Shown here in pieces: positions 1 through 44,436 of a DNA stretch of 44,436 nucleotides (positions are counted from its first letter, which is position 1; every line of letters starts with the position of its first letter). The notes below the pieces were generated by a model. That model had not been told where the DNA came from, made no database searches, and saw only the letters and a list, made by a program, of their open reading frames with translations. The stretch lies in IMG/VR virus record IMGVR_UViG_3300040801_004946; one strand, 5' to 3'. A program made the position numbers and the translations under genes. The stretch is from a virus.

Positions 1-8953: not shown

Positions 8954-11900
8954 TCTAAACTTGAATCTTGTACGATTGTTGCACCAATTTCATTAAATGT
9001 ACCTACTCCAGTTATCGTTCCATTGATATAAGTTGTTGTATACGAAACAATATTAATTACAGTAGAATAAAAAGATGTAACTTTAAATGCATCATTAGAT
9101 GGATTAGGAATTATCATGATACAATTATCAAATATAAGTGTCATTGTATATGTTAGTGTTCCAACAGAATTTAGTGCTACTGCTTCATATGTTCCAGCTG
9201 CATTTGTCGATTCAAATCTTGTTCCAACGAATCTTGCTTTAATTTCTGCACCTGCGGTAGTGTCACAAATACCATACATTGCCCATCTATTTGATATTAT
9301 ATGTTTAACATTAAATGTTATAACAGGTCTATTTGATGATGTTGCAATAGAATCTATATAAACTGCAGTTCCACCAAGTCGAGCATCAATTATGTCACAA
9401 TCAAATCGTATGTTTGGATTATTACTGAAATCATCGACTTGTATATCAATAAGTGATAAAGTACCAGCGGTAGATTTTATTATAGTAGGACATTTTACAT
9501 GTATATCATATAAATATTTTGGTCCTGATGCAATATCAATAACTATAATTTCTTCTCCAGTTGCAGTTTGATCTATTTTTTCTGAAACATCAAGAGTTAA
9601 TTTACTAGATGTTGAAGTTGATAACCCTGTAAAATTAATTGATTGAGTTAGTGTAACACTCTTACATTGAATCATTGTATCAGCAGTTGCTGAAAGTGTG
9701 TTTGGAGTAAAGAATGATGAAGTATTAAATACGCCATGTCCATACACATTTGCATCTGTACTATTCCAACTAAAAACATTTGTAGTTGCTGAAACAAACG
9801 TTCCTTCATGGAAATATAAATCAACATAGTCTTCCATTCCTAATGGCAATGATAATGAATATGATCCAGGTAAAATCTCAATTTTTATTCTATTTGCTGC
9901 TGTTGCGACTAATGCTGCTGCTGTTATTGCAGTTTGAATATTATTATATGGTTTCAATGGATCATATAATGCTGGAGTATGCGAAATTGTTCCATCAACT
10001 ACATACGCAGCACCAAGATGTGTAGCAGCATATTCAGCAACCCAACTAGAACCATTATAAGATAAATAACTGCCACTTGTTGATGCAGACGTGTCGACAT
10101 CTGAATGTGTGTCAATAGAACCATCTGCAGAAATCTTTGCAGTGTTAGCTGTAACATCTGTGTTTGCAGAAACTCTAGCTTCTGTGTAATATAAATTAGT
10201 TGAACCTTCAGCTAAATCGTCTGTATCAGCTGGTCCAGATGAACCAGATGTTGATGCTTCAAGTATTGCGTTATCAACATAAGAAATGCTAGCAGTTTCA
10301 ACAAACTCTATATCAGGGTTATTTATAGCATCAGTATTTGATGTTCTAAATGTATCAGCATTACTTATTGCTTCTTCAACTATAATAGTTGGATCTTCCC
10401 AAGATGGATCAGCTTTCCACATACTTATTGCTGTTGTAGTTCCTCCAGATTGATCAATGAATCTTGGTCTTACTAATTTGATAAATGACGGATCGTTGTT
10501 ATCAAGTGCAGTTGCCATTTGTATGTGGAAACCAATGCCTTTATCTTGATCAATATAAAAATTACAATCAATAAATGTGAATTTATGACCATAACAGTCA
10601 TTATCAAGTCTTATTTCAAAACATGCTCCTCTAGCATCTTGTACTATGCCTCTATCTACATTAGCTTGAACATCTGTTATTGTTGTGAAATCGACTAATC
10701 TAGATTGACGACTCATATCAGTGTCAGTCATATCAATTGTAAACAGAGTGTTTCCAGATTTATCTACAACTACCCATTCTCCATTATCTGGATTATGAAC
10801 GGCTGGACTGATTTTAAAATCACAACGATCAAATGTAATAGTATTTCTTCTTTGCCAGAATATATTCCAAGCCATACCACCAATAAACTCTGTTCCGTGG
10901 AATTTTAGATTTGCACCTCTTAAATCTTTACTAGGATTTGATTGATTATTTCCAGTAGTTAAAAGCTTGTCAATATAAAGATCGGCTTCAGCTCTAGGTA
11001 ATGGATTAATTGAAACATCTTCAACAGTAGAAAACTGTTGTACTACAGCAGCTGAAAGGAAAACTTTTGAGTTATATGTAAATGACCAAGTATTAGAAAA
11101 TGAAGCAGATGCACTGATGTACCATTCCCCTTTACCATGGATCCAGTAATTTCCAGCACCATTTGTAAAATCTCCAAATGGTTTGTTATCTGTTCCAGAT
11201 GATCTAATTATTGTTTTTGGTTCACAATAATAATGAATCTCTGGATACGTTTTTGATCCTGAACTCGACGCAACTGAATAGAATCCGTCAAATGCTCTAA
11301 CGTATACCAAATATAAATTATCTGAATCAGCTTGATAAGCTGTATTTGCAGCGTCTGATGCGGCTTCAAATGTTAAATAAGGAGTACCACCAACTGATGC
11401 AGACGTATCATTACCATTTACACCATCAACAATTGCTATATTTGAAGCTAGGAAACTAAAACCATCAACTTCAAATCCATTTAAAGGATTAATTTTAATT
11501 TCTCCTGGTTCCCATTCAGTGCCCGACCAGGTTAAAACTTGACCAGATGTTGATGCTGCAGTTGAGCTGACATCCGAATGCGTTGATATAGATCCATCAG
11601 CTGAAACTTTAGCTGTATTTGCTGCTACATTCGTATTAGCATTTACTCTAGCTTCAGTGTAATAAAGATTAGTTGATCCTTCAGCTAAACCGTCTGTATC
11701 AACTGGTCCAGATCCTCCACCATTAGTTCCATGAAATGCTTCAACTTTTATATCTAGTTCGTCAATAGCACTTGTTACATCTGTGGCTGAAAGAGTGCTT
11801 CCGGAATTATCGTAATAATCTGTAAAAGGTAAACTAGCCCAGTTAGTTGTGCCATCACCTAGTTTATGTTTCTTAAGATCTGTATCATATCCTATTTCGC

Positions 11901-11973
11901 CAACGTCCATTACTGGATTATATGTGCTCCATTGTAGAGTAGTACCTCGTCGCATTTGAATCTTTCTAGCCAT
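8950..11973 (-). CDS. Large tail-fibre / receptor-binding-like protein (1007 aa) with an internal domain duplication
   Basis: The N-terminus MARKIQMRRGTTLQWSTYNPVMDVGEIGYDTDLKKHKLGDGTTNWASLP is the conserved N-terminal module of phage tail fibres, HylP hyaluronidase and Mtd proteins. The body is Ser/Thr/Asn/Gly-rich and looks beta-helix-like. Two ~65-aa segments are near-duplicates (GSGPVDTDGLAEGSTNLYYTEARVNANTNVAANTAKVSADGSISTHSDV and SSGPADTDDLAEGSTNLYYTEARVSANTDVTANTAKISADGSIDTHSDV). Confidence 0.7.
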   Translation of the reverse strand: MARKIQMRRGTTLQWSTYNPVMDVGEIGYDTDLKKHKLGDGTTNWASLPFTDYYDNSGSTLSATDVTSAIDELDIKVEAFHGTNGGGSGPVDTDGLAEGSTNLYYTEARVNANTNVAANTAKVSADGSISTHSDVSSTAASTSGQVLTWSGTEWEPGEIKINPLNGFEVDGFSFLASNIAIVDGVNGNDTSASVGGTPYLTFEAASDAANTAYQADSDNLYLVYVRAFDGFYSVASSSGSKTYPEIHYYCEPKTIIRSSGTDNKPFGDFTNGAGNYWIHGKGEWYISASASFSNTWSFTYNSKVFLSAAVVQQFSTVEDVSINPLPRAEADLYIDKLLTTGNNQSNPSKDLRGANLKFHGTEFIGGMAWNIFWQRRNTITFDRCDFKISPAVHNPDNGEWVVVDKSGNTLFTIDMTDTDMSRQSRLVDFTTITDVQANVDRGIVQDARGACFEIRLDNDCYGHKFTFIDCNFYIDQDKGIGFHIQMATALDNNDPSFIKLVRPRFIDQSGGTTTAISMWKADPSWEDPTIIVEEAISNADTFRTSNTDAINNPDIEFVETASISYVDNAILEASTSGSSGPADTDDLAEGSTNLYYTEARVSANTDVTANTAKISADGSIDTHSDVDTSASTSGSYLSYNGSSWVAEYAATHLGAAYVVDGTISHTPALYDPLKPYNNIQTAITAAALVATAANRIKIEILPGSYSLSLPLGMEDYVDLYFHEGTFVSATTNVFSWNSTDANVYGHGVFNTSSFFTPNTLSATADTMIQCKSVTLTQSINFTGLSTSTSSKLTLDVSEKIDQTATGEEIIVIDIASGPKYLYDIHVKCPTIIKSTAGTLSLIDIQVDDFSNNPNIRFDCDIIDARLGGTAVYIDSIATSSNRPVITFNVKHIISNRWAMYGICDTTAGAEIKARFVGTRFESTNAAGTYEAVALNSVGTLTYTMTLIFDNCIMIIPNPSNDAFKVTSFYSTVINIVSYTTTYINGTITGVGTFNEIGATIVQDSSLE

Positions 11974-12007
11974 TGTTTGTTTATTCTTTTTTTATATTTT
12001 TATATTT

Positions 12008-12853
12008 TTATACGCTTCCGCCATCAATTGGATCTTCATTTTGTGAAGCTGGATCAGGTGAACCACCATCAATTGGATCTTCATTTTGTGAAGCTGGATC
12101 AGGTGAACCACCATCAATATCACTATCAACTTCGTAAACTGAAAACTTTAAACTACCAAATCCATCAAATAATATATCATATTCATTTGTATTTACTGTA
12201 ACGGTGACAAATTCTCCTTTTGTAGTGAATGTTGTTAGATATCCATTTACATTACCAATATCAAATACAAAATCTCCAGCTACATTACCAACTATAAAAC
12301 TTGTACCATCAATCAACACTAATGCTGTTTCTCCTGCTCCACCGGTAAATGTGAAAATAAAAATATTTTTATCGAAATCAACATTTATAATATCACCTCC
12401 TGCTAATTGTATTACTCTAGATGTTGTTGTATTAGTAACAAAAACTAAATCAATTTCATCATCTGTATCAAGTTGCATTCTAGCAACTGAACCTCTCCAA
12501 TATAAAGCGTCTCCTTCTCTAACTCCGCCTTGCGGTCTAATATAATTGCCATCTGGAGAAAAATAACACCAATCTCCAGCATCTGGTCCATTTGGCACTG
12601 TTTTCCCATTTACAAAAACGCGTATACCTGTTCCCGCAAGAGGTTGTTCTTGAACTAGTATATCTGTTGCTAAATCGCCGTCAACTGTTGTCACATTGGC
12701 TGTCATTGCACGATTTTCTTTTGAATCGTATTCTTTTGATGCATTGGCATCTACATATTCTTTCGTCGCACAATCAGAAGCTAATATTGGAGTGATTAAA
12801 TTTAACTTAGGTTGTTTAATAGTTTTGTCTTCAATTTGCTTACCCTTTATCAT
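12008..12853 (-). CDS. Second tail-fibre-like protein (281 aa) with a C-terminal tandem 15-aa repeat
   Basis: The N-terminus contains ...ASDCATKEYVDA..., the D-x-ATK-x-YVD motif common in phage tail-fibre N-termini. It lies directly upstream of the 1007-aa fibre gene on the same strand. The C-terminus is DGGSPDPASQNEDPI repeated 2.2 times. Confidence 0.55.
   Translation of the reverse strand: MIKGKQIEDKTIKQPKLNLITPILASDCATKEYVDANASKEYDSKENRAMTANVTTVDGDLATDILVQEQPLAGTGIRVFVNGKTVPNGPDAGDWCYFSPDGNYIRPQGGVREGDALYWRGSVARMQLDTDDEIDLVFVTNTTTSRVIQLAGGDIINVDFDKNIFIFTFTGGAGETALVLIDGTSFIVGNVAGDFVFDIGNVNGYLTTFTTKGEFVTVTVNTNEYDILFDGFGSLKFSVYEVDSDIDGGSPDPASQNEDPIDGGSPDPASQNEDPIDGGSV
12021..12118. repeat. 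Perfect 45-bp tandem repeat (2.2 copies) encoding the C-terminus of the 281-aa fibre-like protein
   Basis: The units are ccatcaattggatcttcattttgtgaagctggatcaggtgaacca at 12021-12065 and 12066-12110, plus a partial third copy. Confidence 0.9.
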
Positions 12854-12924
12854 TGAAAAAAGTACAGTATTTTTATTATATATTTCATAAAGATACTGTA
12901 GGGAGGAAAAAAGAGAGGAAAAAA

Positions 12925-13222
12925 GAGATTGTTCCCGTAGCCACGATTCTGTTCTATACTTGCATTTATCTAAGCCTCTACCCGGAATCGGCGCCGTTCA
13001 TCCACCATATGATTCCTGTTTGAGTTGCATCCTCAGCAGTACATGCGATAATATATCCTAACAGCAAGCATTGACCGGAGTCAACCTGTGTCTTGGCATA
13101 AGCCTCAGGGTTACTGGGTTGATATATCTACTATTAACCCTTTTTCGTTTATATCTCCTGCTTTAAACGGTGATGTCGTGAGCTTCCTCAGCTTTTCAGC
13201 CGCGCAAGTTCGGAACAATCTC
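12925..13222 (-). ncRNA. rnpB: Candidate bacterial-type RNase P RNA (rnpB-like), ~300 nt
   Basis: This is a GC-richer ORF-free island (~45% GC) with flanks near 25%. The termini pair as a 12-bp P1 helix (GAGAUUGUUCCG at 13222-13211 with CGGGAACAAUCUC at 12937-12925). On the minus strand there are matches to conserved RNase P type A segments. GAGGAAGCUCACGAC matches the GAGGAAAGUCCGGGCUC P4 5' strand. GAUUCCGGGUAGAGGCUUAGA matches AACCCGGGUAGGCUGCUUGA. ACAGAAUCGUGGCUA matches the ACAGAACCCGGCUUA P4 3' strand. The proposed P4 strands can pair (UCACGA/UCGUGG). The P10-P12 region appears reduced. Confidence 0.5.
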
Positions 13223-13282
13223 AATTGTATGTAAATATAGTAATTTAAAATAAACAATTATTTATATAATGATATATAAAAT

Positions 13283-13873
13283 ATGGAGACTAAGTTTAAT
13301 TTAGATTTTGGTTCAATTGAAAAACCTCGTAGTGGAAGTTTAATAGTCTCTAATCCTATGATTGCAGACATAAACTTTTATCGAAGTGTTGTTTTATTGA
13401 CAAAATATTCTCCTGATGAAGGTGCTATTGGATTAATTCTAAATAAACCGACAATGATACATGCAAATGAAACAATGCCGGATTTAGATGAATTTGACAC
13501 TCCATTGTATCATGGCGGTCCAGTTGACCAACATGCCATGTTTATGCTGCATCGAAGAGGTGAAGTAATTGATGACGGAATTCATATTAAAGATGATTTA
13601 TATTGGGGTGGTGATTTAAAGGAAATTCAAAAATATTCATCAATAAATGTTTTAGATTCTTCAGATTTTAAATTTTTATTAGGCTATAGTAGTTGGATGC
13701 CTCATCAACTTGATTCAGAAATTCAAAAACAAGTTTGGAGTGTTTATAATAATTATGATACTTCATTAATTTTTGACAACAATACATCATCAATGTGGAG
13801 AAATGTTTTAAAAGAAATGGGTGGTAAACATAAAATGTATGCAAATTATCCTGTTGATCCCCAATTAAATTAA
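13283..13873 (+). CDS. YqgE/AlgH family protein (UPF0301/DUF179)
   Basis: LIVSNPMIADINFYRSVVLLTKYSPDEGAIGLILNKP aligns with E. coli YqgE [36 protein letters not shown]. The family motifs HGGPV...FMLH and the C-terminal LLGYSSWMPHQLDSEI (vs LYLGYAGWGPGQLEQEI) are present. Confidence 0.85.
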   Translation: METKFNLDFGSIEKPRSGSLIVSNPMIADINFYRSVVLLTKYSPDEGAIGLILNKPTMIHANETMPDLDEFDTPLYHGGPVDQHAMFMLHRRGEVIDDGIHIKDDLYWGGDLKEIQKYSSINVLDSSDFKFLLGYSSWMPHQLDSEIQKQVWSVYNNYDTSLIFDNNTSSMWRNVLKEMGGKHKMYANYPVDPQLN

Positions 13874-13878
13874 TAAAA

Positions 13879-14409
13879 ATGTTTAATCGTAGAGAATTAG
13901 AAAAATTATATACTTGCATTATTAACAATGCTGAGAGTGTTAGTTTAATTAAAAATTCTGACACTGTTACAATATCATATTTAATTAGTCCGAAAGTTGA
14001 AAATTTTGAACAACTTGAAGAAAAAAATGATTATAATTTTTCAATAATATTTGACTGGACATTTGTTAGTCATAAAGTTGATGCTGCAATATTATATTCA
14101 TTTAATGGCTATAAAGGAGTTTTTGATGCTAACGTTGATACTGATCAGATAGTTAATGATTATTTTTTCGTTTTAAATCGAACAGATTCGAATATTCAAG
14201 AACAAGAAATTAGAGATCAATATAAAGAGGTGTTAAAATTATCAGAAAAAGAAAAAGAAAAAGATGATCAAAATCGATTTCAAAGACAACCTAATGACAT
14301 GAATGATTATTTTATACGTATGTTTACACAACAACGTCAACAAGAACATCAGCGTAGATATTTAGAAGATAATGATAACGACGAACATTATAATGACCTA
14401 CCATTTTAA
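13879..14409 (+). CDS. Hypothetical protein with an acidic/Gln-rich C-terminus
   Basis: ORF only. Confidence 0.4.
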   Translation: MFNRRELEKLYTCIINNAESVSLIKNSDTVTISYLISPKVENFEQLEEKNDYNFSIIFDWTFVSHKVDAAILYSFNGYKGVFDANVDTDQIVNDYFFVLNRTDSNIQEQEIRDQYKEVLKLSEKEKEKDDQNRFQRQPNDMNDYFIRMFTQQRQQEHQRRYLEDNDNDEHYNDLPF

Positions 14410-14425
14410 ATCCGATATATAAATC

Positions 14426-15205
14426 ATGTTTTCATATATTTTTACTTATCGACAAATTGCACCAGATCGCTATCAAAATTTATTAACTACACTTGATTGG
14501 TTGAATACTGTTCCAGGAGATTTTGAGCTTGTTGTTGTTGAACAAGACGATGCTCCTAAATTGAAATTACCATCTAAATATAAATTTCCAATTGTACATG
14601 AATATGTTTACAATGCGGATTTATTTAATCGAAGTTGGGGATTTAATATTGCCACTGAAATAGCTAAATATGACATCGTAATGTTTGCAGATTCTGATAT
14701 GATTGTGCCCCAAAATTCAATAGTTGAATCAGTAAATTTAATGCAGAGTAGTGCATATAATAGTGTAAAACCATTTAATAAGATTATAGATTTATCAGCC
14801 GCCCAGATAAAAACACTTAATGCAACTCAAGATATTGGTAAATTGCAATTACCGAAAGGTGAACATAATCCAACTAGAGGTGGTTGGTGTTATTGTAGTG
14901 GTATAGTTGGTTATACTAAAGATGTGTTAGTAAAAATGCATGGTTGGGATGAAAGATTTGAAGGTTGGGGAGGAGAAGATAATATTCAGTTTTTAAAGAC
15001 TAAATTCTATGCAAAACATTTAATGTTGAAAAATAATTGTTATCATTTATATCATAGTCGTGGAAAATTTAATGGTACCAATAAACACCCAAAATATAAA
15101 AAGAATTTAGATTTATACTTTAAATATATGCGATCTCCTCATTCAATAAAAATCGATATGATTGGAAAAAATTCAGCTAATAGAAATCTCTACTCTTCTA
15201 AATAA
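14426..15205 (+). CDS. GT-A fold glycosyltransferase with a beta-1,4-galactosyltransferase-like (GT7/GT2) C-terminal domain
   Basis: LVVVEQDD opens the NDP-sugar binding strand. The DxD motif is FADSDMIVP. GGWCYCSGIVGYTKDVLVKMHGWDERFEGWGGEDNIQF matches the WGGEDDD-containing Glyco_transf_7C motif. Confidence 0.6.
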   Translation: MFSYIFTYRQIAPDRYQNLLTTLDWLNTVPGDFELVVVEQDDAPKLKLPSKYKFPIVHEYVYNADLFNRSWGFNIATEIAKYDIVMFADSDMIVPQNSIVESVNLMQSSAYNSVKPFNKIIDLSAAQIKTLNATQDIGKLQLPKGEHNPTRGGWCYCSGIVGYTKDVLVKMHGWDERFEGWGGEDNIQFLKTKFYAKHLMLKNNCYHLYHSRGKFNGTNKHPKYKKNLDLYFKYMRSPHSIKIDMIGKNSANRNLYSSK

Positions 15206-15630
15206 GCTTTTATTTTTTCAGCACAATCTGCTCCCAGGAAACGTTTTTTCAATTCATCAGATGCCGATGAAAGTTTGTATAAATTTTGGATTGATTCATG
15301 CGATGTAATAATAAATCTTCTTTTTCGGTTACTTAAAATATTACCAGATGAGTACATTATTACTTTGGAACCGCATACATATTTTTCATTGAAAAATTCA
15401 ACTACTTCATTGTCAATTGTTTGATAATGCACATCATATGCTCGAACATTTGGATCTCCTTTTAACATTTCATATATTTCATCTGTTTCATGTGTATCAA
15501 TAATCATGCACAAAATTTCGGGCCGGCTTTTAATAATTTTGGCGGCAGATTGAATTATTTTTATATGAAATGGGTTTTTTACAGTACTAAAATGAATAAT
15601 TTGATCGGCGATTTTTTTCTTTTCAGGCAT
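15190..15630 (-). CDS. Hypothetical protein (146 aa), possibly an alpha/beta nucleotide-binding fold
   Basis: ORF only. I could not name a family. Confidence 0.35.
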   Translation of the reverse strand: MPEKKKIADQIIHFSTVKNPFHIKIIQSAAKIIKSRPEILCMIIDTHETDEIYEMLKGDPNVRAYDVHYQTIDNEVVEFFNEKYVCGSKVIMYSSGNILSNRKRRFIITSHESIQNLYKLSSASDELKKRFLGADCAEKIKAYLEE

Positions 15631-15653
15631 ATAAAAGTGTTTTACTTTTTATA

Positions 15654-15959
15654 TTATATACTAGATATTCCTACAATGTTTGCTTCTTCAATTGCAATTT
15701 TTTTCACTTTCTCGATTATCATTGCAATATATCCGTCTTCATCAGAAAATTCTGCTAAGGCTTCTTTATATACTTTAATCTTTCCTTGTTGTAATCTTTT
15801 GGGCTGATCGGTTCTGGTTAACTCACACATTAAACCTTTAGCATTTGCACCATGATCATGCGCATGTCGATAAAAATCTTGTAATATAGACTCAACAGTT
15901 TCTTTTGACATAACGTTTTGATTAAAAGAAAAAAGGGCGGATTGTTGCCCGCCCTTCAC
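15654..15959 (-). CDS. Hypothetical protein (101 aa)
   Basis: ORF only. Confidence 0.35.
   Translation of the reverse strand: MKGGQQSALFSFNQNVMSKETVESILQDFYRHAHDHGANAKGLMCELTRTDQPKRLQQGKIKVYKEALAEFSDEDGYIAMIIEKVKKIAIEEANIVGISSI
15931..15958 (-). terminator. Intrinsic terminator downstream of the 15965-16792 gene
   Basis: A GC stem AAGGGCGG/CCGCCCUU followed, on the minus strand, by a T-run. Confidence 0.55.
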
Positions 15960-15964
15960 ACCGA

Positions 15965-16792
15965 TTACTTTAATTTGGTAGCCATATCGGTTGACACGTC
16001 GTATGCTTTCTTATTAACGTCGAACATACTTCCAGTAACGTTCCCGAACACTTTGTCTTTAGCGGACCTAACGTGAGTAGTATAATAGAATATTCCATTT
16101 AACCACCCAAATAAACTGCTACCAGTTTTTTTCAATTCCTTATTAATTAATTCGTTAATATTAAGGAAAATATTTTTCTTTCGTGTGCTGATTAGATGAT
16201 CTTTTGCTTTTGGATCAATATCCAGCAATTTTTTCGTTAAAATTTCAATGTCATCTTTTGTGATTTTGATGTCATTCATTTCATTGAAAATTGTATTATT
16301 TTTAGCTTCAATTTTCAAGAAATCTGAGAAATTTTCGGTATATGTAGATAAAAAAGTTTCCGAATTAACAGTGTGTGATATTTTCAGAGGTGTGATTTCT
16401 GTAAATCCGTTTCGTTGTCGTGAGATGATCATAACCGAACCAATATATGTCGTTTGTGTTCCATCATGTGCATTACCAAGTACCAGATAATTATCCACCG
16501 GAAAGGTGCCGATTGTGGATTTTGCTCCTCGCAAATATCCCATTACCTTTTTGCCACCATCAAATTCAGCGAAACCGGCATGTTTGTAACCACTTATCTT
16601 TTGTAACTCACCCAATATTTCAGCAAATTTTGCATTATTCATTGGCATATACGACTTCTTAACAACATGTAATATATTACCGTTGTCAGATCTTTGGATA
16701 GCTTGGTAATTAGGTATTTGGACATCATTTGAATAGATGTTATTAACTTCAATTTCCCACGCTAGATTCGGTACTAGATCATTCATAATCAT
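15965..16792 (-). CDS. DUF932-like 'phage/plasmid-like protein', tentative
   Basis: The N-terminal LAWEIEVNNIYSNDVQIPNYQAIQRSDNGNILHVVKKSYMPMNNAKFAEI resembles the DUF932/TIGR03299 pattern W.VE..P...V..Y.AI.R.D.G.(I)LGVV...Y.PVQN. Confidence 0.4.
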   Translation of the reverse strand: MIMNDLVPNLAWEIEVNNIYSNDVQIPNYQAIQRSDNGNILHVVKKSYMPMNNAKFAEILGELQKISGYKHAGFAEFDGGKKVMGYLRGAKSTIGTFPVDNYLVLGNAHDGTQTTYIGSVMIISRQRNGFTEITPLKISHTVNSETFLSTYTENFSDFLKIEAKNNTIFNEMNDIKITKDDIEILTKKLLDIDPKAKDHLISTRKKNIFLNINELINKELKKTGSSLFGWLNGIFYYTTHVRSAKDKVFGNVTGSMFDVNKKAYDVSTDMATKLK

Positions 16793-16850
16793 TTATTTTA
16801 AACAAATTTAGAAATATTTTCTCATAATTGAAAACATTTCATCAAAAAAT

Positions 16851-17438
16851 TTAATCAATACTGAAATATTTTTTATCTGGATCAAAATCCGGCAAATTAG
16901 CATCTTTATCAGATACAATAAATTCGTCCCAATTTGAACCATACCAATTAATATGTAATTCTTTACTTTTCCAATGTACTCCTCCATCATGTTCTGCAGA
17001 ATATGGATTTGTACATTTATATTGAACTAACGCTTCAGGAGAAGTTACAAGAAAACTATGAGCGAAGCCTTTTGGCACCCATAGTCGTTGTTTCATTGCT
17101 TGATCCAAATGAACTTGCCAACTTTTTCCAAACGTTGGACTATCATTTCTTAAATCAACAACTACATCTATAATATAGCCCTGCAAACATGCAACATATT
17201 TATCCTGAGCCATATCACCAGTTTGAAAGTGCAGTCCTCGAAGAATTTTATTAGCAGATAAACTAATATTATCTTGCACAAAATTTACTTCGTGTTGCAT
17301 TAATTCGTTAAACTGTGCTTTATTATAAGATTCATAAAAATATCCCCGTGGATCTTTGAAAACTTTTGGTGTGAACAATACTAAATCATTAGTTAGACCA
17401 TTTTTTCTGATGTCAGTAAATATTTCAATATGTTGCAT
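16851..17438 (-). CDS. rmlC: dTDP-4-dehydrorhamnose 3,5-epimerase (RmlC, cupin)
   Basis: FVQDNISLS...ILRGLHFQ, PTFGKSW and WVPKGFAHSF(LV) are the RmlC signature blocks. Confidence 0.85.
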   Translation of the reverse strand: MQHIEIFTDIRKNGLTNDLVLFTPKVFKDPRGYFYESYNKAQFNELMQHEVNFVQDNISLSANKILRGLHFQTGDMAQDKYVACLQGYIIDVVVDLRNDSPTFGKSWQVHLDQAMKQRLWVPKGFAHSFLVTSPEALVQYKCTNPYSAEHDGGVHWKSKELHINWYGSNWDEFIVSDKDANLPDFDPDKKYFSID

Positions 17439-17510
17439 AACGTACTATATTTTGTTTAGTTGTAAATATAACAAAAAGAATTCAATTAAGAAATAAACTT
17501 TAAAAAATAA

Positions 17511-17539
17511 AAAAGGTTTCCTCCCGGAAACCTTTTTTC
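17511..17539 (-). terminator. Intrinsic terminator downstream of the tandem tRNA-like genes
   Basis: A hairpin ggtttcc-tccc-ggaaacc between an A-run and a T-run, ~85 nt after the 3' end of the first tRNA-like gene on the minus strand. Confidence 0.55.
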
Positions 17540-17621
17540 ACATCAACCAAACAACCATAAATGAATTGTATTAACTTGCTAACTTTTAATATAATCCACT
17601 TGTATTTTAATAGTGGGAAGA

Positions 17622-17730
17622 GAAGGATTCGAACCCCTAAACCCGTGAAGGTAACTTACATACTAGTCGTGCAAGCCGCGACTCTCCTAGTCCATTTACG
17701 TAGACCACTTCGCCGTCTTCCCATTTGTGG
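17622..17730 (-). tRNA. tRNA-like gene (109 nt) with a canonical acceptor stem and T arm but an oversized, non-canonical interior
   Basis: The 7-bp acceptor GGGAAGA/UCUUCCC is perfect, with discriminator A and no encoded CCA. The T loop is GGUUCGAAUCC. The D-arm-like region is GCG-AAGUGGUCUA-CGU. The remaining ~60 nt do not fold as a 5-bp/7-nt anticodon arm. Instead there are extended hairpins (AGUCG-CGGCUUGCA-CGACU; ACUAG...CUAGU). Confidence 0.45.
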
Positions 17731-17735
17731 GGAGA

Positions 17736-17843
17736 GAAGGATTTGAACCTCTAAGCCTGTTAAGGCAACTGAGATACTAGCTATCTGCCTCAGCCGCGAC
17801 TCTCTCATATCTTACGATACCTTCGCCGTCTCCCCTTGTTGTC
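17736..17843 (-). tRNA. Second tRNA-like gene (108 nt), paralogous to the first and 5 nt upstream of it
   Basis: The acceptor GGGGAGA/UCUCCCC is perfect. The T loop is GGUUCAAAUCC. It shares GACGGCGAAG, GAGAGUCGCGGCU and CUAGUAU blocks with the neighbour. It contains a GNRA hairpin (GUAUC-GUAA-GAUAU) and an extended arm (GGCUGAG...CUCAGUUGCC). Confidence 0.45.
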
Positions 17844-18035
17844 AATCTTTCAACTTTTAAGAGTAACTACTTTTAGTAACTCTGTTTGTTTTTGTATGTG
17901 ACAAATATAAAATGTTTTATTTAATCGGTAAAATTTTTTTACAAAAAAAACGATCTTTTTCAGAAATTATATATTGAATTGAGATACTTCAAAATAAACA
18001 ATATATATTTTACAAATGATCTATTTTAACTAACA

Positions 18036-18758
18036 ATGATTATAACACCTGACTATGTGCAATTGAATTTTCAACTGACAAATTATACATATTTAAAAAA
18101 TATGGCGTTGTTAGTATATCCTAAAGGATCTATACAATCATTTCAAGTCCAAAATAAAGTTCAAGATAAGAATACAATATTTGGTTTTCGGCATCAAATT
18201 CCGGAAATGTATCAAAAAAAACCAATTATTAGTATTATGTTGAATCCAATAAATTATTATGTTTCGTTATATCAGTGGGAAATTGATAATATAGATGTTG
18301 AATATGATAATTTTACCGATTTTTATAGGGGTATTCAACATCGAATTATTGATATATGTGAAAATGTTAATTTAAATTTCTCACCATTTATCGGATTAGT
18401 AAGTTTTAGATTTTTATTGACGTATTCTAAAGACCCATTTCAGACATATAAAAAAATATTGACACAACCTAATTTTTATCAAACCGCTGAATATAAACAA
18501 CAATTTAATAATATTACATTTATTAGAAATGAAAAAGTTGAAATTGACACCTTTAATTTATTAGCAAAGTATATTCCAATTTCAAAATTAGATCGTACAA
18601 TACAGCGTATTCAACCTCATAATTTTATTAATGATAAAATAACAATACCGTATGATATAATATCTGATATATTGTTAAGAGAACAAATTGTATTTGACAT
18701 GTTTCCTAATTATAGAGATTTAACAACTATTAACTCAAATATACAGTTAGAATATTAA
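18036..18758 (+). CDS. Hypothetical protein (240 aa)
   Basis: ORF only. Confidence 0.4.
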   Translation: MIITPDYVQLNFQLTNYTYLKNMALLVYPKGSIQSFQVQNKVQDKNTIFGFRHQIPEMYQKKPIISIMLNPINYYVSLYQWEIDNIDVEYDNFTDFYRGIQHRIIDICENVNLNFSPFIGLVSFRFLLTYSKDPFQTYKKILTQPNFYQTAEYKQQFNNITFIRNEKVEIDTFNLLAKYIPISKLDRTIQRIQPHNFINDKITIPYDIISDILLREQIVFDMFPNYRDLTTINSNIQLEY

Positions 18759-18776
18759 ATCATAATAAAATATTAA

Positions 18777-19577
18777 CTAAACTTGTATAGTGTTTTTCCA
18801 TCTAATATATTTTTCAGCATCTTGTCTTTTCTTAAAAATTGGATTATATAATCCAGCCTGTTTAAATTTAACTATTATTTTTTCGATTTCATCTTTATTA
18901 TGCTTATTATAATCAAAAAATTTATTATTTGTCCATATACCATCATCACCAATGTGAAATGTCAATTTCATTTCTTTTTCATGATGAATTTTTTCTGATA
19001 AACACAATAAATTAATATACAATCCAACATCAACACTCTTAACACCAATTAATAATTGTTGTAAATTCATTTTTGGAACTATTGATCTTTTAAATACAAA
19101 ACAATCCATTCCAACGTGTGTTTCACCCTCATCTTTATACATTTCCTTTAATTGATTAATACTTGTATATTTTTTTGCATCTATATTTTTTCGATTGATA
19201 ATTAAACAATCATAATTTTGTTCAATCCACTGATGAACTTGATTATAAAAATTTGGCATTAAACTAATATCTACATTAGTGTATATGAAATAATTAGCAT
19301 CTGATACATCATATAAATTTGCAATAATGTCAGAAATTAGTGGTAATTTTCTAGTAACTTTAAATGTTTGAATATTTTGAGATGATTTCAATAAACTAGC
19401 AGTTCGTTTAAATCCATCAATTTGATTCCATTCATCTTCAAATGCAGTGTGATATAAATCAACATTTATTTTTGATTGTTTTTGTGCATTTTGCATACTC
19501 TCAATTGTCACTTTTTGTGCAAATTGTTGAATATGATTAGTAGTATTTATTATATGTGCAAAATTAATCGGTCTCAA
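18777..19577 (-). CDS. Hypothetical protein, possibly GT-A-like
   Basis: ORF. YFIYTNVDISL could be a DxD-type strand. Weak. Confidence 0.3.
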   Translation of the reverse strand: MRPINFAHIINTTNHIQQFAQKVTIESMQNAQKQSKINVDLYHTAFEDEWNQIDGFKRTASLLKSSQNIQTFKVTRKLPLISDIIANLYDVSDANYFIYTNVDISLMPNFYNQVHQWIEQNYDCLIINRKNIDAKKYTSINQLKEMYKDEGETHVGMDCFVFKRSIVPKMNLQQLLIGVKSVDVGLYINLLCLSEKIHHEKEMKLTFHIGDDGIWTNNKFFDYNKHNKDEIEKIIVKFKQAGLYNPIFKKRQDAEKYIRWKNTIQV

Positions 19578-19594
19578 GTTTTAATTATATATAA

Positions 19595-20242
19595 TTGAAA
19601 TTGAGAATATACATGGACAAAATATACACATATTTATCAGAATCACATCAATATTTATATCAACAATATTTTTTAAAATCTTTTGATCAACATTTAAAAA
19701 ACGACTTTGAATTATATGTTGATACGAGACCTCAAATAGTTACTAATGGAGAATACTTTGCACATGGATGGACAGAAATGATGCAACAAAAAGTTGAAAT
19801 TTTAATCCAAGCTGTTAATAAAAACGATTACTTTGTATATGCTGATGTAGATATTTTATTTTGTGATAATTTTATTCATGATTTTGAAGATTTTAAAAAG
19901 TCTGGTTTAGATATTCAATTTCAATCTAATTTTAAAAATGATATATCTTTATGTGCTGGATTTTTTTATTGTAAATCAACTAATGCGGTTAAAAAATTTT
20001 TTGAACAAGTTTATAAAGATACTATTAAGTATAAAGATGATCAACATGCAATGAATATGAATAAACATATGGTAAGTTATGGTGTTTTACCCGAAACATA
20101 TTGGTCATATGGCTATATGAAAAATGGAATTTGGGATAATGAGACATTTAATTTTGATGTTCCCGAAAACCTAAAAATTGTGCACGCAAACTTTATTATA
20201 GGTACAAAAAATAAAATTGCTTTATTAGAACACTTTATTTAA
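19595..20242 (+). CDS. Hypothetical protein, possibly a nucleotide-diphospho-sugar transferase-like fold
   Basis: YFVYADVDILF is DxD-like. Weak. The start may be the downstream MDKIYTY. Confidence 0.3.
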   Translation: MKLRIYMDKIYTYLSESHQYLYQQYFLKSFDQHLKNDFELYVDTRPQIVTNGEYFAHGWTEMMQQKVEILIQAVNKNDYFVYADVDILFCDNFIHDFEDFKKSGLDIQFQSNFKNDISLCAGFFYCKSTNAVKKFFEQVYKDTIKYKDDQHAMNMNKHMVSYGVLPETYWSYGYMKNGIWDNETFNFDVPENLKIVHANFIIGTKNKIALLEHFI

Positions 20243-20922
20243 TATCTCATGTTGAAATCATTTCGAATATTAAATGTTTTTAAATATTGATCATAATTCA
20301 TATGTTTGTCTTCATTATCAGAATATCCTTCACGTTGCCATGTTAATGGTGGAATAATACAGTATGCTGGATGACGTCTTTGAATTTCAGCTAAATGCCA
20401 ATCACACGGCATTTTATATTTTGACGTTTCATTAATAACGTCATCTAATATTTCGGCATTAATTCCTAAAAAATGTGCACATAACGTATTTTTAACTTGA
20501 ATTACATTTTCTGAAACTGACTTAATATATTGTTTTCCACGATGATTGCCACTTGTATATAATAATTTCCAATTCGCTGGCACTTGTTCTAAATATTGAA
20601 AAAATAATTGATTGAAATTGTCTACAAATTCAACATCATCTTCCAGTACTAAAAATGTTTTATATCCTTTTTCTTTCGCATCTCTAAAAATGCTAACGAA
20701 ACTCATTGCACATCCTGCTGTTCCAGGGCTAAAATAAGGCTCGGCATGTTTAGAATATTTTATATTAGATAAATCAATTTGTTTACCATCAATTCCAGAA
20801 ATTCTTTCAACTTCAATATTATGCTTTTTAAATTCTAAATTTGCTTGTTCCCATCTATCCTTTCTTTTAGATAGATTTATACAATATATGTGATCGAAAT
20901 AGTCGTTTAATGTTTTGCTCAT
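20239..20922 (-). CDS. Glycosyltransferase family 25-like (LPS/collagen-type beta-glycosyltransferase)
   Basis: FDHIYCINLSKRKDRWEQANLEFKKHNIEVERISGIDG matches the GT25 N-terminal pattern (IyvINLkrs.dRre....l...g..ferv.AvdG). Confidence 0.6.
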   Translation of the reverse strand: MSKTLNDYFDHIYCINLSKRKDRWEQANLEFKKHNIEVERISGIDGKQIDLSNIKYSKHAEPYFSPGTAGCAMSFVSIFRDAKEKGYKTFLVLEDDVEFVDNFNQLFFQYLEQVPANWKLLYTSGNHRGKQYIKSVSENVIQVKNTLCAHFLGINAEILDDVINETSKYKMPCDWHLAEIQRRHPAYCIIPPLTWQREGYSDNEDKHMNYDQYLKTFNIRNDFNMRY

Positions 20923-20983
20923 AAAATTATTTTGAATTATACTAGAAAAATGTTTAAGTTATATATAATCAAAATGTAGTTAA

Positions 20984-22378
20984 TTGAATTTGAAGACTAA
21001 AAGTTTAGGAACGATTCTTGTTGTTATGTCGACTTATAATGATGAGACAACAATTGAAAAAGCAATTCATAGTATTAGAAACCAAACATATCAAGATTTT
21101 AAGTTAGTCATCATAGATGATTGTTCAGATGATGGAACATATCAAGTATGTAAAAAATTAACTGATCGATTGAAAGATGATAGAATTCATTTATTTAAGA
21201 ATAATCGAAATATGGGTACATATGCAAATAGAAATGCAGCATTGAAAATGTTTATTGATGATGTTGAATATTGGACAATTAATGATGGCGACGATATATC
21301 TTTGCCACTAAGATTTGAAATTTGTATTCAAGAAATGCAAGACATTAAATTATTTGGCTGTATGCATTCTCATTTGAAATATGATGAAAATAATCAACCA
21401 ACCACAGTCTTTCCTGAATCAGAAGGCACAGTGATTTATAAAAAAGAGTGTTTTAAATATTTAGGTTATTATGATAATAATAGATTTGGGGCCGACACAG
21501 AATATTTATATCGGGCATATCACACTTTTGGTCGAGATAAAATTTTATGGATAAAAGAAGATTTGTATCATGCTTACACTCCAGGTAAAAATTTAACTAT
21601 AAAATATCCAGATCAAGTTCGACAAATGTATATTAATAAATTTAAAAATGATATTAATACATTAAAACAATTTGGTAATGTAAGTCGTAAGATAAATTGT
21701 AAATTTCATGTTAAAAAAAATACAATATATTGGCATAATGATATTTATGTTTATATGCCTTATTATATTGAAAGTAAAAAAGAACGAATGAAGGAAATTA
21801 ATCATGCGATTAAACTTAATTCGGAAAATCAAGAAATTGATAAAATATATCTTTTTACTGAATCAGATGTTAATAAAATTGTTTTTGAAAAAGGTACATT
21901 AGAAAAGAAAATAAAAATTGTATCAACAAAAGATGTACCAACTTTTAATGATATATTGAAAAAATCAAATTCAGTTAATCCTGATGGTGTTAATATAATT
22001 ATAAACTCTGATATTTATATTGATGAAGACAACGTGCAATTAATTAGAAATCAAATTATTGATAGAATGGTATTTGCACTTTCAAGATATGATTTTAATC
22101 CAGAATCAAAAAAGTTCGAACTTCGCAATTTACCATATTCTCAAGATTCATGGGTATATAAAGGTAGAGTTTTTCCTTTTGATGAAGATATACCTTTTGG
22201 CATACCGGGTTGTGATAATAGAATAGCATATGAATTTCGCGAACAAGGATATATTGTATCTAATCCATCAAAAACAATTGAAACGTATCATTATCATATA
22301 TCTGGAGTTAGAAAATATAATAAAAATACTGATCTTTTAGAAGGCAAATATTGCTTTTTATTTCCAGTAACAACATAA
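20984..22378 (+). CDS. GT2-family glycosyltransferase (N-terminal GT-A domain) with a ~250-aa C-terminal extension
   Basis: ILVVMSTYNDETTIEKAIHSIRNQTYQDFKLVIIDDCSDDGT is the classic GT2 opening. The ORF appears to start with TTG. Confidence 0.7.
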   Translation: MNLKTKSLGTILVVMSTYNDETTIEKAIHSIRNQTYQDFKLVIIDDCSDDGTYQVCKKLTDRLKDDRIHLFKNNRNMGTYANRNAALKMFIDDVEYWTINDGDDISLPLRFEICIQEMQDIKLFGCMHSHLKYDENNQPTTVFPESEGTVIYKKECFKYLGYYDNNRFGADTEYLYRAYHTFGRDKILWIKEDLYHAYTPGKNLTIKYPDQVRQMYINKFKNDINTLKQFGNVSRKINCKFHVKKNTIYWHNDIYVYMPYYIESKKERMKEINHAIKLNSENQEIDKIYLFTESDVNKIVFEKGTLEKKIKIVSTKDVPTFNDILKKSNSVNPDGVNIIINSDIYIDEDNVQLIRNQIIDRMVFALSRYDFNPESKKFELRNLPYSQDSWVYKGRVFPFDEDIPFGIPGCDNRIAYEFREQGYIVSNPSKTIETYHYHISGVRKYNKNTDLLEGKYCFLFPVTT

Positions 22379-22402
22379 AACAAAAAATCATATATATACA
22401 TT

Positions 22403-22750
22403 ATGATAATTGAAATGGATGAAAATACATTAGGTCGAAAAGGTAAATACTTCGGCAAACCAATTTCAACAACAAGAGTTCATGTTGGCTGCGACATTGA
22501 TGATTGTGATGAAACATGGTGGACCATTTGGCGTTATCGTAAACTTAGAAAACAAGACATTTGTCAAACACACAAAAATGAAATGGGAATATGTGGAATG
22601 AAAGGCAAAAATCATTCTGATGAAACCATAGCTAAGTTTAAAGATGGTCGTCGAGCTGGTGAAAACAACGTCAGTAAAAGACCAGAAGTTAGAGAAAAAA
22701 TTTCATGGAGTCTTCGAGGAAAGAAGAGAAACCGTAAAAGCAAAGAATAA
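22403..22750 (+). CDS. Small NUMOD3-repeat DNA-binding protein (homing-endonuclease-associated module) with an N-terminal Cys/His cluster and no nuclease domain
   Basis: GKNHSDETIAKFKDGRRAGENN and SKRPEVREKISWSLRGKKRN resemble tandem NUMOD3 units (G+.HSEETK.K+S). There is a CDIDDCDE...CQTHK...C metal-binding-like N-terminus. Confidence 0.4.
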   Translation: MIIEMDENTLGRKGKYFGKPISTTRVHVGCDIDDCDETWWTIWRYRKLRKQDICQTHKNEMGICGMKGKNHSDETIAKFKDGRRAGENNVSKRPEVREKISWSLRGKKRNRKSKE

Positions 22751-23464
22751 ATGAATAAACATTTAATTCTAACTACAATTGGTCGTCGAGATTGTTTACC
22801 AAGTTGGAAAAGCCAAAATCCAAATTATGACATATGGTTGGTTTATTATAAACCGGATATAGATTATGACTATTATGTGAAGAAAGCAGATCGTTTTTTT
22901 CATGTTCCTACATTTAAATATCCTGCACTTTATAAAGTAATATCTGAAAACTGGTCTGAAATATCCAAATATAAATATATTTGGATGCCGGATGATGATA
23001 TATTGTTGAAGAGAGGTATGATTAATCATTTGTTTAATACGGCCGAACAATATAATTTGCAAATGGCGCAGCCTAGTATTGTTGCTAAAAATTATACTTG
23101 GCCTGTTACAATACATCAAAGAGATAGTAAACTTCGATATGTTAGTATGATCGAAATTATGTGTCCAATGTTTAGTGTTGACGCATTGGAAAAATGTTAT
23201 CCAACATTTAAAGAATCAAATTCGGGCTGGGGTCTAGAAGGTGTTTGGGCATCAAAGTTAAATTGGCCAAAAAAGAGTTTTGCGGTGATTGATGAAGTTG
23301 TGATTGAGCATATTCATGTTTTAAATGAACATAATGGTCAATTATATAAAAAGCTTAGAAAAGAAACTACATACAGAGATCCTCGAGAAGAAATGCGAGA
23401 GTTACTAAAAAAGCATAATACTCGAATTCAATTTGTTGAATATAGTAAGATTCGAAATGATTAG
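22751..23464 (+). CDS. Hypothetical protein, possibly glycosyltransferase-like (IWMPDDDI DxD-like motif)
   Basis: ORF inside the glycan array. Weak motif only. Confidence 0.3.
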   Translation: MNKHLILTTIGRRDCLPSWKSQNPNYDIWLVYYKPDIDYDYYVKKADRFFHVPTFKYPALYKVISENWSEISKYKYIWMPDDDILLKRGMINHLFNTAEQYNLQMAQPSIVAKNYTWPVTIHQRDSKLRYVSMIEIMCPMFSVDALEKCYPTFKESNSGWGLEGVWASKLNWPKKSFAVIDEVVIEHIHVLNEHNGQLYKKLRKETTYRDPREEMRELLKKHNTRIQFVEYSKIRND

Positions 23465-24206
23465 AGATGAAGATATATTATTTGTTACAACATCAATGCA
23501 TACTAAATGGCAATCATATTCATCAGCATGTGTTAAACATTTTTTTCCGGAATCAAAACATTTAATTATTGACGGTAGAAAGGGTTGGCCAAGAATATGG
23601 TTTAAATGGACTGACGAAGTTCAAAAATATGATACCAAATATGTTATACATATCGACGAAGACTGTTTTCTGCAATCTAGACAAGAAGTTATAAACATTA
23701 TTGATAAATTAGAACAAACAAATAGTTGTTTAGCAGGTGTGCCAGATGCTCATTTTGCTCTTAGAGGATTTAACGAAGTAGCATTAAATGCGTTTTTTAT
23801 GGTTGGTGATTTGAAAAAATTAAAAAAAATATTTTCAAATAAAAAATGGCGCAACTCTAGATTTAATAAGAAATGGATTTCAGAAGTTAAATATGATTAT
23901 AAAGTTAGCACTAAAGCTAGAAACACTACATACGAACCATATTATGTAATTTTTTGGGCCATTCTCAATGCAAATGAAAAATTGTTATATTTATATCCAC
24001 ATGACGATTTTCAATTCGCAAATCAAGAAAATAGAATACCAGCAACTACTGTTAAATTATTGCCGAATACATCAAATATTTGTACACATATGTGGTATTT
24101 AAGACAATGGAAAAATCGTGATCATATTAATAGATATAATAAAATTGAACGATTTTTAAATGATCAAAATATTCTTTTATGTTTATCAGGTCAAGAAATG
24201 GAATAA
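23433..24206 (+). CDS. Hypothetical protein (257 aa). The start is uncertain because it overlaps the upstream gene by 32 nt.
   Basis: ORF only. Confidence 0.35.
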   Translation: MLNIVRFEMIRDEDILFVTTSMHTKWQSYSSACVKHFFPESKHLIIDGRKGWPRIWFKWTDEVQKYDTKYVIHIDEDCFLQSRQEVINIIDKLEQTNSCLAGVPDAHFALRGFNEVALNAFFMVGDLKKLKKIFSNKKWRNSRFNKKWISEVKYDYKVSTKARNTTYEPYYVIFWAILNANEKLLYLYPHDDFQFANQENRIPATTVKLLPNTSNICTHMWYLRQWKNRDHINRYNKIERFLNDQNILLCLSGQEME

Positions 24207-24804
24207 TATTTATGATGAATTAATTAGTCAACTGATTAGATCTGGAATCAAATATGATCAACTTTATATTTTATCAAGTCACACTAAAATAGATGAGAAA
24301 AGACTTAAGTGTACAAGTGTTTCAAATAACGGTAAAAATGAATATGAATTTTTTGCTTTAAAATTTTTACACACTCATGTTCAACCCACTGATAAAATAT
24401 TGTACATGCACACTAAAGGGGTTAATAAAAACACACCCCAAACACACGCCTGGAGAAAATACATGGCACATTTTTGTATTGATAAGTATTCAACATGTCT
24501 TGAATCTTTAAAAACTTATGATACATGTGGTGTAGATTTAACTATAAATAAAGATTCAATGCGACATGTAACTAAAAATAAAAAGTTACAATATTCAAAA
24601 TTGAAATTTTTTGCTGGTAATTTTTGGTGGGCCAACGGATCATATTTACATTCTTTACCTAGATTAGATGAATTAAATCAAAAATATCGTTGGGGAGCCG
24701 AACGATGGATTGGAATGCATCCAAATCCAAAAATGAAATCAATTTATCAATCTAAAAAAGATTTATATAAAGACGCAATTCCAATTCAAGCCTATATTAA
24801 ATAG
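24160..24804 (+). CDS. Hypothetical protein (214 aa)
   Basis: ORF only. Confidence 0.35.
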   Translation: MIKIFFYVYQVKKWNNIYDELISQLIRSGIKYDQLYILSSHTKIDEKRLKCTSVSNNGKNEYEFFALKFLHTHVQPTDKILYMHTKGVNKNTPQTHAWRKYMAHFCIDKYSTCLESLKTYDTCGVDLTINKDSMRHVTKNKKLQYSKLKFFAGNFWWANGSYLHSLPRLDELNQKYRWGAERWIGMHPNPKMKSIYQSKKDLYKDAIPIQAYIK

Positions 24805-24853
24805 TTAATAGGAATAGGTAGATTAAATAAATATAAAAACATATAATTATTAA

Positions 24854-25528
24854 ATGAATCTATGTCAAACTCCTAATCAACATGCTCAAAAACCAAATTT
24901 TAAAAAACAAGGTAATAAAATAATTGTTCAGGGTTATAATGCATTTGAAATAGAAAATAGAAAATTGAAAAATCAGCGCCAAAATAATAAATTTGATATG
25001 ATAAAGCCATATCTGAATAATTTAGAAGAAATGATTGTTTCTGATTTAGGATGTGCAAATGGCGTTTACTCAATTTATTCAGCTTTGCAAAATGCTAAAG
25101 AAGTTAATGCAGTTGATATTGATAAAACTCATTTAGATATTATACAAAAGGTGAAAAATGATTTATCGTTAAATAATTTAAATATTGTTGATCAAAATAT
25201 TGATTCATATACTAAACGATCTGATATTGTTATAGCACTTGCTATTATTCATTGGATATATTCATGCACTACGGTTAAATTTGGTAGTCTTGACAAAATT
25301 ATAGAGTGGTTTGCTTCAATAACAAATAACTTTTTAATTATTGAATGGGTTGATGCTGCTAATGACACAAATGTCAATCATTTTAAACATTTGAAATATA
25401 ATCAAGATAAAATAATTCAAGAATATTCAAAAGAAAATTTTGATAATGCTCTTGCAAAACATTTCAAAGAGACAAAATTTATTGGTAATGTCAATAAATT
25501 TAGAAAAATTTATATAGCATACGTTTAA
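24854..25528 (+). CDS. Class I SAM-dependent methyltransferase
   Basis: Motif I is VSDLGCANGVYS, followed by an acidic post-I residue (VNAVDID). Confidence 0.55.
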   Translation: MNLCQTPNQHAQKPNFKKQGNKIIVQGYNAFEIENRKLKNQRQNNKFDMIKPYLNNLEEMIVSDLGCANGVYSIYSALQNAKEVNAVDIDKTHLDIIQKVKNDLSLNNLNIVDQNIDSYTKRSDIVIALAIIHWIYSCTTVKFGSLDKIIEWFASITNNFLIIEWVDAANDTNVNHFKHLKYNQDKIIQEYSKENFDNALAKHFKETKFIGNVNKFRKIYIAYV

Positions 25529-26091
25529 TGTTAAGACATAGAGCAACATCATCAGATATAGTTTTCAAAGATGAAACTGTACATAAAAAAATTAAAAGAT
25601 TTTTTAATTTAAATGTGTATGAACGCGAAGTGTATTGGTTAAAAAGATTAAGTCATTTGGACTTTGTACCAAAATTATATTCAACTGATGATGACTCTCA
25701 AACAATTGTTATGGAAAATGTTGGTACATTAATGACTGATAAAACTTTAGTTCCCCACGATTTTGAAAAACAATTAGATGAAATCTTAAAACAATTAATT
25801 GCTAATAATTGTCAACATAACGATTTAAACGTTCAAAATTTTTTAGTTAAAAATGAAAAATTATATCTAATTGATTTTGGTTGGTCAACTTATGTAAATG
25901 ACTTGATAGAAAATAAAAATGATGAAAATTTCAATATTATATGTTCATCAAATTTGAAAAAATTTCCAAGAGTTTTAAATTTAAAAAATAGAAAATCAGA
26001 AAAAGAATTTGATGATGGATTCACACTTGAAGTGATAAAAAAAGATTTAAAGGATTACTGTGAAACTGGGAGCCTCGTACAACGTGTTTGA
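25528..26091 (+). CDS. Small protein-kinase-like fold protein (Kdo/WaaP/aminoglycoside-phosphotransferase-like), likely a sugar kinase
   Basis: The catalytic loop is HNDLNVQNFLV, followed by LIDFGWS (DFG). Confidence 0.5.
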   Translation: MLRHRATSSDIVFKDETVHKKIKRFFNLNVYEREVYWLKRLSHLDFVPKLYSTDDDSQTIVMENVGTLMTDKTLVPHDFEKQLDEILKQLIANNCQHNDLNVQNFLVKNEKLYLIDFGWSTYVNDLIENKNDENFNIICSSNLKKFPRVLNLKNRKSEKEFDDGFTLEVIKKDLKDYCETGSLVQRV

Positions 26092-26833
26092 TGGAACAGA
26101 ATTATTAGAAGGAAGTATTAAATCAATAAAAGACTCGGTTGATTATATTGTTATCGTTTACCAAAACGTCAGTAATTATGGAGAAATACAAAATAATGAC
26201 TCATTTATTCAAGATTTATTGAATCGAAAACTTATTGATAAAGCAGTATTTTATGAACCTAATTTTTCTAAAACACCAAAAATAAATGAAACAATAAAAA
26301 GAAATATTGGTTTAAATATTTTACGAGAACAGAATTGTACACATCATATGAATTTAGATGCTGATGAATATTGGTTTCATGATCAATTGGAATATGCCAA
26401 AAAAGAGATTTTAAAAAATAAATATGATGCAACAATATCCAAAAATATAAGATATTATAAATTTCCAACTATTCAAACAACTTATAATTTTAATGATTAT
26501 GCACCATGCATTTATTCAACTAAATTTGATTTAGGAAATTTTAATTTGCGATATGCGGTTGATCCGAGTAGAAAACCAAATACAAAAAAAGTTTTTGCGT
26601 TTGATAGTAACGTAGTCGTTATGCATCATTATTGGATGATTCGCAATAATTTAGATCAAAAATTTAAGAATAAGTCATCGCAAGGAAATTTTAATAGGAA
26701 CTTAGAAAAAACAATGGAAAAATACCGGGAGTATAAACATGGTGATAAAATAGAATTTTGGTTGAGAGGCCGACATTGTATATGTGAACCCAATATAGTA
26801 CCCAATTATTTCAACATAGATATAAAAATATAA
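26060..26833 (+). CDS. Hypothetical protein. It is a paralogue of 32293-33069, and both sit in the glycan array.
   Basis: MKLGASYNVFDGTELLEGSIKSIKDSVDYIVIVYQNVSNYGE aligns with MIGVSYNIFDGEELLSRSIQSIRGVVGHVNVVYQKISNFGE. The GTG start at 26060 overlaps the kinase gene by 32 nt, and the N-terminal alignment with the paralogue supports it. Confidence 0.5.
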   Translation: MKLGASYNVFDGTELLEGSIKSIKDSVDYIVIVYQNVSNYGEIQNNDSFIQDLLNRKLIDKAVFYEPNFSKTPKINETIKRNIGLNILREQNCTHHMNLDADEYWFHDQLEYAKKEILKNKYDATISKNIRYYKFPTIQTTYNFNDYAPCIYSTKFDLGNFNLRYAVDPSRKPNTKKVFAFDSNVVVMHHYWMIRNNLDQKFKNKSSQGNFNRNLEKTMEKYREYKHGDKIEFWLRGRHCICEPNIVPNYFNIDIKI

Positions 26834-26839
26834 AATGAT

Positions 26840-27586
26840 ATGGCAGTAAATGAAATTTCAGTAATTTTAACATCTTATAATCGTCCGTATACTTTAAATG
26901 AGCAAATCGACGGCATATTAAATCAATCGGTAGACGTTAAAGAAATTATAGTTTGGCATAATAAAGGAAAATATGATGCACCTAAAGTTGATCCAAAATA
27001 TAGCTCAAAGGTTAAAACTATTGTTTGTGATCATAATTGGAAATTTCATGGGAGATTTGCAGCAGCTCAGATGTTATCATCAGAATATATAGCGTTATTT
27101 GATGACGATGTTATTCCAGGTAAGGATTGGTTTAAAAGTTGTTTACAATTTATGAAGACAACACCAGGAATAATGGGAACAACTGGAGTTATCTTAAGAG
27201 GTCCAACATATACGCCAAATTCAAAAGTTGGTTGGAATTCTAAACAAAATACAATTATTGAAGAAGTTGATTTAGTTGGACACGCTTGGTTTTTCAAAAA
27301 AGAATGGGCAAAATATATGTGGTATGAAGAACCAGTAACTTGGGATAACGGCGAAGATATAATGTTTAGTTATTTATGTCAAAAATATGGGAACATTAAA
27401 ACATATGTACCACCACATCCGCCAAATAATTTAGCAATTTGGGGAAACAAACCGGAAACTGCAAGAAAATATGGTGGTGATGCCGAAGCAACATATAAAA
27501 TTGTCAAAGATCATTATACTTTGAGAAATAAAATTTGTAAGCATTGTATTCAAAATGGATGGAAAATCGTCAAATACAAAAAATAA
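26840..27586 (+). CDS. GT2-like glycosyltransferase
   Basis: ISVILTSYNRPYTLNEQIDGILNQS is the GT2 N-terminal strand-helix. The DxD is ALFDDDVIP. Confidence 0.55.
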   Translation: MAVNEISVILTSYNRPYTLNEQIDGILNQSVDVKEIIVWHNKGKYDAPKVDPKYSSKVKTIVCDHNWKFHGRFAAAQMLSSEYIALFDDDVIPGKDWFKSCLQFMKTTPGIMGTTGVILRGPTYTPNSKVGWNSKQNTIIEEVDLVGHAWFFKKEWAKYMWYEEPVTWDNGEDIMFSYLCQKYGNIKTYVPPHPPNNLAIWGNKPETARKYGGDAEATYKIVKDHYTLRNKICKHCIQNGWKIVKYKK

Positions 27587-28298
27587 AAAATTCGGCAACG
27601 ATTTTTTATTTTTTTTAAACAAAATTAAAAACAATGAGCACTTTGCATTGTCGAGATGGGGAGATGGTGAATTATCAATTTTAGAAAATAAAAAACTTGA
27701 TTTGCGTAGAAAAGGAAATGGGGAATTTTTATTTGATCCAAATATTAAAGAATATCAAGAGTATCGAAATCAATTAATGAACGCATATACTTATCATGAT
27801 ATTGATTATTATGTTGGAATTGCGTGTCGTTGTTGTGTTGGTAATGAGAAACATGAATATATGAAAAAATTATCGAAACAAAATGAAAGTAACTTAACAT
27901 GGGCAAATATATTTGTAAATTCGAATTATAATAATTTTCTAAAATATTATGTTGAAGAATTTAGTAATCATTCTATAATAGGTGTATTTAATACAAAATC
28001 TAAACCTGAAAATCTTTCTTTTAAAATTGATAGAACATATAAAGTTGGAACTAATGCTTGGATTAATGACTATTATTTGGTTGATGAAATTAAAAGAGAT
28101 GTTATAAATATTAAAAATCATATTTTTTTAATAGCTGCAGGTCCATTAGCAAACATTTTAGTATACGAATTATGGAAAATTAATAAAGAAAATATATATC
28201 TAGATATTGGATCAGTCTTTGATACTCAGCTAGGAATGAAAGCAGTTAGAGGTTATCATTTTGGAGCTTCTACACTAAAAAAAACATGCATATGGTAA
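27555..28298 (+). CDS. Hypothetical protein, possibly a GT-D (DUF1792-like) glycosyltransferase
   Basis: ALSRWGDGELSIL resembles the RFGDGE opening of DUF1792. Tentative. Confidence 0.35.
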   Translation: MDGKSSNTKNKKFGNDFLFFLNKIKNNEHFALSRWGDGELSILENKKLDLRRKGNGEFLFDPNIKEYQEYRNQLMNAYTYHDIDYYVGIACRCCVGNEKHEYMKKLSKQNESNLTWANIFVNSNYNNFLKYYVEEFSNHSIIGVFNTKSKPENLSFKIDRTYKVGTNAWINDYYLVDEIKRDVINIKNHIFLIAAGPLANILVYELWKINKENIYLDIGSVFDTQLGMKAVRGYHFGASTLKKTCIW

Positions 28299-28900
28299 AA
28301 TATATTATAGTTGGTTGTGGCCGTTCGGGAACAGGATTCATGTCACACATGTTTAATTATAATAATATTAAGTGCGGCCACGAAAATATTTTTGGGTTAA
28401 CACTTAATTTTAATACTAAATTTGTTGCCGATTCTAGTTGGCTATCAGCTCCTTATTTAAAAGAACATCAAAATGCCTCAATTGTATTTGTTATTAGAAA
28501 TCCTGTCGATGTAATTAAATCTTTTTTAGATTTAAATCTTTTTTCGATAATAAATGATAATTCTCCATACATACTATTTATTAAAAAATATATTAATATT
28601 GATTTACATAAATTAAGTGATATAGAAAATACAATATCATATTATGTGCAATGGAATAACTATATTTTAAACACCGTAAAAAATATGAATTATGAAATTG
28701 TATCTTTTGATGATTTAATTAAACAAAAATCAGTTGAATTACATCATAATGTACTAAATGTACCGAAAAAGAATATCAATACAAAAAAAGATAAAAAAAT
28801 AAAAAATATCTCTACTCAAACTATTATTAATAATAATAATTTTAAAGATGCTATTAATACATATAAAAAAATATTAAATGATGAACATAGAAAAGTATAG
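28286..28900 (+). CDS. Sulfotransferase-like P-loop protein
   Basis: YIIVGCGRSGTGFMSHMF resembles the sulfotransferase 5'-PSB loop (G.PRSGTT). Confidence 0.45.
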   Translation: MHMVKYIIVGCGRSGTGFMSHMFNYNNIKCGHENIFGLTLNFNTKFVADSSWLSAPYLKEHQNASIVFVIRNPVDVIKSFLDLNLFSIINDNSPYILFIKKYINIDLHKLSDIENTISYYVQWNNYILNTVKNMNYEIVSFDDLIKQKSVELHHNVLNVPKKNINTKKDKKIKNISTQTIINNNNFKDAINTYKKILNDEHRKV

Positions 28901-29510
28901 AAATGACGGATGGGGTTTATCAAAAAAATGTTTATTAAATATAGAAAATATTTTGAACGATTTTAAGACTCCTAATATTGTAGAATTTGGATCAGGAATA
29001 TCTACTTCCTTTTTAATAGATTATTTAAATGAAAATAAAAAAGAAGGGCAAGTAATTTCTTTCGATAATAATTTAGAATATGCAACAAAACTTAAAGATC
29101 CAAAGCTTCATTTGAAAATACGAAATTTGGTAGAATGTGATGATAAACATTTCAACGAAATGTTTAAAATTAAAAAATATTTGAAGCATAATATGATACT
29201 AAAAAATGAAAAAAGTATAAATACTCGTCAAAAAAATTGTTTTTATGAAATTTTAGATGACGATATACCTAGTTCAGTTGATCTTTTAATTGTTGATGGC
29301 CCACATGGTAACGGCAGAAGTATATCTTTTTTACATTTAAAAGAAAAACTTTTGATTGGATCGTATGTAATTATCGATGATTATAATCATTATGATTTTT
29401 GTGATAAATTCTTGTCAATTTTTAAAGCTGATTTGATATATGAATGTAACACTGGTAAAGAAAATCAGTGGGAGTTGGGAGGCATTTATCGTATCTATAA
29501 AATAAAATAA
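28878..29510 (+). CDS. Class I SAM methyltransferase-like (Methyltransf_24 / O-MT-like)
   Basis: DLLIVDGPHGNGRS...YVIIDD resembles the FIDGDH motif of the family. Confidence 0.45.
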   Translation: MMNIEKYRNDGWGLSKKCLLNIENILNDFKTPNIVEFGSGISTSFLIDYLNENKKEGQVISFDNNLEYATKLKDPKLHLKIRNLVECDDKHFNEMFKIKKYLKHNMILKNEKSINTRQKNCFYEILDDDIPSSVDLLIVDGPHGNGRSISFLHLKEKLLIGSYVIIDDYNHYDFCDKFLSIFKADLIYECNTGKENQWELGGIYRIYKIK

Positions 29511-29521
29511 AATAAAATAAA

Positions 29522-30088
29522 ATGATAATAGAAAAATTTAATTTTTTGAGTAATCATGATGTTAATGATCCAGTTTTATATCCTAATTGGTCCCGAGCAT
29601 ATGAATATCCTATAGTATTAGAAAATTTAAAAAATGATTCTAAATCAAATTTAAAAATTCATAATACATCATGGGGATTTAAAAACGTTCACGTTACATT
29701 TAGAGATATTTTAGATGATATAGGAGAATGTACCCATTCAGATATAGTAAAATCAGAATATAGAGATACATTTTATTATGATATAACAAAAGAAAAAAAT
29801 GATTTTGAAAATAAATTTGATTATGTAATAAATGTGTCAACAATTGAACACTTACCTTCAAAAAAATTACAATTAACTGCCCTAAAAAATTTATATAAAC
29901 AAGTAAAAAAAGGTGGCAAATTAATTGTTACCTTCGACTATCCTAGAGTAGATTTAAAAATGATCGAAGAATGGGTAAACACAAAATGTAATAAGCCACA
30001 ATCAATATTAAACGGGTCAAATTCAGTTGCACCAGATCCAAGATATAAAAATTTAAACGTTATTTTCTTGGTAATAAAAAAACAATAA
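29522..30088 (+). CDS. Probable SAM-dependent methyltransferase
   Basis: FDYVINVSTIEHL....LKNLYKQVKKGGKLIVT matches the MTase post-II/III blocks. Confidence 0.4.
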   Translation: MIIEKFNFLSNHDVNDPVLYPNWSRAYEYPIVLENLKNDSKSNLKIHNTSWGFKNVHVTFRDILDDIGECTHSDIVKSEYRDTFYYDITKEKNDFENKFDYVINVSTIEHLPSKKLQLTALKNLYKQVKKGGKLIVTFDYPRVDLKMIEEWVNTKCNKPQSILNGSNSVAPDPRYKNLNVIFLVIKKQ

Positions 30089-30091
30089 ACA

Positions 30092-30652
30092 ATGAATTCA
30101 TTAATATACTGGAATGAAAGATATAAAAAAGGCGAAACCTCAGGAAAGGGGTCATACAACGATTATGCTAAATTTAAAGCAAAAATAATTAATGACATAT
30201 TAAAAAATAATAATATAAATAATGTTATTGACTTTGGATGTGGAGATGGAAATCAATTAAATTTATATGATTTAGATCAAATAGAATATCACGCATATGA
30301 TGTATCAAAGAGTTTAATTAATAAATTAAGAATACAATATCCTTTATATAAGTTTTATTATTATGAGGATAAAATGCTAATTCCTTCGTGTGATTTAACT
30401 ATGTCGATAGATGTAATTTATCATTTAGTTGAAGAAGATATTTATCAAAATTATCTAAAATTGTTATTCGAAAAATCAAATAATTATGTGTTAATTTACT
30501 CTACCAATTATGATCATGATCCTAAAAATCATATAAAACATCGCATTTTTACTAAAGATATTGAAGAAAATATAGTTAATTTTAAGCTTATTAATCAAGT
30601 AAAAAATGAATATAATATTAACGCAGATTTTTTTCTTTATAAAAAAAAATAA
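30092..30652 (+). CDS. Class I SAM-dependent methyltransferase
   Basis: Motif I is VIDFGCGDGNQL, with the acidic residue in HAYDVS. Confidence 0.55.
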   Translation: MNSLIYWNERYKKGETSGKGSYNDYAKFKAKIINDILKNNNINNVIDFGCGDGNQLNLYDLDQIEYHAYDVSKSLINKLRIQYPLYKFYYYEDKMLIPSCDLTMSIDVIYHLVEEDIYQNYLKLLFEKSNNYVLIYSTNYDHDPKNHIKHRIFTKDIEENIVNFKLINQVKNEYNINADFFLYKKK

Positions 30653-30660
30653 AATGAATT

Positions 30661-31656
30661 TTGATACTTTTAGCTTTTGGAACAAGACCAGAATATTTAA
30701 AAATTAAACCTTTAATCGAAGAATTTGACCAAGAAGAAATTTCATATAAATTACTTTTTACAGGTCAACATAAAGATCTATTAAAAGATATTGAAGTTGA
30801 TCAAGAAATAAAAATTCCTAATTCTGGAAATAGATTAGATAGGGTAGTTGGATCAGTAATGAATAATATCATTTGGTCAGGAATTGATTTTGTTTTAGTA
30901 CAAGGAGACACAACTTCAGTATTAGCAGTCGCATTATCTGCATTTCATAATCAGAAAAAAGTTATTCATCTTGAAGCTGGTTTAAGAACATATGATAAAC
31001 AAAATCCTTATCCAGAAGAAACTAATAGGAGAATTGTTTCTGCAATTGCTGAAATACATTTATGTCCAACTGAGCTATCAAAACAAAATCTAATTACAGA
31101 AAAAATAGAAGGCGATATTTATGTTGTTGGCAATACAGTATTAGACAATTTGAAACAATATAAAGATGAATGTGAATATACAAATAAGATTCTTGTCACT
31201 TTACATCGAAGAGAGAATCATTTGTTAATTGATAAATGGTTTCAGCAAATTAATAAACTCGCTGAAGATTATTCAGATTATGAATTTATTTTACCAATTC
31301 ATCCAAATCCTAATGTACAAAAACATAAAGATTTATTAACAAATGTTAAAGTTGTTGATCCACTGCCATATAATGAATTATTGGAATTATTGGTTAAAAC
31401 ACGTTTGGTTATTACTGATAGTGGAGGATTGCAAGAAGAGTGTTCTTTTTTCAATAAAAAATGTTTAGTATGTAGAAAAATAACTGAACGGCCTGAAAGT
31501 TTAGGTTTAACATCATTTCTCGTTGAGACACCAGATCGGTTACGATTAATGTTTGATCAACATATAGACAAATATGATTTGGATATTCAATGTCCATATG
31601 GAGATGGTAATTCAGCTTCTAGAATTATTGAAATATTAAGTAAATTAGATAGTTGA
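30661..31656 (+). CDS. wecB: UDP-N-acetylglucosamine 2-epimerase (non-hydrolysing), WecB/MnaA family
   Basis: The match to E. coli WecB is collinear. AFGTRPEYLKIKPL matches VFGTRPEAIKMAPL. VQGDTTSVLAVALSAF, HLEAGLRTYDKQNPYPEE, VGNTVLD, TLHRREN, DSGGLQEE and CPYGDGNSASRI are all present. Confidence 0.9.
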   Translation: MILLAFGTRPEYLKIKPLIEEFDQEEISYKLLFTGQHKDLLKDIEVDQEIKIPNSGNRLDRVVGSVMNNIIWSGIDFVLVQGDTTSVLAVALSAFHNQKKVIHLEAGLRTYDKQNPYPEETNRRIVSAIAEIHLCPTELSKQNLITEKIEGDIYVVGNTVLDNLKQYKDECEYTNKILVTLHRRENHLLIDKWFQQINKLAEDYSDYEFILPIHPNPNVQKHKDLLTNVKVVDPLPYNELLELLVKTRLVITDSGGLQEECSFFNKKCLVCRKITERPESLGLTSFLVETPDRLRLMFDQHIDKYDLDIQCPYGDGNSASRIIEILSKLDS

Positions 31657-31705
31657 AATTAATTAATCTCAATATATAATTAAGAATGTTTGTTGAAATA
31701 AAAAT

Positions 31706-32296
31706 ATGGTAATTGGAGATAAGTTTATATGGGCTCATATTGGTAAAACTGGTGGAGATTCGGTAACCAAAATGTTTGATTATTGTACGATCAATGTTAT
31801 TAAAGATGACACAAAAGATCCAAATAAACATCGAACGTTTTTGCAAATTGAAAATTTAAAGGATATTGATAGGATAGCTACAATTAGACGATTACCGTTG
31901 TGGATGCTAAGTAGAGTTAATCATACCAAAATTCATCAAAATGTTGATTTCACAAAAGATGAAGTAGTGAATGGAATTATCAAGTGGCCAACTGGCTCAA
32001 AAACAACTGCCGATCAACATTTATTATGTTATCAGCCAGATTTAATTTCTTGTTGGTTAAGAACAGAATTTTTGGCTAATGATTTTATCAATATTTTTAG
32101 TAAATATTTTATTATTTCAAATATTCAACGAAAAAAAATTATGTCAGTTTTTGAAAATAAAAGACAATCTAAGGATTACATGGAAATGATAAAATCGTTC
32201 TATACTCTCGAAGATGTAAAACATTTATATGATGTTTCTCCTACATGGAGCAAATATGAAAAAATGATGTACGGAAATTTAATGTATGAAATATGA
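31706..32296 (+). CDS. Sulfotransferase-like protein (Sulfotransfer_2-type HxPKTGG motif)
   Basis: IWAHIGKTGGDSVTKMF. Confidence 0.4.
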   Translation: MVIGDKFIWAHIGKTGGDSVTKMFDYCTINVIKDDTKDPNKHRTFLQIENLKDIDRIATIRRLPLWMLSRVNHTKIHQNVDFTKDEVVNGIIKWPTGSKTTADQHLLCYQPDLISCWLRTEFLANDFINIFSKYFIISNIQRKKIMSVFENKRQSKDYMEMIKSFYTLEDVKHLYDVSPTWSKYEKMMYGNLMYEI

Positions 32297-33069
32297 TAGG
32301 TGTTAGTTATAATATATTTGATGGCGAAGAATTATTAAGTCGCAGTATTCAATCAATTCGAGGTGTAGTTGGTCATGTGAATGTCGTGTACCAAAAAATT
32401 AGTAATTTTGGTGAAAATAATCCATATATCGAAGAAACTTTAAGAGGCTTACAAAGAAAGAAATTAATTAATTCAATGATATTATATAATCCTGATTTCA
32501 ATTTAACTCCTAAACAAAATGAAATAAAAAAAAGGAATATAGGTCTCGATTATTGTAGAAGAATTGGAGTTAAACATTTTATGTCTATGGATGCCGATGA
32601 ATTTTATTTTCCGAATGATATTCTTAAAATGAGAAGATACTGTACTAATTATGGATTTGATGCAACGGCTTGTAGAATGGAATTTTATTATAAAGATCCA
32701 ACTATTAAATTGGTTCAAAATGGAAATTTTTACGTTAGTGGTATATTTACAGTTTATCCACATACTAAATTTATTTTAAATTATGAATGGCCAATTTTAG
32801 TTGATCCATCTCGTAAATTTGATTACAGAAATTTAAAAATAATTGAAGATAAAGAAGATGTTTGTATGCATCATTATTCTTATATCAGAAACAATATTCG
32901 TTTAAAATATAATAATAAAAGTGCTAAGATAAATATACCAGATGAAAACATAGAAGAATTTTGTGCTTACTATGATAAATATGAGGCTGGTCAAAAAGCA
33001 TTAATTTTGAATAGAGACAAAAAACTATTTCATGATGTTGAAATAGTTAAAAATTATTTTAATATATGA
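32293..33069 (+). CDS. Hypothetical protein, a paralogue of 26060-26833
   Basis: The two are collinear over their full length (SYNIFDG, KRNIGL, MHHY blocks). Confidence 0.5.
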   Translation: MIGVSYNIFDGEELLSRSIQSIRGVVGHVNVVYQKISNFGENNPYIEETLRGLQRKKLINSMILYNPDFNLTPKQNEIKKRNIGLDYCRRIGVKHFMSMDADEFYFPNDILKMRRYCTNYGFDATACRMEFYYKDPTIKLVQNGNFYVSGIFTVYPHTKFILNYEWPILVDPSRKFDYRNLKIIEDKEDVCMHHYSYIRNNIRLKYNNKSAKINIPDENIEEFCAYYDKYEAGQKALILNRDKKLFHDVEIVKNYFNI

Positions 33070-35462
33070 AGTTTGCCATAATATTACATTTGTATTATCA
33101 TGATTTGTTTTATGAATATCACTCTTATTTCAAAGATATAAAAGAAGAATTCGATTTGTATGTTAGTATGCCAAAAGAATTTCATAATGTTTATGACGAA
33201 ATTTTATATCATTACCCAAATGCTCAGGTAATTTATGTTGAAAATAAAGGCAGAGATTTATTACCTTTTATTCGAACGTTGCAACAAATAGATTTAACCA
33301 AATATCACTCTGTTTTAAAACTTCACACTAAGAAAAGTCCACATCGAGAAGATGGTTATAAATGGCGAAATGAATTACAACAAATTTTAATGGGTGATAG
33401 TCAAACAGTATCTGAACATATTGAATTGATGAAATCTGGAAAAATTGGAATGCTTGGAGCAGCTAAGTATATGAATTATCGAGACATGGGCAGTAATCGT
33501 CAAAATTATGAATATTTATGTAGCACTTTTGGTATTAGAAATAAAAGATTACAATTTTTTGAAGGAACAATGTTTTGGTTGCATTCAAAAGTTTGTCAAA
33601 GAATAAAAGACACTGCAAAATTGTTAATTCCTAAATTTAATGATGAAAACGGGAAATTGGATGGTAATTTTGAACATGCACTTGAAAGAATATTCCAACC
33701 TTTAGTTCAAACAATGGGAATGCAAGTATATAAAGCACCACTTAAACCAGTTAAAAAACCTCTTAAACCAATTGCGTTTTATTTACCGCAATTTCATAAA
33801 GTAAAAGAAAATGATGAATGGTGGGGAGAAAATTATACAGAATGGAATGCTGTCGATAGTGCTAGTTCATTATTTGAAAATCATATTATTAAAACACCAC
33901 ATAAACATCTTGGAAAATATGATATATTAAAACCTGAAATTCGAAAACAGCAAGCAACAATCGCAAAGGCATATGGAGTTTATGGTTTTTGTTATTATCA
34001 TTATTGGTTTAATGGTAAACAATTATTAGAAAAACCTCTTGAATTATTATTACAAGATAATCAGCCTAACTTGCCTTTTTGTTTTTCTTGGGCTAATGAA
34101 AATTGGACAAGAACATGGGATGGTGGTGATAATGAAATTTTAATGGAACAAACTTATGGTGATCAATCAGATTGGGAAAATCATATTAATTATTTAATAA
34201 GATTTTTCAGACTGAATAACTATATTAAAATTAACGGTAAACCTGTATTTTTATTGTATCGTATTGGAAAAATTGATAATTTAACAAAAATGATTTCTTA
34301 TTGGAATTTTAAATTACAAGAAGCAGGTTTTCCAGGAATTCATATTGTGATGATGAAAGGTAATTTTGATGATTCATATAATGAAAAAGAATTTGAATCA
34401 GTGATTGACGGCGTATGTGAATTTCATCCAAATATGTTAGCACATAATGGTGTTCAGAGTCAACATAACGGAGTTGTAAATTTTATTGATATGAAAAAGA
34501 ATTTCAACACAGGCCTTCGACTTCAAAAAAGACATTCCGAATATTATTATGGCGCATTTGCCGGATGGGATAACACCCCTAGAAAAGGAGAAAATGGACT
34601 TGTGTTTACACATACTGATTATTCATTTTTTGAACGTTATTTAGATATACAATGTAGAAAAGCAAAATCTAGACCAAATAAATATGAAAATTTTATTTTT
34701 ATTAATGCGTGGAATGAATGGGGTGAGGGATGTGTTCTTGAACCGAGTGAAGAATATGGTTATAAATATTTGGAAGCATTAAAACGAACTTTTCAACGAT
34801 ATAATGGCATTAACTCTGAATCAAGCAAAAAGAATGTAATTAAAGAATCTAAGCACGAAAAACCTGTTTCAATAGAAAAAATAATTGAACAACAAATACA
34901 AGATGTTACACATGATAATCGGGTTAAAAAAGGAATTGGTATTAATATCATTGATGATAATGAAATTGAAATTCCTGAAAAATATGAAGTAGCACCTGAT
35001 GTCGATATTTTCTTATCAACCAAATATCAACATATGAATGGAAAAGTACACCATTTTAAAAAAATACGTTATCATAATACACAAGAATTCACATATTACT
35101 TTATGAACAAGTTTAAATCAGGTGTTAACAAGAATTTTTTAATTAATGGTGAGCTATTGTATAATTCTAAAATTTGTAATTTGTTAATGACAAATTATAA
35201 ATTTAATAATAGAAAAGAGTACGAAGTAATTGTACATTCTAATTCGGCGGAAATATTAAGTAAAAATCTAGATTTTAATCAGTATCACTTAACATCAAAT
35301 TGCATTTATACAGATAACTATAAATATTATTTTGGCAAACCGGCTGTGATGAGCGCGTTTTATAAAATTTACGATTTATTAACTTACGAAGGTGAAACTG
35401 ATTATCATCAAATTATACATAAATATATGAAACAACAAGGAGTTAAAGTTGTTGTGTTTTAA
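33066..35462 (+). CDS. Two-domain polysaccharide enzyme (798 aa) with an N-terminal RgpF-like domain and a WbsX-like (GH99-like) domain
   Basis: AIILHLYYHDLFYEYHSYFKDIKEEFDLYVSMP matches the RgpF (PF05045) opening (ahlyY.dl..e.......dfdl.vs). AFYLPQFHKVKENDEWWGENYTEWNAV matches the WbsX (PF14307) signature. Confidence 0.65.
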   Translation: MKFAIILHLYYHDLFYEYHSYFKDIKEEFDLYVSMPKEFHNVYDEILYHYPNAQVIYVENKGRDLLPFIRTLQQIDLTKYHSVLKLHTKKSPHREDGYKWRNELQQILMGDSQTVSEHIELMKSGKIGMLGAAKYMNYRDMGSNRQNYEYLCSTFGIRNKRLQFFEGTMFWLHSKVCQRIKDTAKLLIPKFNDENGKLDGNFEHALERIFQPLVQTMGMQVYKAPLKPVKKPLKPIAFYLPQFHKVKENDEWWGENYTEWNAVDSASSLFENHIIKTPHKHLGKYDILKPEIRKQQATIAKAYGVYGFCYYHYWFNGKQLLEKPLELLLQDNQPNLPFCFSWANENWTRTWDGGDNEILMEQTYGDQSDWENHINYLIRFFRLNNYIKINGKPVFLLYRIGKIDNLTKMISYWNFKLQEAGFPGIHIVMMKGNFDDSYNEKEFESVIDGVCEFHPNMLAHNGVQSQHNGVVNFIDMKKNFNTGLRLQKRHSEYYYGAFAGWDNTPRKGENGLVFTHTDYSFFERYLDIQCRKAKSRPNKYENFIFINAWNEWGEGCVLEPSEEYGYKYLEALKRTFQRYNGINSESSKKNVIKESKHEKPVSIEKIIEQQIQDVTHDNRVKKGIGINIIDDNEIEIPEKYEVAPDVDIFLSTKYQHMNGKVHHFKKIRYHNTQEFTYYFMNKFKSGVNKNFLINGELLYNSKICNLLMTNYKFNNRKEYEVIVHSNSAEILSKNLDFNQYHLTSNCIYTDNYKYYFGKPAVMSAFYKIYDLLTYEGETDYHQIIHKYMKQQGVKVVVF

Positions 35463-35473
35463 AAAATATTTTT

Positions 35474-36205
35474 ATGATGTATAAATACGTAGTCCTATCT
35501 GACCTACATTTGGGGTCTTCTGATTCAAATCCAAAAAAAATCTTAAAATTTTTAAAATCAATCAAGTTCGAATGCCTTATTTTAAACGGCGATATTATTG
35601 ACGGTTGGAAAATTAAAAGAGGCGGTAAAATTAGAAATAAAGAAGTTGAATTACTAAAATATTTACTCGATATTTCTAAAAAAAAGAAAGTAGTATATTT
35701 AAGAGGTAATCATGACGACTTTCTTGATCATATGGTACCAATTAATTTAGGTGTAATTGAAATTACTGATCAATACGAAATTGAAATTGATGATAAAAAA
35801 TATTACTTTATCCATGGCGATATTTTTGATAGAATTACTAAAGAATTAAAATGGGTCGCACAAATAGGTGATATTGGTTATACATTTTTAATAAAAATTA
35901 ATAAATTAGTAAATCGATACAGAAAATGGAGAGGAAAATCATATTATTCATTTTCAAAGGAAATAAAAAAGAAGGTTAAAAAGGCGGTTAGTTATATTTC
36001 AGATTTTGAAAAAAATCTTGTTAAACTAGCAAAACAAAAGGGTTATGACGGGGTATTTTGTGGACACATACATCACCCTGAGATGAAAGATATTGATGGT
36101 GTAATGTATTATAATTCAGGAGATTGGGTTGAATCTATGTCAGCCCTATTGTATTCTGATGAACATAAGTGGCAACTTGTTTACTACAGTAAAAATGACG
36201 AATAA
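35474..36205 (+). CDS. Calcineurin-like metallophosphoesterase, LpxH-like
   Basis: The blocks VLSDLHLG, LNGDIID, GNHDDF, HGDIFD and GHIHHPE cover all the MPE motifs. Confidence 0.75.
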   Translation: MMYKYVVLSDLHLGSSDSNPKKILKFLKSIKFECLILNGDIIDGWKIKRGGKIRNKEVELLKYLLDISKKKKVVYLRGNHDDFLDHMVPINLGVIEITDQYEIEIDDKKYYFIHGDIFDRITKELKWVAQIGDIGYTFLIKINKLVNRYRKWRGKSYYSFSKEIKKKVKKAVSYISDFEKNLVKLAKQKGYDGVFCGHIHHPEMKDIDGVMYYNSGDWVESMSALLYSDEHKWQLVYYSKNDE

Positions 36206-36890
36206 AAAAACATTTCTTAAAGTTGAAAATCCATATTTAATTAAAACATATTCTCAGCTTCAACATACTGATCAAGATTGGGCTGATGTTGAGTTTGCTA
36301 TGCAATCATACATCATTCATAATAGAGGTCATCAAAACCTATTTTTATATCCCGGATATATGTTTTCAAATCAAGAAGCTGCTGATTATTATCAAGAAAA
36401 TGTATATCAATATTTATCCAAATATTTTACTCCTCCACGAGGTAATGTGTCAAATGATTTACAATTTGTTGTATGTGGCATTAAACCCGGAAAATGTTTA
36501 AATGAATTATTTGTTAAAGAATCATCTTGGTTATATGGTCCTTCTAGTAAAGTATTACATGAATTTTTAAAAACATTATCTATTTTCCCCTATTTTACAA
36601 ATATCTATAAGTATTGGAATACAGAGGAAACAGATTCTATTGATGAGGTAGCAAATGAGATTACTCATTTATACCATATTATAAAAAATATTTATTGTCT
36701 TCAAAAAGGTTTAAGAATTTTATGTTTGGGAAATTATACTGAATATCTTTCTCTTGCAAATTATTTTAGATCTACTAATATGGATATTGTTTGCCAATCT
36801 ATTTGGCACCCCAGTTATATTGCAAGAAAAAACACTCCCGAAAATTTTCAGAAGTGGATAGATCAATTTAATTCTAATAAATTACTTTGA
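36195..36890 (+). CDS. Hypothetical protein with a possible uracil-DNA-glycosylase-superfamily fold
   Basis: The track ORF starts at 36129 inside the previous gene. I prefer the Met at 36195 (MTNKKTF). FVVCGIKPGK....SSWLYGPSSKVL vaguely resembles the UDG GE.PG...G.PF.G.SG..L block. Confidence 0.3.
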   Translation: MTNKKTFLKVENPYLIKTYSQLQHTDQDWADVEFAMQSYIIHNRGHQNLFLYPGYMFSNQEAADYYQENVYQYLSKYFTPPRGNVSNDLQFVVCGIKPGKCLNELFVKESSWLYGPSSKVLHEFLKTLSIFPYFTNIYKYWNTEETDSIDEVANEITHLYHIIKNIYCLQKGLRILCLGNYTEYLSLANYFRSTNMDIVCQSIWHPSYIARKNTPENFQKWIDQFNSNKLL

Positions 36891-37181
36891 TTTTAGTTCA
36901 ACTAAAACACTATTTTTATTTTCAATATTGTATGTTTTAGTTTCATAACTCGGGTAGCTAACGGTTAAAATGGAATCAGAAGCACATGCATCAAATTTAA
37001 ATTCTCCAAATAAATCTGAATAATATACTTTATCTCCACATTTAATTTTTACACCAATTAATTCTTCTCTGGTTTTGTCGTTTATTGCAATCCCGAAAAC
37101 AGTTTTTGTTGCTTCTTTTTCTTTTGTGTTGAATGAAAAGAATAAAAATGCTGTAATGAATATCAAAAGATATTTTTTCAT
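36882..37181 (-). CDS. Small secreted protein, possibly with a CarboxypepD_reg-like beta-sandwich
   Basis: Signal peptide MKKYLLIFITAFLFFSF. It is 99 aa and convergent with the glycan array. Confidence 0.45.
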   Translation of the reverse strand: MKKYLLIFITAFLFFSFNTKEKEATKTVFGIAINDKTREELIGVKIKCGDKVYYSDLFGEFKFDACASDSILTVSYPSYETKTYNIENKNSVLVELKSK

Positions 37182-37395
37182 TTAGAAATATTATTTTTAT
37201 TTATTTATAGTATTATTTGATAAAATATTCAATTATCTAATTATCAAAGTATTAAAGTTATATTAATAGTCGGTTAACAATTTAAATATATGCAATAAAT
37301 TGTTTATTTTATGATAAATGTTTTAAATATTTATGTTTTTATTAAAAATAATTATGAAAAAAGTGTTAAAAATTATATATATTACAATTACATAT

Positions 37396-37519
37396 TGTAA
37401 GGTGGTGAAATTGGCAACCACACCCGACTGTCTCTCGGGCGGAGAATTGGGATAAAGTAAACATGTCGATCGGATGTTTGCCTAACTGCTCCTTGAAGGT
37501 TCGACTCCTTCCCTTACAG
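37396..37519 (+). tRNA. tRNA-Asp(GUC)-like gene with a 55-nt insertion in the variable region, 124 nt in total
   Basis: The acceptor UGUAAGG/CCUUACA is a perfect 7 bp, with discriminator G. The D arm is GUG-AAAUUGGCAAC-CAC. The anticodon arm CCCGA-CUGUCUC-UCGGG has 5 bp, a 7-nt loop, U33 and anticodon GUC. The T arm is GAAGG-UUCGACU-CCUUC. Between the anticodon and T arms is a 55-nt segment closed by GGAG/CUCC. Confidence 0.5.
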
Positions 37520-37558
37520 CTGGAAATCGATAATATATACTAAAAGTAATATGTATCG

Positions 37559-38146
37559 ATGAAGAACGAATTAACCTCAAAAGTACTTGAAGAATTTTTA
37601 GATGATTTAACACTTGATGTTGATTTTGATGCTAAAACTGGTCGATTTGAAGTTAAAACACCAGAAACAGATTATCAAGATTTAATAGAATATCCTACCT
37701 TAACACAGTTAATCAATAAAAACTATGAGGAATTTTTAGATGCAATATTTATTGATTTAGAACCAATTATACAAATTGAAATTTCTAAAATTGAACCTGA
37801 AGATCAAAAAGGTTATGAATATATGATTGATAGTATGTCAATAAGACAAAAGCCTGGTTCATTAAATAGACTTGGGATCCATTTGCATCAATTTTGGCAC
37901 AAAGATTATCCAGAATTAAATATAGAAGATGTTGAATTTTTCATTGATAAAATGACTGAAAAAGGATTCACTGTTGATGAGATTCATGATATTTACACTT
38001 TAACAAAAAAATTGGAAAAAACGAAAGATTTAATTGATTTTGTTAACACTTATGACGAATACAGTAAAGTTTATTTAGACAGAAGAAGTTTAACTGGTTT
38101 CCAAAGAGAAAGTTATACAATTAAAGGATTTAAAGACTTTCGATAA
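37559..38146 (+). CDS. Hypothetical acidic protein (195 aa)
   Basis: ORF only. Confidence 0.4.
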   Translation: MKNELTSKVLEEFLDDLTLDVDFDAKTGRFEVKTPETDYQDLIEYPTLTQLINKNYEEFLDAIFIDLEPIIQIEISKIEPEDQKGYEYMIDSMSIRQKPGSLNRLGIHLHQFWHKDYPELNIEDVEFFIDKMTEKGFTVDEIHDIYTLTKKLEKTKDLIDFVNTYDEYSKVYLDRRSLTGFQRESYTIKGFKDFR

Positions 38147-38867
38147 TTTCAATTTCTCTTTCGTAAAATTTATTGTGTTGTTTTTCTAAACAATCAATGT
38201 TAATTAATTCATATTGAAATTCTTTGCTATTCACTTTTAATTCCCATATATCTTTTTTAACAGTATGACCATATATTTGAATCAATTTGTTTACTGGATA
38301 TTGCTCAAGCGTATGTTGATCACACCAGGTTGGTCCTCCCCAAGCAGCACCTCCACCTCTATCCCAACCAGCTGGAAATAATAAATCTCGACCTTCTTCA
38401 GTTTTCATCATTTGGTTGATTTTAGTAGCATAATTATCAATTCCAACTTCTTTCACTTTTGACATATTTAACCAGGGTTGACTAACTCCGGCGTGTGTCC
38501 AAAGAACATTGTTAATTTGAAATGCAACGTTAAATAATTCTAAATTGTCGTGGAATAATTGACTTAATTCCAGATGCATACTTTCTCTGTAACCTGAACA
38601 TTTATATTTAGTCCAAATATATTGGACATCGTGATTTCCTAATAATAATTCAATTGTTTCTGGGTGTTCTTTTTTAAAATTAATTACGTTTTTTAGATTG
38701 TTATATATGGTTTTATCAAATACATCCCACGAATCACAATAATCACCAACAAATATTATCTTATCATAATAATATACATCATCTTTAATTTCCATCCATC
38801 GAACACGCCCATGTAAATCACCTATACTAAGTGTTTTTATTATTTTCGTATTCTTGCCATTGCTCAT
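38130..38867 (-). CDS. Metallophosphoesterase (Ser/Thr phosphatase / ApaH-like)
   Basis: The blocks SIGDLHG, FVGDYCD, LLGNHD, THAG and GHT cover the MPE motifs. Confidence 0.7.
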   Translation of the reverse strand: MSNGKNTKIIKTLSIGDLHGRVRWMEIKDDVYYYDKIIFVGDYCDSWDVFDKTIYNNLKNVINFKKEHPETIELLLGNHDVQYIWTKYKCSGYRESMHLELSQLFHDNLELFNVAFQINNVLWTHAGVSQPWLNMSKVKEVGIDNYATKINQMMKTEEGRDLLFPAGWDRGGGAAWGGPTWCDQHTLEQYPVNKLIQIYGHTVKKDIWELKVNSKEFQYELINIDCLEKQHNKFYEREIEIIESL

Positions 38868-39141
38868 TTAATTGTTCTCTCTCTTCTTTTTTCGCCTTTT
38901 CTCTCTCATATTTCCTTTCTGCCGTACACATTGAACAACTACATGGTGTTCCAGTTGTTTTGTATATTTTTCCAAAATCGGATTTCATTACATCTATAAC
39001 AGTTGGGCGATCAATTGTCCCTTCAGATGTGATTAACTTATCGAGTAGATTTGCTTGATATTTACAACGCTTACGCCAATGATTATATCGTTGTAAGATT
39101 CTCCATCCTCGATTCCGGCGTTGATTCGAATAAGTACTCAA
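38827..39141 (-). CDS. Small basic protein with a CxC...C cluster, possibly nucleic-acid binding
   Basis: ORF. Arg-rich N-terminus and Lys/Glu-rich C-terminus. Confidence 0.3.
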   Translation of the reverse strand: MSTYSNQRRNRGWRILQRYNHWRKRCKYQANLLDKLITSEGTIDRPTVIDVMKSDFGKIYKTTGTPCSCSMCTAERKYEREKAKKEEREQLNEQWQEYENNKNT

Positions 39142-39634
39142 ATTCCGTAATCTGTTTAGTTATATATTTTAAATAATCAGAATCAAAAAAGTTTAAAAAT
39201 TCTTGTTTAAAAATTTCATTCTTCGAGAGTACATTATATTTATGATATATTTGTGCGAGAGCATCTAATAATTCTTTATAATTTAATTCTAAATAATCAC
39301 AATCATCCCTTAAAAAAGTGTACAACATTTTGGGAGCATATGGCATTTCCCCACCTTGAAATTTTCTATGTTTTAATACTTTATTAGATGTAACTATTTG
39401 AGCTGGTTTAAAGTTTAAATATGCCAATGACGAACCATAACATGAATAGAATCTACTTATGTCGTCTAAATTAATGTTTTGTTTTATTTTGAATTTAGAA
39501 TTTTTAATTTGGAATTTATTTGGTGTTGCTTCATAAAGAACAACACTTAAGCTTATTCCAATTATTGGGGCAGATTTTGGATATAATAAACTTAAACTTT
39601 TACTATATCGGGTCGTATGAATTAGCTTTTCCAT
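39083..39634 (-). CDS. Hypothetical protein (183 aa)
   Basis: ORF only. Confidence 0.35.
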   Translation of the reverse strand: MEKLIHTTRYSKSLSLLYPKSAPIIGISLSVVLYEATPNKFQIKNSKFKIKQNINLDDISRFYSCYGSSLAYLNFKPAQIVTSNKVLKHRKFQGGEMPYAPKMLYTFLRDDCDYLELNYKELLDALAQIYHKYNVLSKNEIFKQEFLNFFDSDYLKYITKQITEFEYLFESTPESRMENLTTI

Positions 39635-39650
39635 ACTATAAAAATAAAAA

Positions 39651-39680
39651 AAACCTGTTAATTATGAAAATAACAGGTTT
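39651..39680 (-). terminator. Intrinsic terminator downstream of dnaK
   Basis: A 10-bp stem aaacctgtta/taacaggttt flanked by A and T runs, 22 nt after the dnaK stop. Confidence 0.6.
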
Positions 39681-39701
39681 AAAAAAAAGAAAAATTGGAA
39701 T

Positions 39702-41657
39702 TTATTTCACTTCTTCAAATTCAACATCTTCTGTTGATGCTCCATCATTTGTAGGTTGTTCAGCTCCGGGTGATCCTGCTCCACCAAATGGATTAGCTGC
39801 TCCACCAAACATATCTCCCATTGCATCCATAGGATTAGCGCCATCTCCGGCAGCTGATTGATACATTTTAGTTGCAACTTCCTGCATTTTTTCATTTAGT
39901 TCTGCTTGATATTTATCAATATCATCCAAATTTTTAGCAGTCACTGCTTCTTTCAAAGGTTCTATTTTTTCATTTAGAGCCGTTACATCTGCTTCATCAA
40001 TTTTCTCTTCATTTTCTTTTAGAAATTTCTCAGTTTGGAAAACTAAACCATCTGCTTGATTCACTTTGTCAGCTTCTTCTTTAACTTTTTTATCAGCATC
40101 TGCATTAGCTTCGGCTTCTTGTTTCATTCTTTCGATTTCTTCTTCAGATAAATTACTAGAACCTTGAATAGTGATTTTCTGTTCTTTACCAGTTCCTTTA
40201 TCTTTTGCCGCAACATGTAGTATTCCAGATGCATCAATATCAAAAGTAACATCAATTTGTGGTACTCCTCTTGGAGCAGGTGGAATTCCATCCAAATTAA
40301 ATTGACCTAACATTTTATTATCATTGGCCATTGGTCGTTCACCTTGAAATACATTGATAGTTACACTTGGCTGATTATCTGAAGCAGTCGAAAATGTTTC
40401 TGACTTTTTAGTTGGAATAGTAGTATTTGCTTCAATTAATTTTGTAAACACTCCACCCATTGTTTCAATGCCTAAGCTGATAGGGGTTACATCCAACAAC
40501 AATACATCATCTACATCACCAGATAAAACACCGCCTTGAATAGCAGCACCTATTGCGACACATTCATCTGGATTAATTTTTCGATTTGGTTTCTTATTAA
40601 AGAATTTTTCAACTTGATCTTGCACATATGGTATTCTAGTTGAACCACCAACTAAAATAATTTCATCAATTTCTGATTTATTAATCCCAGATTGTTTAAT
40701 TACTTCCTTACATGGTGCAATTGTTTTCTGAACAATTGGATCAATAATACTCTCAAATTTAGCACGTGTTAATGTGGTTACCAAATGTTGAGGCATATTA
40801 TCGATAGATGTAATATATGGAAGATTGATTTCAGTTTGTGTTGCTGATGACAATTCAATTTTAGCTTTTTCAGCTGCTTCTCTAACACGCTGATAAGCCA
40901 TTGTGTCTTTTGTTAAATCAAATCCCTTATCATTTTTGAAATCTTCAACTATCCAATCTATTATTGCATGATCAATATTATCTCCACCAAGTTGATTATC
41001 TCCAGATGTTGCTAGTACTTCAAAAACACCATCTCCTAATTCTAGAAGAGATACATCAAATGTACCACCTCCAAAATCGTAAACAATTATTTTGTGATCA
41101 CTACCGTCTTTATCAAGACCATATGCTAAAGCTGCAGCAGTTGGTTCATTAATAATTCTTTTAACTTCTAAACCAGCAATCTCACCTGCTTCTTTAGTTG
41201 CTTGTCGTTCAGCGTCATTAAAATATGCTGGCACAGTTATAACTGCTTCCTTAACTTCTATTCCAAGATATTCTTCTGCTGTTTTCTTCATTTTTTGAAG
41301 AGTCATTGCTGAAATTTCTTGTGGGGTATACTTTTTACCTTTAATTTCAACTCTAGGTAGATTTCCAGATTTAACTACTTTATAAGGTACATTTAATGTA
41401 TCTTTAGTTAAATCATCATATTTTTTTCCCATGAATCTTTTTATAGAATAAATGGTGTTTTCAGCGTTAATCACTGCCTGTCTTTTTGCAGTATCACCAA
41501 TTTTTCTCTCGTCTGATTTTGCATCAAATGATATAACAGAAGGAGTTGTTCGTTTACCTTCACTGTTTGTTATAACAACAGGTTCTCCTGCCTCAATTAC
41601 AGATACACATGAGTTTGTTGTACCTAAGTCAATTCCAATTATCGATTTTTTTGCCAT
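39702..41657 (-). CDS. dnaK: Molecular chaperone DnaK (Hsp70), bacterial Bacteroidota-like
   Basis: [14 protein letters not shown], the full ATPase and substrate-binding domains, [37 protein letters not shown] and the C-terminus EDVEFEEVK are all present. The Gram-negative-type insertion between IKRFMG and YTPQEISAM is present. Blocks such as [31 protein letters not shown] and [33 protein letters not shown] closely match Bacteroides/Flavobacteria DnaK. Confidence 0.95.
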
Positions 41658-41728
41658 AATTTTTTTATTTTTTATTTTCTTATCTATTATAGTACAATAA
41701 GTGTGCCAGTTTAACTTTTAACTAAAAA

Positions 41729-41771
41729 GTATGACACCGGTGTCAAAAAATATGACACGAGTATGACACAC
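41729..41771. promoter_or_regulatory. Candidate operator upstream of dnaK. It is a perfect 14-bp palindrome plus two extra direct half-site repeats.
   Basis: gTATGACACCGGTGTCAaaaaaTATGACACgaGTATGACACac. TGACACCGGTGTCA (41732-41745) is a perfect inverted repeat. TATGACAC recurs at 41751 and 41762. The site lies 70-115 nt upstream of the dnaK start, in the divergent region with 41816-42226. Confidence 0.4.
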
Positions 41772-41815
41772 TTAAAATTTTATGAACAAATATAATGAAA
41801 ATTTGATTATTATAT

Positions 41816-42226
41816 ATGAATATTTTTTCATTTGTCATACATTTTATTTTAATTTACATAATGAATAAGAAGTATTTAGATTTTTCCAAAGATGCATGTA
41901 TACATGAGATCATTAATTTGATTAGTCGTCTACGGGATCATAAATACAGAAATCTACCAAATTTTAAAATTAACAAATTTGAAGATCATAAAAAAGAGCA
42001 CAATTTTTATTTAAATAAAAGACTGTTTGAAATTCAAAAACATCCTGATCAAGCATCTTGGGATATTTTAGCGGAAACAAAAGCAAATTCACCTATAAAA
42101 CATAAAATTGGCGGCATCCCTTGTCGTTTTCTAACACATAAAGATTTAATTATTCTCTGTCAACAATTATTAAGTTTAGCAGAACACGAAGAAATAATTG
42201 TTAGCATTGATGAATTAGATGATTAA
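41816..42226 (+). CDS. Hypothetical protein (136 aa)
   Basis: ORF only. Confidence 0.35.
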   Translation: MNIFSFVIHFILIYIMNKKYLDFSKDACIHEIINLISRLRDHKYRNLPNFKINKFEDHKKEHNFYLNKRLFEIQKHPDQASWDILAETKANSPIKHKIGGIPCRFLTHKDLIILCQQLLSLAEHEEIIVSIDELDD

Positions 42227-42745
42227 ATCGTCAAATTTTTCTATTTTACTAATTTCGTCGATATACCTATTATATAGATCAATATATAATTGTTTGATGT
42301 TGATATTATTATAATTAAATCGAGTGTTTATTGTTGATTCGGTATAATATTGTCTTTCTCTATATGTTGTTGATCTGTGAATAATGAATTTTTCTGGGTG
42401 CCATCTATCAAAAAAATGTTTTAAATGATTGCTCATTTCTTTTTCGAGTGAGTAATATACATAGTTAGGACCTTTCAATTTAATTGTTGTATTATCCAAA
42501 AGAAGAAAATCTCTTTCTACATCTATGTAATTTTCCGGATATTTGTGTTTTAATATATTAGATATCAAGTGTGATAATTTAAGATTTAAAGAAACAAATT
42601 CCGATTTTGTCGCAGGCACAAATAACTCAATTTGTGAGTATTTATGTATGTCTTGTTGTAGTAAATCTGAAAATATAATTAAACAATTATCATCTAAATT
42701 TTTATCTTCTGTTTTTCTTACAATTTGGAAATCTTGTTGTATCAT
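42215..42745 (-). CDS. Hypothetical protein (176 aa)
   Basis: ORF only. Confidence 0.35.
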   Translation of the reverse strand: MIQQDFQIVRKTEDKNLDDNCLIIFSDLLQQDIHKYSQIELFVPATKSEFVSLNLKLSHLISNILKHKYPENYIDVERDFLLLDNTTIKLKGPNYVYYSLEKEMSNHLKHFFDRWHPEKFIIHRSTTYRERQYYTESTINTRFNYNNINIKQLYIDLYNRYIDEISKIEKFDDLII

Positions 42746-42799
42746 TTATGTTTAGCTGTTTAACGTTTGTAAATATATAAAAAAATCGTGTAGTATTTA

Positions 42800-44436
42800 A
42801 TGTCATTAGTACAACAATATCCAAATCCAGGAATATATGTTATCGAAAGAGATAGATCAAGAATAGATAGAACCGAATATTCTGGTGTTGTCCATTTAGT
42901 TGTTGGAAACAGTCGAAAAGGTCCATATAATAATCCACAATTTATTGAAACTAGAGCTCAATTTATTCAAACATTTGGTAATATTGATACTCGATTAGAA
43001 AGACGATCATCTTATTTTCATAGAACAGTTTTAAAAATGCTCGAATCTGGGCCTGTGTATGCAATGAACATTTTAAAAACAGATCCCGAACTTGATATAA
43101 CGAATTTTAAAAGTTTTTCATGCGCAACACATATTTCAAATGAAATTAATAAAGAAGCACCATATAGTTATTTTTATGATCGTACTGGATTTTGGCGAAG
43201 AAGCACCGATCAGTTACTTTGGTTAACTCAACAAAATGGAGTAGAAGAAGATAAATTATTACATTTTGTTAATTTTTTAGATAAACCAATTACAATTTTT
43301 GCTTTTAAATCGAACTTAAAAGGTTTTAATATTCCTCTTGAAGACTGGTATGGTACTGATAATGTACCACTATATTTGCATCCTAAAGATTGGGCTAGTG
43401 ATTATATTGTTAGAGTCGTAGCAATATCAGGTGATTGGACGAATTATCAAAAACTTAGTACTGATCCAAAATATGCAAAATATTTTGATTTTTCTGGACT
43501 TAGAAAAAGTGCTGTTGATGCATTGGTATCAGATTCAAATTTTGACGTTGTAGGTGACTGGGATGTTAGTTTAATTCCATATTTTAAAGATACTCGGGGA
43601 ACTGATATGTATATCGAATCTGTTATAAATTCGTCAACTAATGAAACTGGTATATTTGTTTCGTATAATACTGAATCATTTGAAACAGATTATAGAAACG
43701 GATTTGTTGATATGATTGGACAGAATCTTATTTATGTTAATAATCGGTTTGAAATTGATTTTTTATCATACAGAGAAAATTTATCAGATACAAGAAAAGT
43801 TGAAGAATCTAAGTTAGATATTAATAATAATAGTTGGGGAGATCCTAACTGGGCAGTTGGTCGAACTAATTTATTAGCGGAAGGATATGTTCATAACTCA
43901 CATTTAAGACCGTTAATTATTTCTCAAACCACAAGTACTATTATAACACCATTAGCAACAAATTTTGATTCGTATGCAATTTTAAAAGGAGAAAGAGTTA
44001 ATTTACCTAATGATCCAGAATATTTATTAGAAATTGATAAATATTTATCTATTGGACAACAAATGTGTTTATCAATAGTATTAAATTCTGATGGGATTAA
44101 TTTTAGACTTGGTACTGTTAATAAAAATAGTGGGACATTGCATAAACCTGAAATTGATCCTATAAATGAAATTGTTCTTGGATATTACAGAATTAGTAAA
44201 ACTTCTACCGGCGATATTACTACTGAACTATTTCCCGTTTGTTTAACTGAAGAAAATGATTATAGATATTTTTCAACTAAAAACTTTTTACCGTCTTGGA
44301 GAACCCCATTCGTCGATAATAGTCCAGAAATAACTCCTGAAGTTGAAGATACTTATACTAGCCGAATAGATTTTGTTGATTTGCCTGAAAAATGGCAAGC
44401 ACAATTTAAATTTGAAAATGCTACAAAGTATGTTCC
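42800..44436 (+). CDS. Contractile tail sheath protein (phage myovirus / eCIS-type), partial. About 545 aa lie in the window and the ORF continues past the window end. It is not in the supplied track.
   Basis: I translated from the ATG at 42800 (MSLVQQYPNPGIYVIERDRSRIDRTEYSGVVHLVVGNS...) and it reads without a stop to 44436. The N-terminal YPNPGIYVIERD matches the sheath N-terminal pattern (Y.SPGVYVEE.D.S). Its length is consistent with sheath proteins. Confidence 0.55.
   Translation, partial: MSLVQQYPNPGIYVIERDRSRIDRTEYSGVVHLVVGNSRKGPYNNPQFIETRAQFIQTFGNIDTRLERRSSYFHRTVLKMLESGPVYAMNILKTDPELDITNFKSFSCATHISNEINKEAPYSYFYDRTGFWRRSTDQLLWLTQQNGVEEDKLLHFVNFLDKPITIFAFKSNLKGFNIPLEDWYGTDNVPLYLHPKDWASDYIVRVVAISGDWTNYQKLSTDPKYAKYFDFSGLRKSAVDALVSDSNFDVVGDWDVSLIPYFKDTRGTDMYIESVINSSTNETGIFVSYNTESFETDYRNGFVDMIGQNLIYVNNRFEIDFLSYRENLSDTRKVEESKLDINNNSWGDPNWAVGRTNLLAEGYVHNSHLRPLIISQTTSTIITPLATNFDSYAILKGERVNLPNDPEYLLEIDKYLSIGQQMCLSIVLNSDGINFRLGTVNKNSGTLHKPEIDPINEIVLGYYRISKTSTGDITTELFPVCLTEENDYRYFSTKNFLPSWRTPFVDNSPEITPEVEDTYTSRIDFVDLPEKWQAQFKFENATKYV

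Follow-up and report, generated by a model that had tools for sequence, protein, structure and literature searches.

A 298-nt stretch on the minus strand of the DNA analyzed here, running from position 13222 to 12925, is probably the gene for the RNA subunit of a phage-carried RNase P, belonging to a miniaturized family of such RNAs; we place the probability of this reading at about 80%. The window, as we call the whole stretch of 44,436 nucleotides that was analyzed, is of phage origin. Its RNA is homologous to RNase P RNA and shares with its relatives a conserved structure whose helices covary, and in most of them the gene is linked to tRNA arrays.

An RNase P-like RNA in a G+C-rich island

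The RNA gene lies in an island with a G+C content of 45.3%, whereas the window as a whole has 29.0% and the flanks 30%, and the only open reading frames overlapping it are trivial ones of 48-56 aa, which bears out the GC-rich, ORF-free island described in an earlier note made from the letters alone. The Rfam search suggested there as a check gave a divided answer. At gathering thresholds the whole 44-kb window produced no match at all, RNase P included, whereas a permissive scan of the sub-region matched the RNA to the full span of RNaseP_arch, below threshold (48.7 bits, E = 1.2e-12). The gathering scores of the Rfam RNase P models (100 bits for RNaseP_bact_a, 84 bits for RNaseP_arch) were reached neither by the window RNA nor by any of the 20 relatives tested. 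That the archaeal model outscored the others is probably due to its lack of P13, P14 and P18, and the RNA is not a member of RF00373, as it scores 48.7 bits against a gathering score of 84 and its context is a bacteriophage, not an archaeal genome. Since the RNase P matches are sub-threshold only, the RNase P call rests on the family analysis, in which the window RNA matched a covariance model of its relatives (R1, described below) along model positions 1-178 of 178, with 127.4 bits and E = 7e-32, and in a single copy within the window. Together with the archaeal match, this confirms the RNase P-like RNA that the earlier note had placed at 12925-13222, and sets its strand as minus. The same sequence was found, identical, in two independent samples. 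No convincing sigma-70 promoter or G+C-rich hairpin terminator was seen flanking the RNA on its strand.

Chance resemblance, or membership in a different class of RNA (for example a riboswitch, a group I/II intron fragment or 6S RNA), could be suspected from the lack of an Rfam match at curated thresholds, and the module embedded in the RNA was itself briefly suspected to be a group I intron fragment. RNase P is, however, the sole significant Rfam clan at the island (E = 1e-12), the next matches having E > 4, and no intron, ribozyme or riboswitch family was matched at E <= 10 within positions 12700-13400; a better match to a riboswitch, a group II intron or 6S RNA, which the earlier note had named as a refutation, was not obtained. 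As the R1 match is of E = 7e-32 and the helices of the RNase P fold covary extensively, this explanation has a negligible probability and is effectively refuted.

A family of miniature RNase P RNAs in phages

Shared sequence blocks led to about 45 distinct relatives, almost every one on a viral contig: 38 unique RNAs in a first round and more later. The probe that retrieved the family was the J15/2-P2-J2/4 block, which was present on 21 viral contigs but, among 185,579 species genomes, on no more than 4 contigs. The 5' P4 block was also tried as a probe on its own, and returned more than 120 loci, of which about 100 were chance matches in coding sequence, including one recurrent phage gene; these were dropped through a second requirement, the presence of the 3' strand. 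The relatives comprise IMG/VR contigs and deposited phage genomes, among them 635-kb and 735-kb megaphages and Stenotrophomonas phage DLP_6, and the same type of RNA occurs in megaphages LR756501 and LR745206. In DLP_6 (KU682439), the RNA has about 245 nt and lies at approximately 105,774-106,018. The family RNAs are 173-350 nt long, L006 being a minimal member with a core of 173 nt.

Model R1, of 178 positions, was built from a seed without the window sequence. Four sequences that were misaligned by the 5'-trimmed seed were left out of it and used as test cases, and the scores of the 17 members held out besides the window were all within 91-183 bits; the window RNA belongs to the family by its full-length, significant match to this model of the other members. 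Two relatives matched RNaseP_bact_a over the full model: the DLP_6 RNA in a whole-locus scan (54.7 bits, E = 1.2e-14; the sub-region alone gave nothing against Rfam, which we treat as a filter quirk), and a second one, L240, with 41.9 bits and E = 2.2e-11. As R1 in turn barely recognizes rnpB of E. coli (12.3 bits, E = 0.067), the tie to bona fide RNase P rests on the sub-threshold model matches and on motif identity.

Pairing was first of all a property of the unfitted alignment: with MAFFT, 88.4% of the cells were paired, as compared to 65.5% after shuffling and 33-44% in slid controls, and 41 of the 54 pairs showed changes on both sides. In a model alignment of 40 sequences, the paired fraction was 95.3% versus 28-44% for slid controls. 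We regard it as likely that these RNAs constitute a phage-restricted RNase P RNA family of type A-like build, with an almost intact catalytic domain, a specificity domain consisting of one arm, and P18 lost.

Helices and conserved blocks of the catalytic domain

The elements of the window RNA, all on the minus strand, are as follows.

12925..13222, minus: RNase P-like RNA gene, 298 nt, with its ends taken from the P1 helix
13211..13222, minus: P1 5' strand GAGAUUGUUCCG, read directly; pairs with 12925-12937
13203..13209, minus: P2 5' strand ACUUGCG; pairs with UGCAAGU at 12958-12964
13189..13202, minus: P3 hairpin CGGCU-GAAA-AGCUG; 93-94.5% paired, with compensatory changes
13176..13188, minus: J3/4 GAGGA (including the last G of P3) and P4 5' strand AGC(U)CACGA with a bulged U
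13028..13175, minus: P5 and the specificity-domain remnant that it encloses, a single arm
13051..13147, minus: module X, about 97 nt, at the tip of the remaining specificity-domain arm
12976..13024, minus: P15 CUC/GAG, L15 loop AAACA/GGGUA (GGU motif) and P16 hairpin GGAAUC/GAUUCC
12947..12975, minus: J15/2 block GCUUAGAUAAA (CR-IV-like), P2 3' strand and J2/4 block AUAGAACAGAA (CR-V)
12939..12946, minus: P4 3' strand UCGUGGCU; pseudoknot with 13176-13184
12925..12937, minus: P1 3' strand CGGGAACAAUCUC, with a U-run directly after it

Covariation is strong for P2, P3, P5, P15, P16 and the P4 pseudoknot, and less clean for P1. The latter, GAGAUUGUUCC(G)/(C)GGGAACAAUCUC, is formed by 13222-13211 with 12937-12925 and has 11 contiguous pairs plus one beyond a bulged G, so that the 12-bp terminal helix noted earlier holds; its register varies among subgroups of the family, and 72% of its cells are paired in the unfitted alignment. 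P2, with 7 bp, finds its complement in every family member, being 99.4% paired with six of its seven pairs changed on both sides in the unfitted alignment, and 97.7% paired in the larger one. P5 (CAUC/GAUG; 98.7-98.9% paired) shows compensatory changes, P15 (98.5-99%) occurs with five pair types (CG, GU, UA, AU and GC), and P16 is 94-96% paired.

P4 was left out of the model, and is nevertheless 99% paired across the family, with one position being G-C in 29 sequences, A-U in seven and G-U in one. The window has a C-G pair in P4 where the family has U-G. Folding of the P4 pseudoknot had been put forward as a check on the RNase P assignment, and the two strands do pair, AGC(U)CACGA at 13176-13184 with UCGUGGCU at 12939-12946; the bulged U, the preceding J3/4 GAGGA (CR-I) and the closing ACAGAA (CR-V) are all present. 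The columns of J15/2 and J2/4 are nearly invariant across the family, and L15 GGT and AGATAAATG vary little or not at all. In the window RNA, the P15/L15 block (CUC/GAG, AAACA, GGGUA) is followed by GCUUAGAUAAAUG. P18 is absent, with UUAGAUAAAUG standing directly after P15. Hence, of the conserved blocks recognized in the earlier note, the P4 strands, P15/L15/P16, J15/2 and J2/4 are in place, whereas the P18-like one is not.

A reduced specificity domain with an embedded module

In place of a complete specificity domain (P7-P11 cruciform, P12, P13, P14, CR-II and CR-III), the window RNA has one arm within P5; P7-P9, P13 and P14 are absent from it, as is P18. The arm has a stem AGCAG/CUGCU (92% paired) and is closed by a P12-like stem AUA/UAU (89% paired), both with compensatory changes; its GAG and CGCAUGUA strands are conserved. 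Specificity-domain elements that recognize the tRNA T-loop were not identifiable; the conserved GGAG and CG..G.AC strands, or module X, may correspond to CR-II and CR-III. The idea of a minimized RNase P variant therefore stands, as the specificity domain is cut to one arm, but its proposed basis, the lack of a full P12 arm, is the reverse of what was found: P7-P9, P13 and P14 are missing, and the arm that remains is enlarged by a module of about 97 nt.

This insertion, module X, has a core hairpin GGGUUA...UAACCC and a loop strand AUAUAU (13122-13127) that can pair with a tail strand AUAUAU (13051-13056), directly preceded by GCUGUUAGG (13057-13065). The loop-tail helix has a mean of 5.23 bp, as compared to 3.39 +/- 0.10 in 500 permutations. 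Module X is homologous to free-standing elements of unrelated phages, some of them found in tRNA arrays, and more than 120 viral contigs carry it. Two other family members, L266 and L240, have it at the site that it occupies in the window RNA, and fusions to this arm, with both permutations represented, are seen in three RNase P-like RNAs. A search of viral and metagenome collections for a combined RNase P and module X pattern returned nothing, the pattern being too strict in P4 sequence and module orientation, and the two other fusions were reached via module X instead. Module X is a widespread, circularly permuted and pseudoknotted phage RNA motif that is not in Rfam.

Sequence resemblance and the circular permutation had suggested a group I intron fragment, a hammerhead or a pistol ribozyme, and Rfam gave these candidates no support: the hammerhead, twister, pistol, hatchet, HDV-like and group I models had no match at E <= 10 within 12700-13400, and none at E <= 1 in three free-standing copies, although permuted variants could escape such models. 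The stable RNAs rnaC and rnaD of phage T4 were considered as well, and T4 was not among the BLAST matches. On its arm, module X may restore a function in tRNA recognition or folding. A bolder view, which we consider doubtful, is that phage RNase P is modular, with a minimal catalytic core and interchangeable add-ons, and that module X is a new autonomous tRNA-recognition domain or ribozyme. An equally doubtful part of the same proposal is that module X replaces the lost specificity domain when fused, and that, as a free-standing RNA, it might even serve core-only enzymes in trans.

The window as DNA of a huge phage

The protein genes that define the context of the RNA are the following.

918..3497, plus: vault-protein-like (MVP shoulder) gene, 859 aa, by Pfam
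8950..11973, minus: 1007-aa ORF with the tail-fibre N-terminal domain Mtd_N (Pfam Mtd_N, E = 1e-10)
12008..12853, minus: ORF of 281 aa, immediately downstream of the RNA and on its strand; unmatched in Pfam and PHROG
13283..13873, plus: AlgH/YqgE-family (DUF179) gene, divergent from the RNA (Pfam DUF179, E = 1e-39)
42797..44434, plus: tail sheath gene, a hallmark of phages, running off the window end (PHROG 34521, E = 1.9e-32)

The neighbours had earlier been named as a tail-fibre gene and a YqgE-family gene, and the second of these is correct. For the first, an Mtd_N-type domain of about 50 aa was found on the 1007-aa ORF, which also has PHROG matches to tail spike and tail fibre N-terminal families, but not on the adjoining 281-aa ORF, whose N-terminus contains SDCATKEYVD, a stretch that we take to be tail-fibre-like.

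With tblastn, the best matches of the tail sheath were in 630-735-kb megaphages (38-42% identity), followed by phages of Bacteroidota hosts, and the host of the source phage is probably a member of the Bacteroidota. Among 50,697 phage records, the vault-like protein had full-length matches, of 47% identity, only to LR756501/3 and LR756500. The best phage matches of the window Hsp70 were likewise megaphages, so that for these two proteins the best or only phage matches are megaphages of 460-735 kb. No ribosomal, tRNA or other housekeeping gene was found in the 44-kb window. Because of the tail sheath, the megaphage matches of the vault-like protein and Hsp70, and the absence of housekeeping genes, the choice left open in the earlier note is settled in favor of a giant phage rather than a chromosome, and the window is likely to be DNA of a huge contractile-tailed phage, kin to the 460-735-kb megaphages. 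Other look-ups returned nothing: the DUF179 protein, as bait, retrieved no relatives of the window from viral contigs, an exact look-up of the window Hsp70 gave no record, and megablast of 25 kb of the window against phage records gave no match.

Besides Hsp70, the window carries glycosyltransferases, and its G+C content is low. A eukaryotic giant virus was considered as the source on account of these features, and was rejected in view of the tail sheath, Mtd_N and the megaphage matches.

The RNA might still be the housekeeping rnpB of an ultra-small cell, for instance of the CPR/Patescibacteria, whose RNase P RNAs are known to be divergent, reduced and sub-threshold (PMC8172020). The window is AT-rich with many orphan genes; of the relatives, one is on a 3-kb contig from a Roizmanbacteria bin and others are in MAGs. 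However, the tail sheath, the tail-fibre N-domain, homing-endonuclease-type ORFs and a vault-like protein otherwise seen only in megaphages are all in the window, which has no ribosomal, tRNA or housekeeping gene in 44 kb, and members of the family are rare among 185,579 species genomes. Moreover, the Roizmanbacteria contig is an array of 13 tRNAs with triplicated isoacceptors, which is typical of phages, so this contig is probably misbinned. A cellular origin is, on this evidence, very unlikely.

Linkage to tRNA genes and proposed function

tRNA genes were found at 34 of the 45 family loci. In the 37 loci analyzed for strand, each of the 342 flanking tRNAs (342/342) lay on the strand of the RNA, and in 15 of the 37 the nearest tRNA was 12-24 nt from the modelled core. 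CCA is encoded by 27% of the flanking tRNA genes, and the L15 GGU is conserved. The window departs from this placement, which is typical but not universal for the family: ARAGORN detected no tRNA in it, so that none lies within 12 kb on one side of the RNA or 31 kb on the other, and the RNA is not in a same-strand tRNA array. Two megaphage members, L003 and L156, likewise have no tRNAs. The three tRNA-like genes mentioned in the earlier note are thus absent, neither ARAGORN nor Rfam at gathering thresholds having detected one in the whole window, and as a search for rnpA in the window was also negative, the suggested self-contained tRNA-processing set finds no support.

What we propose on transcription, catalysis, protein partner and substrates is inferred. 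The RNA would be transcribed during infection and would assemble with the host RNase P protein RnpA, which is assumed to be the partner because the window encodes no rnpA. Precursor tRNAs would be bound mainly via the acceptor stem and the contact of the 3'-CCA with L15, and cleavage of their 5' leaders would secure or boost the maturation of transcripts from phage tRNA arrays; host tRNAs would likewise be matured when the host RNase P becomes limiting. In most relatives, where the gene is a cistron in a same-strand tRNA array, the enzyme could be released by the very processing that it would catalyze.

Alternatively, the RNA may be a non-catalytic derivative of RNase P RNA, i.e., a decoy that titrates RnpA or precursor tRNAs, a structured spacer of tRNA arrays, or a decaying relic. 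Little of its specificity domain is left and it has no P18, no tRNA adjoins the window copy, and all members tested are below the Rfam thresholds; in addition, the LR745206 member has GCAAAAU for ACAGAAU in the otherwise invariant J2/4, from which it follows that some members need not be catalytic. On the other hand, J3/4 GAGGA, the bulged U of P4, ACAGAA, AGAUAAAUG and the L15 GGU are nearly invariant in about 45 divergent members, and invariant active-site nucleotides within helices that change in a compensatory manner indicate selection on the catalytic fold and not on a generic scaffold. The identical sequence from two independent samples also speaks against this alternative, and the T-type RNAs demonstrate that a truncation of this kind is compatible with activity (PMC7191817). 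We therefore consider a non-catalytic RNA unlikely, and retain the RNA subunit of a phage RNase P as the preferred reading.

RNase P RNA counts among the few ribozymes that are universal, and has been regarded as a cellular and organellar housekeeping gene; full-text literature searches yielded no description of a virus-encoded RNase P RNA, nor of the family of about 45 members. Phages are known to carry tRNAs, synthetases, modification enzymes and tmRNA, and, if the proposed role is correct, this translation toolkit would gain a tRNA 5'-processing enzyme, which would help to account for the maturation of huge tRNA arrays while the host is being taken over. About 45 natural minimal RNase P RNAs of bacterial type, down to 173 nt, also represent a deletion series with which the need for the specificity domain can be probed. 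Furthermore, there is a gap in annotation, as every member tested is missed at curated Rfam thresholds, and module X is a second unannotated RNA, abundant in phages and absent from Rfam.

Comparison with known systems

In E. coli M1 RNA, J3/4 GAGGA is followed by 3 bp, a bulged U and 5 bp, and the window RNA has this same layout at J3/4 and P4. The CR-IV block, AGAUGAAUG in E. coli, also has its counterpart. In the phage RNAs, P1, P2, P3, the P4 pseudoknot and P5 are arranged and paired as in bacterial type A RNAs (RF00010), with which they also share J5/15 GCAA..CAAACAG, P15, the L15 GGU that pairs with the tRNA 3'-CCA, P16, and the AGAU(A/G)AAUG and ACAGAA blocks, and relatives match the full RNaseP_bact_a model. 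They differ in length (173-350 nt versus about 330-400 nt), in the absence of P7-P9, P13, P14, P6/P17 and P18, with a specificity domain of one arm, and in bact_a scores of 42-55 bits against a gathering score of 100. Unlike type A RNAs, they are phage-encoded, mostly in tRNA arrays, with no cognate rnpA nearby.

Work by Green, Vold, Pan and colleagues reportedly established that precursor tRNA can still be cleaved by a catalytic domain on its own, above all when the protein subunit is present, which gives a mechanistic basis for expecting activity of the phage RNAs. Those engineered RNAs are laboratory deletions with reduced substrate affinity, whereas the phage RNAs are natural and conserved, sometimes with add-on modules.

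A natural loss of nearly the whole specificity domain, with the catalytic domain kept, is shared with the archaeal T-type RNase P RNAs of the Thermoproteaceae, which are still active according to PMC7191817, citing Lai et al. 2010. The T-type RNAs belong to archaea, where they function with archaeal proteins as the only RNase P of the cell; in contrast, the phage RNAs have a bacterial-type P15/L15 and J15/2, retain a stub arm and presumably operate beside the RNase P of the host. We saw no evidence for a direct relatedness of the two.

In CPR bacteria, RNase P RNAs score under the Rfam thresholds, and P13, P14 and P16-18 are often missing from them, P12 sometimes (PMC8172020). The phage RNAs resemble them in being sub-threshold, in lacking P13, P14 and P18, and in needing manual refolding, but the CPR RNAs are single-copy cellular housekeeping genes, about two thirds of which are without the CCA-binding motif that is conserved in the phage family (PMC8172020). 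Lastly, HDV-like theta ribozymes are also phage-encoded catalytic RNAs adjoining viral tRNAs, with a proposed role in tRNA maturation (PMC10879173). These are self-cleaving HDV-like folds of about 50-60 nt that act in cis and on the 3' side (PMC10879173), whereas the phage RNase P homologue would act in trans, on 5' leaders.

Detection of an RNase P-like RNA in the window

The interval 12925-13222 has a G+C content of 45.3%, against 29.0% for the window, and only trivial ORFs overlap it, in agreement with the G+C-rich, ORF-free island that an earlier note had described from the sequence. The 12-bp terminal helix it had pointed out is also present, pairing 13222-13211 with 12937-12925 (GAGAUUGUUCC(G)/(C)GGGAACAAUCUC). 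The same note had suggested a check for an Rfam match to RNase P: at curated thresholds the entire 44-kb window gave no match to any Rfam family, but in a permissive scan of 12700-13400 the minus strand (13220..12927) matched RNaseP_arch over its complete length (model positions 1-288 of 288, 48.7 bits, E=1.2e-12; gathering score of the model, 84), the sole significant match, all others having E>4. Taken together, the silence at Rfam thresholds and the permissive match identify a real, RNase P-like feature on the minus strand, too divergent for routine annotation to reach. Neither a clear promoter nor a clear terminator could be recognised at the RNA.

On the 3' side of the RNA (12860-12924, minus strand), a duplicated pyrimidine tract, CTCTTTTTTCCTCTCTTTTTTCCTCCC, is followed by an AT-rich hairpin and a T-run before the next ORF (12008-12853), whose product ends in two copies of a tandem peptide repeat, DGGSPDPASQNEDPI.

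Structure of the window RNA

The 298-nt RNA could be assigned the following elements.

Elements of the window RNA (window coordinates, all on the minus strand)
13222-13211 / 12937-12925, minus: P1, 12-bp terminal helix
13209-13203 / 12964-12958, minus: P2, ACUUGCG / UGCAAGU
13202-13189, minus: P3, CGGCU-GAAA-AGCUG
13189-13185, minus: J3/4, GAGGA, first G common to P3
13184-13176, minus: P4 5' strand, AGC(U)CACGA
12946-12939, minus: P4 3' strand, UCGUGGCU
13175-13172 / 13031-13028, minus: P5, CAUC / GAUG
13024-13022 / 12978-12976, minus: P15, CUC / GAG
13021-13017 / 12983-12979, minus: L15, AAACA / GGGUA
13016-13011 / 12989-12984, minus: P16, GGAAUC / GAUUCC
12975-12965, minus: J15/2, GCUUAGAUAAA
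12957-12947, minus: J2/4, AUAGAACAGAA

P4 consists of 3 bp, a bulged U and 5 bp, which is likewise the layout of P4 in E. coli M1 RNA. L15 contains a GGU motif, which in bacterial RNase P pairs with the 3'-CCA of the tRNA. The P5 strands enclose one arm, provisionally labelled P12-like, formed by a stem (AGCAG/CUGCU), conserved GAG and CGCAUGUA strands and a closing stem (AUA/UAU), while P18, P6/P17, P7-P9, P13 and P14 are absent. With a single arm left and P7-P9, P13 and P14 missing, the description of the RNA as a minimised variant holds, but what has been lost is most of the specificity domain and not specifically P12, as had been supposed.

A family of related RNAs in phage genomes

A BLAST search with the window RNA against 50,697 phage records gave short matches only, two of them in stretches without annotation, one in the 735-kb megaphage LR756501 and one in Stenotrophomonas phage DLP_6. 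The DLP_6 locus spans 249 nt of a tRNA cluster and matches RNaseP_bact_a over the entire model (54.7 bits, E=1.2e-14); the LR756501 RNA, of approximately 225 nt, has the same layout and no Rfam match even at E<=10. Probing with the 3' block common to these RNAs, AGATAAATG...ACAGRATCGNGGCTA, recovered 21 IMG/VR contigs versus four contigs from 185,579 species genomes. The latter, namely the 546-kb CALFYV010000090.1 (L027, from a 'Bacteriovoracaceae' MAG) and short MAG contigs (the 3-kb L028 from a Roizmanbacteria MAG, L029 and L030 from a Saccharofermentanales MAG), look like misbinned phage DNA, one being 546 kb long and another a 13-tRNA array with triplicated isoacceptors. Matches to a 5'-block-only probe were mostly chance coding DNA and were filtered out.

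Requiring both P4 strands and the closing helix left 38 unique RNAs of 190-349 nt; seven metagenome loci, the megaphage LR745206 and loci L240 and L266 were added later, bringing the family to approximately 45 distinct members among the matches listed with exact-pattern probes. The nearest relative of the window RNA, L151, is 79.6% identical over the core. None of 20 family loci had an RNase P match at Rfam gathering thresholds. R1, a covariance model of the family, barely detected rnpB of E. coli, although the match (12.3 bits, E=0.067) had the correct place and strand; the family is thus a distinct, divergent branch.

At one locus (L013:12882-13777; L017 is identical), a full RNase P-like RNA is followed by an insertion of approximately 700 nt and then by a duplicated 3' fragment of the RNA. 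The insertion encodes a GIY-YIG-type ORF with the motif YYVYILIDGDVPFYVGKG, an arrangement that suggests invasion of the phage RNase P RNA gene by a homing endonuclease or an intron-like element.

Covariation and model tests

Support for the fold came from two kinds of alignment. In A1, a plain MAFFT alignment of 22 members with a hand-written structure, not fitted to R1, 88.4% of cells pair, compared to 65.5% after shuffling (0/500 shuffles reached the observed value) and 33-44% with slid partners, and 41 of 54 pairs show changes on both sides. P2 is a 7-bp helix with perfect complementarity in every member. R1 itself was built from an 18-member seed without the window (178 positions, 35 bp); it detected the window RNA at full length and in single copy (127.4 bits, E=7e-32), as well as all 17 other held-out members (91-183 bits). 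In a 40-sequence alignment fitted to the R1 helices, 95.3% of cells pair versus 28-44% in slid controls, with a covariation score of 0.61 versus at most 0.07. P4 lies outside R1, which makes its test independent of the fit: it is 99% paired, one position is G-C in 29 sequences, A-U in seven and G-U in one, and the window has C-G where other members have U-G. A further P4 compensation, ACUUCGACA/UGUCGGGU, occurs in LR745206 (635 kb; L156:4971-5164), which scores 123 bits with R1.

The window RNA is an RNase P RNA homologue, in which the catalytic-domain fold is conserved and covaries and the active-site blocks are nearly invariant. The main rival reading accepts this descent and proposes a non-catalytic derivative, e.g., a decoy or a scaffold; set against the near-invariance of the active-site blocks, we consider it rather improbable, even with most of the specificity domain gone.

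The LR745206 RNA departs from the otherwise invariant blocks (GGAGAAAC replaces GAGGAAG, and GCAAAAU replaces ACAGAAU), and its function may have diverged.

Linkage to tRNA genes

Relatives of the window RNA are tightly linked to tRNA arrays. tRNA genes were found in the fetched flanks of 34 of 45 family loci, with up to 33 per locus, and L151 lies among eight same-strand tRNAs. In 37 loci analyzed further, 28 had flanking tRNAs, and all 342 of these tRNAs were on the strand of the RNA. In 15 of the 37, the distance between the modelled core and a tRNA gene is 12-24 nt, a spacing at which the tRNA gene abuts P1. CCA is encoded in 27% of the flanking tRNA genes.

One array beside an RNase P-like RNA includes a CTA-anticodon tRNA (L150:3192-3265; tRNA-Pyl according to ARAGORN), a would-be amber suppressor that hints at a stop-codon-recoding phage.

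Module X, an element shared with other phages

The tip of the remaining arm of the window RNA carries an insertion of approximately 97 nt (13147..13051, minus strand), here module X, which is absent from the other family RNAs except L266 and L240; L151 bears an unrelated long hairpin there. Its homologues are free-standing, unannotated elements in unrelated phages, found in tRNA clusters of the T4-like PM2 and the T5-like Stubb and PL1, and also in Bacillus phages Eldridge, Thrax3 and Kirov and in Vibrio phage Va1. The motif spans approximately 90-110 nt, with a core CGAAAAAGGGTTAATAGTAG...CAA.CCAGTAACCCTG plus GCTGTTAGG, and a 22-base-specific pattern places it in at least 120 viral contigs; copies outside the window are at L004:1945-2182, L143:1488-1712, L144:1398-1565, L152-L154 and L157-L276. 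No Rfam family was found for it.

Module X occurs in two circular permutations, with the GCUGUUAGG segment 3' of the core hairpin in 72 and 5' of it in 38 of the matches listed. Within the hairpin loop, the variable segment forms a helix with the nucleotides directly after UUAGG; this loop-tail helix covaries, averaging 5.23 bp among the matches listed, versus 3.39+/-0.10 (maximum 3.67) in 500 permutations, and in 64 of 81 copies, against 12 expected, it is 5 bp or longer. Also among the matches listed, a tRNA lies no more than 300 nt from 27 of the 81 copies, in every case on the strand of the copy. In L266 and L240, the latter with a sub-threshold bact_a match and near-canonical P4 strands, module X sits in the same arm as in the window RNA, in the opposite permutation. 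Its independent fusion to three RNAs at a single site suggests a role as a domain of the enzyme.

The Eldridge record also holds an unannotated, sub-threshold group I intron match (L143:338-555, 36 bits, E=2.6e-6), flanked by a NUMOD4 ORF and a ribonucleotide reductase beta CDS.

Origin of the window

The earlier note had left open whether the window is chromosomal or from a giant phage, and the evidence favours the latter. The ORF running off the right end encodes a tail sheath (PHROG 34521, E=1.9e-32), closest to those of five 630-735-kb "uncultured phage" genomes (38-42% identity) and then to those of Flavobacterium, Lak/Prevotella, Tenacibaculum and Chryseobacterium phages. An Mtd_N tail-fibre N-domain is present in a 1007-aa ORF. 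An 859-aa vault-like protein (918-3497, plus strand), with major-vault-protein shoulder and repeat domains and an SPFH/Band 7 domain, has homologues among the 50,697 phage records only in megaphages (462-735 kb; LR756501/3, LR756500; 47% identity over the full length), and the same megaphages give the best phage matches (62-66% identity) to a full-length, 651-aa Hsp70/DnaK (39702-41657, minus strand). No grpE or dnaJ lies beside the latter, the only candidate being a distant, weakly DnaJ zinc-finger-like ORF (6191-6979). Two megaphages of this lineage bear the same RNA type as a stand-alone gene with no tRNAs nearby. Based on the tail sheath, the megaphage-type proteins and this shared RNA, the window is, by sequence, from a huge contractile-tailed phage akin to the 630-735-kb lineage, and the tail-sheath relatives point to a host that is probably a member of Bacteroidota. 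A cellular, CPR-type rnpB is highly unlikely, as no ribosomal protein, rRNA, tRNA (ARAGORN) or rnpA gene was found in the window, the last of these having been sought at the suggestion of the earlier note.

About half of the window ORFs have no Pfam match. Small NUMOD3/HNH-like ORFs, with homing-endonuclease signatures, occur at 22403-22750 (plus strand) and within 1-1000 (left-end ORF, minus strand), the former inside a glycosyltransferase block and the latter at the window edge. The sugar-modification block, of approximately 20 kb (~14400-36200), is unusually large for a phage and contains many GT2, GT25 and GT-D glycosyltransferases, WbsX/RgpF, UDP-GlcNAc 2-epimerase and dTDP-4-dehydrorhamnose 3,5-epimerase, together with methyltransferases and sulfotransferase-like and RIO/kinase-like ORFs.

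Possible function and comparison with known RNase P RNAs

A full-text literature search of incomplete coverage, which leaves room for earlier work, returned no account of an RNase P RNA encoded by a phage or any other virus. Viral RNase P RNA is likewise unmentioned in a 2024 historical review, a 2020 rnpB-annotation paper and a CPR/megaphage paper, the last of which detected only tRNAs and a tmRNA as RNAs in its megaphages (PMC8172020).

We propose that the window RNA would be transcribed and, as the window holds no rnpA, would bind the RnpA of the host. Recognition of precursor tRNAs would depend chiefly on their acceptor stem and on the contact of CCA with L15, and removal of their 5' leaders would secure maturation of phage tRNA arrays during host takeover. 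Engineered bacterial RNase P RNAs reduced to the catalytic domain cleave precursor tRNA when protein is present. Moreover, T-type archaeal RNase P RNAs, which lack the specificity domain, are active (PMC7191817). By analogy with these precedents, catalytic activity of the window RNA is plausible.

Follow-up and report, generated by a model that had tools for sequence, protein, structure and literature searches.

Tandem expanded tRNA-Tyr-derived RNA genes of a huge phage as candidate non-decoding tRNA-Tyr look-alikes

The 44,436-nt stretch of viral DNA analysed here (IMG/VR record IMGVR_UViG_3300040801_004946; hereafter the window) contains, on its minus strand at 17614–17835, a pair of tRNA-shaped genes (108 and 109 nt) separated by 5 nt. 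Copy A (17835..17728, minus strand) begins with GGGGAGA and ends with UCUCCCC and the discriminator A73, and its paralogue copy B (17722..17614, minus strand) is bounded by GGGAAGA and UCUUCCC, again with A73. These ends form acceptor stems of 7 bp, free of mismatches in both copies. Copy A further contains a D stem (GCGA/UCGC), an anticodon stem [GCUGA(G)/(C)UCAGU], a variable arm (GCCU-UAAC-AGGC), and a T arm [(A)GAGG-UUCAAAU-CCUU(C)], and CCA is not encoded. The corresponding parts of copy B are GCGA/UCGC, GCUUG(C)/(G)UAAGU, ACCU-UCAC-GGGU, and (A)GGGG-UUCGAAU-CCUU(C). The T loops are UUCAAAU in A and UUCGAAU in B, both fitting the canonical UUCRANY, and the T stem comprises four pairs plus an A.C mismatch, which is the first T-stem pair in all copies. 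The same pair is present in three independent data sets, namely the window, L196, and L124, the last being a 91%-identical relative. A preliminary description of this DNA had reported a tRNA-like pair with canonical ends at 17622–17843; the pair, its 7-bp acceptor stems, A73, and T arms were verified, but the position was shifted by 8 nt and the strand omitted. It had also considered a class-II type and described an oversized interior without a standard anticodon arm, and we likewise found the interior to be ~23 nt too long.

A promoter-like site lies ~65 nt upstream of copy A (17902..17932, minus strand) and consists of TTTACC (17932–17927) followed by TATATTTG (17909–17902). The promoter scan lists TTTACC-17-TATATT, and the arrangement is that of a Bacteroidota-type −33/−7 promoter; TAnnTTTG is the −7 motif of Bacteroidota. 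Both elements are unchanged in L124, while the spacer separating them varies. Given the positions of this site and of the acceptor 5′ end, 17836..17901 (minus strand) would be the 5′ leader of a dicistronic precursor to be removed by RNase P, and this stretch is less conserved than the two RNA genes. The spacer between the copies, CAAAU (17727–17723, minus strand), has the same letters in L124. A bidirectional intrinsic terminator hairpin of 13 bp with a T run (17509..17538) follows 75 nt downstream of copy B and also closes the convergent rmlC gene. In L124, its stem carries a compensatory change and its loop is flipped, as the loop also is in L196. The tandem co-transcription and the terminator proposed earlier are supported. 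Short ORFs (46–61 aa) across the locus look spurious.

ARAGORN called no tRNA gene in the window, and no Rfam family matched it at the gathering thresholds. Against RF00005, copy B scored 20.3 bits where the gathering score is 29, and had 49 nt in the place of a 17-nt anticodon arm; copy A was not listed. The resemblance to tRNA nevertheless exceeds chance: a scan for a T arm with a mismatch-free 7-bp acceptor stem returned only three GC-rich elements in the 44 kb. The counter-case that the preliminary description had named for its own proposal, a short 37/38 intron in an otherwise ordinary class-II tRNA, was not seen, as ARAGORN in intron mode with default settings returned nothing and the extra nucleotides lie 5′ of the anticodon. 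Intron calls made with -ps80 (Ala/Pro and SeC/Thr) were mutually inconsistent and were disregarded. An identification as tRNA-Sec likewise failed, with no match to RF01852 at E ≤ 10; the helices are 7/5 instead of 8/5 or 9/4, the D stem has 4 bp instead of 6, and no loop presents the anticodon UCA. Plain MFE z-scores of the pair were not significant; therefore, support for the pair comes from comparison and not from folding energy.

Judged by such comparison, the pair derives from a bacterial class-II tRNA-Tyr. It shows the features of this class, i.e., G1-C72, A73, a long variable arm, and the shared D-arm sequence. GAGAGUCGCGGCU is the native D arm of tRNA-Tyr and is identical in ordinary 85-nt metagenomic tRNA-Tyr(GUA) genes, and GGCGAAG...GAGAGUCGCGGCU(GA) is common, letter for letter, to the tRNA-Tyr(GUA) genes at L121 1542–1626 and L123 102–186. 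The D arm and 5′ anticodon stem are identical to those of L121 and L123 over 20 nt, the acceptor is of the same type, and copy A has the same anticodon stem as the L121 gene. The preliminary description was right that GAGAGUCGCGGCU and CUAGUAU are shared by both copies, but the conserved insert that it saw there consists, as regards GAGAGUCGCGGCU with GGCGAAG, of the usual tRNA-Tyr D arm and 5′ anticodon stem. In an alignment with model R1, L121 and L123 were gapped exactly at both insertion sites, and BLAST matches to the 3′ half were annotated tRNA-Tyr genes of jumbo phages. When both insertions were deleted in silico, ARAGORN (default) called a class-II tRNA, and when a canonical loop was substituted as well, it called tRNA-Tyr(gta). 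The long variable arm, canonical T arm, and GUA triplet are alike in the pair and in the tRNA-Tyr of L121, L123, and the jumbo phages. In contrast to ordinary tRNA-Tyr, the pair is 23–24 nt longer, has an added D-loop hairpin and a 13–17-nt anticodon loop with A in place of U33 and with U37, does not encode CCA, and scores below tRNA thresholds.

What has truly been inserted is the sequence that varies from one copy to the other: a 13–19-nt hairpin in the D loop and, 5′ within the anticodon loop, a further 6–10 nt. In copy A, the hairpin GUAUC-GUAA-GAUAU (17807..17820, minus strand) is inserted between AAG and GAGAG(U) of the native D loop and is missing from the tRNA-Tyr of L121 and L123, which show a 13-nt gap in the alignment. 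In copy B, UGGUCUA-CGUAAA-UGGACUA (17688..17707, minus strand) folds just 5′ of GGAGAG (G18G19). The two hairpins thus occupy the same site, in the alpha region of the D loop, and both form, with no sequence similarity and unequal length. The anticodon loop of copy A has 17 nt, GGCAGAUAGCUAGUAUC (17773..17789, minus strand), instead of CUGUAAA, and that of copy B has 13 nt, CACGACUAGUAUG (17659..17671, minus strand), including the 6-nt palindrome ACUAGU. The palindromic loop sequences ACUAGU and UAGCUA might conceivably support kissing dimers. The heptamer CUAGUAU is identical in both loops (17774–17780 in A and 17660–17666 in B). GUA stands two nt from the 3′ stem strand in both copies, keeping the 34–36 register when counted from the 3′ side; it is preceded by A, without U33, and followed by U, without a purine at 37. 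Compared with a canonical D loop of ~7–11 nt and an anticodon loop of 7 nt, the D loops measure 23–28 nt with a hairpin and the anticodon loops 13–17 nt. We also considered whether the added loop nucleotides pair with the variable arm or with the D-loop hairpin; by inspection, such pairings are not kept between the copies or in L124. A suppressor or alternative-code reading of the CUA within CUAGUAU was also rejected, since TAA, TAG, and TGA all end ORFs and CUA is off register from both sides.

The pair is maintained by selection and is not decaying. All 25 cloverleaf pairs form in all four sequences compared, and four pairs are changed on both sides (double compensatory), while a control with the partners slid gave 44–57% pairing; the four sequences come from two closely related strains, so that the covariation rests mainly on two paralogues. 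Between the window and L124, the pair is 98.2% identical and the flanks about 90–93%. The pair differs at 4 of 222 nt and the non-coding DNA flanking it at 29 of 364 nt (Fisher p = 0.0014). The pair is also more conserved than the neighbouring genes (87–94% identity; p = 2e-5). The four differences consist of one G.U to A-U change, one A-U to G.U change, and two loop changes. Among them, G16 to A in the D-loop hairpin of copy A converts G.U to A-U, and the single change in the D-loop hairpin of copy B falls in its loop. With intact helices and a divergence lower than that of the flanks, the earlier argument for selection rather than decay holds.

Judged by the matches of its proteins, the contig is part of the genome of a huge phage of Mahaphage-like type. 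Its MVP-like protein matches only 462–735-kb 'uncultured phage' genomes, and the best DnaK matches are the same genomes, which fall in the Mahaphage clade, for which Bacteroidetes hosts are predicted (PMC7162821). Among cellular organisms, Bacteroidota have the closest relatives of the AlgH-like gene, and the host is probably a member of this phylum. An RNase P RNA-like gene (12927–13220, minus strand; E = 8e-11), which shows compensatory changes in a relative, lies 4.4 kb from the pair, and the contig has a third expanded tRNA-like gene. The phage makes heavy use of Tyr codons (5.5% of codons), and its codon usage is rich in UAU and GAU. The neighbouring ORFs are orphans or have only a 97% relative. 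Two further ideas were rejected: a frameshifted mega-gene at 22.7–30.6 kb needing a frameshift tRNA, as the ORFs there are distinct enzymes, and a diversity-generating retroelement (Mtd_N protein) with the RNAs as primers, as neither a TR/VR repeat nor an RT was found. Elsewhere, locus L198 of LR745206 contained only a tRNA-Cys, and 1–50 kb of LR756501 gave no tRNA and no RNase P match.

In the related 462-kb phage LR756500, four tRNA genes that are canonical in other respects have an interruption in the D-loop region (L192 2738–2871, 3130–3270, and 24864–25000; L193 43193–43341); they comprise Asp GUC, Leu-like UAG, Tyr-like, and one more. The Tyr-like gene, L193 43193–43341, has A33-GUA as in the pair. 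The insertions are homologous AU-rich elements of ~60 nt with the conserved end ...AUUACAGAAWAAA, placed either at the D-loop site of the pair or at the 8/9 junction. RNAalifold gave no consensus structure for these elements, and a helix proposed by eye had one compensatory pair and two mismatches. Like the pair, these genes belong to the same phage group, are missed by tRNA finders, and in two of the four have the insertion just 5′ of G18G19. Unlike the pair, their anticodon loops are of 7 nt, and their elements have neither similarity nor homology to the window hairpins.

Searches for the expansions elsewhere returned no homologue. In viral contigs, one of three expansion patterns gave 120 chance matches and the other two none, and the T-arm/acceptor pattern also gave none. 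All 67 matches in genome contigs were chance matches in GC-rich genomes, none with a T loop, and metagenome contigs contained only ordinary tRNA-Tyr genes and one chance match. Scanning viral contigs around RmlC and DUF932 proteins revealed no homologue of the expansions, and BLAST against phages matched only tRNA-Tyr 3′ halves.

On this basis, we tentatively propose, with a probability of roughly 45%, that the pair represents tandem class-II tRNA-Tyr-derived RNAs of a huge phage that are most likely non-decoding and act as tRNA-Tyr look-alikes. The pair would be transcribed as one precursor from the Bacteroidota-type promoter to the hairpin terminator and matured in a tRNA-like manner by RNase P, 3′ trimming, and CCA addition; the RNase P RNA may be the phage's own, from the RNase P RNA-like gene. 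The canonical U-turn anticodon loop has 7 nt and cannot be made by a loop of 13–17 nt, so that the products are most likely non-decoding; the absence of U33 and of a purine at 37 was also counted in this direction. The look-alikes would occupy proteins that recognise tRNA-Tyr. The most plausible role would be that of a decoy or competitor for host defence nucleases directed at tRNA-Tyr; a second possibility is an RNA chargeable by TyrRS that is kept off the ribosome. As a precedent, tRNA-Tyr is depleted by Retron-Eco7 PtuAB, a defence that phage T5 counteracts by supplying a tRNA-Tyr of its own (PMC11555353). Additionally, anticodon-loop changes in mycobacteriophage tRNAs are predicted to evade anticodon nucleases (PMC10264068). 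Against a mimic role, the heavy use of Tyr codons would equally favour a decoding tRNA-Tyr, and the interruption of canonical LR756500 tRNAs at the same D-loop site favours removable insertions. When an insertion was engineered at the D-loop site of the pair, between C16 and G18, E. coli tRNA-Tyr was undetectable in cells (PMC5397188); therefore, the stability of the unprocessed form is not guaranteed.

The main rival, which we regard as unlikely, is that the genes encode interrupted pre-tRNAs: two tiny intervening sequences, the hairpin in the D loop and the 5′ portion of the anticodon loop, would be excised and the RNA religated by phage-specified machinery. This would yield a working class-II tRNA, which would be Tyr with the loop N-A-GUA-U-N or would have the anticodon AGU with the loop CUAGUAU. 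In favour of this reading, conservation is lowest in the insertions, while both copies have the same residual heptamer, CUAGUAU; removing the insertions in silico restores an ARAGORN-callable tRNA, and the UAU- and GAU-rich codon usage and the four interrupted LR756500 genes, one of them Tyr-like with A33-GUA, point the same way. Huge phages also carry tRNA repair and ligation genes (PMC7162821). However, by inspection the pair has no bulge-helix-bulge motif; its insertions are plain stem-loops without 3-nt bulges around a 4-bp helix, and the extra loop nucleotides lie 5′ of the anticodon. Self-splicing as a group I or group II intron would require far more than the 4–19 nt of the insertions; a group I intron would have at least 200 nt with a P1–P9 core in the anticodon loop, and no Rfam intron matched. 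Pfam scans of the window ORFs, i.e., 44 kb of a genome probably exceeding 400 kb, revealed no splicing endonuclease or ligase domain. We know of no excision of such small tRNA inserts in bacteria or phages, and a literature search found none. Even after excision, the remaining loop would depart from the canonical form (A33/U37, or a Thr anticodon on a Tyr body), and the window hairpins are not homologous to the LR756500 elements.

Somewhat less probable still is a wider proposal, namely a tRNA-maturation layer private to huge phages of Mahaphage type. Interruption or expansion (D loop, anticodon loop, or variable arm) would be a deliberate feature of many of their tRNA genes, with two elements per gene in the window pair, and the transcripts would be matured, or kept as defence-proof tRNA-Tyr mimics, only with phage factors including the phage's own divergent RNase P RNA.

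It is improbable that the full-length RNAs are charged and used directly on the ribosome with their expanded loops, whether as nuclease-resistant tRNA-Tyr or as frameshift or quadruplet readers. GUA is in the 34–36 register from the 3′ side in both copies and the TyrRS identity elements G1-C72, A73, and the long variable arm are present, but the loops of 13–17 nt lack U33 and purine 37. To our knowledge, natural and engineered decoders have loops of 7–9 nt. The difference in loop length between the copies (13 vs 17 nt) argues against a fixed decoding geometry, and the window genes need no recoding, with each of the three stop codons in use and ORFs that are densely packed and intact; insertions in the V arm are, on the other hand, tolerated in translation (PMC5397188). 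We give even less credence to decaying tRNA-Tyr pseudogenes that gathered small insertions after tandem duplication. Such decay would fit the rejection by standard detectors, the disrupted anticodon loop, and the failure to find distant homologues. It disagrees with the intact helices and compensatory changes in both diverged copies, the conservation exceeding that of neighbouring protein genes, the insertions at the same two sites with a conserved heptamer, and the conserved promoter-like site and terminator. The weakest reading by far, RNP components working with the MVP-like protein as vault-like RNAs or with Ro as Y-RNA/YrlA-like partners, had been raised in the preliminary description and is linked to the pair solely by the proximity of the MVP-like gene (MVP shoulder and vault repeat domains), whereas Rfam Vault (RF00006), Y_RNA, and YrlA did not match even at E ≤ 10, the ends form a tRNA acceptor stem rather than one that binds Ro, the MVP-like protein also occurs in other huge phages and its gene lies 14 kb away in a separate transcription unit unlinked to the RNAs, and Pfam scans of the window ORFs found no Ro, Rsr, or TROVE protein.

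Phage tRNAs are now viewed as weapons against host defences that cleave tRNAs. Censuses of phage tRNAs rest on tRNAscan-SE or ARAGORN, both of which miss the pair, and the tRNA counts of huge phages are underestimates whether the RNAs are mimics or interrupted precursors. At this locus, a tRNA-Tyr scaffold that is conserved and structurally whole carries two expansions expected to prevent ordinary decoding. As mimics, the RNAs would add a new tool for anti-defence or regulation; should the insertions instead be excised, these would represent a kind of tRNA intervening sequence new to the bacterial world. A private maturation layer, if true, would add a new class of tiny intervening or lock elements in bacterial-type tRNAs.

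Among known systems, the T4 'species 1' and 'species 2' RNAs (rnaC and rnaD) have tRNA-like ends, are longer than tRNAs, and are encoded in a tRNA cluster with which they are co-transcribed and co-processed. They are not known to decode. Compared by architecture alone, they resemble the pair in being phage-encoded and longer than a tRNA with tRNA-like ends, but they are not recognisably derived from a specific tRNA, whereas the pair is tRNA-Tyr plus two defined insertions. The tRNA-Tyr of T5 and the mycobacteriophage variants (PMC11555353, PMC10264068) are, like the pair, phage-encoded RNAs of tRNA-Tyr type whose differences from the host are concentrated in the anticodon loop. Those tRNAs are decoders with 7-nt loops that replenish or resist; the loop of the pair is near-doubled and accompanied by a D-loop insertion. 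Archaeal tRNA genes can contain multiple small introns at non-canonical positions with bulge-helix-bulge motifs (review, PMC4090602). The pair shares with them small insertions at several positions, including the D loop, in an otherwise intact gene, and differs in having no bulge-helix-bulge by inspection, a bacterial-type class-II body, a bacterial/phage context, and no splicing endonuclease among the window ORFs. Finally, the Spinach-tRNA-Tyr fusion carries a structured insertion at the same D-loop site; of the fusions made, that in the D loop was the undetectable one, and only the V-loop fusion was stable and active (PMC5397188). Compared with Spinach, the natural hairpins of the window are much smaller (13–19 nt).

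The window carries a tandem pair of tRNA-like genes on the minus strand, copy A at 17835..17728 (108 nt) and copy B at 17722..17614 (109 nt), with the spacer CAAAU between them. The preliminary description had recognized the tandem pair but placed it 8 nt off and gave no strand. The canonical tRNA ends that it reported were seen in both copies, namely a perfect 7-bp acceptor stem (GGGGAGA/UCUCCCC in copy A and GGGAAGA/UCUUCCC in copy B), A as the discriminator, and a T arm with four pairs plus an A.C mismatch in the stem and UUCAAAU or UUCGAAU in the loop; CCA is not encoded. The terminating hairpin was likewise confirmed; it has 13 bp, carries a T run, and lies at 17509-17538, 75 nt downstream of the pair. 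ORFs overlapping the locus are short and look spurious. ARAGORN called no tRNA across the entire window, and Rfam at gathering thresholds gave no match. In E-value mode, copy B scored 20.3 bits against RF00005, below the gathering score of 29, and 49 nt took the place of the 17-nt anticodon arm.

To trace the "conserved insert" of the preliminary description, metagenomes were scanned with GAGAGTCGCGGCT and the T loop as the anchor, which returned two ordinary tRNA-Tyr genes and one chance match. Both genes encode class-II tRNA-Tyr(GUA) of 85 nt within tRNA arrays (metagenome loci L121, 1542-1626, and L123, 102-186) and contain GGCGAAG(UUG/UGG)GAGAGUCGCGGCUG. Therefore, the block is no insert: tRNA-Tyr natively has it as its D loop, D stem, and 5' anticodon stem. 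The four available copies of the pair genes were used to build a covariance model, R1, which aligned L121 at 48 bits and L123 at 35 bits and left gaps in these genes at exactly two places, one of 13 nt in the D loop, the other of about 10 nt in the anticodon loop. BLAST with the 3' half returned annotated tRNA-Tyr genes of jumbo phages. Judged from these alignments, the pair clearly derives from class-II tRNA-Tyr, and we consider this ancestry and the two insertion sites to be established.

From 5' to 3', the acceptor stem is followed by C8 G9 and the D arm, whose stem is GCGA/UCGC in both copies and whose loop reads AAG(U), an inserted hairpin, and G(G)AGAG. The hairpin is GUAUC-GUAA-GAUAU in copy A and UGGUCUA-CGUAAA-UGGACUA in copy B. 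G26 stands between the D arm and the anticodon stem, which is GCUGA/UCAGU in copy A, identical to that of L121, and GCUUG/UAAGU in copy B. The anticodon loop has 17 nt in copy A and 13 nt in copy B, compared with CUGUAAA in ordinary tRNA-Tyr, and is followed by a variable arm of 4 bp and 4 nt in both copies and then by the T arm. Since the final five nucleotides of the loop are GUA-U-C (copy A) and GUA-U-G (copy B), GUA occupies the 34-36 register counted from the 3' side; in both copies it is preceded by A, not U33, and followed by U, not a purine. The heptamer CUAGUAU, common to both copies, is the sole conserved sequence foreign to native tRNA-Tyr. Palindromes lie around CUAG in both anticodon loops (17660-17666 and 17774-17780, minus strand), ACUAGU in copy B and UAGCUA and CUAG in copy A, and CTAG is scarce in the window, with 58 occurrences per strand where about 117 would be expected. 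Conceivably, these palindromes serve kissing-loop dimerisation or act as a site at the DNA level.

At default settings, ARAGORN called a tRNA solely once both insertions were removed in silico: tRNA-Thr(agt) when the loop was CUAGUAU and tRNA-Tyr(gta) when a canonical loop was restored. It called nothing for insertion-free versions with A33 loops. Neither ARAGORN nor these deletions returned a standard class-II tRNA carrying a short 37/38 intron, the outcome named earlier as speaking against an unusual RNA.

The pair was found only in two closely related strains. A JGI 3300040781 locus (L196) represents the same strain as the window, with 7 differences in 5.6 kb, and a Logan SRR22297272 locus (L124) is about 91% identical to the window. 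All four sequences form 25/25 cloverleaf pairs, versus 44-57% of cells in slid controls. Double-sided changes affect four pairs (one in the acceptor stem, two in the anticodon stem, and one in the variable arm), and single-sided changes affect three more. The pair differs between the window and L124 at 4 of 222 nt (98.2% identity), compared with identities of about 90-93% in flanking non-coding DNA (Fisher, p=0.0014) and 87-94% in neighbouring genes (p=2e-5). Two of the four differences change G.U to A-U within the D-loop hairpin and A-U to G.U within the anticodon stem of copy A, and the other two are loop positions. The terminator stem carries a compensatory change between the window and L124. 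A promoter-like TTTACC...TATATTTG, which we take to be of the Bacteroidota -33/-7 type, is located at 17932-17902, and its motifs are unchanged in L124 around a variable spacer. MFE z-scores by themselves were unremarkable for the pair; thus, the functional case is built on comparison, mostly between two paralogues. On this comparison, we regard the structure-preserving evolution of the pair as established. The terminator loop (17522-17525) is inverted between the window and L196 (TCCC versus GGGA; four of the 7 differences) and likewise in L124, which is a flip-flop hairpin-loop inversion.

The window, an entire 44,436-bp JGI contig, has a GC content of 29% and is densely coding in the standard code; its stop codons (TAA 35, TAG 6, and TGA 5) show no sign of recoding. 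Its phage context is also established. An 859-aa MVP-like protein with MVP shoulder, vault repeat, and Band 7 domains (918-3497, plus strand) matched, among 50,697 phage records, solely LR756500 (462 kb) and LR756501/LR756503 (735 kb), with 47% of residues identical from end to end, and the best matches of a bacterial-type DnaK were LR756502, LR745206, and LR756501 (62-66%). All these matches are huge phages of Al-Shayeb et al., whose genomes above 634 kb fall within the Mahaphage clade, for which Bacteroidetes hosts are predicted (PMC7162821); that paper does not mention vault proteins, RNase P, or tRNA introns. A YqgE/AlgH-family gene (13283-13873, plus strand) has its closest cellular relatives in Bacteroidota (38-42% identity with Owenweeksia, Rufibacter, and Bacteroidales), a sequence affinity that supports a Bacteroidota host. 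The pair is located within a cluster of glycan-synthesis genes (rmlC, wecB, and several glycosyltransferases), and none of the neighbouring genes has an evident RNA function. Elsewhere, a tail-fibre/tailspike-like protein of 1007 aa (8950-11973, minus strand) has an Mtd_N domain and contains an internal 164-nt repeat (10077-10240 and 11550-11713, 77%); neither a reverse transcriptase nor a template/variable repeat pair was seen, so nothing points to a diversity-generating retroelement. A 45-nt tandem duplication in perfect register, 98% identical, lies at 12018-12107 inside the ORF 12008-12853.

The 430-nt gap between this ORF and the YqgE/AlgH-family gene contains an RNase P RNA-like gene (12927-13220, minus strand), which covers the full RF00373 model in E-value mode at 48.7 bits (E=8e-11), below the gathering score of 84, and has P4-like strands GAGGAA.../...ACAGAA. 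A third relative carries a copy (L199, 50-343, minus strand) that scores 50.2 bits and shows compensatory changes in P1 (U-A to C-G) and P3 (C-G to U-A). No phage-encoded RNase P RNA turned up in our literature searches. Within the specificity-domain region, a 43-nt stretch (13105-13147, minus strand; CGAAAAAGGGUUAAUAGUAGA...CCAGUAACCCUGA) is 91% identical to NC_028940 75787-75829 of the T4-like Pectobacterium phage PM2 (L197, 1501-1543), where the DNA is unannotated, separates the ORF Trna.2 from the tRNA cluster's first tRNA, and has no Rfam match; Proteus, Vibrio, and Bacillus phages gave weaker matches.

R1 and a purpose-made scan for a T arm with a perfect acceptor stem revealed more tRNA-shaped genes that ARAGORN misses. 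A third gene in the window (37396-37519, plus strand; 124 nt), called by neither ARAGORN nor Rfam, forms a clean cloverleaf. Its acceptor stem is UGUAAGG/CCUUACA, its discriminator is G73, its D arm is of the Leu type, and its Asp-like 7-nt loop CUGUCUC has GUC followed by U37 and C38; the variable arm spans about 50 nt and contains the inner hairpin AAACAU/AUGUUU. LR756500.1 has four genes of 134-149 nt within its tRNA clusters (L192 2738-2871, 3130-3270, and 24864-25000, plus strand; L193 43193-43341, minus strand), again with no ARAGORN call or Rfam family. Each has a normal tRNA body into which an AU-rich element of about 60 nt is inserted; the four elements are homologous and share the conserved end ACUYWAAGYYAUUACAG(A/U)AWAAA. 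The elements lie at the 8/9 junction in two of the four genes and in the D loop directly 5' of G18G19 in the other two, the same site as the hairpins of the window pair. The gene at L193 43193-43341 is Tyr-like with the loop CAGUAAA and shares A33-GUA with the pair; an ordinary tRNA-Tyr is present in LR756500 too. A putative long-range helix AUAACUU/AAGUUAU was noted in these elements, for which RNAalifold gave no consensus structure. The elements may represent a new type of intervening element in tRNAs; literature searches found no description of them. The tRNA-rich region of LR756500 also has an amber-suppressor-type tRNA with anticodon CUA (L192 524-592; labelled Pyl by ARAGORN) and a tmRNA (L192 16323-16733).

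A 13-17-nt loop without U33 and purine 37 cannot form a canonical anticodon loop. Because of these expanded loops and their unequal length in the two copies, we favour the reading that the pair encodes non-decoding tRNA-Tyr mimics, tentatively and with a probability of about 0.45. Copies A and B would be transcribed together, and their tRNA-like ends would be matured by RNase P, after which the 3' ends would be trimmed and CCA added. The phage's RNase P itself could do the cleaving; its altered specificity domain might accommodate elbows with a D-loop hairpin. Elements used by TyrRS and other tRNA-Tyr binders are kept (G1-C72, A73, the long variable arm, and GUA), and the mimics could act as decoys or competitors for host nucleases directed at tRNA-Tyr. 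As precedents for such a role, Retron-Eco7 PtuAB depletes tRNA-Tyr, which T5 tRNA-Tyr counters (PMC11555353), and phage tRNAs vary in the anticodon loop (PMC10264068). A caution for the mimic reading is that E. coli tRNA-Tyr was destabilised when an insertion was engineered into the same D-loop site, while V-loop insertions were tolerated (PMC5397188); this is also a hint that the V-arm-expanded gene at 37396-37519 may still decode.

The main rival, excision of both insertions to give a working tRNA, is unlikely but draws on the interrupted genes of LR756500, heavy UAU codon use by the phage, and insertions that vary while CUAGUAU stays constant. Against it, inspection shows no BHB motif, the insertions are far smaller than self-splicing introns, Pfam scans of ORFs in the 44 kb showed no splicing endonuclease or ligase, such excision is not known from bacteria or phages, and the loop left over would remain odd. 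Less likely than excision is direct decoding with the expanded loops, which we judge improbable. Slightly less probable still are pseudogenes, given the fully formed cloverleaves. A vault-like or Y-RNA-like RNP component is the least credible; Y_RNA, YrlA, and Vault gave no Rfam match at E<=10, and neither did tRNA-Sec.

Compared with known RNA classes, the pair fails the loop criteria and score thresholds of canonical tRNAs and does not belong to tRNA-Sec, Y RNA/YrlA, vault RNA, BHB-intron tRNAs, or group I intron tRNAs. In its probable mode of action, it resembles phage anti-defence tRNAs and, presumably, the stable RNAs of the phage T4 tRNA cluster. We place the pair among phage tRNAs or tRNA-like RNAs, as represented by two closely related strains and 44 kb of genome.

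Follow-up and report, generated by a model that had tools for sequence, protein, structure and literature searches.

Sequence and comparative analysis indicates that the plus-strand element at 37396-37519 of the window (the whole stretch of viral DNA analyzed here, 44,436 nt) is a real and conserved phage tRNA-Asp(GUC) gene that carries a large, structured variable arm. It forms a complete 7/5 cloverleaf with the anticodon GUC and 55 nt between the anticodon and T stems (Table 1). The CCA end is not encoded, the bases directly 3' of the gene reading CUG. The nucleotides that shape the tRNA L are present (U8, A14, A15/U48, G18, G19, U33, U54, U55, C56, A58, and G53:C61), and the canonical tertiary nucleotides, including the R15-Y48 pair, are likewise kept in the homologous tRNAs described below. 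In agreement with the class II definition, a base-paired extra arm of more than 10 nt lies between positions 44 and 48 and the D stem has 3 bp; as far as the sequence tells, this D stem is class II-like. The preliminary description of this DNA had considered all the canonical arms (acceptor, D, anticodon with U33 and GUC, and T) to be intact, and our reading of the sequence agrees, as does the score against the tRNA covariance model (40.2 bits). Its second proposal, a self-folding variable region of 55 nt closed by GGAG/CUCC and bearing an internal hairpin, is borne out by the sequence and the minimum free energy (MFE) fold, which places this hairpin distally.

Table 1. Coordinates of the tRNA-Asp(GUC)-type gene, its parts, and related features of the window
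Feature	Position	Strand	Description
tRNA-Asp(GUC)-type gene	37396..37519	+	124 nt, from U1 to discriminator G73
Acceptor stem, 5' strand UGUAAGG	37396..37402	+	7 bp with 37512-37518
D arm GUGA-AAUUGGCAA-CCAC	37405..37421	+	Rfam alignment; three Watson-Crick pairs, non-pair at 13:22; G18 and G19 present
Anticodon stem-loop CCCGA-CUGUCUC-UCGGG	37423..37439	+	Stem 37423-37427 / 37435-37439
Anticodon GUC	37430-37432	+	Loop CUGUCUC, with U33, U37, and C38
Variable region (extra-long variable arm)	37440..37494	+	55 nt; sequence, Rfam alignment, fold, and homologous arms of 38-39 nt
Arm base helix P1, 5' strand GGAG	37441..37444	+	Partner CUCC at 37489-37492
Inner motif, 5' side, AAUUGGGAUAAAG	37445..37457	+	Internal loop AAUU, short helix GG(G), bulge AUAAAG; conserved
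Distal hairpin UAAACAU-GUCGAUCGG-AUGUUUG	37458..37480	+	MFE fold; window lineage only; length-variable arm tip
Inner motif, 3' side, CCUAACUG	37481..37488	+	(G/C)CUAACU(R) common to all three lineages
T arm GAAGG-UUCGACU-CCUUC	37495..37511	+	U54 U55 C56 G57 A58; G53:C61
Acceptor 3' strand CCUUACA and discriminator G73	37512..37519	+	G at 37519; G73 invariant across lineages
AT-rich motif TTATATATATT	37372..37382	+	About 14-24 nt upstream of the tRNA gene; candidate promoter element
Overlong tRNA-like elements B and C	17614-17722, 17728-17835	-	Two besides the tRNA-Asp
RNase P RNA-like gene	12927-13220

Searched with relaxed filters, the Rfam model RF00005 matches the element over its full length without truncation (model positions 1-71; 40.2 bits, E 5.4e-7; gathering score, 29 bits), and the alignment places a 53-nt insertion in the variable region. 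Two outcomes had been named beforehand as speaking against a tRNA, a covariance score below threshold and the lack of a homologous structure in relatives; the score lies above the threshold, and homologues exist in two other phage lineages. Standard annotation nevertheless misses the gene: ARAGORN called no tRNA and no tmRNA in the window, and Rfam with its default filters and gathering thresholds did not find it. Since ARAGORN does call a tRNA-Asp(gtc) once the variable region is cut in silico to 15 nt or less, its failure can be ascribed to the length of the arm, and that of default Rfam to arm length combined with the speed filters. The ARAGORN check suggested in the preliminary description therefore came out negative for the native gene and positive for the shortened one. 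A tmRNA, in which tRNA-like ends flank a reading frame for a tag, was dismissed, there being an anticodon arm and no such call by ARAGORN.

It is extremely improbable that the element is a tRNA pseudogene decaying around inserted junk, or a cloverleaf formed by chance. This is what one might suspect from the two annotation failures and from the folding energies, whose z-scores against shuffled sequence (-1.1 for the whole element and -0.8 for the insert) are not significant; thermodynamics is therefore not counted as evidence here. However, the covariance score argues against it, as do 30 marine copies that are nearly identical in the tRNA while their flanks and the neighboring protein diverge. 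It is already contradicted by covariation, because every helix is preserved by compensatory changes in the homologues of two other lineages.

The long-armed tRNA-Asp is, judging from these homologues, shared by two phage lineages in addition to that of the window. One is marine, comprising the locus L002 (42 bits against the tRNA covariance model) and 30 marine metagenome contigs, with a 39-nt variable region and the same sequence at the base of the arm as in the window. The other is represented by L358, where the variable region is 38 nt long and the gene occupies the syntenic position. In both L358 and L359, the tRNA lies upstream of a 34%-identical orthologue of the ORF at 37559-38146, after which comes a Metallophos gene in the opposite orientation; two further contexts of this orthologue (L360 and L361) have no tRNA at the syntenic spot. 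The tRNA homologues of L358 and L359 are preceded, at a distance of about 10-20 nt, by the same 11-mer, TTATATATATT. A sigma-70 scan of the AT-rich spacer preceding the window gene was uninformative.

The pair table across the three lineages contains no broken Watson-Crick or G.U pair, and double compensatory changes occur at four pairs of the acceptor stem, one of the D stem, three of the anticodon stem, two of P1, and two of the T stem. In the acceptor stem, they affect pairs 3, 4, 5, and 7, and all cells are paired. The D-stem pair 10:25 changes from G:C to C:G in L358, and position 13:22 is a non-pair in every lineage (A.C, G.A, and A.A). Three anticodon-stem pairs are compensated in L358 with the loop unchanged, and the T-stem pairs 49:65 and 50:64 covary between lineages. 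Within the arm, P1 passes from GGAG/CUCC to GAGG/CCUC in L358, accounting for its two double changes. RNAalifold supports P1 and adds a 2-bp P2 with G.U to A:U variation.

The arm is irregular, consisting of a 4-bp helix, a 5x5 internal loop, a short helix, and a bulge, and measures 38-55 nt across lineages. Its inner motif, AAUU(N)GGGAUAAA…CUAACU, is kept in the window, in the L002 type, and in L358, and the distal part is a 3-bp stem with a 4-nt loop in the other two lineages. K-turn, loop E, and tetraloop-receptor readings of the inner motif were tried by eye against the consensus sequences, and none fits. Because the interior sequence is conserved and P1 covaries, the arm appears to be under selection as an RNA structure rather than as a spacer. 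Moreover, since its base is conserved at the same tRNA position in three lineages and its closing helix covaries, the segment is inherited and not a recent insertion. On this comparative evidence, the arm is an ancient, selected, class II-like variable arm and an inherited part of the molecule.

This family is rare, with two lineages beyond that of the window and a single contig retrieved from IMG/VR by pattern scans. There, the arm motif GGAGAATTG..GGATAAA gave 79 loci, where everything but L002 and the short contig of the window itself proved a chance match; the combined 5' and 3' arm motifs gave 42 loci, none of them real besides L002; and a degenerate pattern built on the three lineages found L002 alone. 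A BLAST search of GenBank phages with the tRNA gene returned partial matches to ordinary tRNA arms and left the insert unmatched.

The preliminary description had offered three other origins for the insert, namely, a noncanonical intron, a mobile insertion, and, for the 3' end of the gene, an integrase attachment site, and none of them agrees with our data. Archaeal-type introns are marked by a bulge-helix-bulge (BHB), that is, a 4-bp helix with a 3-nt bulge on either side, the two bulges lying on opposite strands where exon meets intron. Here, one nucleotide precedes GGAG, and a 2x3 internal loop (AA / CUG) stands in place of the two bulges. Group I and II self-splicing introns have a catalytic core recognizable by covariance models and exceed about 200 nt; at 55 nt, the insert is far below this size. 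Inspection of the insert ends for either signature yielded neither, and an Rfam search of 37100-37800 with E values up to 10 returned no intron family. As regards mobility, the insert is single copy in the window, and 2.7 Mb of retrieved loci yielded no further copies other than the homologous tRNAs, whose arm base occupies the same position in three lineages. No direct repeat of the tRNA 3' end was found in the window at up to three mismatches, and the neighboring ORFs scanned contain no integrase domain.

An intervening sequence in a broader sense, spliced out to leave a tRNA of 73-76 nt or excised by an RNase III-like activity to leave a two-piece tRNA, is quite unlikely. The segment is a self-contained hairpin whose deletion in silico leaves a normal tRNA-Asp, and the existence of host-clade tRNA genes with hairpins inserted in their loops suggests that processing of expanded tRNAs may occur there. 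Yet the junctions and size described above are not those of a BHB or a self-splicing intron, the interior of the arm is conserved while P1 covaries, and no splicing endonuclease or RNA ligase was recognized among the neighboring ORFs scanned, one Metallophos neighbor giving only a weak match to an RNA ligase PHROG. Archaeal BHB introns and bacterial group I tRNA introns also interrupt tRNA genes outside 37/38, but the window insert differs from them in lacking a BHB, a group I core, and a splicing-enzyme context and in having an interior under structural and sequence selection.

Comparison with chromosomal genes separates a host-like anticodon arm from a phage-specific body. The anticodon stem-loop is identical at 17 of 17 positions to that of tRNA-Asp in Flavobacterium, Chryseobacterium, Tenacibaculum, and others, and it is shared exactly by more than 100 tRNA-Asp genes on the chromosomes of Flavobacteriia and their relatives. 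We initially considered U37 as a phage-specific loop mutation for nuclease evasion and rejected this idea, CUGUCUC being the normal host loop. As to the body, a census by script found a variable loop of 4-5 nt in all 105 classifiable chromosomal copies of the likely host clade, for which the value given for bacterial tRNA-Asp in the preliminary description thus holds; in phage tRNA-Asp copies, the variable region has 5, 14, 19, 39, or 55 nt, the last being that of the window. The host class I body combines this short loop with G1:C72 and a 4-bp D stem, whereas the window tRNA has a variable region of 55 nt, U1:A72, and an unpaired 13:22. Hairpins inserted in the D, anticodon, or T loops also occur in the likely host clade, in some of its chromosomal tRNA genes.

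In E. coli, the AspRS identity set comprises G34, U35, C36, C38, G73, G2:C71, and G10, the last being a minor element. All elements of the bacterial set are present in the window tRNA and invariant across lineages, with the exception of G10, which is replaced in L358 (C10:G25). Indeed, U1:A72, G2:C71, G73, G34-U35-C36, and C38 are invariant in the three lineages, and the rest of the stems drifts. Against charging by a host AspRS stand U1:A72, where the host has G1:C72, and the C10 of L358. In addition, class II synthetases such as AspRS approach the tRNA from the side of the variable loop, as in the yeast AspRS-tRNA-Asp complex, and an arm of about 20 bp could for this reason hinder the enzyme.

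Weighing these data, we lean, with moderate confidence, toward a translating, class II-like phage tRNA-Asp(GUC) whose irregular 38-55-nt arm would be retained in the mature RNA as a phage-specific handle. The gene would be transcribed from its own AT-rich promoter; the 5' end would be matured by RNase P, possibly with the help of the RNase P RNA-like gene, and 3' trimming would be followed by CCA addition. Host AspRS might then charge the tRNA with aspartate via the host-identical anticodon loop, G73, and G2:C71, enabling it to decode GAU and GAC, which make up 7.1% of the codons on the contig (GAU, 85% of them). The arm would project from the elbow in the manner of tRNA-Ser, -Leu, and -Tyr, and its surface could distinguish the phage tRNA-Asp from that of the host, either excluding a host factor by which tRNA-Asp is attacked or sequestered or binding a phage protein. 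Capture by SerRS would be disfavored by the 4-bp base helix and the internal loop that follows it. In engineered tRNAs, hairpin aptamers placed at the end of a long variable arm leave the molecule active in translation, and SerRS is blocked by a bulge in the variable stem (PMC7590224). These aptamer-tagged tRNAs are synthetic, designed so that their arms recruit or exclude proteins without abolishing decoding (PMC7590224), and the window tRNA is a candidate natural counterpart.

Several observations would suit a tRNA-like RNA that does not translate, be it a decoy or sponge that occupies a host tRNA-Asp nuclease or modification enzyme or the cofactor of a phage enzyme that grips the arm, and we regard this, like the tRNA-derived regulatory RNA offered in the preliminary description, as a possible but doubtful alternative. 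The anticodon arm is an exact host copy on a phage-specific body and arm, and the conservation of the inner motif lies in its sequence, not in covariation, which suits a site of protein or tertiary contact. The phages L162 and L316 contain a normal tRNA-Asp beside the long-armed one, and with engineered variable-arm aptamers tRNAs can be sequestered or enzymes recruited (PMC7590224). Furthermore, the marine lineage encodes an AsnRS-like catalytic-core protein of 280 aa belonging to phrog_29758, devoid of the anticodon-binding domain, whose gene lies about 10 nt upstream of the long-armed tRNA in every marine contig with upstream sequence. These contigs, however, are closely related (84-98% protein identity), which reduces their synteny to a single observation. 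The window itself contains no copy of the AsnRS-like gene, and although the protein is encoded by more than 600 viral loci, no tRNA lies just downstream in the other kept IMG/VR loci inspected, and the census found no long-armed tRNA-Asp in 79 other kept loci. A general linkage between the two genes was rejected on these grounds. Finally, an ordinary substrate of AspRS, EF-Tu, and the ribosome would be just as consistent with the full identity set and the elbow and T-loop nucleotides.

A related proposal, which we consider unlikely, is that the arm is a natural protein-binding aptamer conferring a private identity, either hiding the tRNA(GUC) from a host factor that disables tRNA-Asp or recruiting a phage enzyme. 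The marine AsnRS-like core could be such an enzyme, providing anticodon-independent charging or modification, up to an altered meaning of GAY codons during infection. If true, this proposal, taken with the RNase P RNA-like gene and the two expanded tRNA-like genes, would suggest a phage-specific expanded tRNA set with its own maturation machinery.

That the arm changes the amino acid identity outright, Asp codons being read by a tRNA charged by SerRS (through the arm and G73) or by the phage AsnRS-core paralogue, with codon ambiguity or reassignment in infected cells as a result, appears very unlikely. G73, G2:C71, the long arm, and the 3-bp D stem with its 13:22 non-pair are class II and Ser-like features, and in the marine lineage the AsnRS-core gene adjoins the tRNA. 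There is also a precedent in the nev-tRNAs of nematodes, in which class II bodies with class I anticodons are misacylated (PMC3333845). But the anticodon loop and C38 are exactly those of host tRNA-Asp, which points to recognition by AspRS, the 4-bp helix before the 5x5 internal loop is an irregularity of the kind that blocks SerRS (PMC7590224), and the ORFs of the contig look normal under the standard code.

Among known systems, the tRNA-Ser, -Leu, and -Tyr of bacteria are similar in plan, with an extra stem-loop between the anticodon and T stems, a 3-bp D stem with an unpaired 13:22, and a 7/5 branch; their arm is retained in the mature tRNA, as proposed here. They differ from the phage tRNA-Asp family in an arm region of about 13-21 nt, against 38-55 nt, and the phage tRNAs are set apart by a class I (Asp) anticodon and identity set and by an irregular, sequence-conserved arm. 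Like the window tRNA, nev-tRNAs join a class II-like body to a class I anticodon, are conserved within a lineage, and are missed or mistyped by standard annotation; they are eukaryotic, with Leu-type arms of ordinary length, and Leu-charged in vitro, whereas the window tRNA has a far longer arm, G73, a host-copy anticodon arm, and a phage carrier. Allo-tRNAs and tRNA-Sec are similarly nonstandard, with long variable arms, and come from metagenomes, some in phages (PMC5389517). Their acceptor branches of 12 or 13 bp in 8/4, 9/3, 8/5, or 9/4 form, long D stems, and UCA or CUA anticodons (PMC5389517) contrast with the 7/5 branch, short D stem, and GUC of the window tRNA, which places it outside both groups. 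Phage tRNAs that bypass host defenses are also copies of host tRNAs altered so as possibly to block recognition, but through point changes in the anticodon loop (PMC10264068, PMC11464382, and PMC11555353), whereas the window tRNA leaves the loop unchanged and adds a large arm.

Long variable arms are considered to mark a small, fixed group of isoacceptors (Ser, Leu, bacterial Tyr, and Sec), and, to our knowledge, no tRNA-Asp of this form has been reported. With an arm two to three times longer than any in this group, a conserved tRNA-Asp would widen the range of known tRNA architectures, and the arm may represent a new route by which phages separate their own tRNA pool from that of the host. 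Since ARAGORN and default Rfam miss the gene and related phages carry overlong tRNAs, phage tRNA repertoires may be systematically undercounted. In the related phages examined, the overlong tRNAs include Asn, His, Met, Cys, and Asp species.

The preliminary description had counted three long tRNA-like elements in the window, and we find the same number, elements B and C lying on the opposite strand to the tRNA-Asp. A search of GenBank phages with B and C gave partial matches to ordinary tRNA arms only, and an IMG/VR scan with their pattern gave 0 matches. Stop-codon recoding tied to their CUA-containing loops was considered and found no support, stop usage on the contig being standard (TAA 37, TAG 6, and TGA 5) and the ORFs dense under the standard code. 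From its gene content, the contig appears to derive from a large phage with a host among the Bacteroidota. It encodes a 1007-aa tail-fiber-like protein with Mtd_N and tail PHROGs, NUMOD3 was found on it, and its DnaK is closest to those of uncultured phages of 630-735 kb.

The element at 37396-37519 (+) is a conserved gene of the tRNA-Asp type whose body is class II-like. Read directly, its sequence is UGUAAGG-UG-GUGA-AAUUGGCAA-CCAC-A-CCCGA-CUGUCUC-UCGGG-[variable region]-GAAGG-UUCGACU-CCUUC-CCUUACA-G, with a 7/5 acceptor/T configuration and the anticodon GUC; its class II-like traits are a D stem of 3 bp, with 13:22 unpaired in every lineage, and an extra arm that forms base pairs. The variable region (37440-37494, exactly 55 nt) is C GGAG AAUUGGGAUAAAG UAAACAU GUCGAUCGG AUGUUUG CCUAACUG CUCC UU. 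This reading and a match to the Rfam tRNA model RF00005 confirm the preliminary description of a tRNA-Asp(GUC)-like gene with a 55-nt variable-region insert. With default filters, an Rfam search gave no match to the element; with the input cut to 701 nt, which relaxes the filters, RF00005 scored 40.2 bits (E 5.4e-7; gathering score 29) over the entire model, its alignment counting 53 nt of the variable region as inserted. ARAGORN, proposed at the outset as a check, called zero tRNAs in the whole window, missing the native gene, and called tRNA-Asp(gtc) once the variable region was swapped in silico for 3, 5, or 15 nt. Arm length is thus the sole cause of the failure of standard tools. Minimum-free-energy folding recovered the cloverleaf and the arm, with an energy no better than that of shuffled sequences (z = -1.1), and thermodynamics was therefore left out of the evidence.

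Long-armed homologues fall into two further lineages. The marine lineage comprises IMG/VR contig L002 and 30 marine metagenome contigs (L163-L192), with the tRNA UGUGGGG-UG-GUGA-AAUUGGCAG-ACAC-A-CCCGA-CUGUCUC-UCGGG-[C GGAG AAUUGAGGAUAAACUUUUAAGCUAACU(R) CUCC GU]-AUAGG-UUCGAAU-CCUGU-CCCCACA-G, a variable region of 39 nt, and an Rfam score of 42 bits. The adjoining protein is 84-98% identical among these contigs, and the downstream flanks are not alike. The tRNA is a repeated assembly breakpoint, many marine contigs starting or stopping in or at it (L165-L169, L171, L182, L184, L185, L187, L188, and L190-L192). The second lineage was reached through homologues of the downstream ORF 37559-38146 and their contigs: L358 and L359 share the window's gene order of tRNA, 194-aa orthologue (34% identity), and opposite-strand Metallophos gene. 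Their spacer holds UGACAUG-UG-CUGG-AAUUGGCAA-ACAG-A-CCGUC-CUGUCUC-GACGG-[C GAGG AAUUAGGGAUAAACAAUUAGCUAACUA CCUC UU]-GUAGG-UUCGACU-CCUAC-CGUGUCA-G, with a 38-nt variable region. The long-armed tRNA is absent from the two other orthologue contexts examined, L360 and L361. The window and L358/L359 share the 11-mer TTATATATATT (window 37372-37382; about 3923-3933 of L358), a possible phage promoter element 10-24 nt upstream of their tRNAs.

A structure-guided pair table of the three lineages showed no Watson-Crick or G.U pair lost, which counts against the rival reading of the element as a pseudogene, and double compensatory change occurs in all five helices (acceptor, D, anticodon, and T stems and the base helix of the arm, P1), with two such pairs in P1. 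The marine lineage itself varies at two pairs, G7:C66 to A:U and U50.G64 to U:A. Folded alone with RNAalifold, the arms share a 4-bp P1 (two compensatory pairs), a 5x5 internal loop (AAUUR / AACUR), and a short inner helix, P2, of 2 bp with G.U to A:U variation. U1:A72, G2:C71, G73, the anticodon loop, the D-loop AAUUGGCA, and the T-loop are invariant in the three lineages, as is the inner arm motif AAUU(N)GGGAUAAA…CUAACU. Arm tips differ in length: 7 bp capped by a 9-nt loop in the window, and 3 bp capped by a 4-nt loop in the other lineages. As judged from this covariation and motif conservation across lineages, the long arm is an inherited structure under selection.

Features of the long-armed tRNA-Asp, its neighbours, and related loci
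Feature	Location	Strand	Remarks
Acceptor stem	pairs 3, 4, 5, 7		double compensatory changes
D stem	pair 10:25		double compensatory change
Anticodon stem	pairs 29:41, 30:40, 31:39		double compensatory changes
Arm P1	pairs 2 and 3		double compensatory changes, GGAG/CUCC to GAGG/CCUC
T stem	pairs 49:65, 50:64		double compensatory changes
Class IIb aminoacyl-tRNA-synthetase core, 280 aa	L002 11716-12558; same position in L163-L189	-	PF00152 only
tRNA-like elements B and C, tandem, 108-109 nt	window 17728-17835 and 17614-17722	-	
RNase P RNA-like gene	window 12927-13220	-	spacer between ORFs 12008-12853 and 13283-13873
Phage clusters with overlong tRNAs	L162 1295-3737; L161 12453-12541; L316 4573-5198		
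1007-aa protein			Mtd_N domain; PHROG matches to tail-fibre or tail-spike
DnaK			among GenBank phages, closest to uncultured ones of 630-735 kb
NUMOD3 protein, many glycosyltransferases, kinase, methyltransferase	encoded on contig		

The 17-nt anticodon stem-loop CCCGACUGUCUCUCGGG occurs at more than 120 loci in a species-representative genome collection, mostly in Flavobacterium, Chryseobacterium, Tenacibaculum, Saprospiraceae, and other Bacteroidota, with some in Gemmatimonadota and Deinococcus. Most are ordinary tRNA-Asp genes, e.g., GGCUCAUUGGGGUUACUGGCUAACCUUCCCGACUGUCUCUCGGGAGAAACGGGUUCGACUCCCGUAUGAGCCG; a few are chance matches outside tRNAs. Because chromosomal copies share this stem-loop, the host is likely a member of the Bacteroidota. 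U37 was rejected as an oddity of the element, since host tRNA-Asp genes contain CCCGACUGUCUCUCGGG and thus normally have U37. In a census limited to copies whose 5-bp anticodon and T stems pair perfectly and whose acceptor stem has at most one mismatch, the variable region was 4-5 nt in 105/105 classifiable host copies and 5, 14, 19, 39, or 55 nt in phage and metagenome copies. Among chromosomal tRNA genes, some have a short palindromic hairpin (UCCCGA-N4-6-UCGGGA) inserted into the D, anticodon, or T loop, or about 50 nt inserted into the T loop, and in some tRNA-Asp-like copies the T arm is wholly replaced (L193, L194, L208, L226, L237, L243, L280, L294, and L307 in Flavobacterium and relatives; L279 and L312; L286, L295, and L302 in Gemmatimonadota).

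Several of the explanations first offered for the insert fared less well. A non-canonical intron finds no support: a bulge-helix-bulge would require 3-nt bulges, whereas the 4-bp helix has a single nucleotide before it on the 5' strand and the distal internal loop is 2x3, and self-splicing was rejected for an insert of 55 nt with no intron model match at E up to 10. The insert is single-copy, contrary to a mobile insertion, and the tRNA 3' end is unrepeated within the window, contrary to an integrase attachment site. The 7/5 configuration and the GUC anticodon rule out a tRNA-Sec or allo-tRNA identity.

The element is best read as a tRNA-Asp of phage origin whose variable arm is extra-long and conserved, a known kind of molecule in a new structural form. 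The RNA would be matured and then CCA-tailed; CCA is not encoded in the window copy, and the bases past C74 vary in the host genes inspected. Host AspRS would charge it with Asp for decoding GAU/GAC (921 of 13,027 contig codons, 85% of these being GAU). The E. coli-defined AspRS identity set and a host-identical anticodon arm are kept. Class II synthetases approach tRNA from the variable-loop side, which, together with U1:A72 (versus G1:C72 in the host), counts against easy charging by AspRS. An altered amino-acid identity is a rival reading. The arm would stay on the RNA and act as a phage-specific handle; the rival is its post-transcriptional removal. In engineered tRNAs, hairpin modules at the variable-arm tip are tolerated in translation and can recruit or sequester proteins, and a V-stem bulge stops capture by SerRS (PMC7590224), a block consistent with the element's 4-bp P1 and the internal loop next to it. 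Should the arm confer a private identity, it would be of more interest to tRNA and phage specialists. Full-text literature searches turned up neither a long-armed tRNA-Asp nor its arm motif; they did return nev-tRNAs (PMC3333845), allo-tRNAs (PMC5389517), and phage tRNAs with changed anticodon loops (PMC10264068).

Alternatively, the RNA could be a decoy or a cofactor. The main lead for a cofactor role is the synthetase core of the marine lineage, whose gene ends some 10 nt before the long-armed tRNA-Asp wherever a marine contig includes upstream sequence. It is without an anticodon-binding domain, matched phrog_29758 (unknown function) in a profile search, and is nearest to the NCBIfam models of AsnRS and asparagine synthetase A, AsnRS being its closest solved structure. 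The marine contigs are close relatives, so this linkage counts once. Members of the protein family, with over 600 loci in IMG/VR, are frequent in viral contigs where no tRNA adjoins them, and the family is absent from the window.

The window is a complete metagenome contig of 44,436 bp, with about 29% G+C, 87% coding under the standard code, and 37 TAA, 6 TAG, and 5 TGA stop codons; we read it as a piece of a large phage genome. On this phage-like contig, 918-3497 (+) encodes an 859-aa protein with the shoulder and repeat domains of the major vault protein and a Band 7/SPFH domain. ARAGORN found no canonical tRNA on the contig. The tRNA-like elements B and C each combine the acceptor stem GGGGAGA/GGGAAGA and A73 with a short extra arm of class II type and a 3' half resembling that of tRNA-Tyr; unlike host tRNA-Tyr, they add a D-loop hairpin (GUAA-type loop, with a stem covarying between B and C), and their anticodon loops reach 9-15 nt, larger than normal, with CUAGUAU in common. 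C scored 20.3 bits against the tRNA model, under threshold, and an IMG/VR search returned no relatives of either.

The contig's RNase P RNA-like gene, which may mature its aberrant tRNAs, matched the archaeal RNase P model RF00373 over its full length (1-288) at 48.7 bits (gathering score 84; E 7.7e-11 on the whole window), the alignment displaying P1-P4, GAGGAA, CUUAGAUAAAUGC, and AACAGAA. RNase P RNA went unmentioned in the papers listed by a full-text literature search combining it with huge-phage, jumbo-phage, and megaphage terms. A 43-nt part (13105-13147, minus strand; CGAAAAAGGGUUAAUAGUAGA…CCAGUAACCCUGA) is 91% identical to L362 601-643, i.e., Pectobacterium phage PM2 75787-75829, an unannotated spacer directly upstream of the tRNA cluster in T4-like phages, among them PM2 and Proteus and Vibrio phages; Rfam did not find RNase P in the PM2-type spacer. 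The 735-kb uncultured phage LR756501 weakly matches the CR-IV/V portion of the RNase P-like element.

Other phage tRNA clusters also include overlong class I tRNAs with long extra arms (Asn of 81 and 90 nt, Met of 87, Cys of 84, and His of 89), often adjoining a normal-length copy of the same isoacceptor. The tRNA-Asp of L162 (86 nt, variable region 19 nt) and that of L316 (85 nt, 14 nt), whose extra arms are shorter than the window's, each have a normal-length tRNA-Asp beside them. L316, a 123-kb viral contig, also carries at 10234-10387 (-) two neighbouring tRNAs with the anticodon CUA, labelled "tRNA-Pyl" by ARAGORN; they may be amber suppressors, which would point to recoding of stop codons in this phage.
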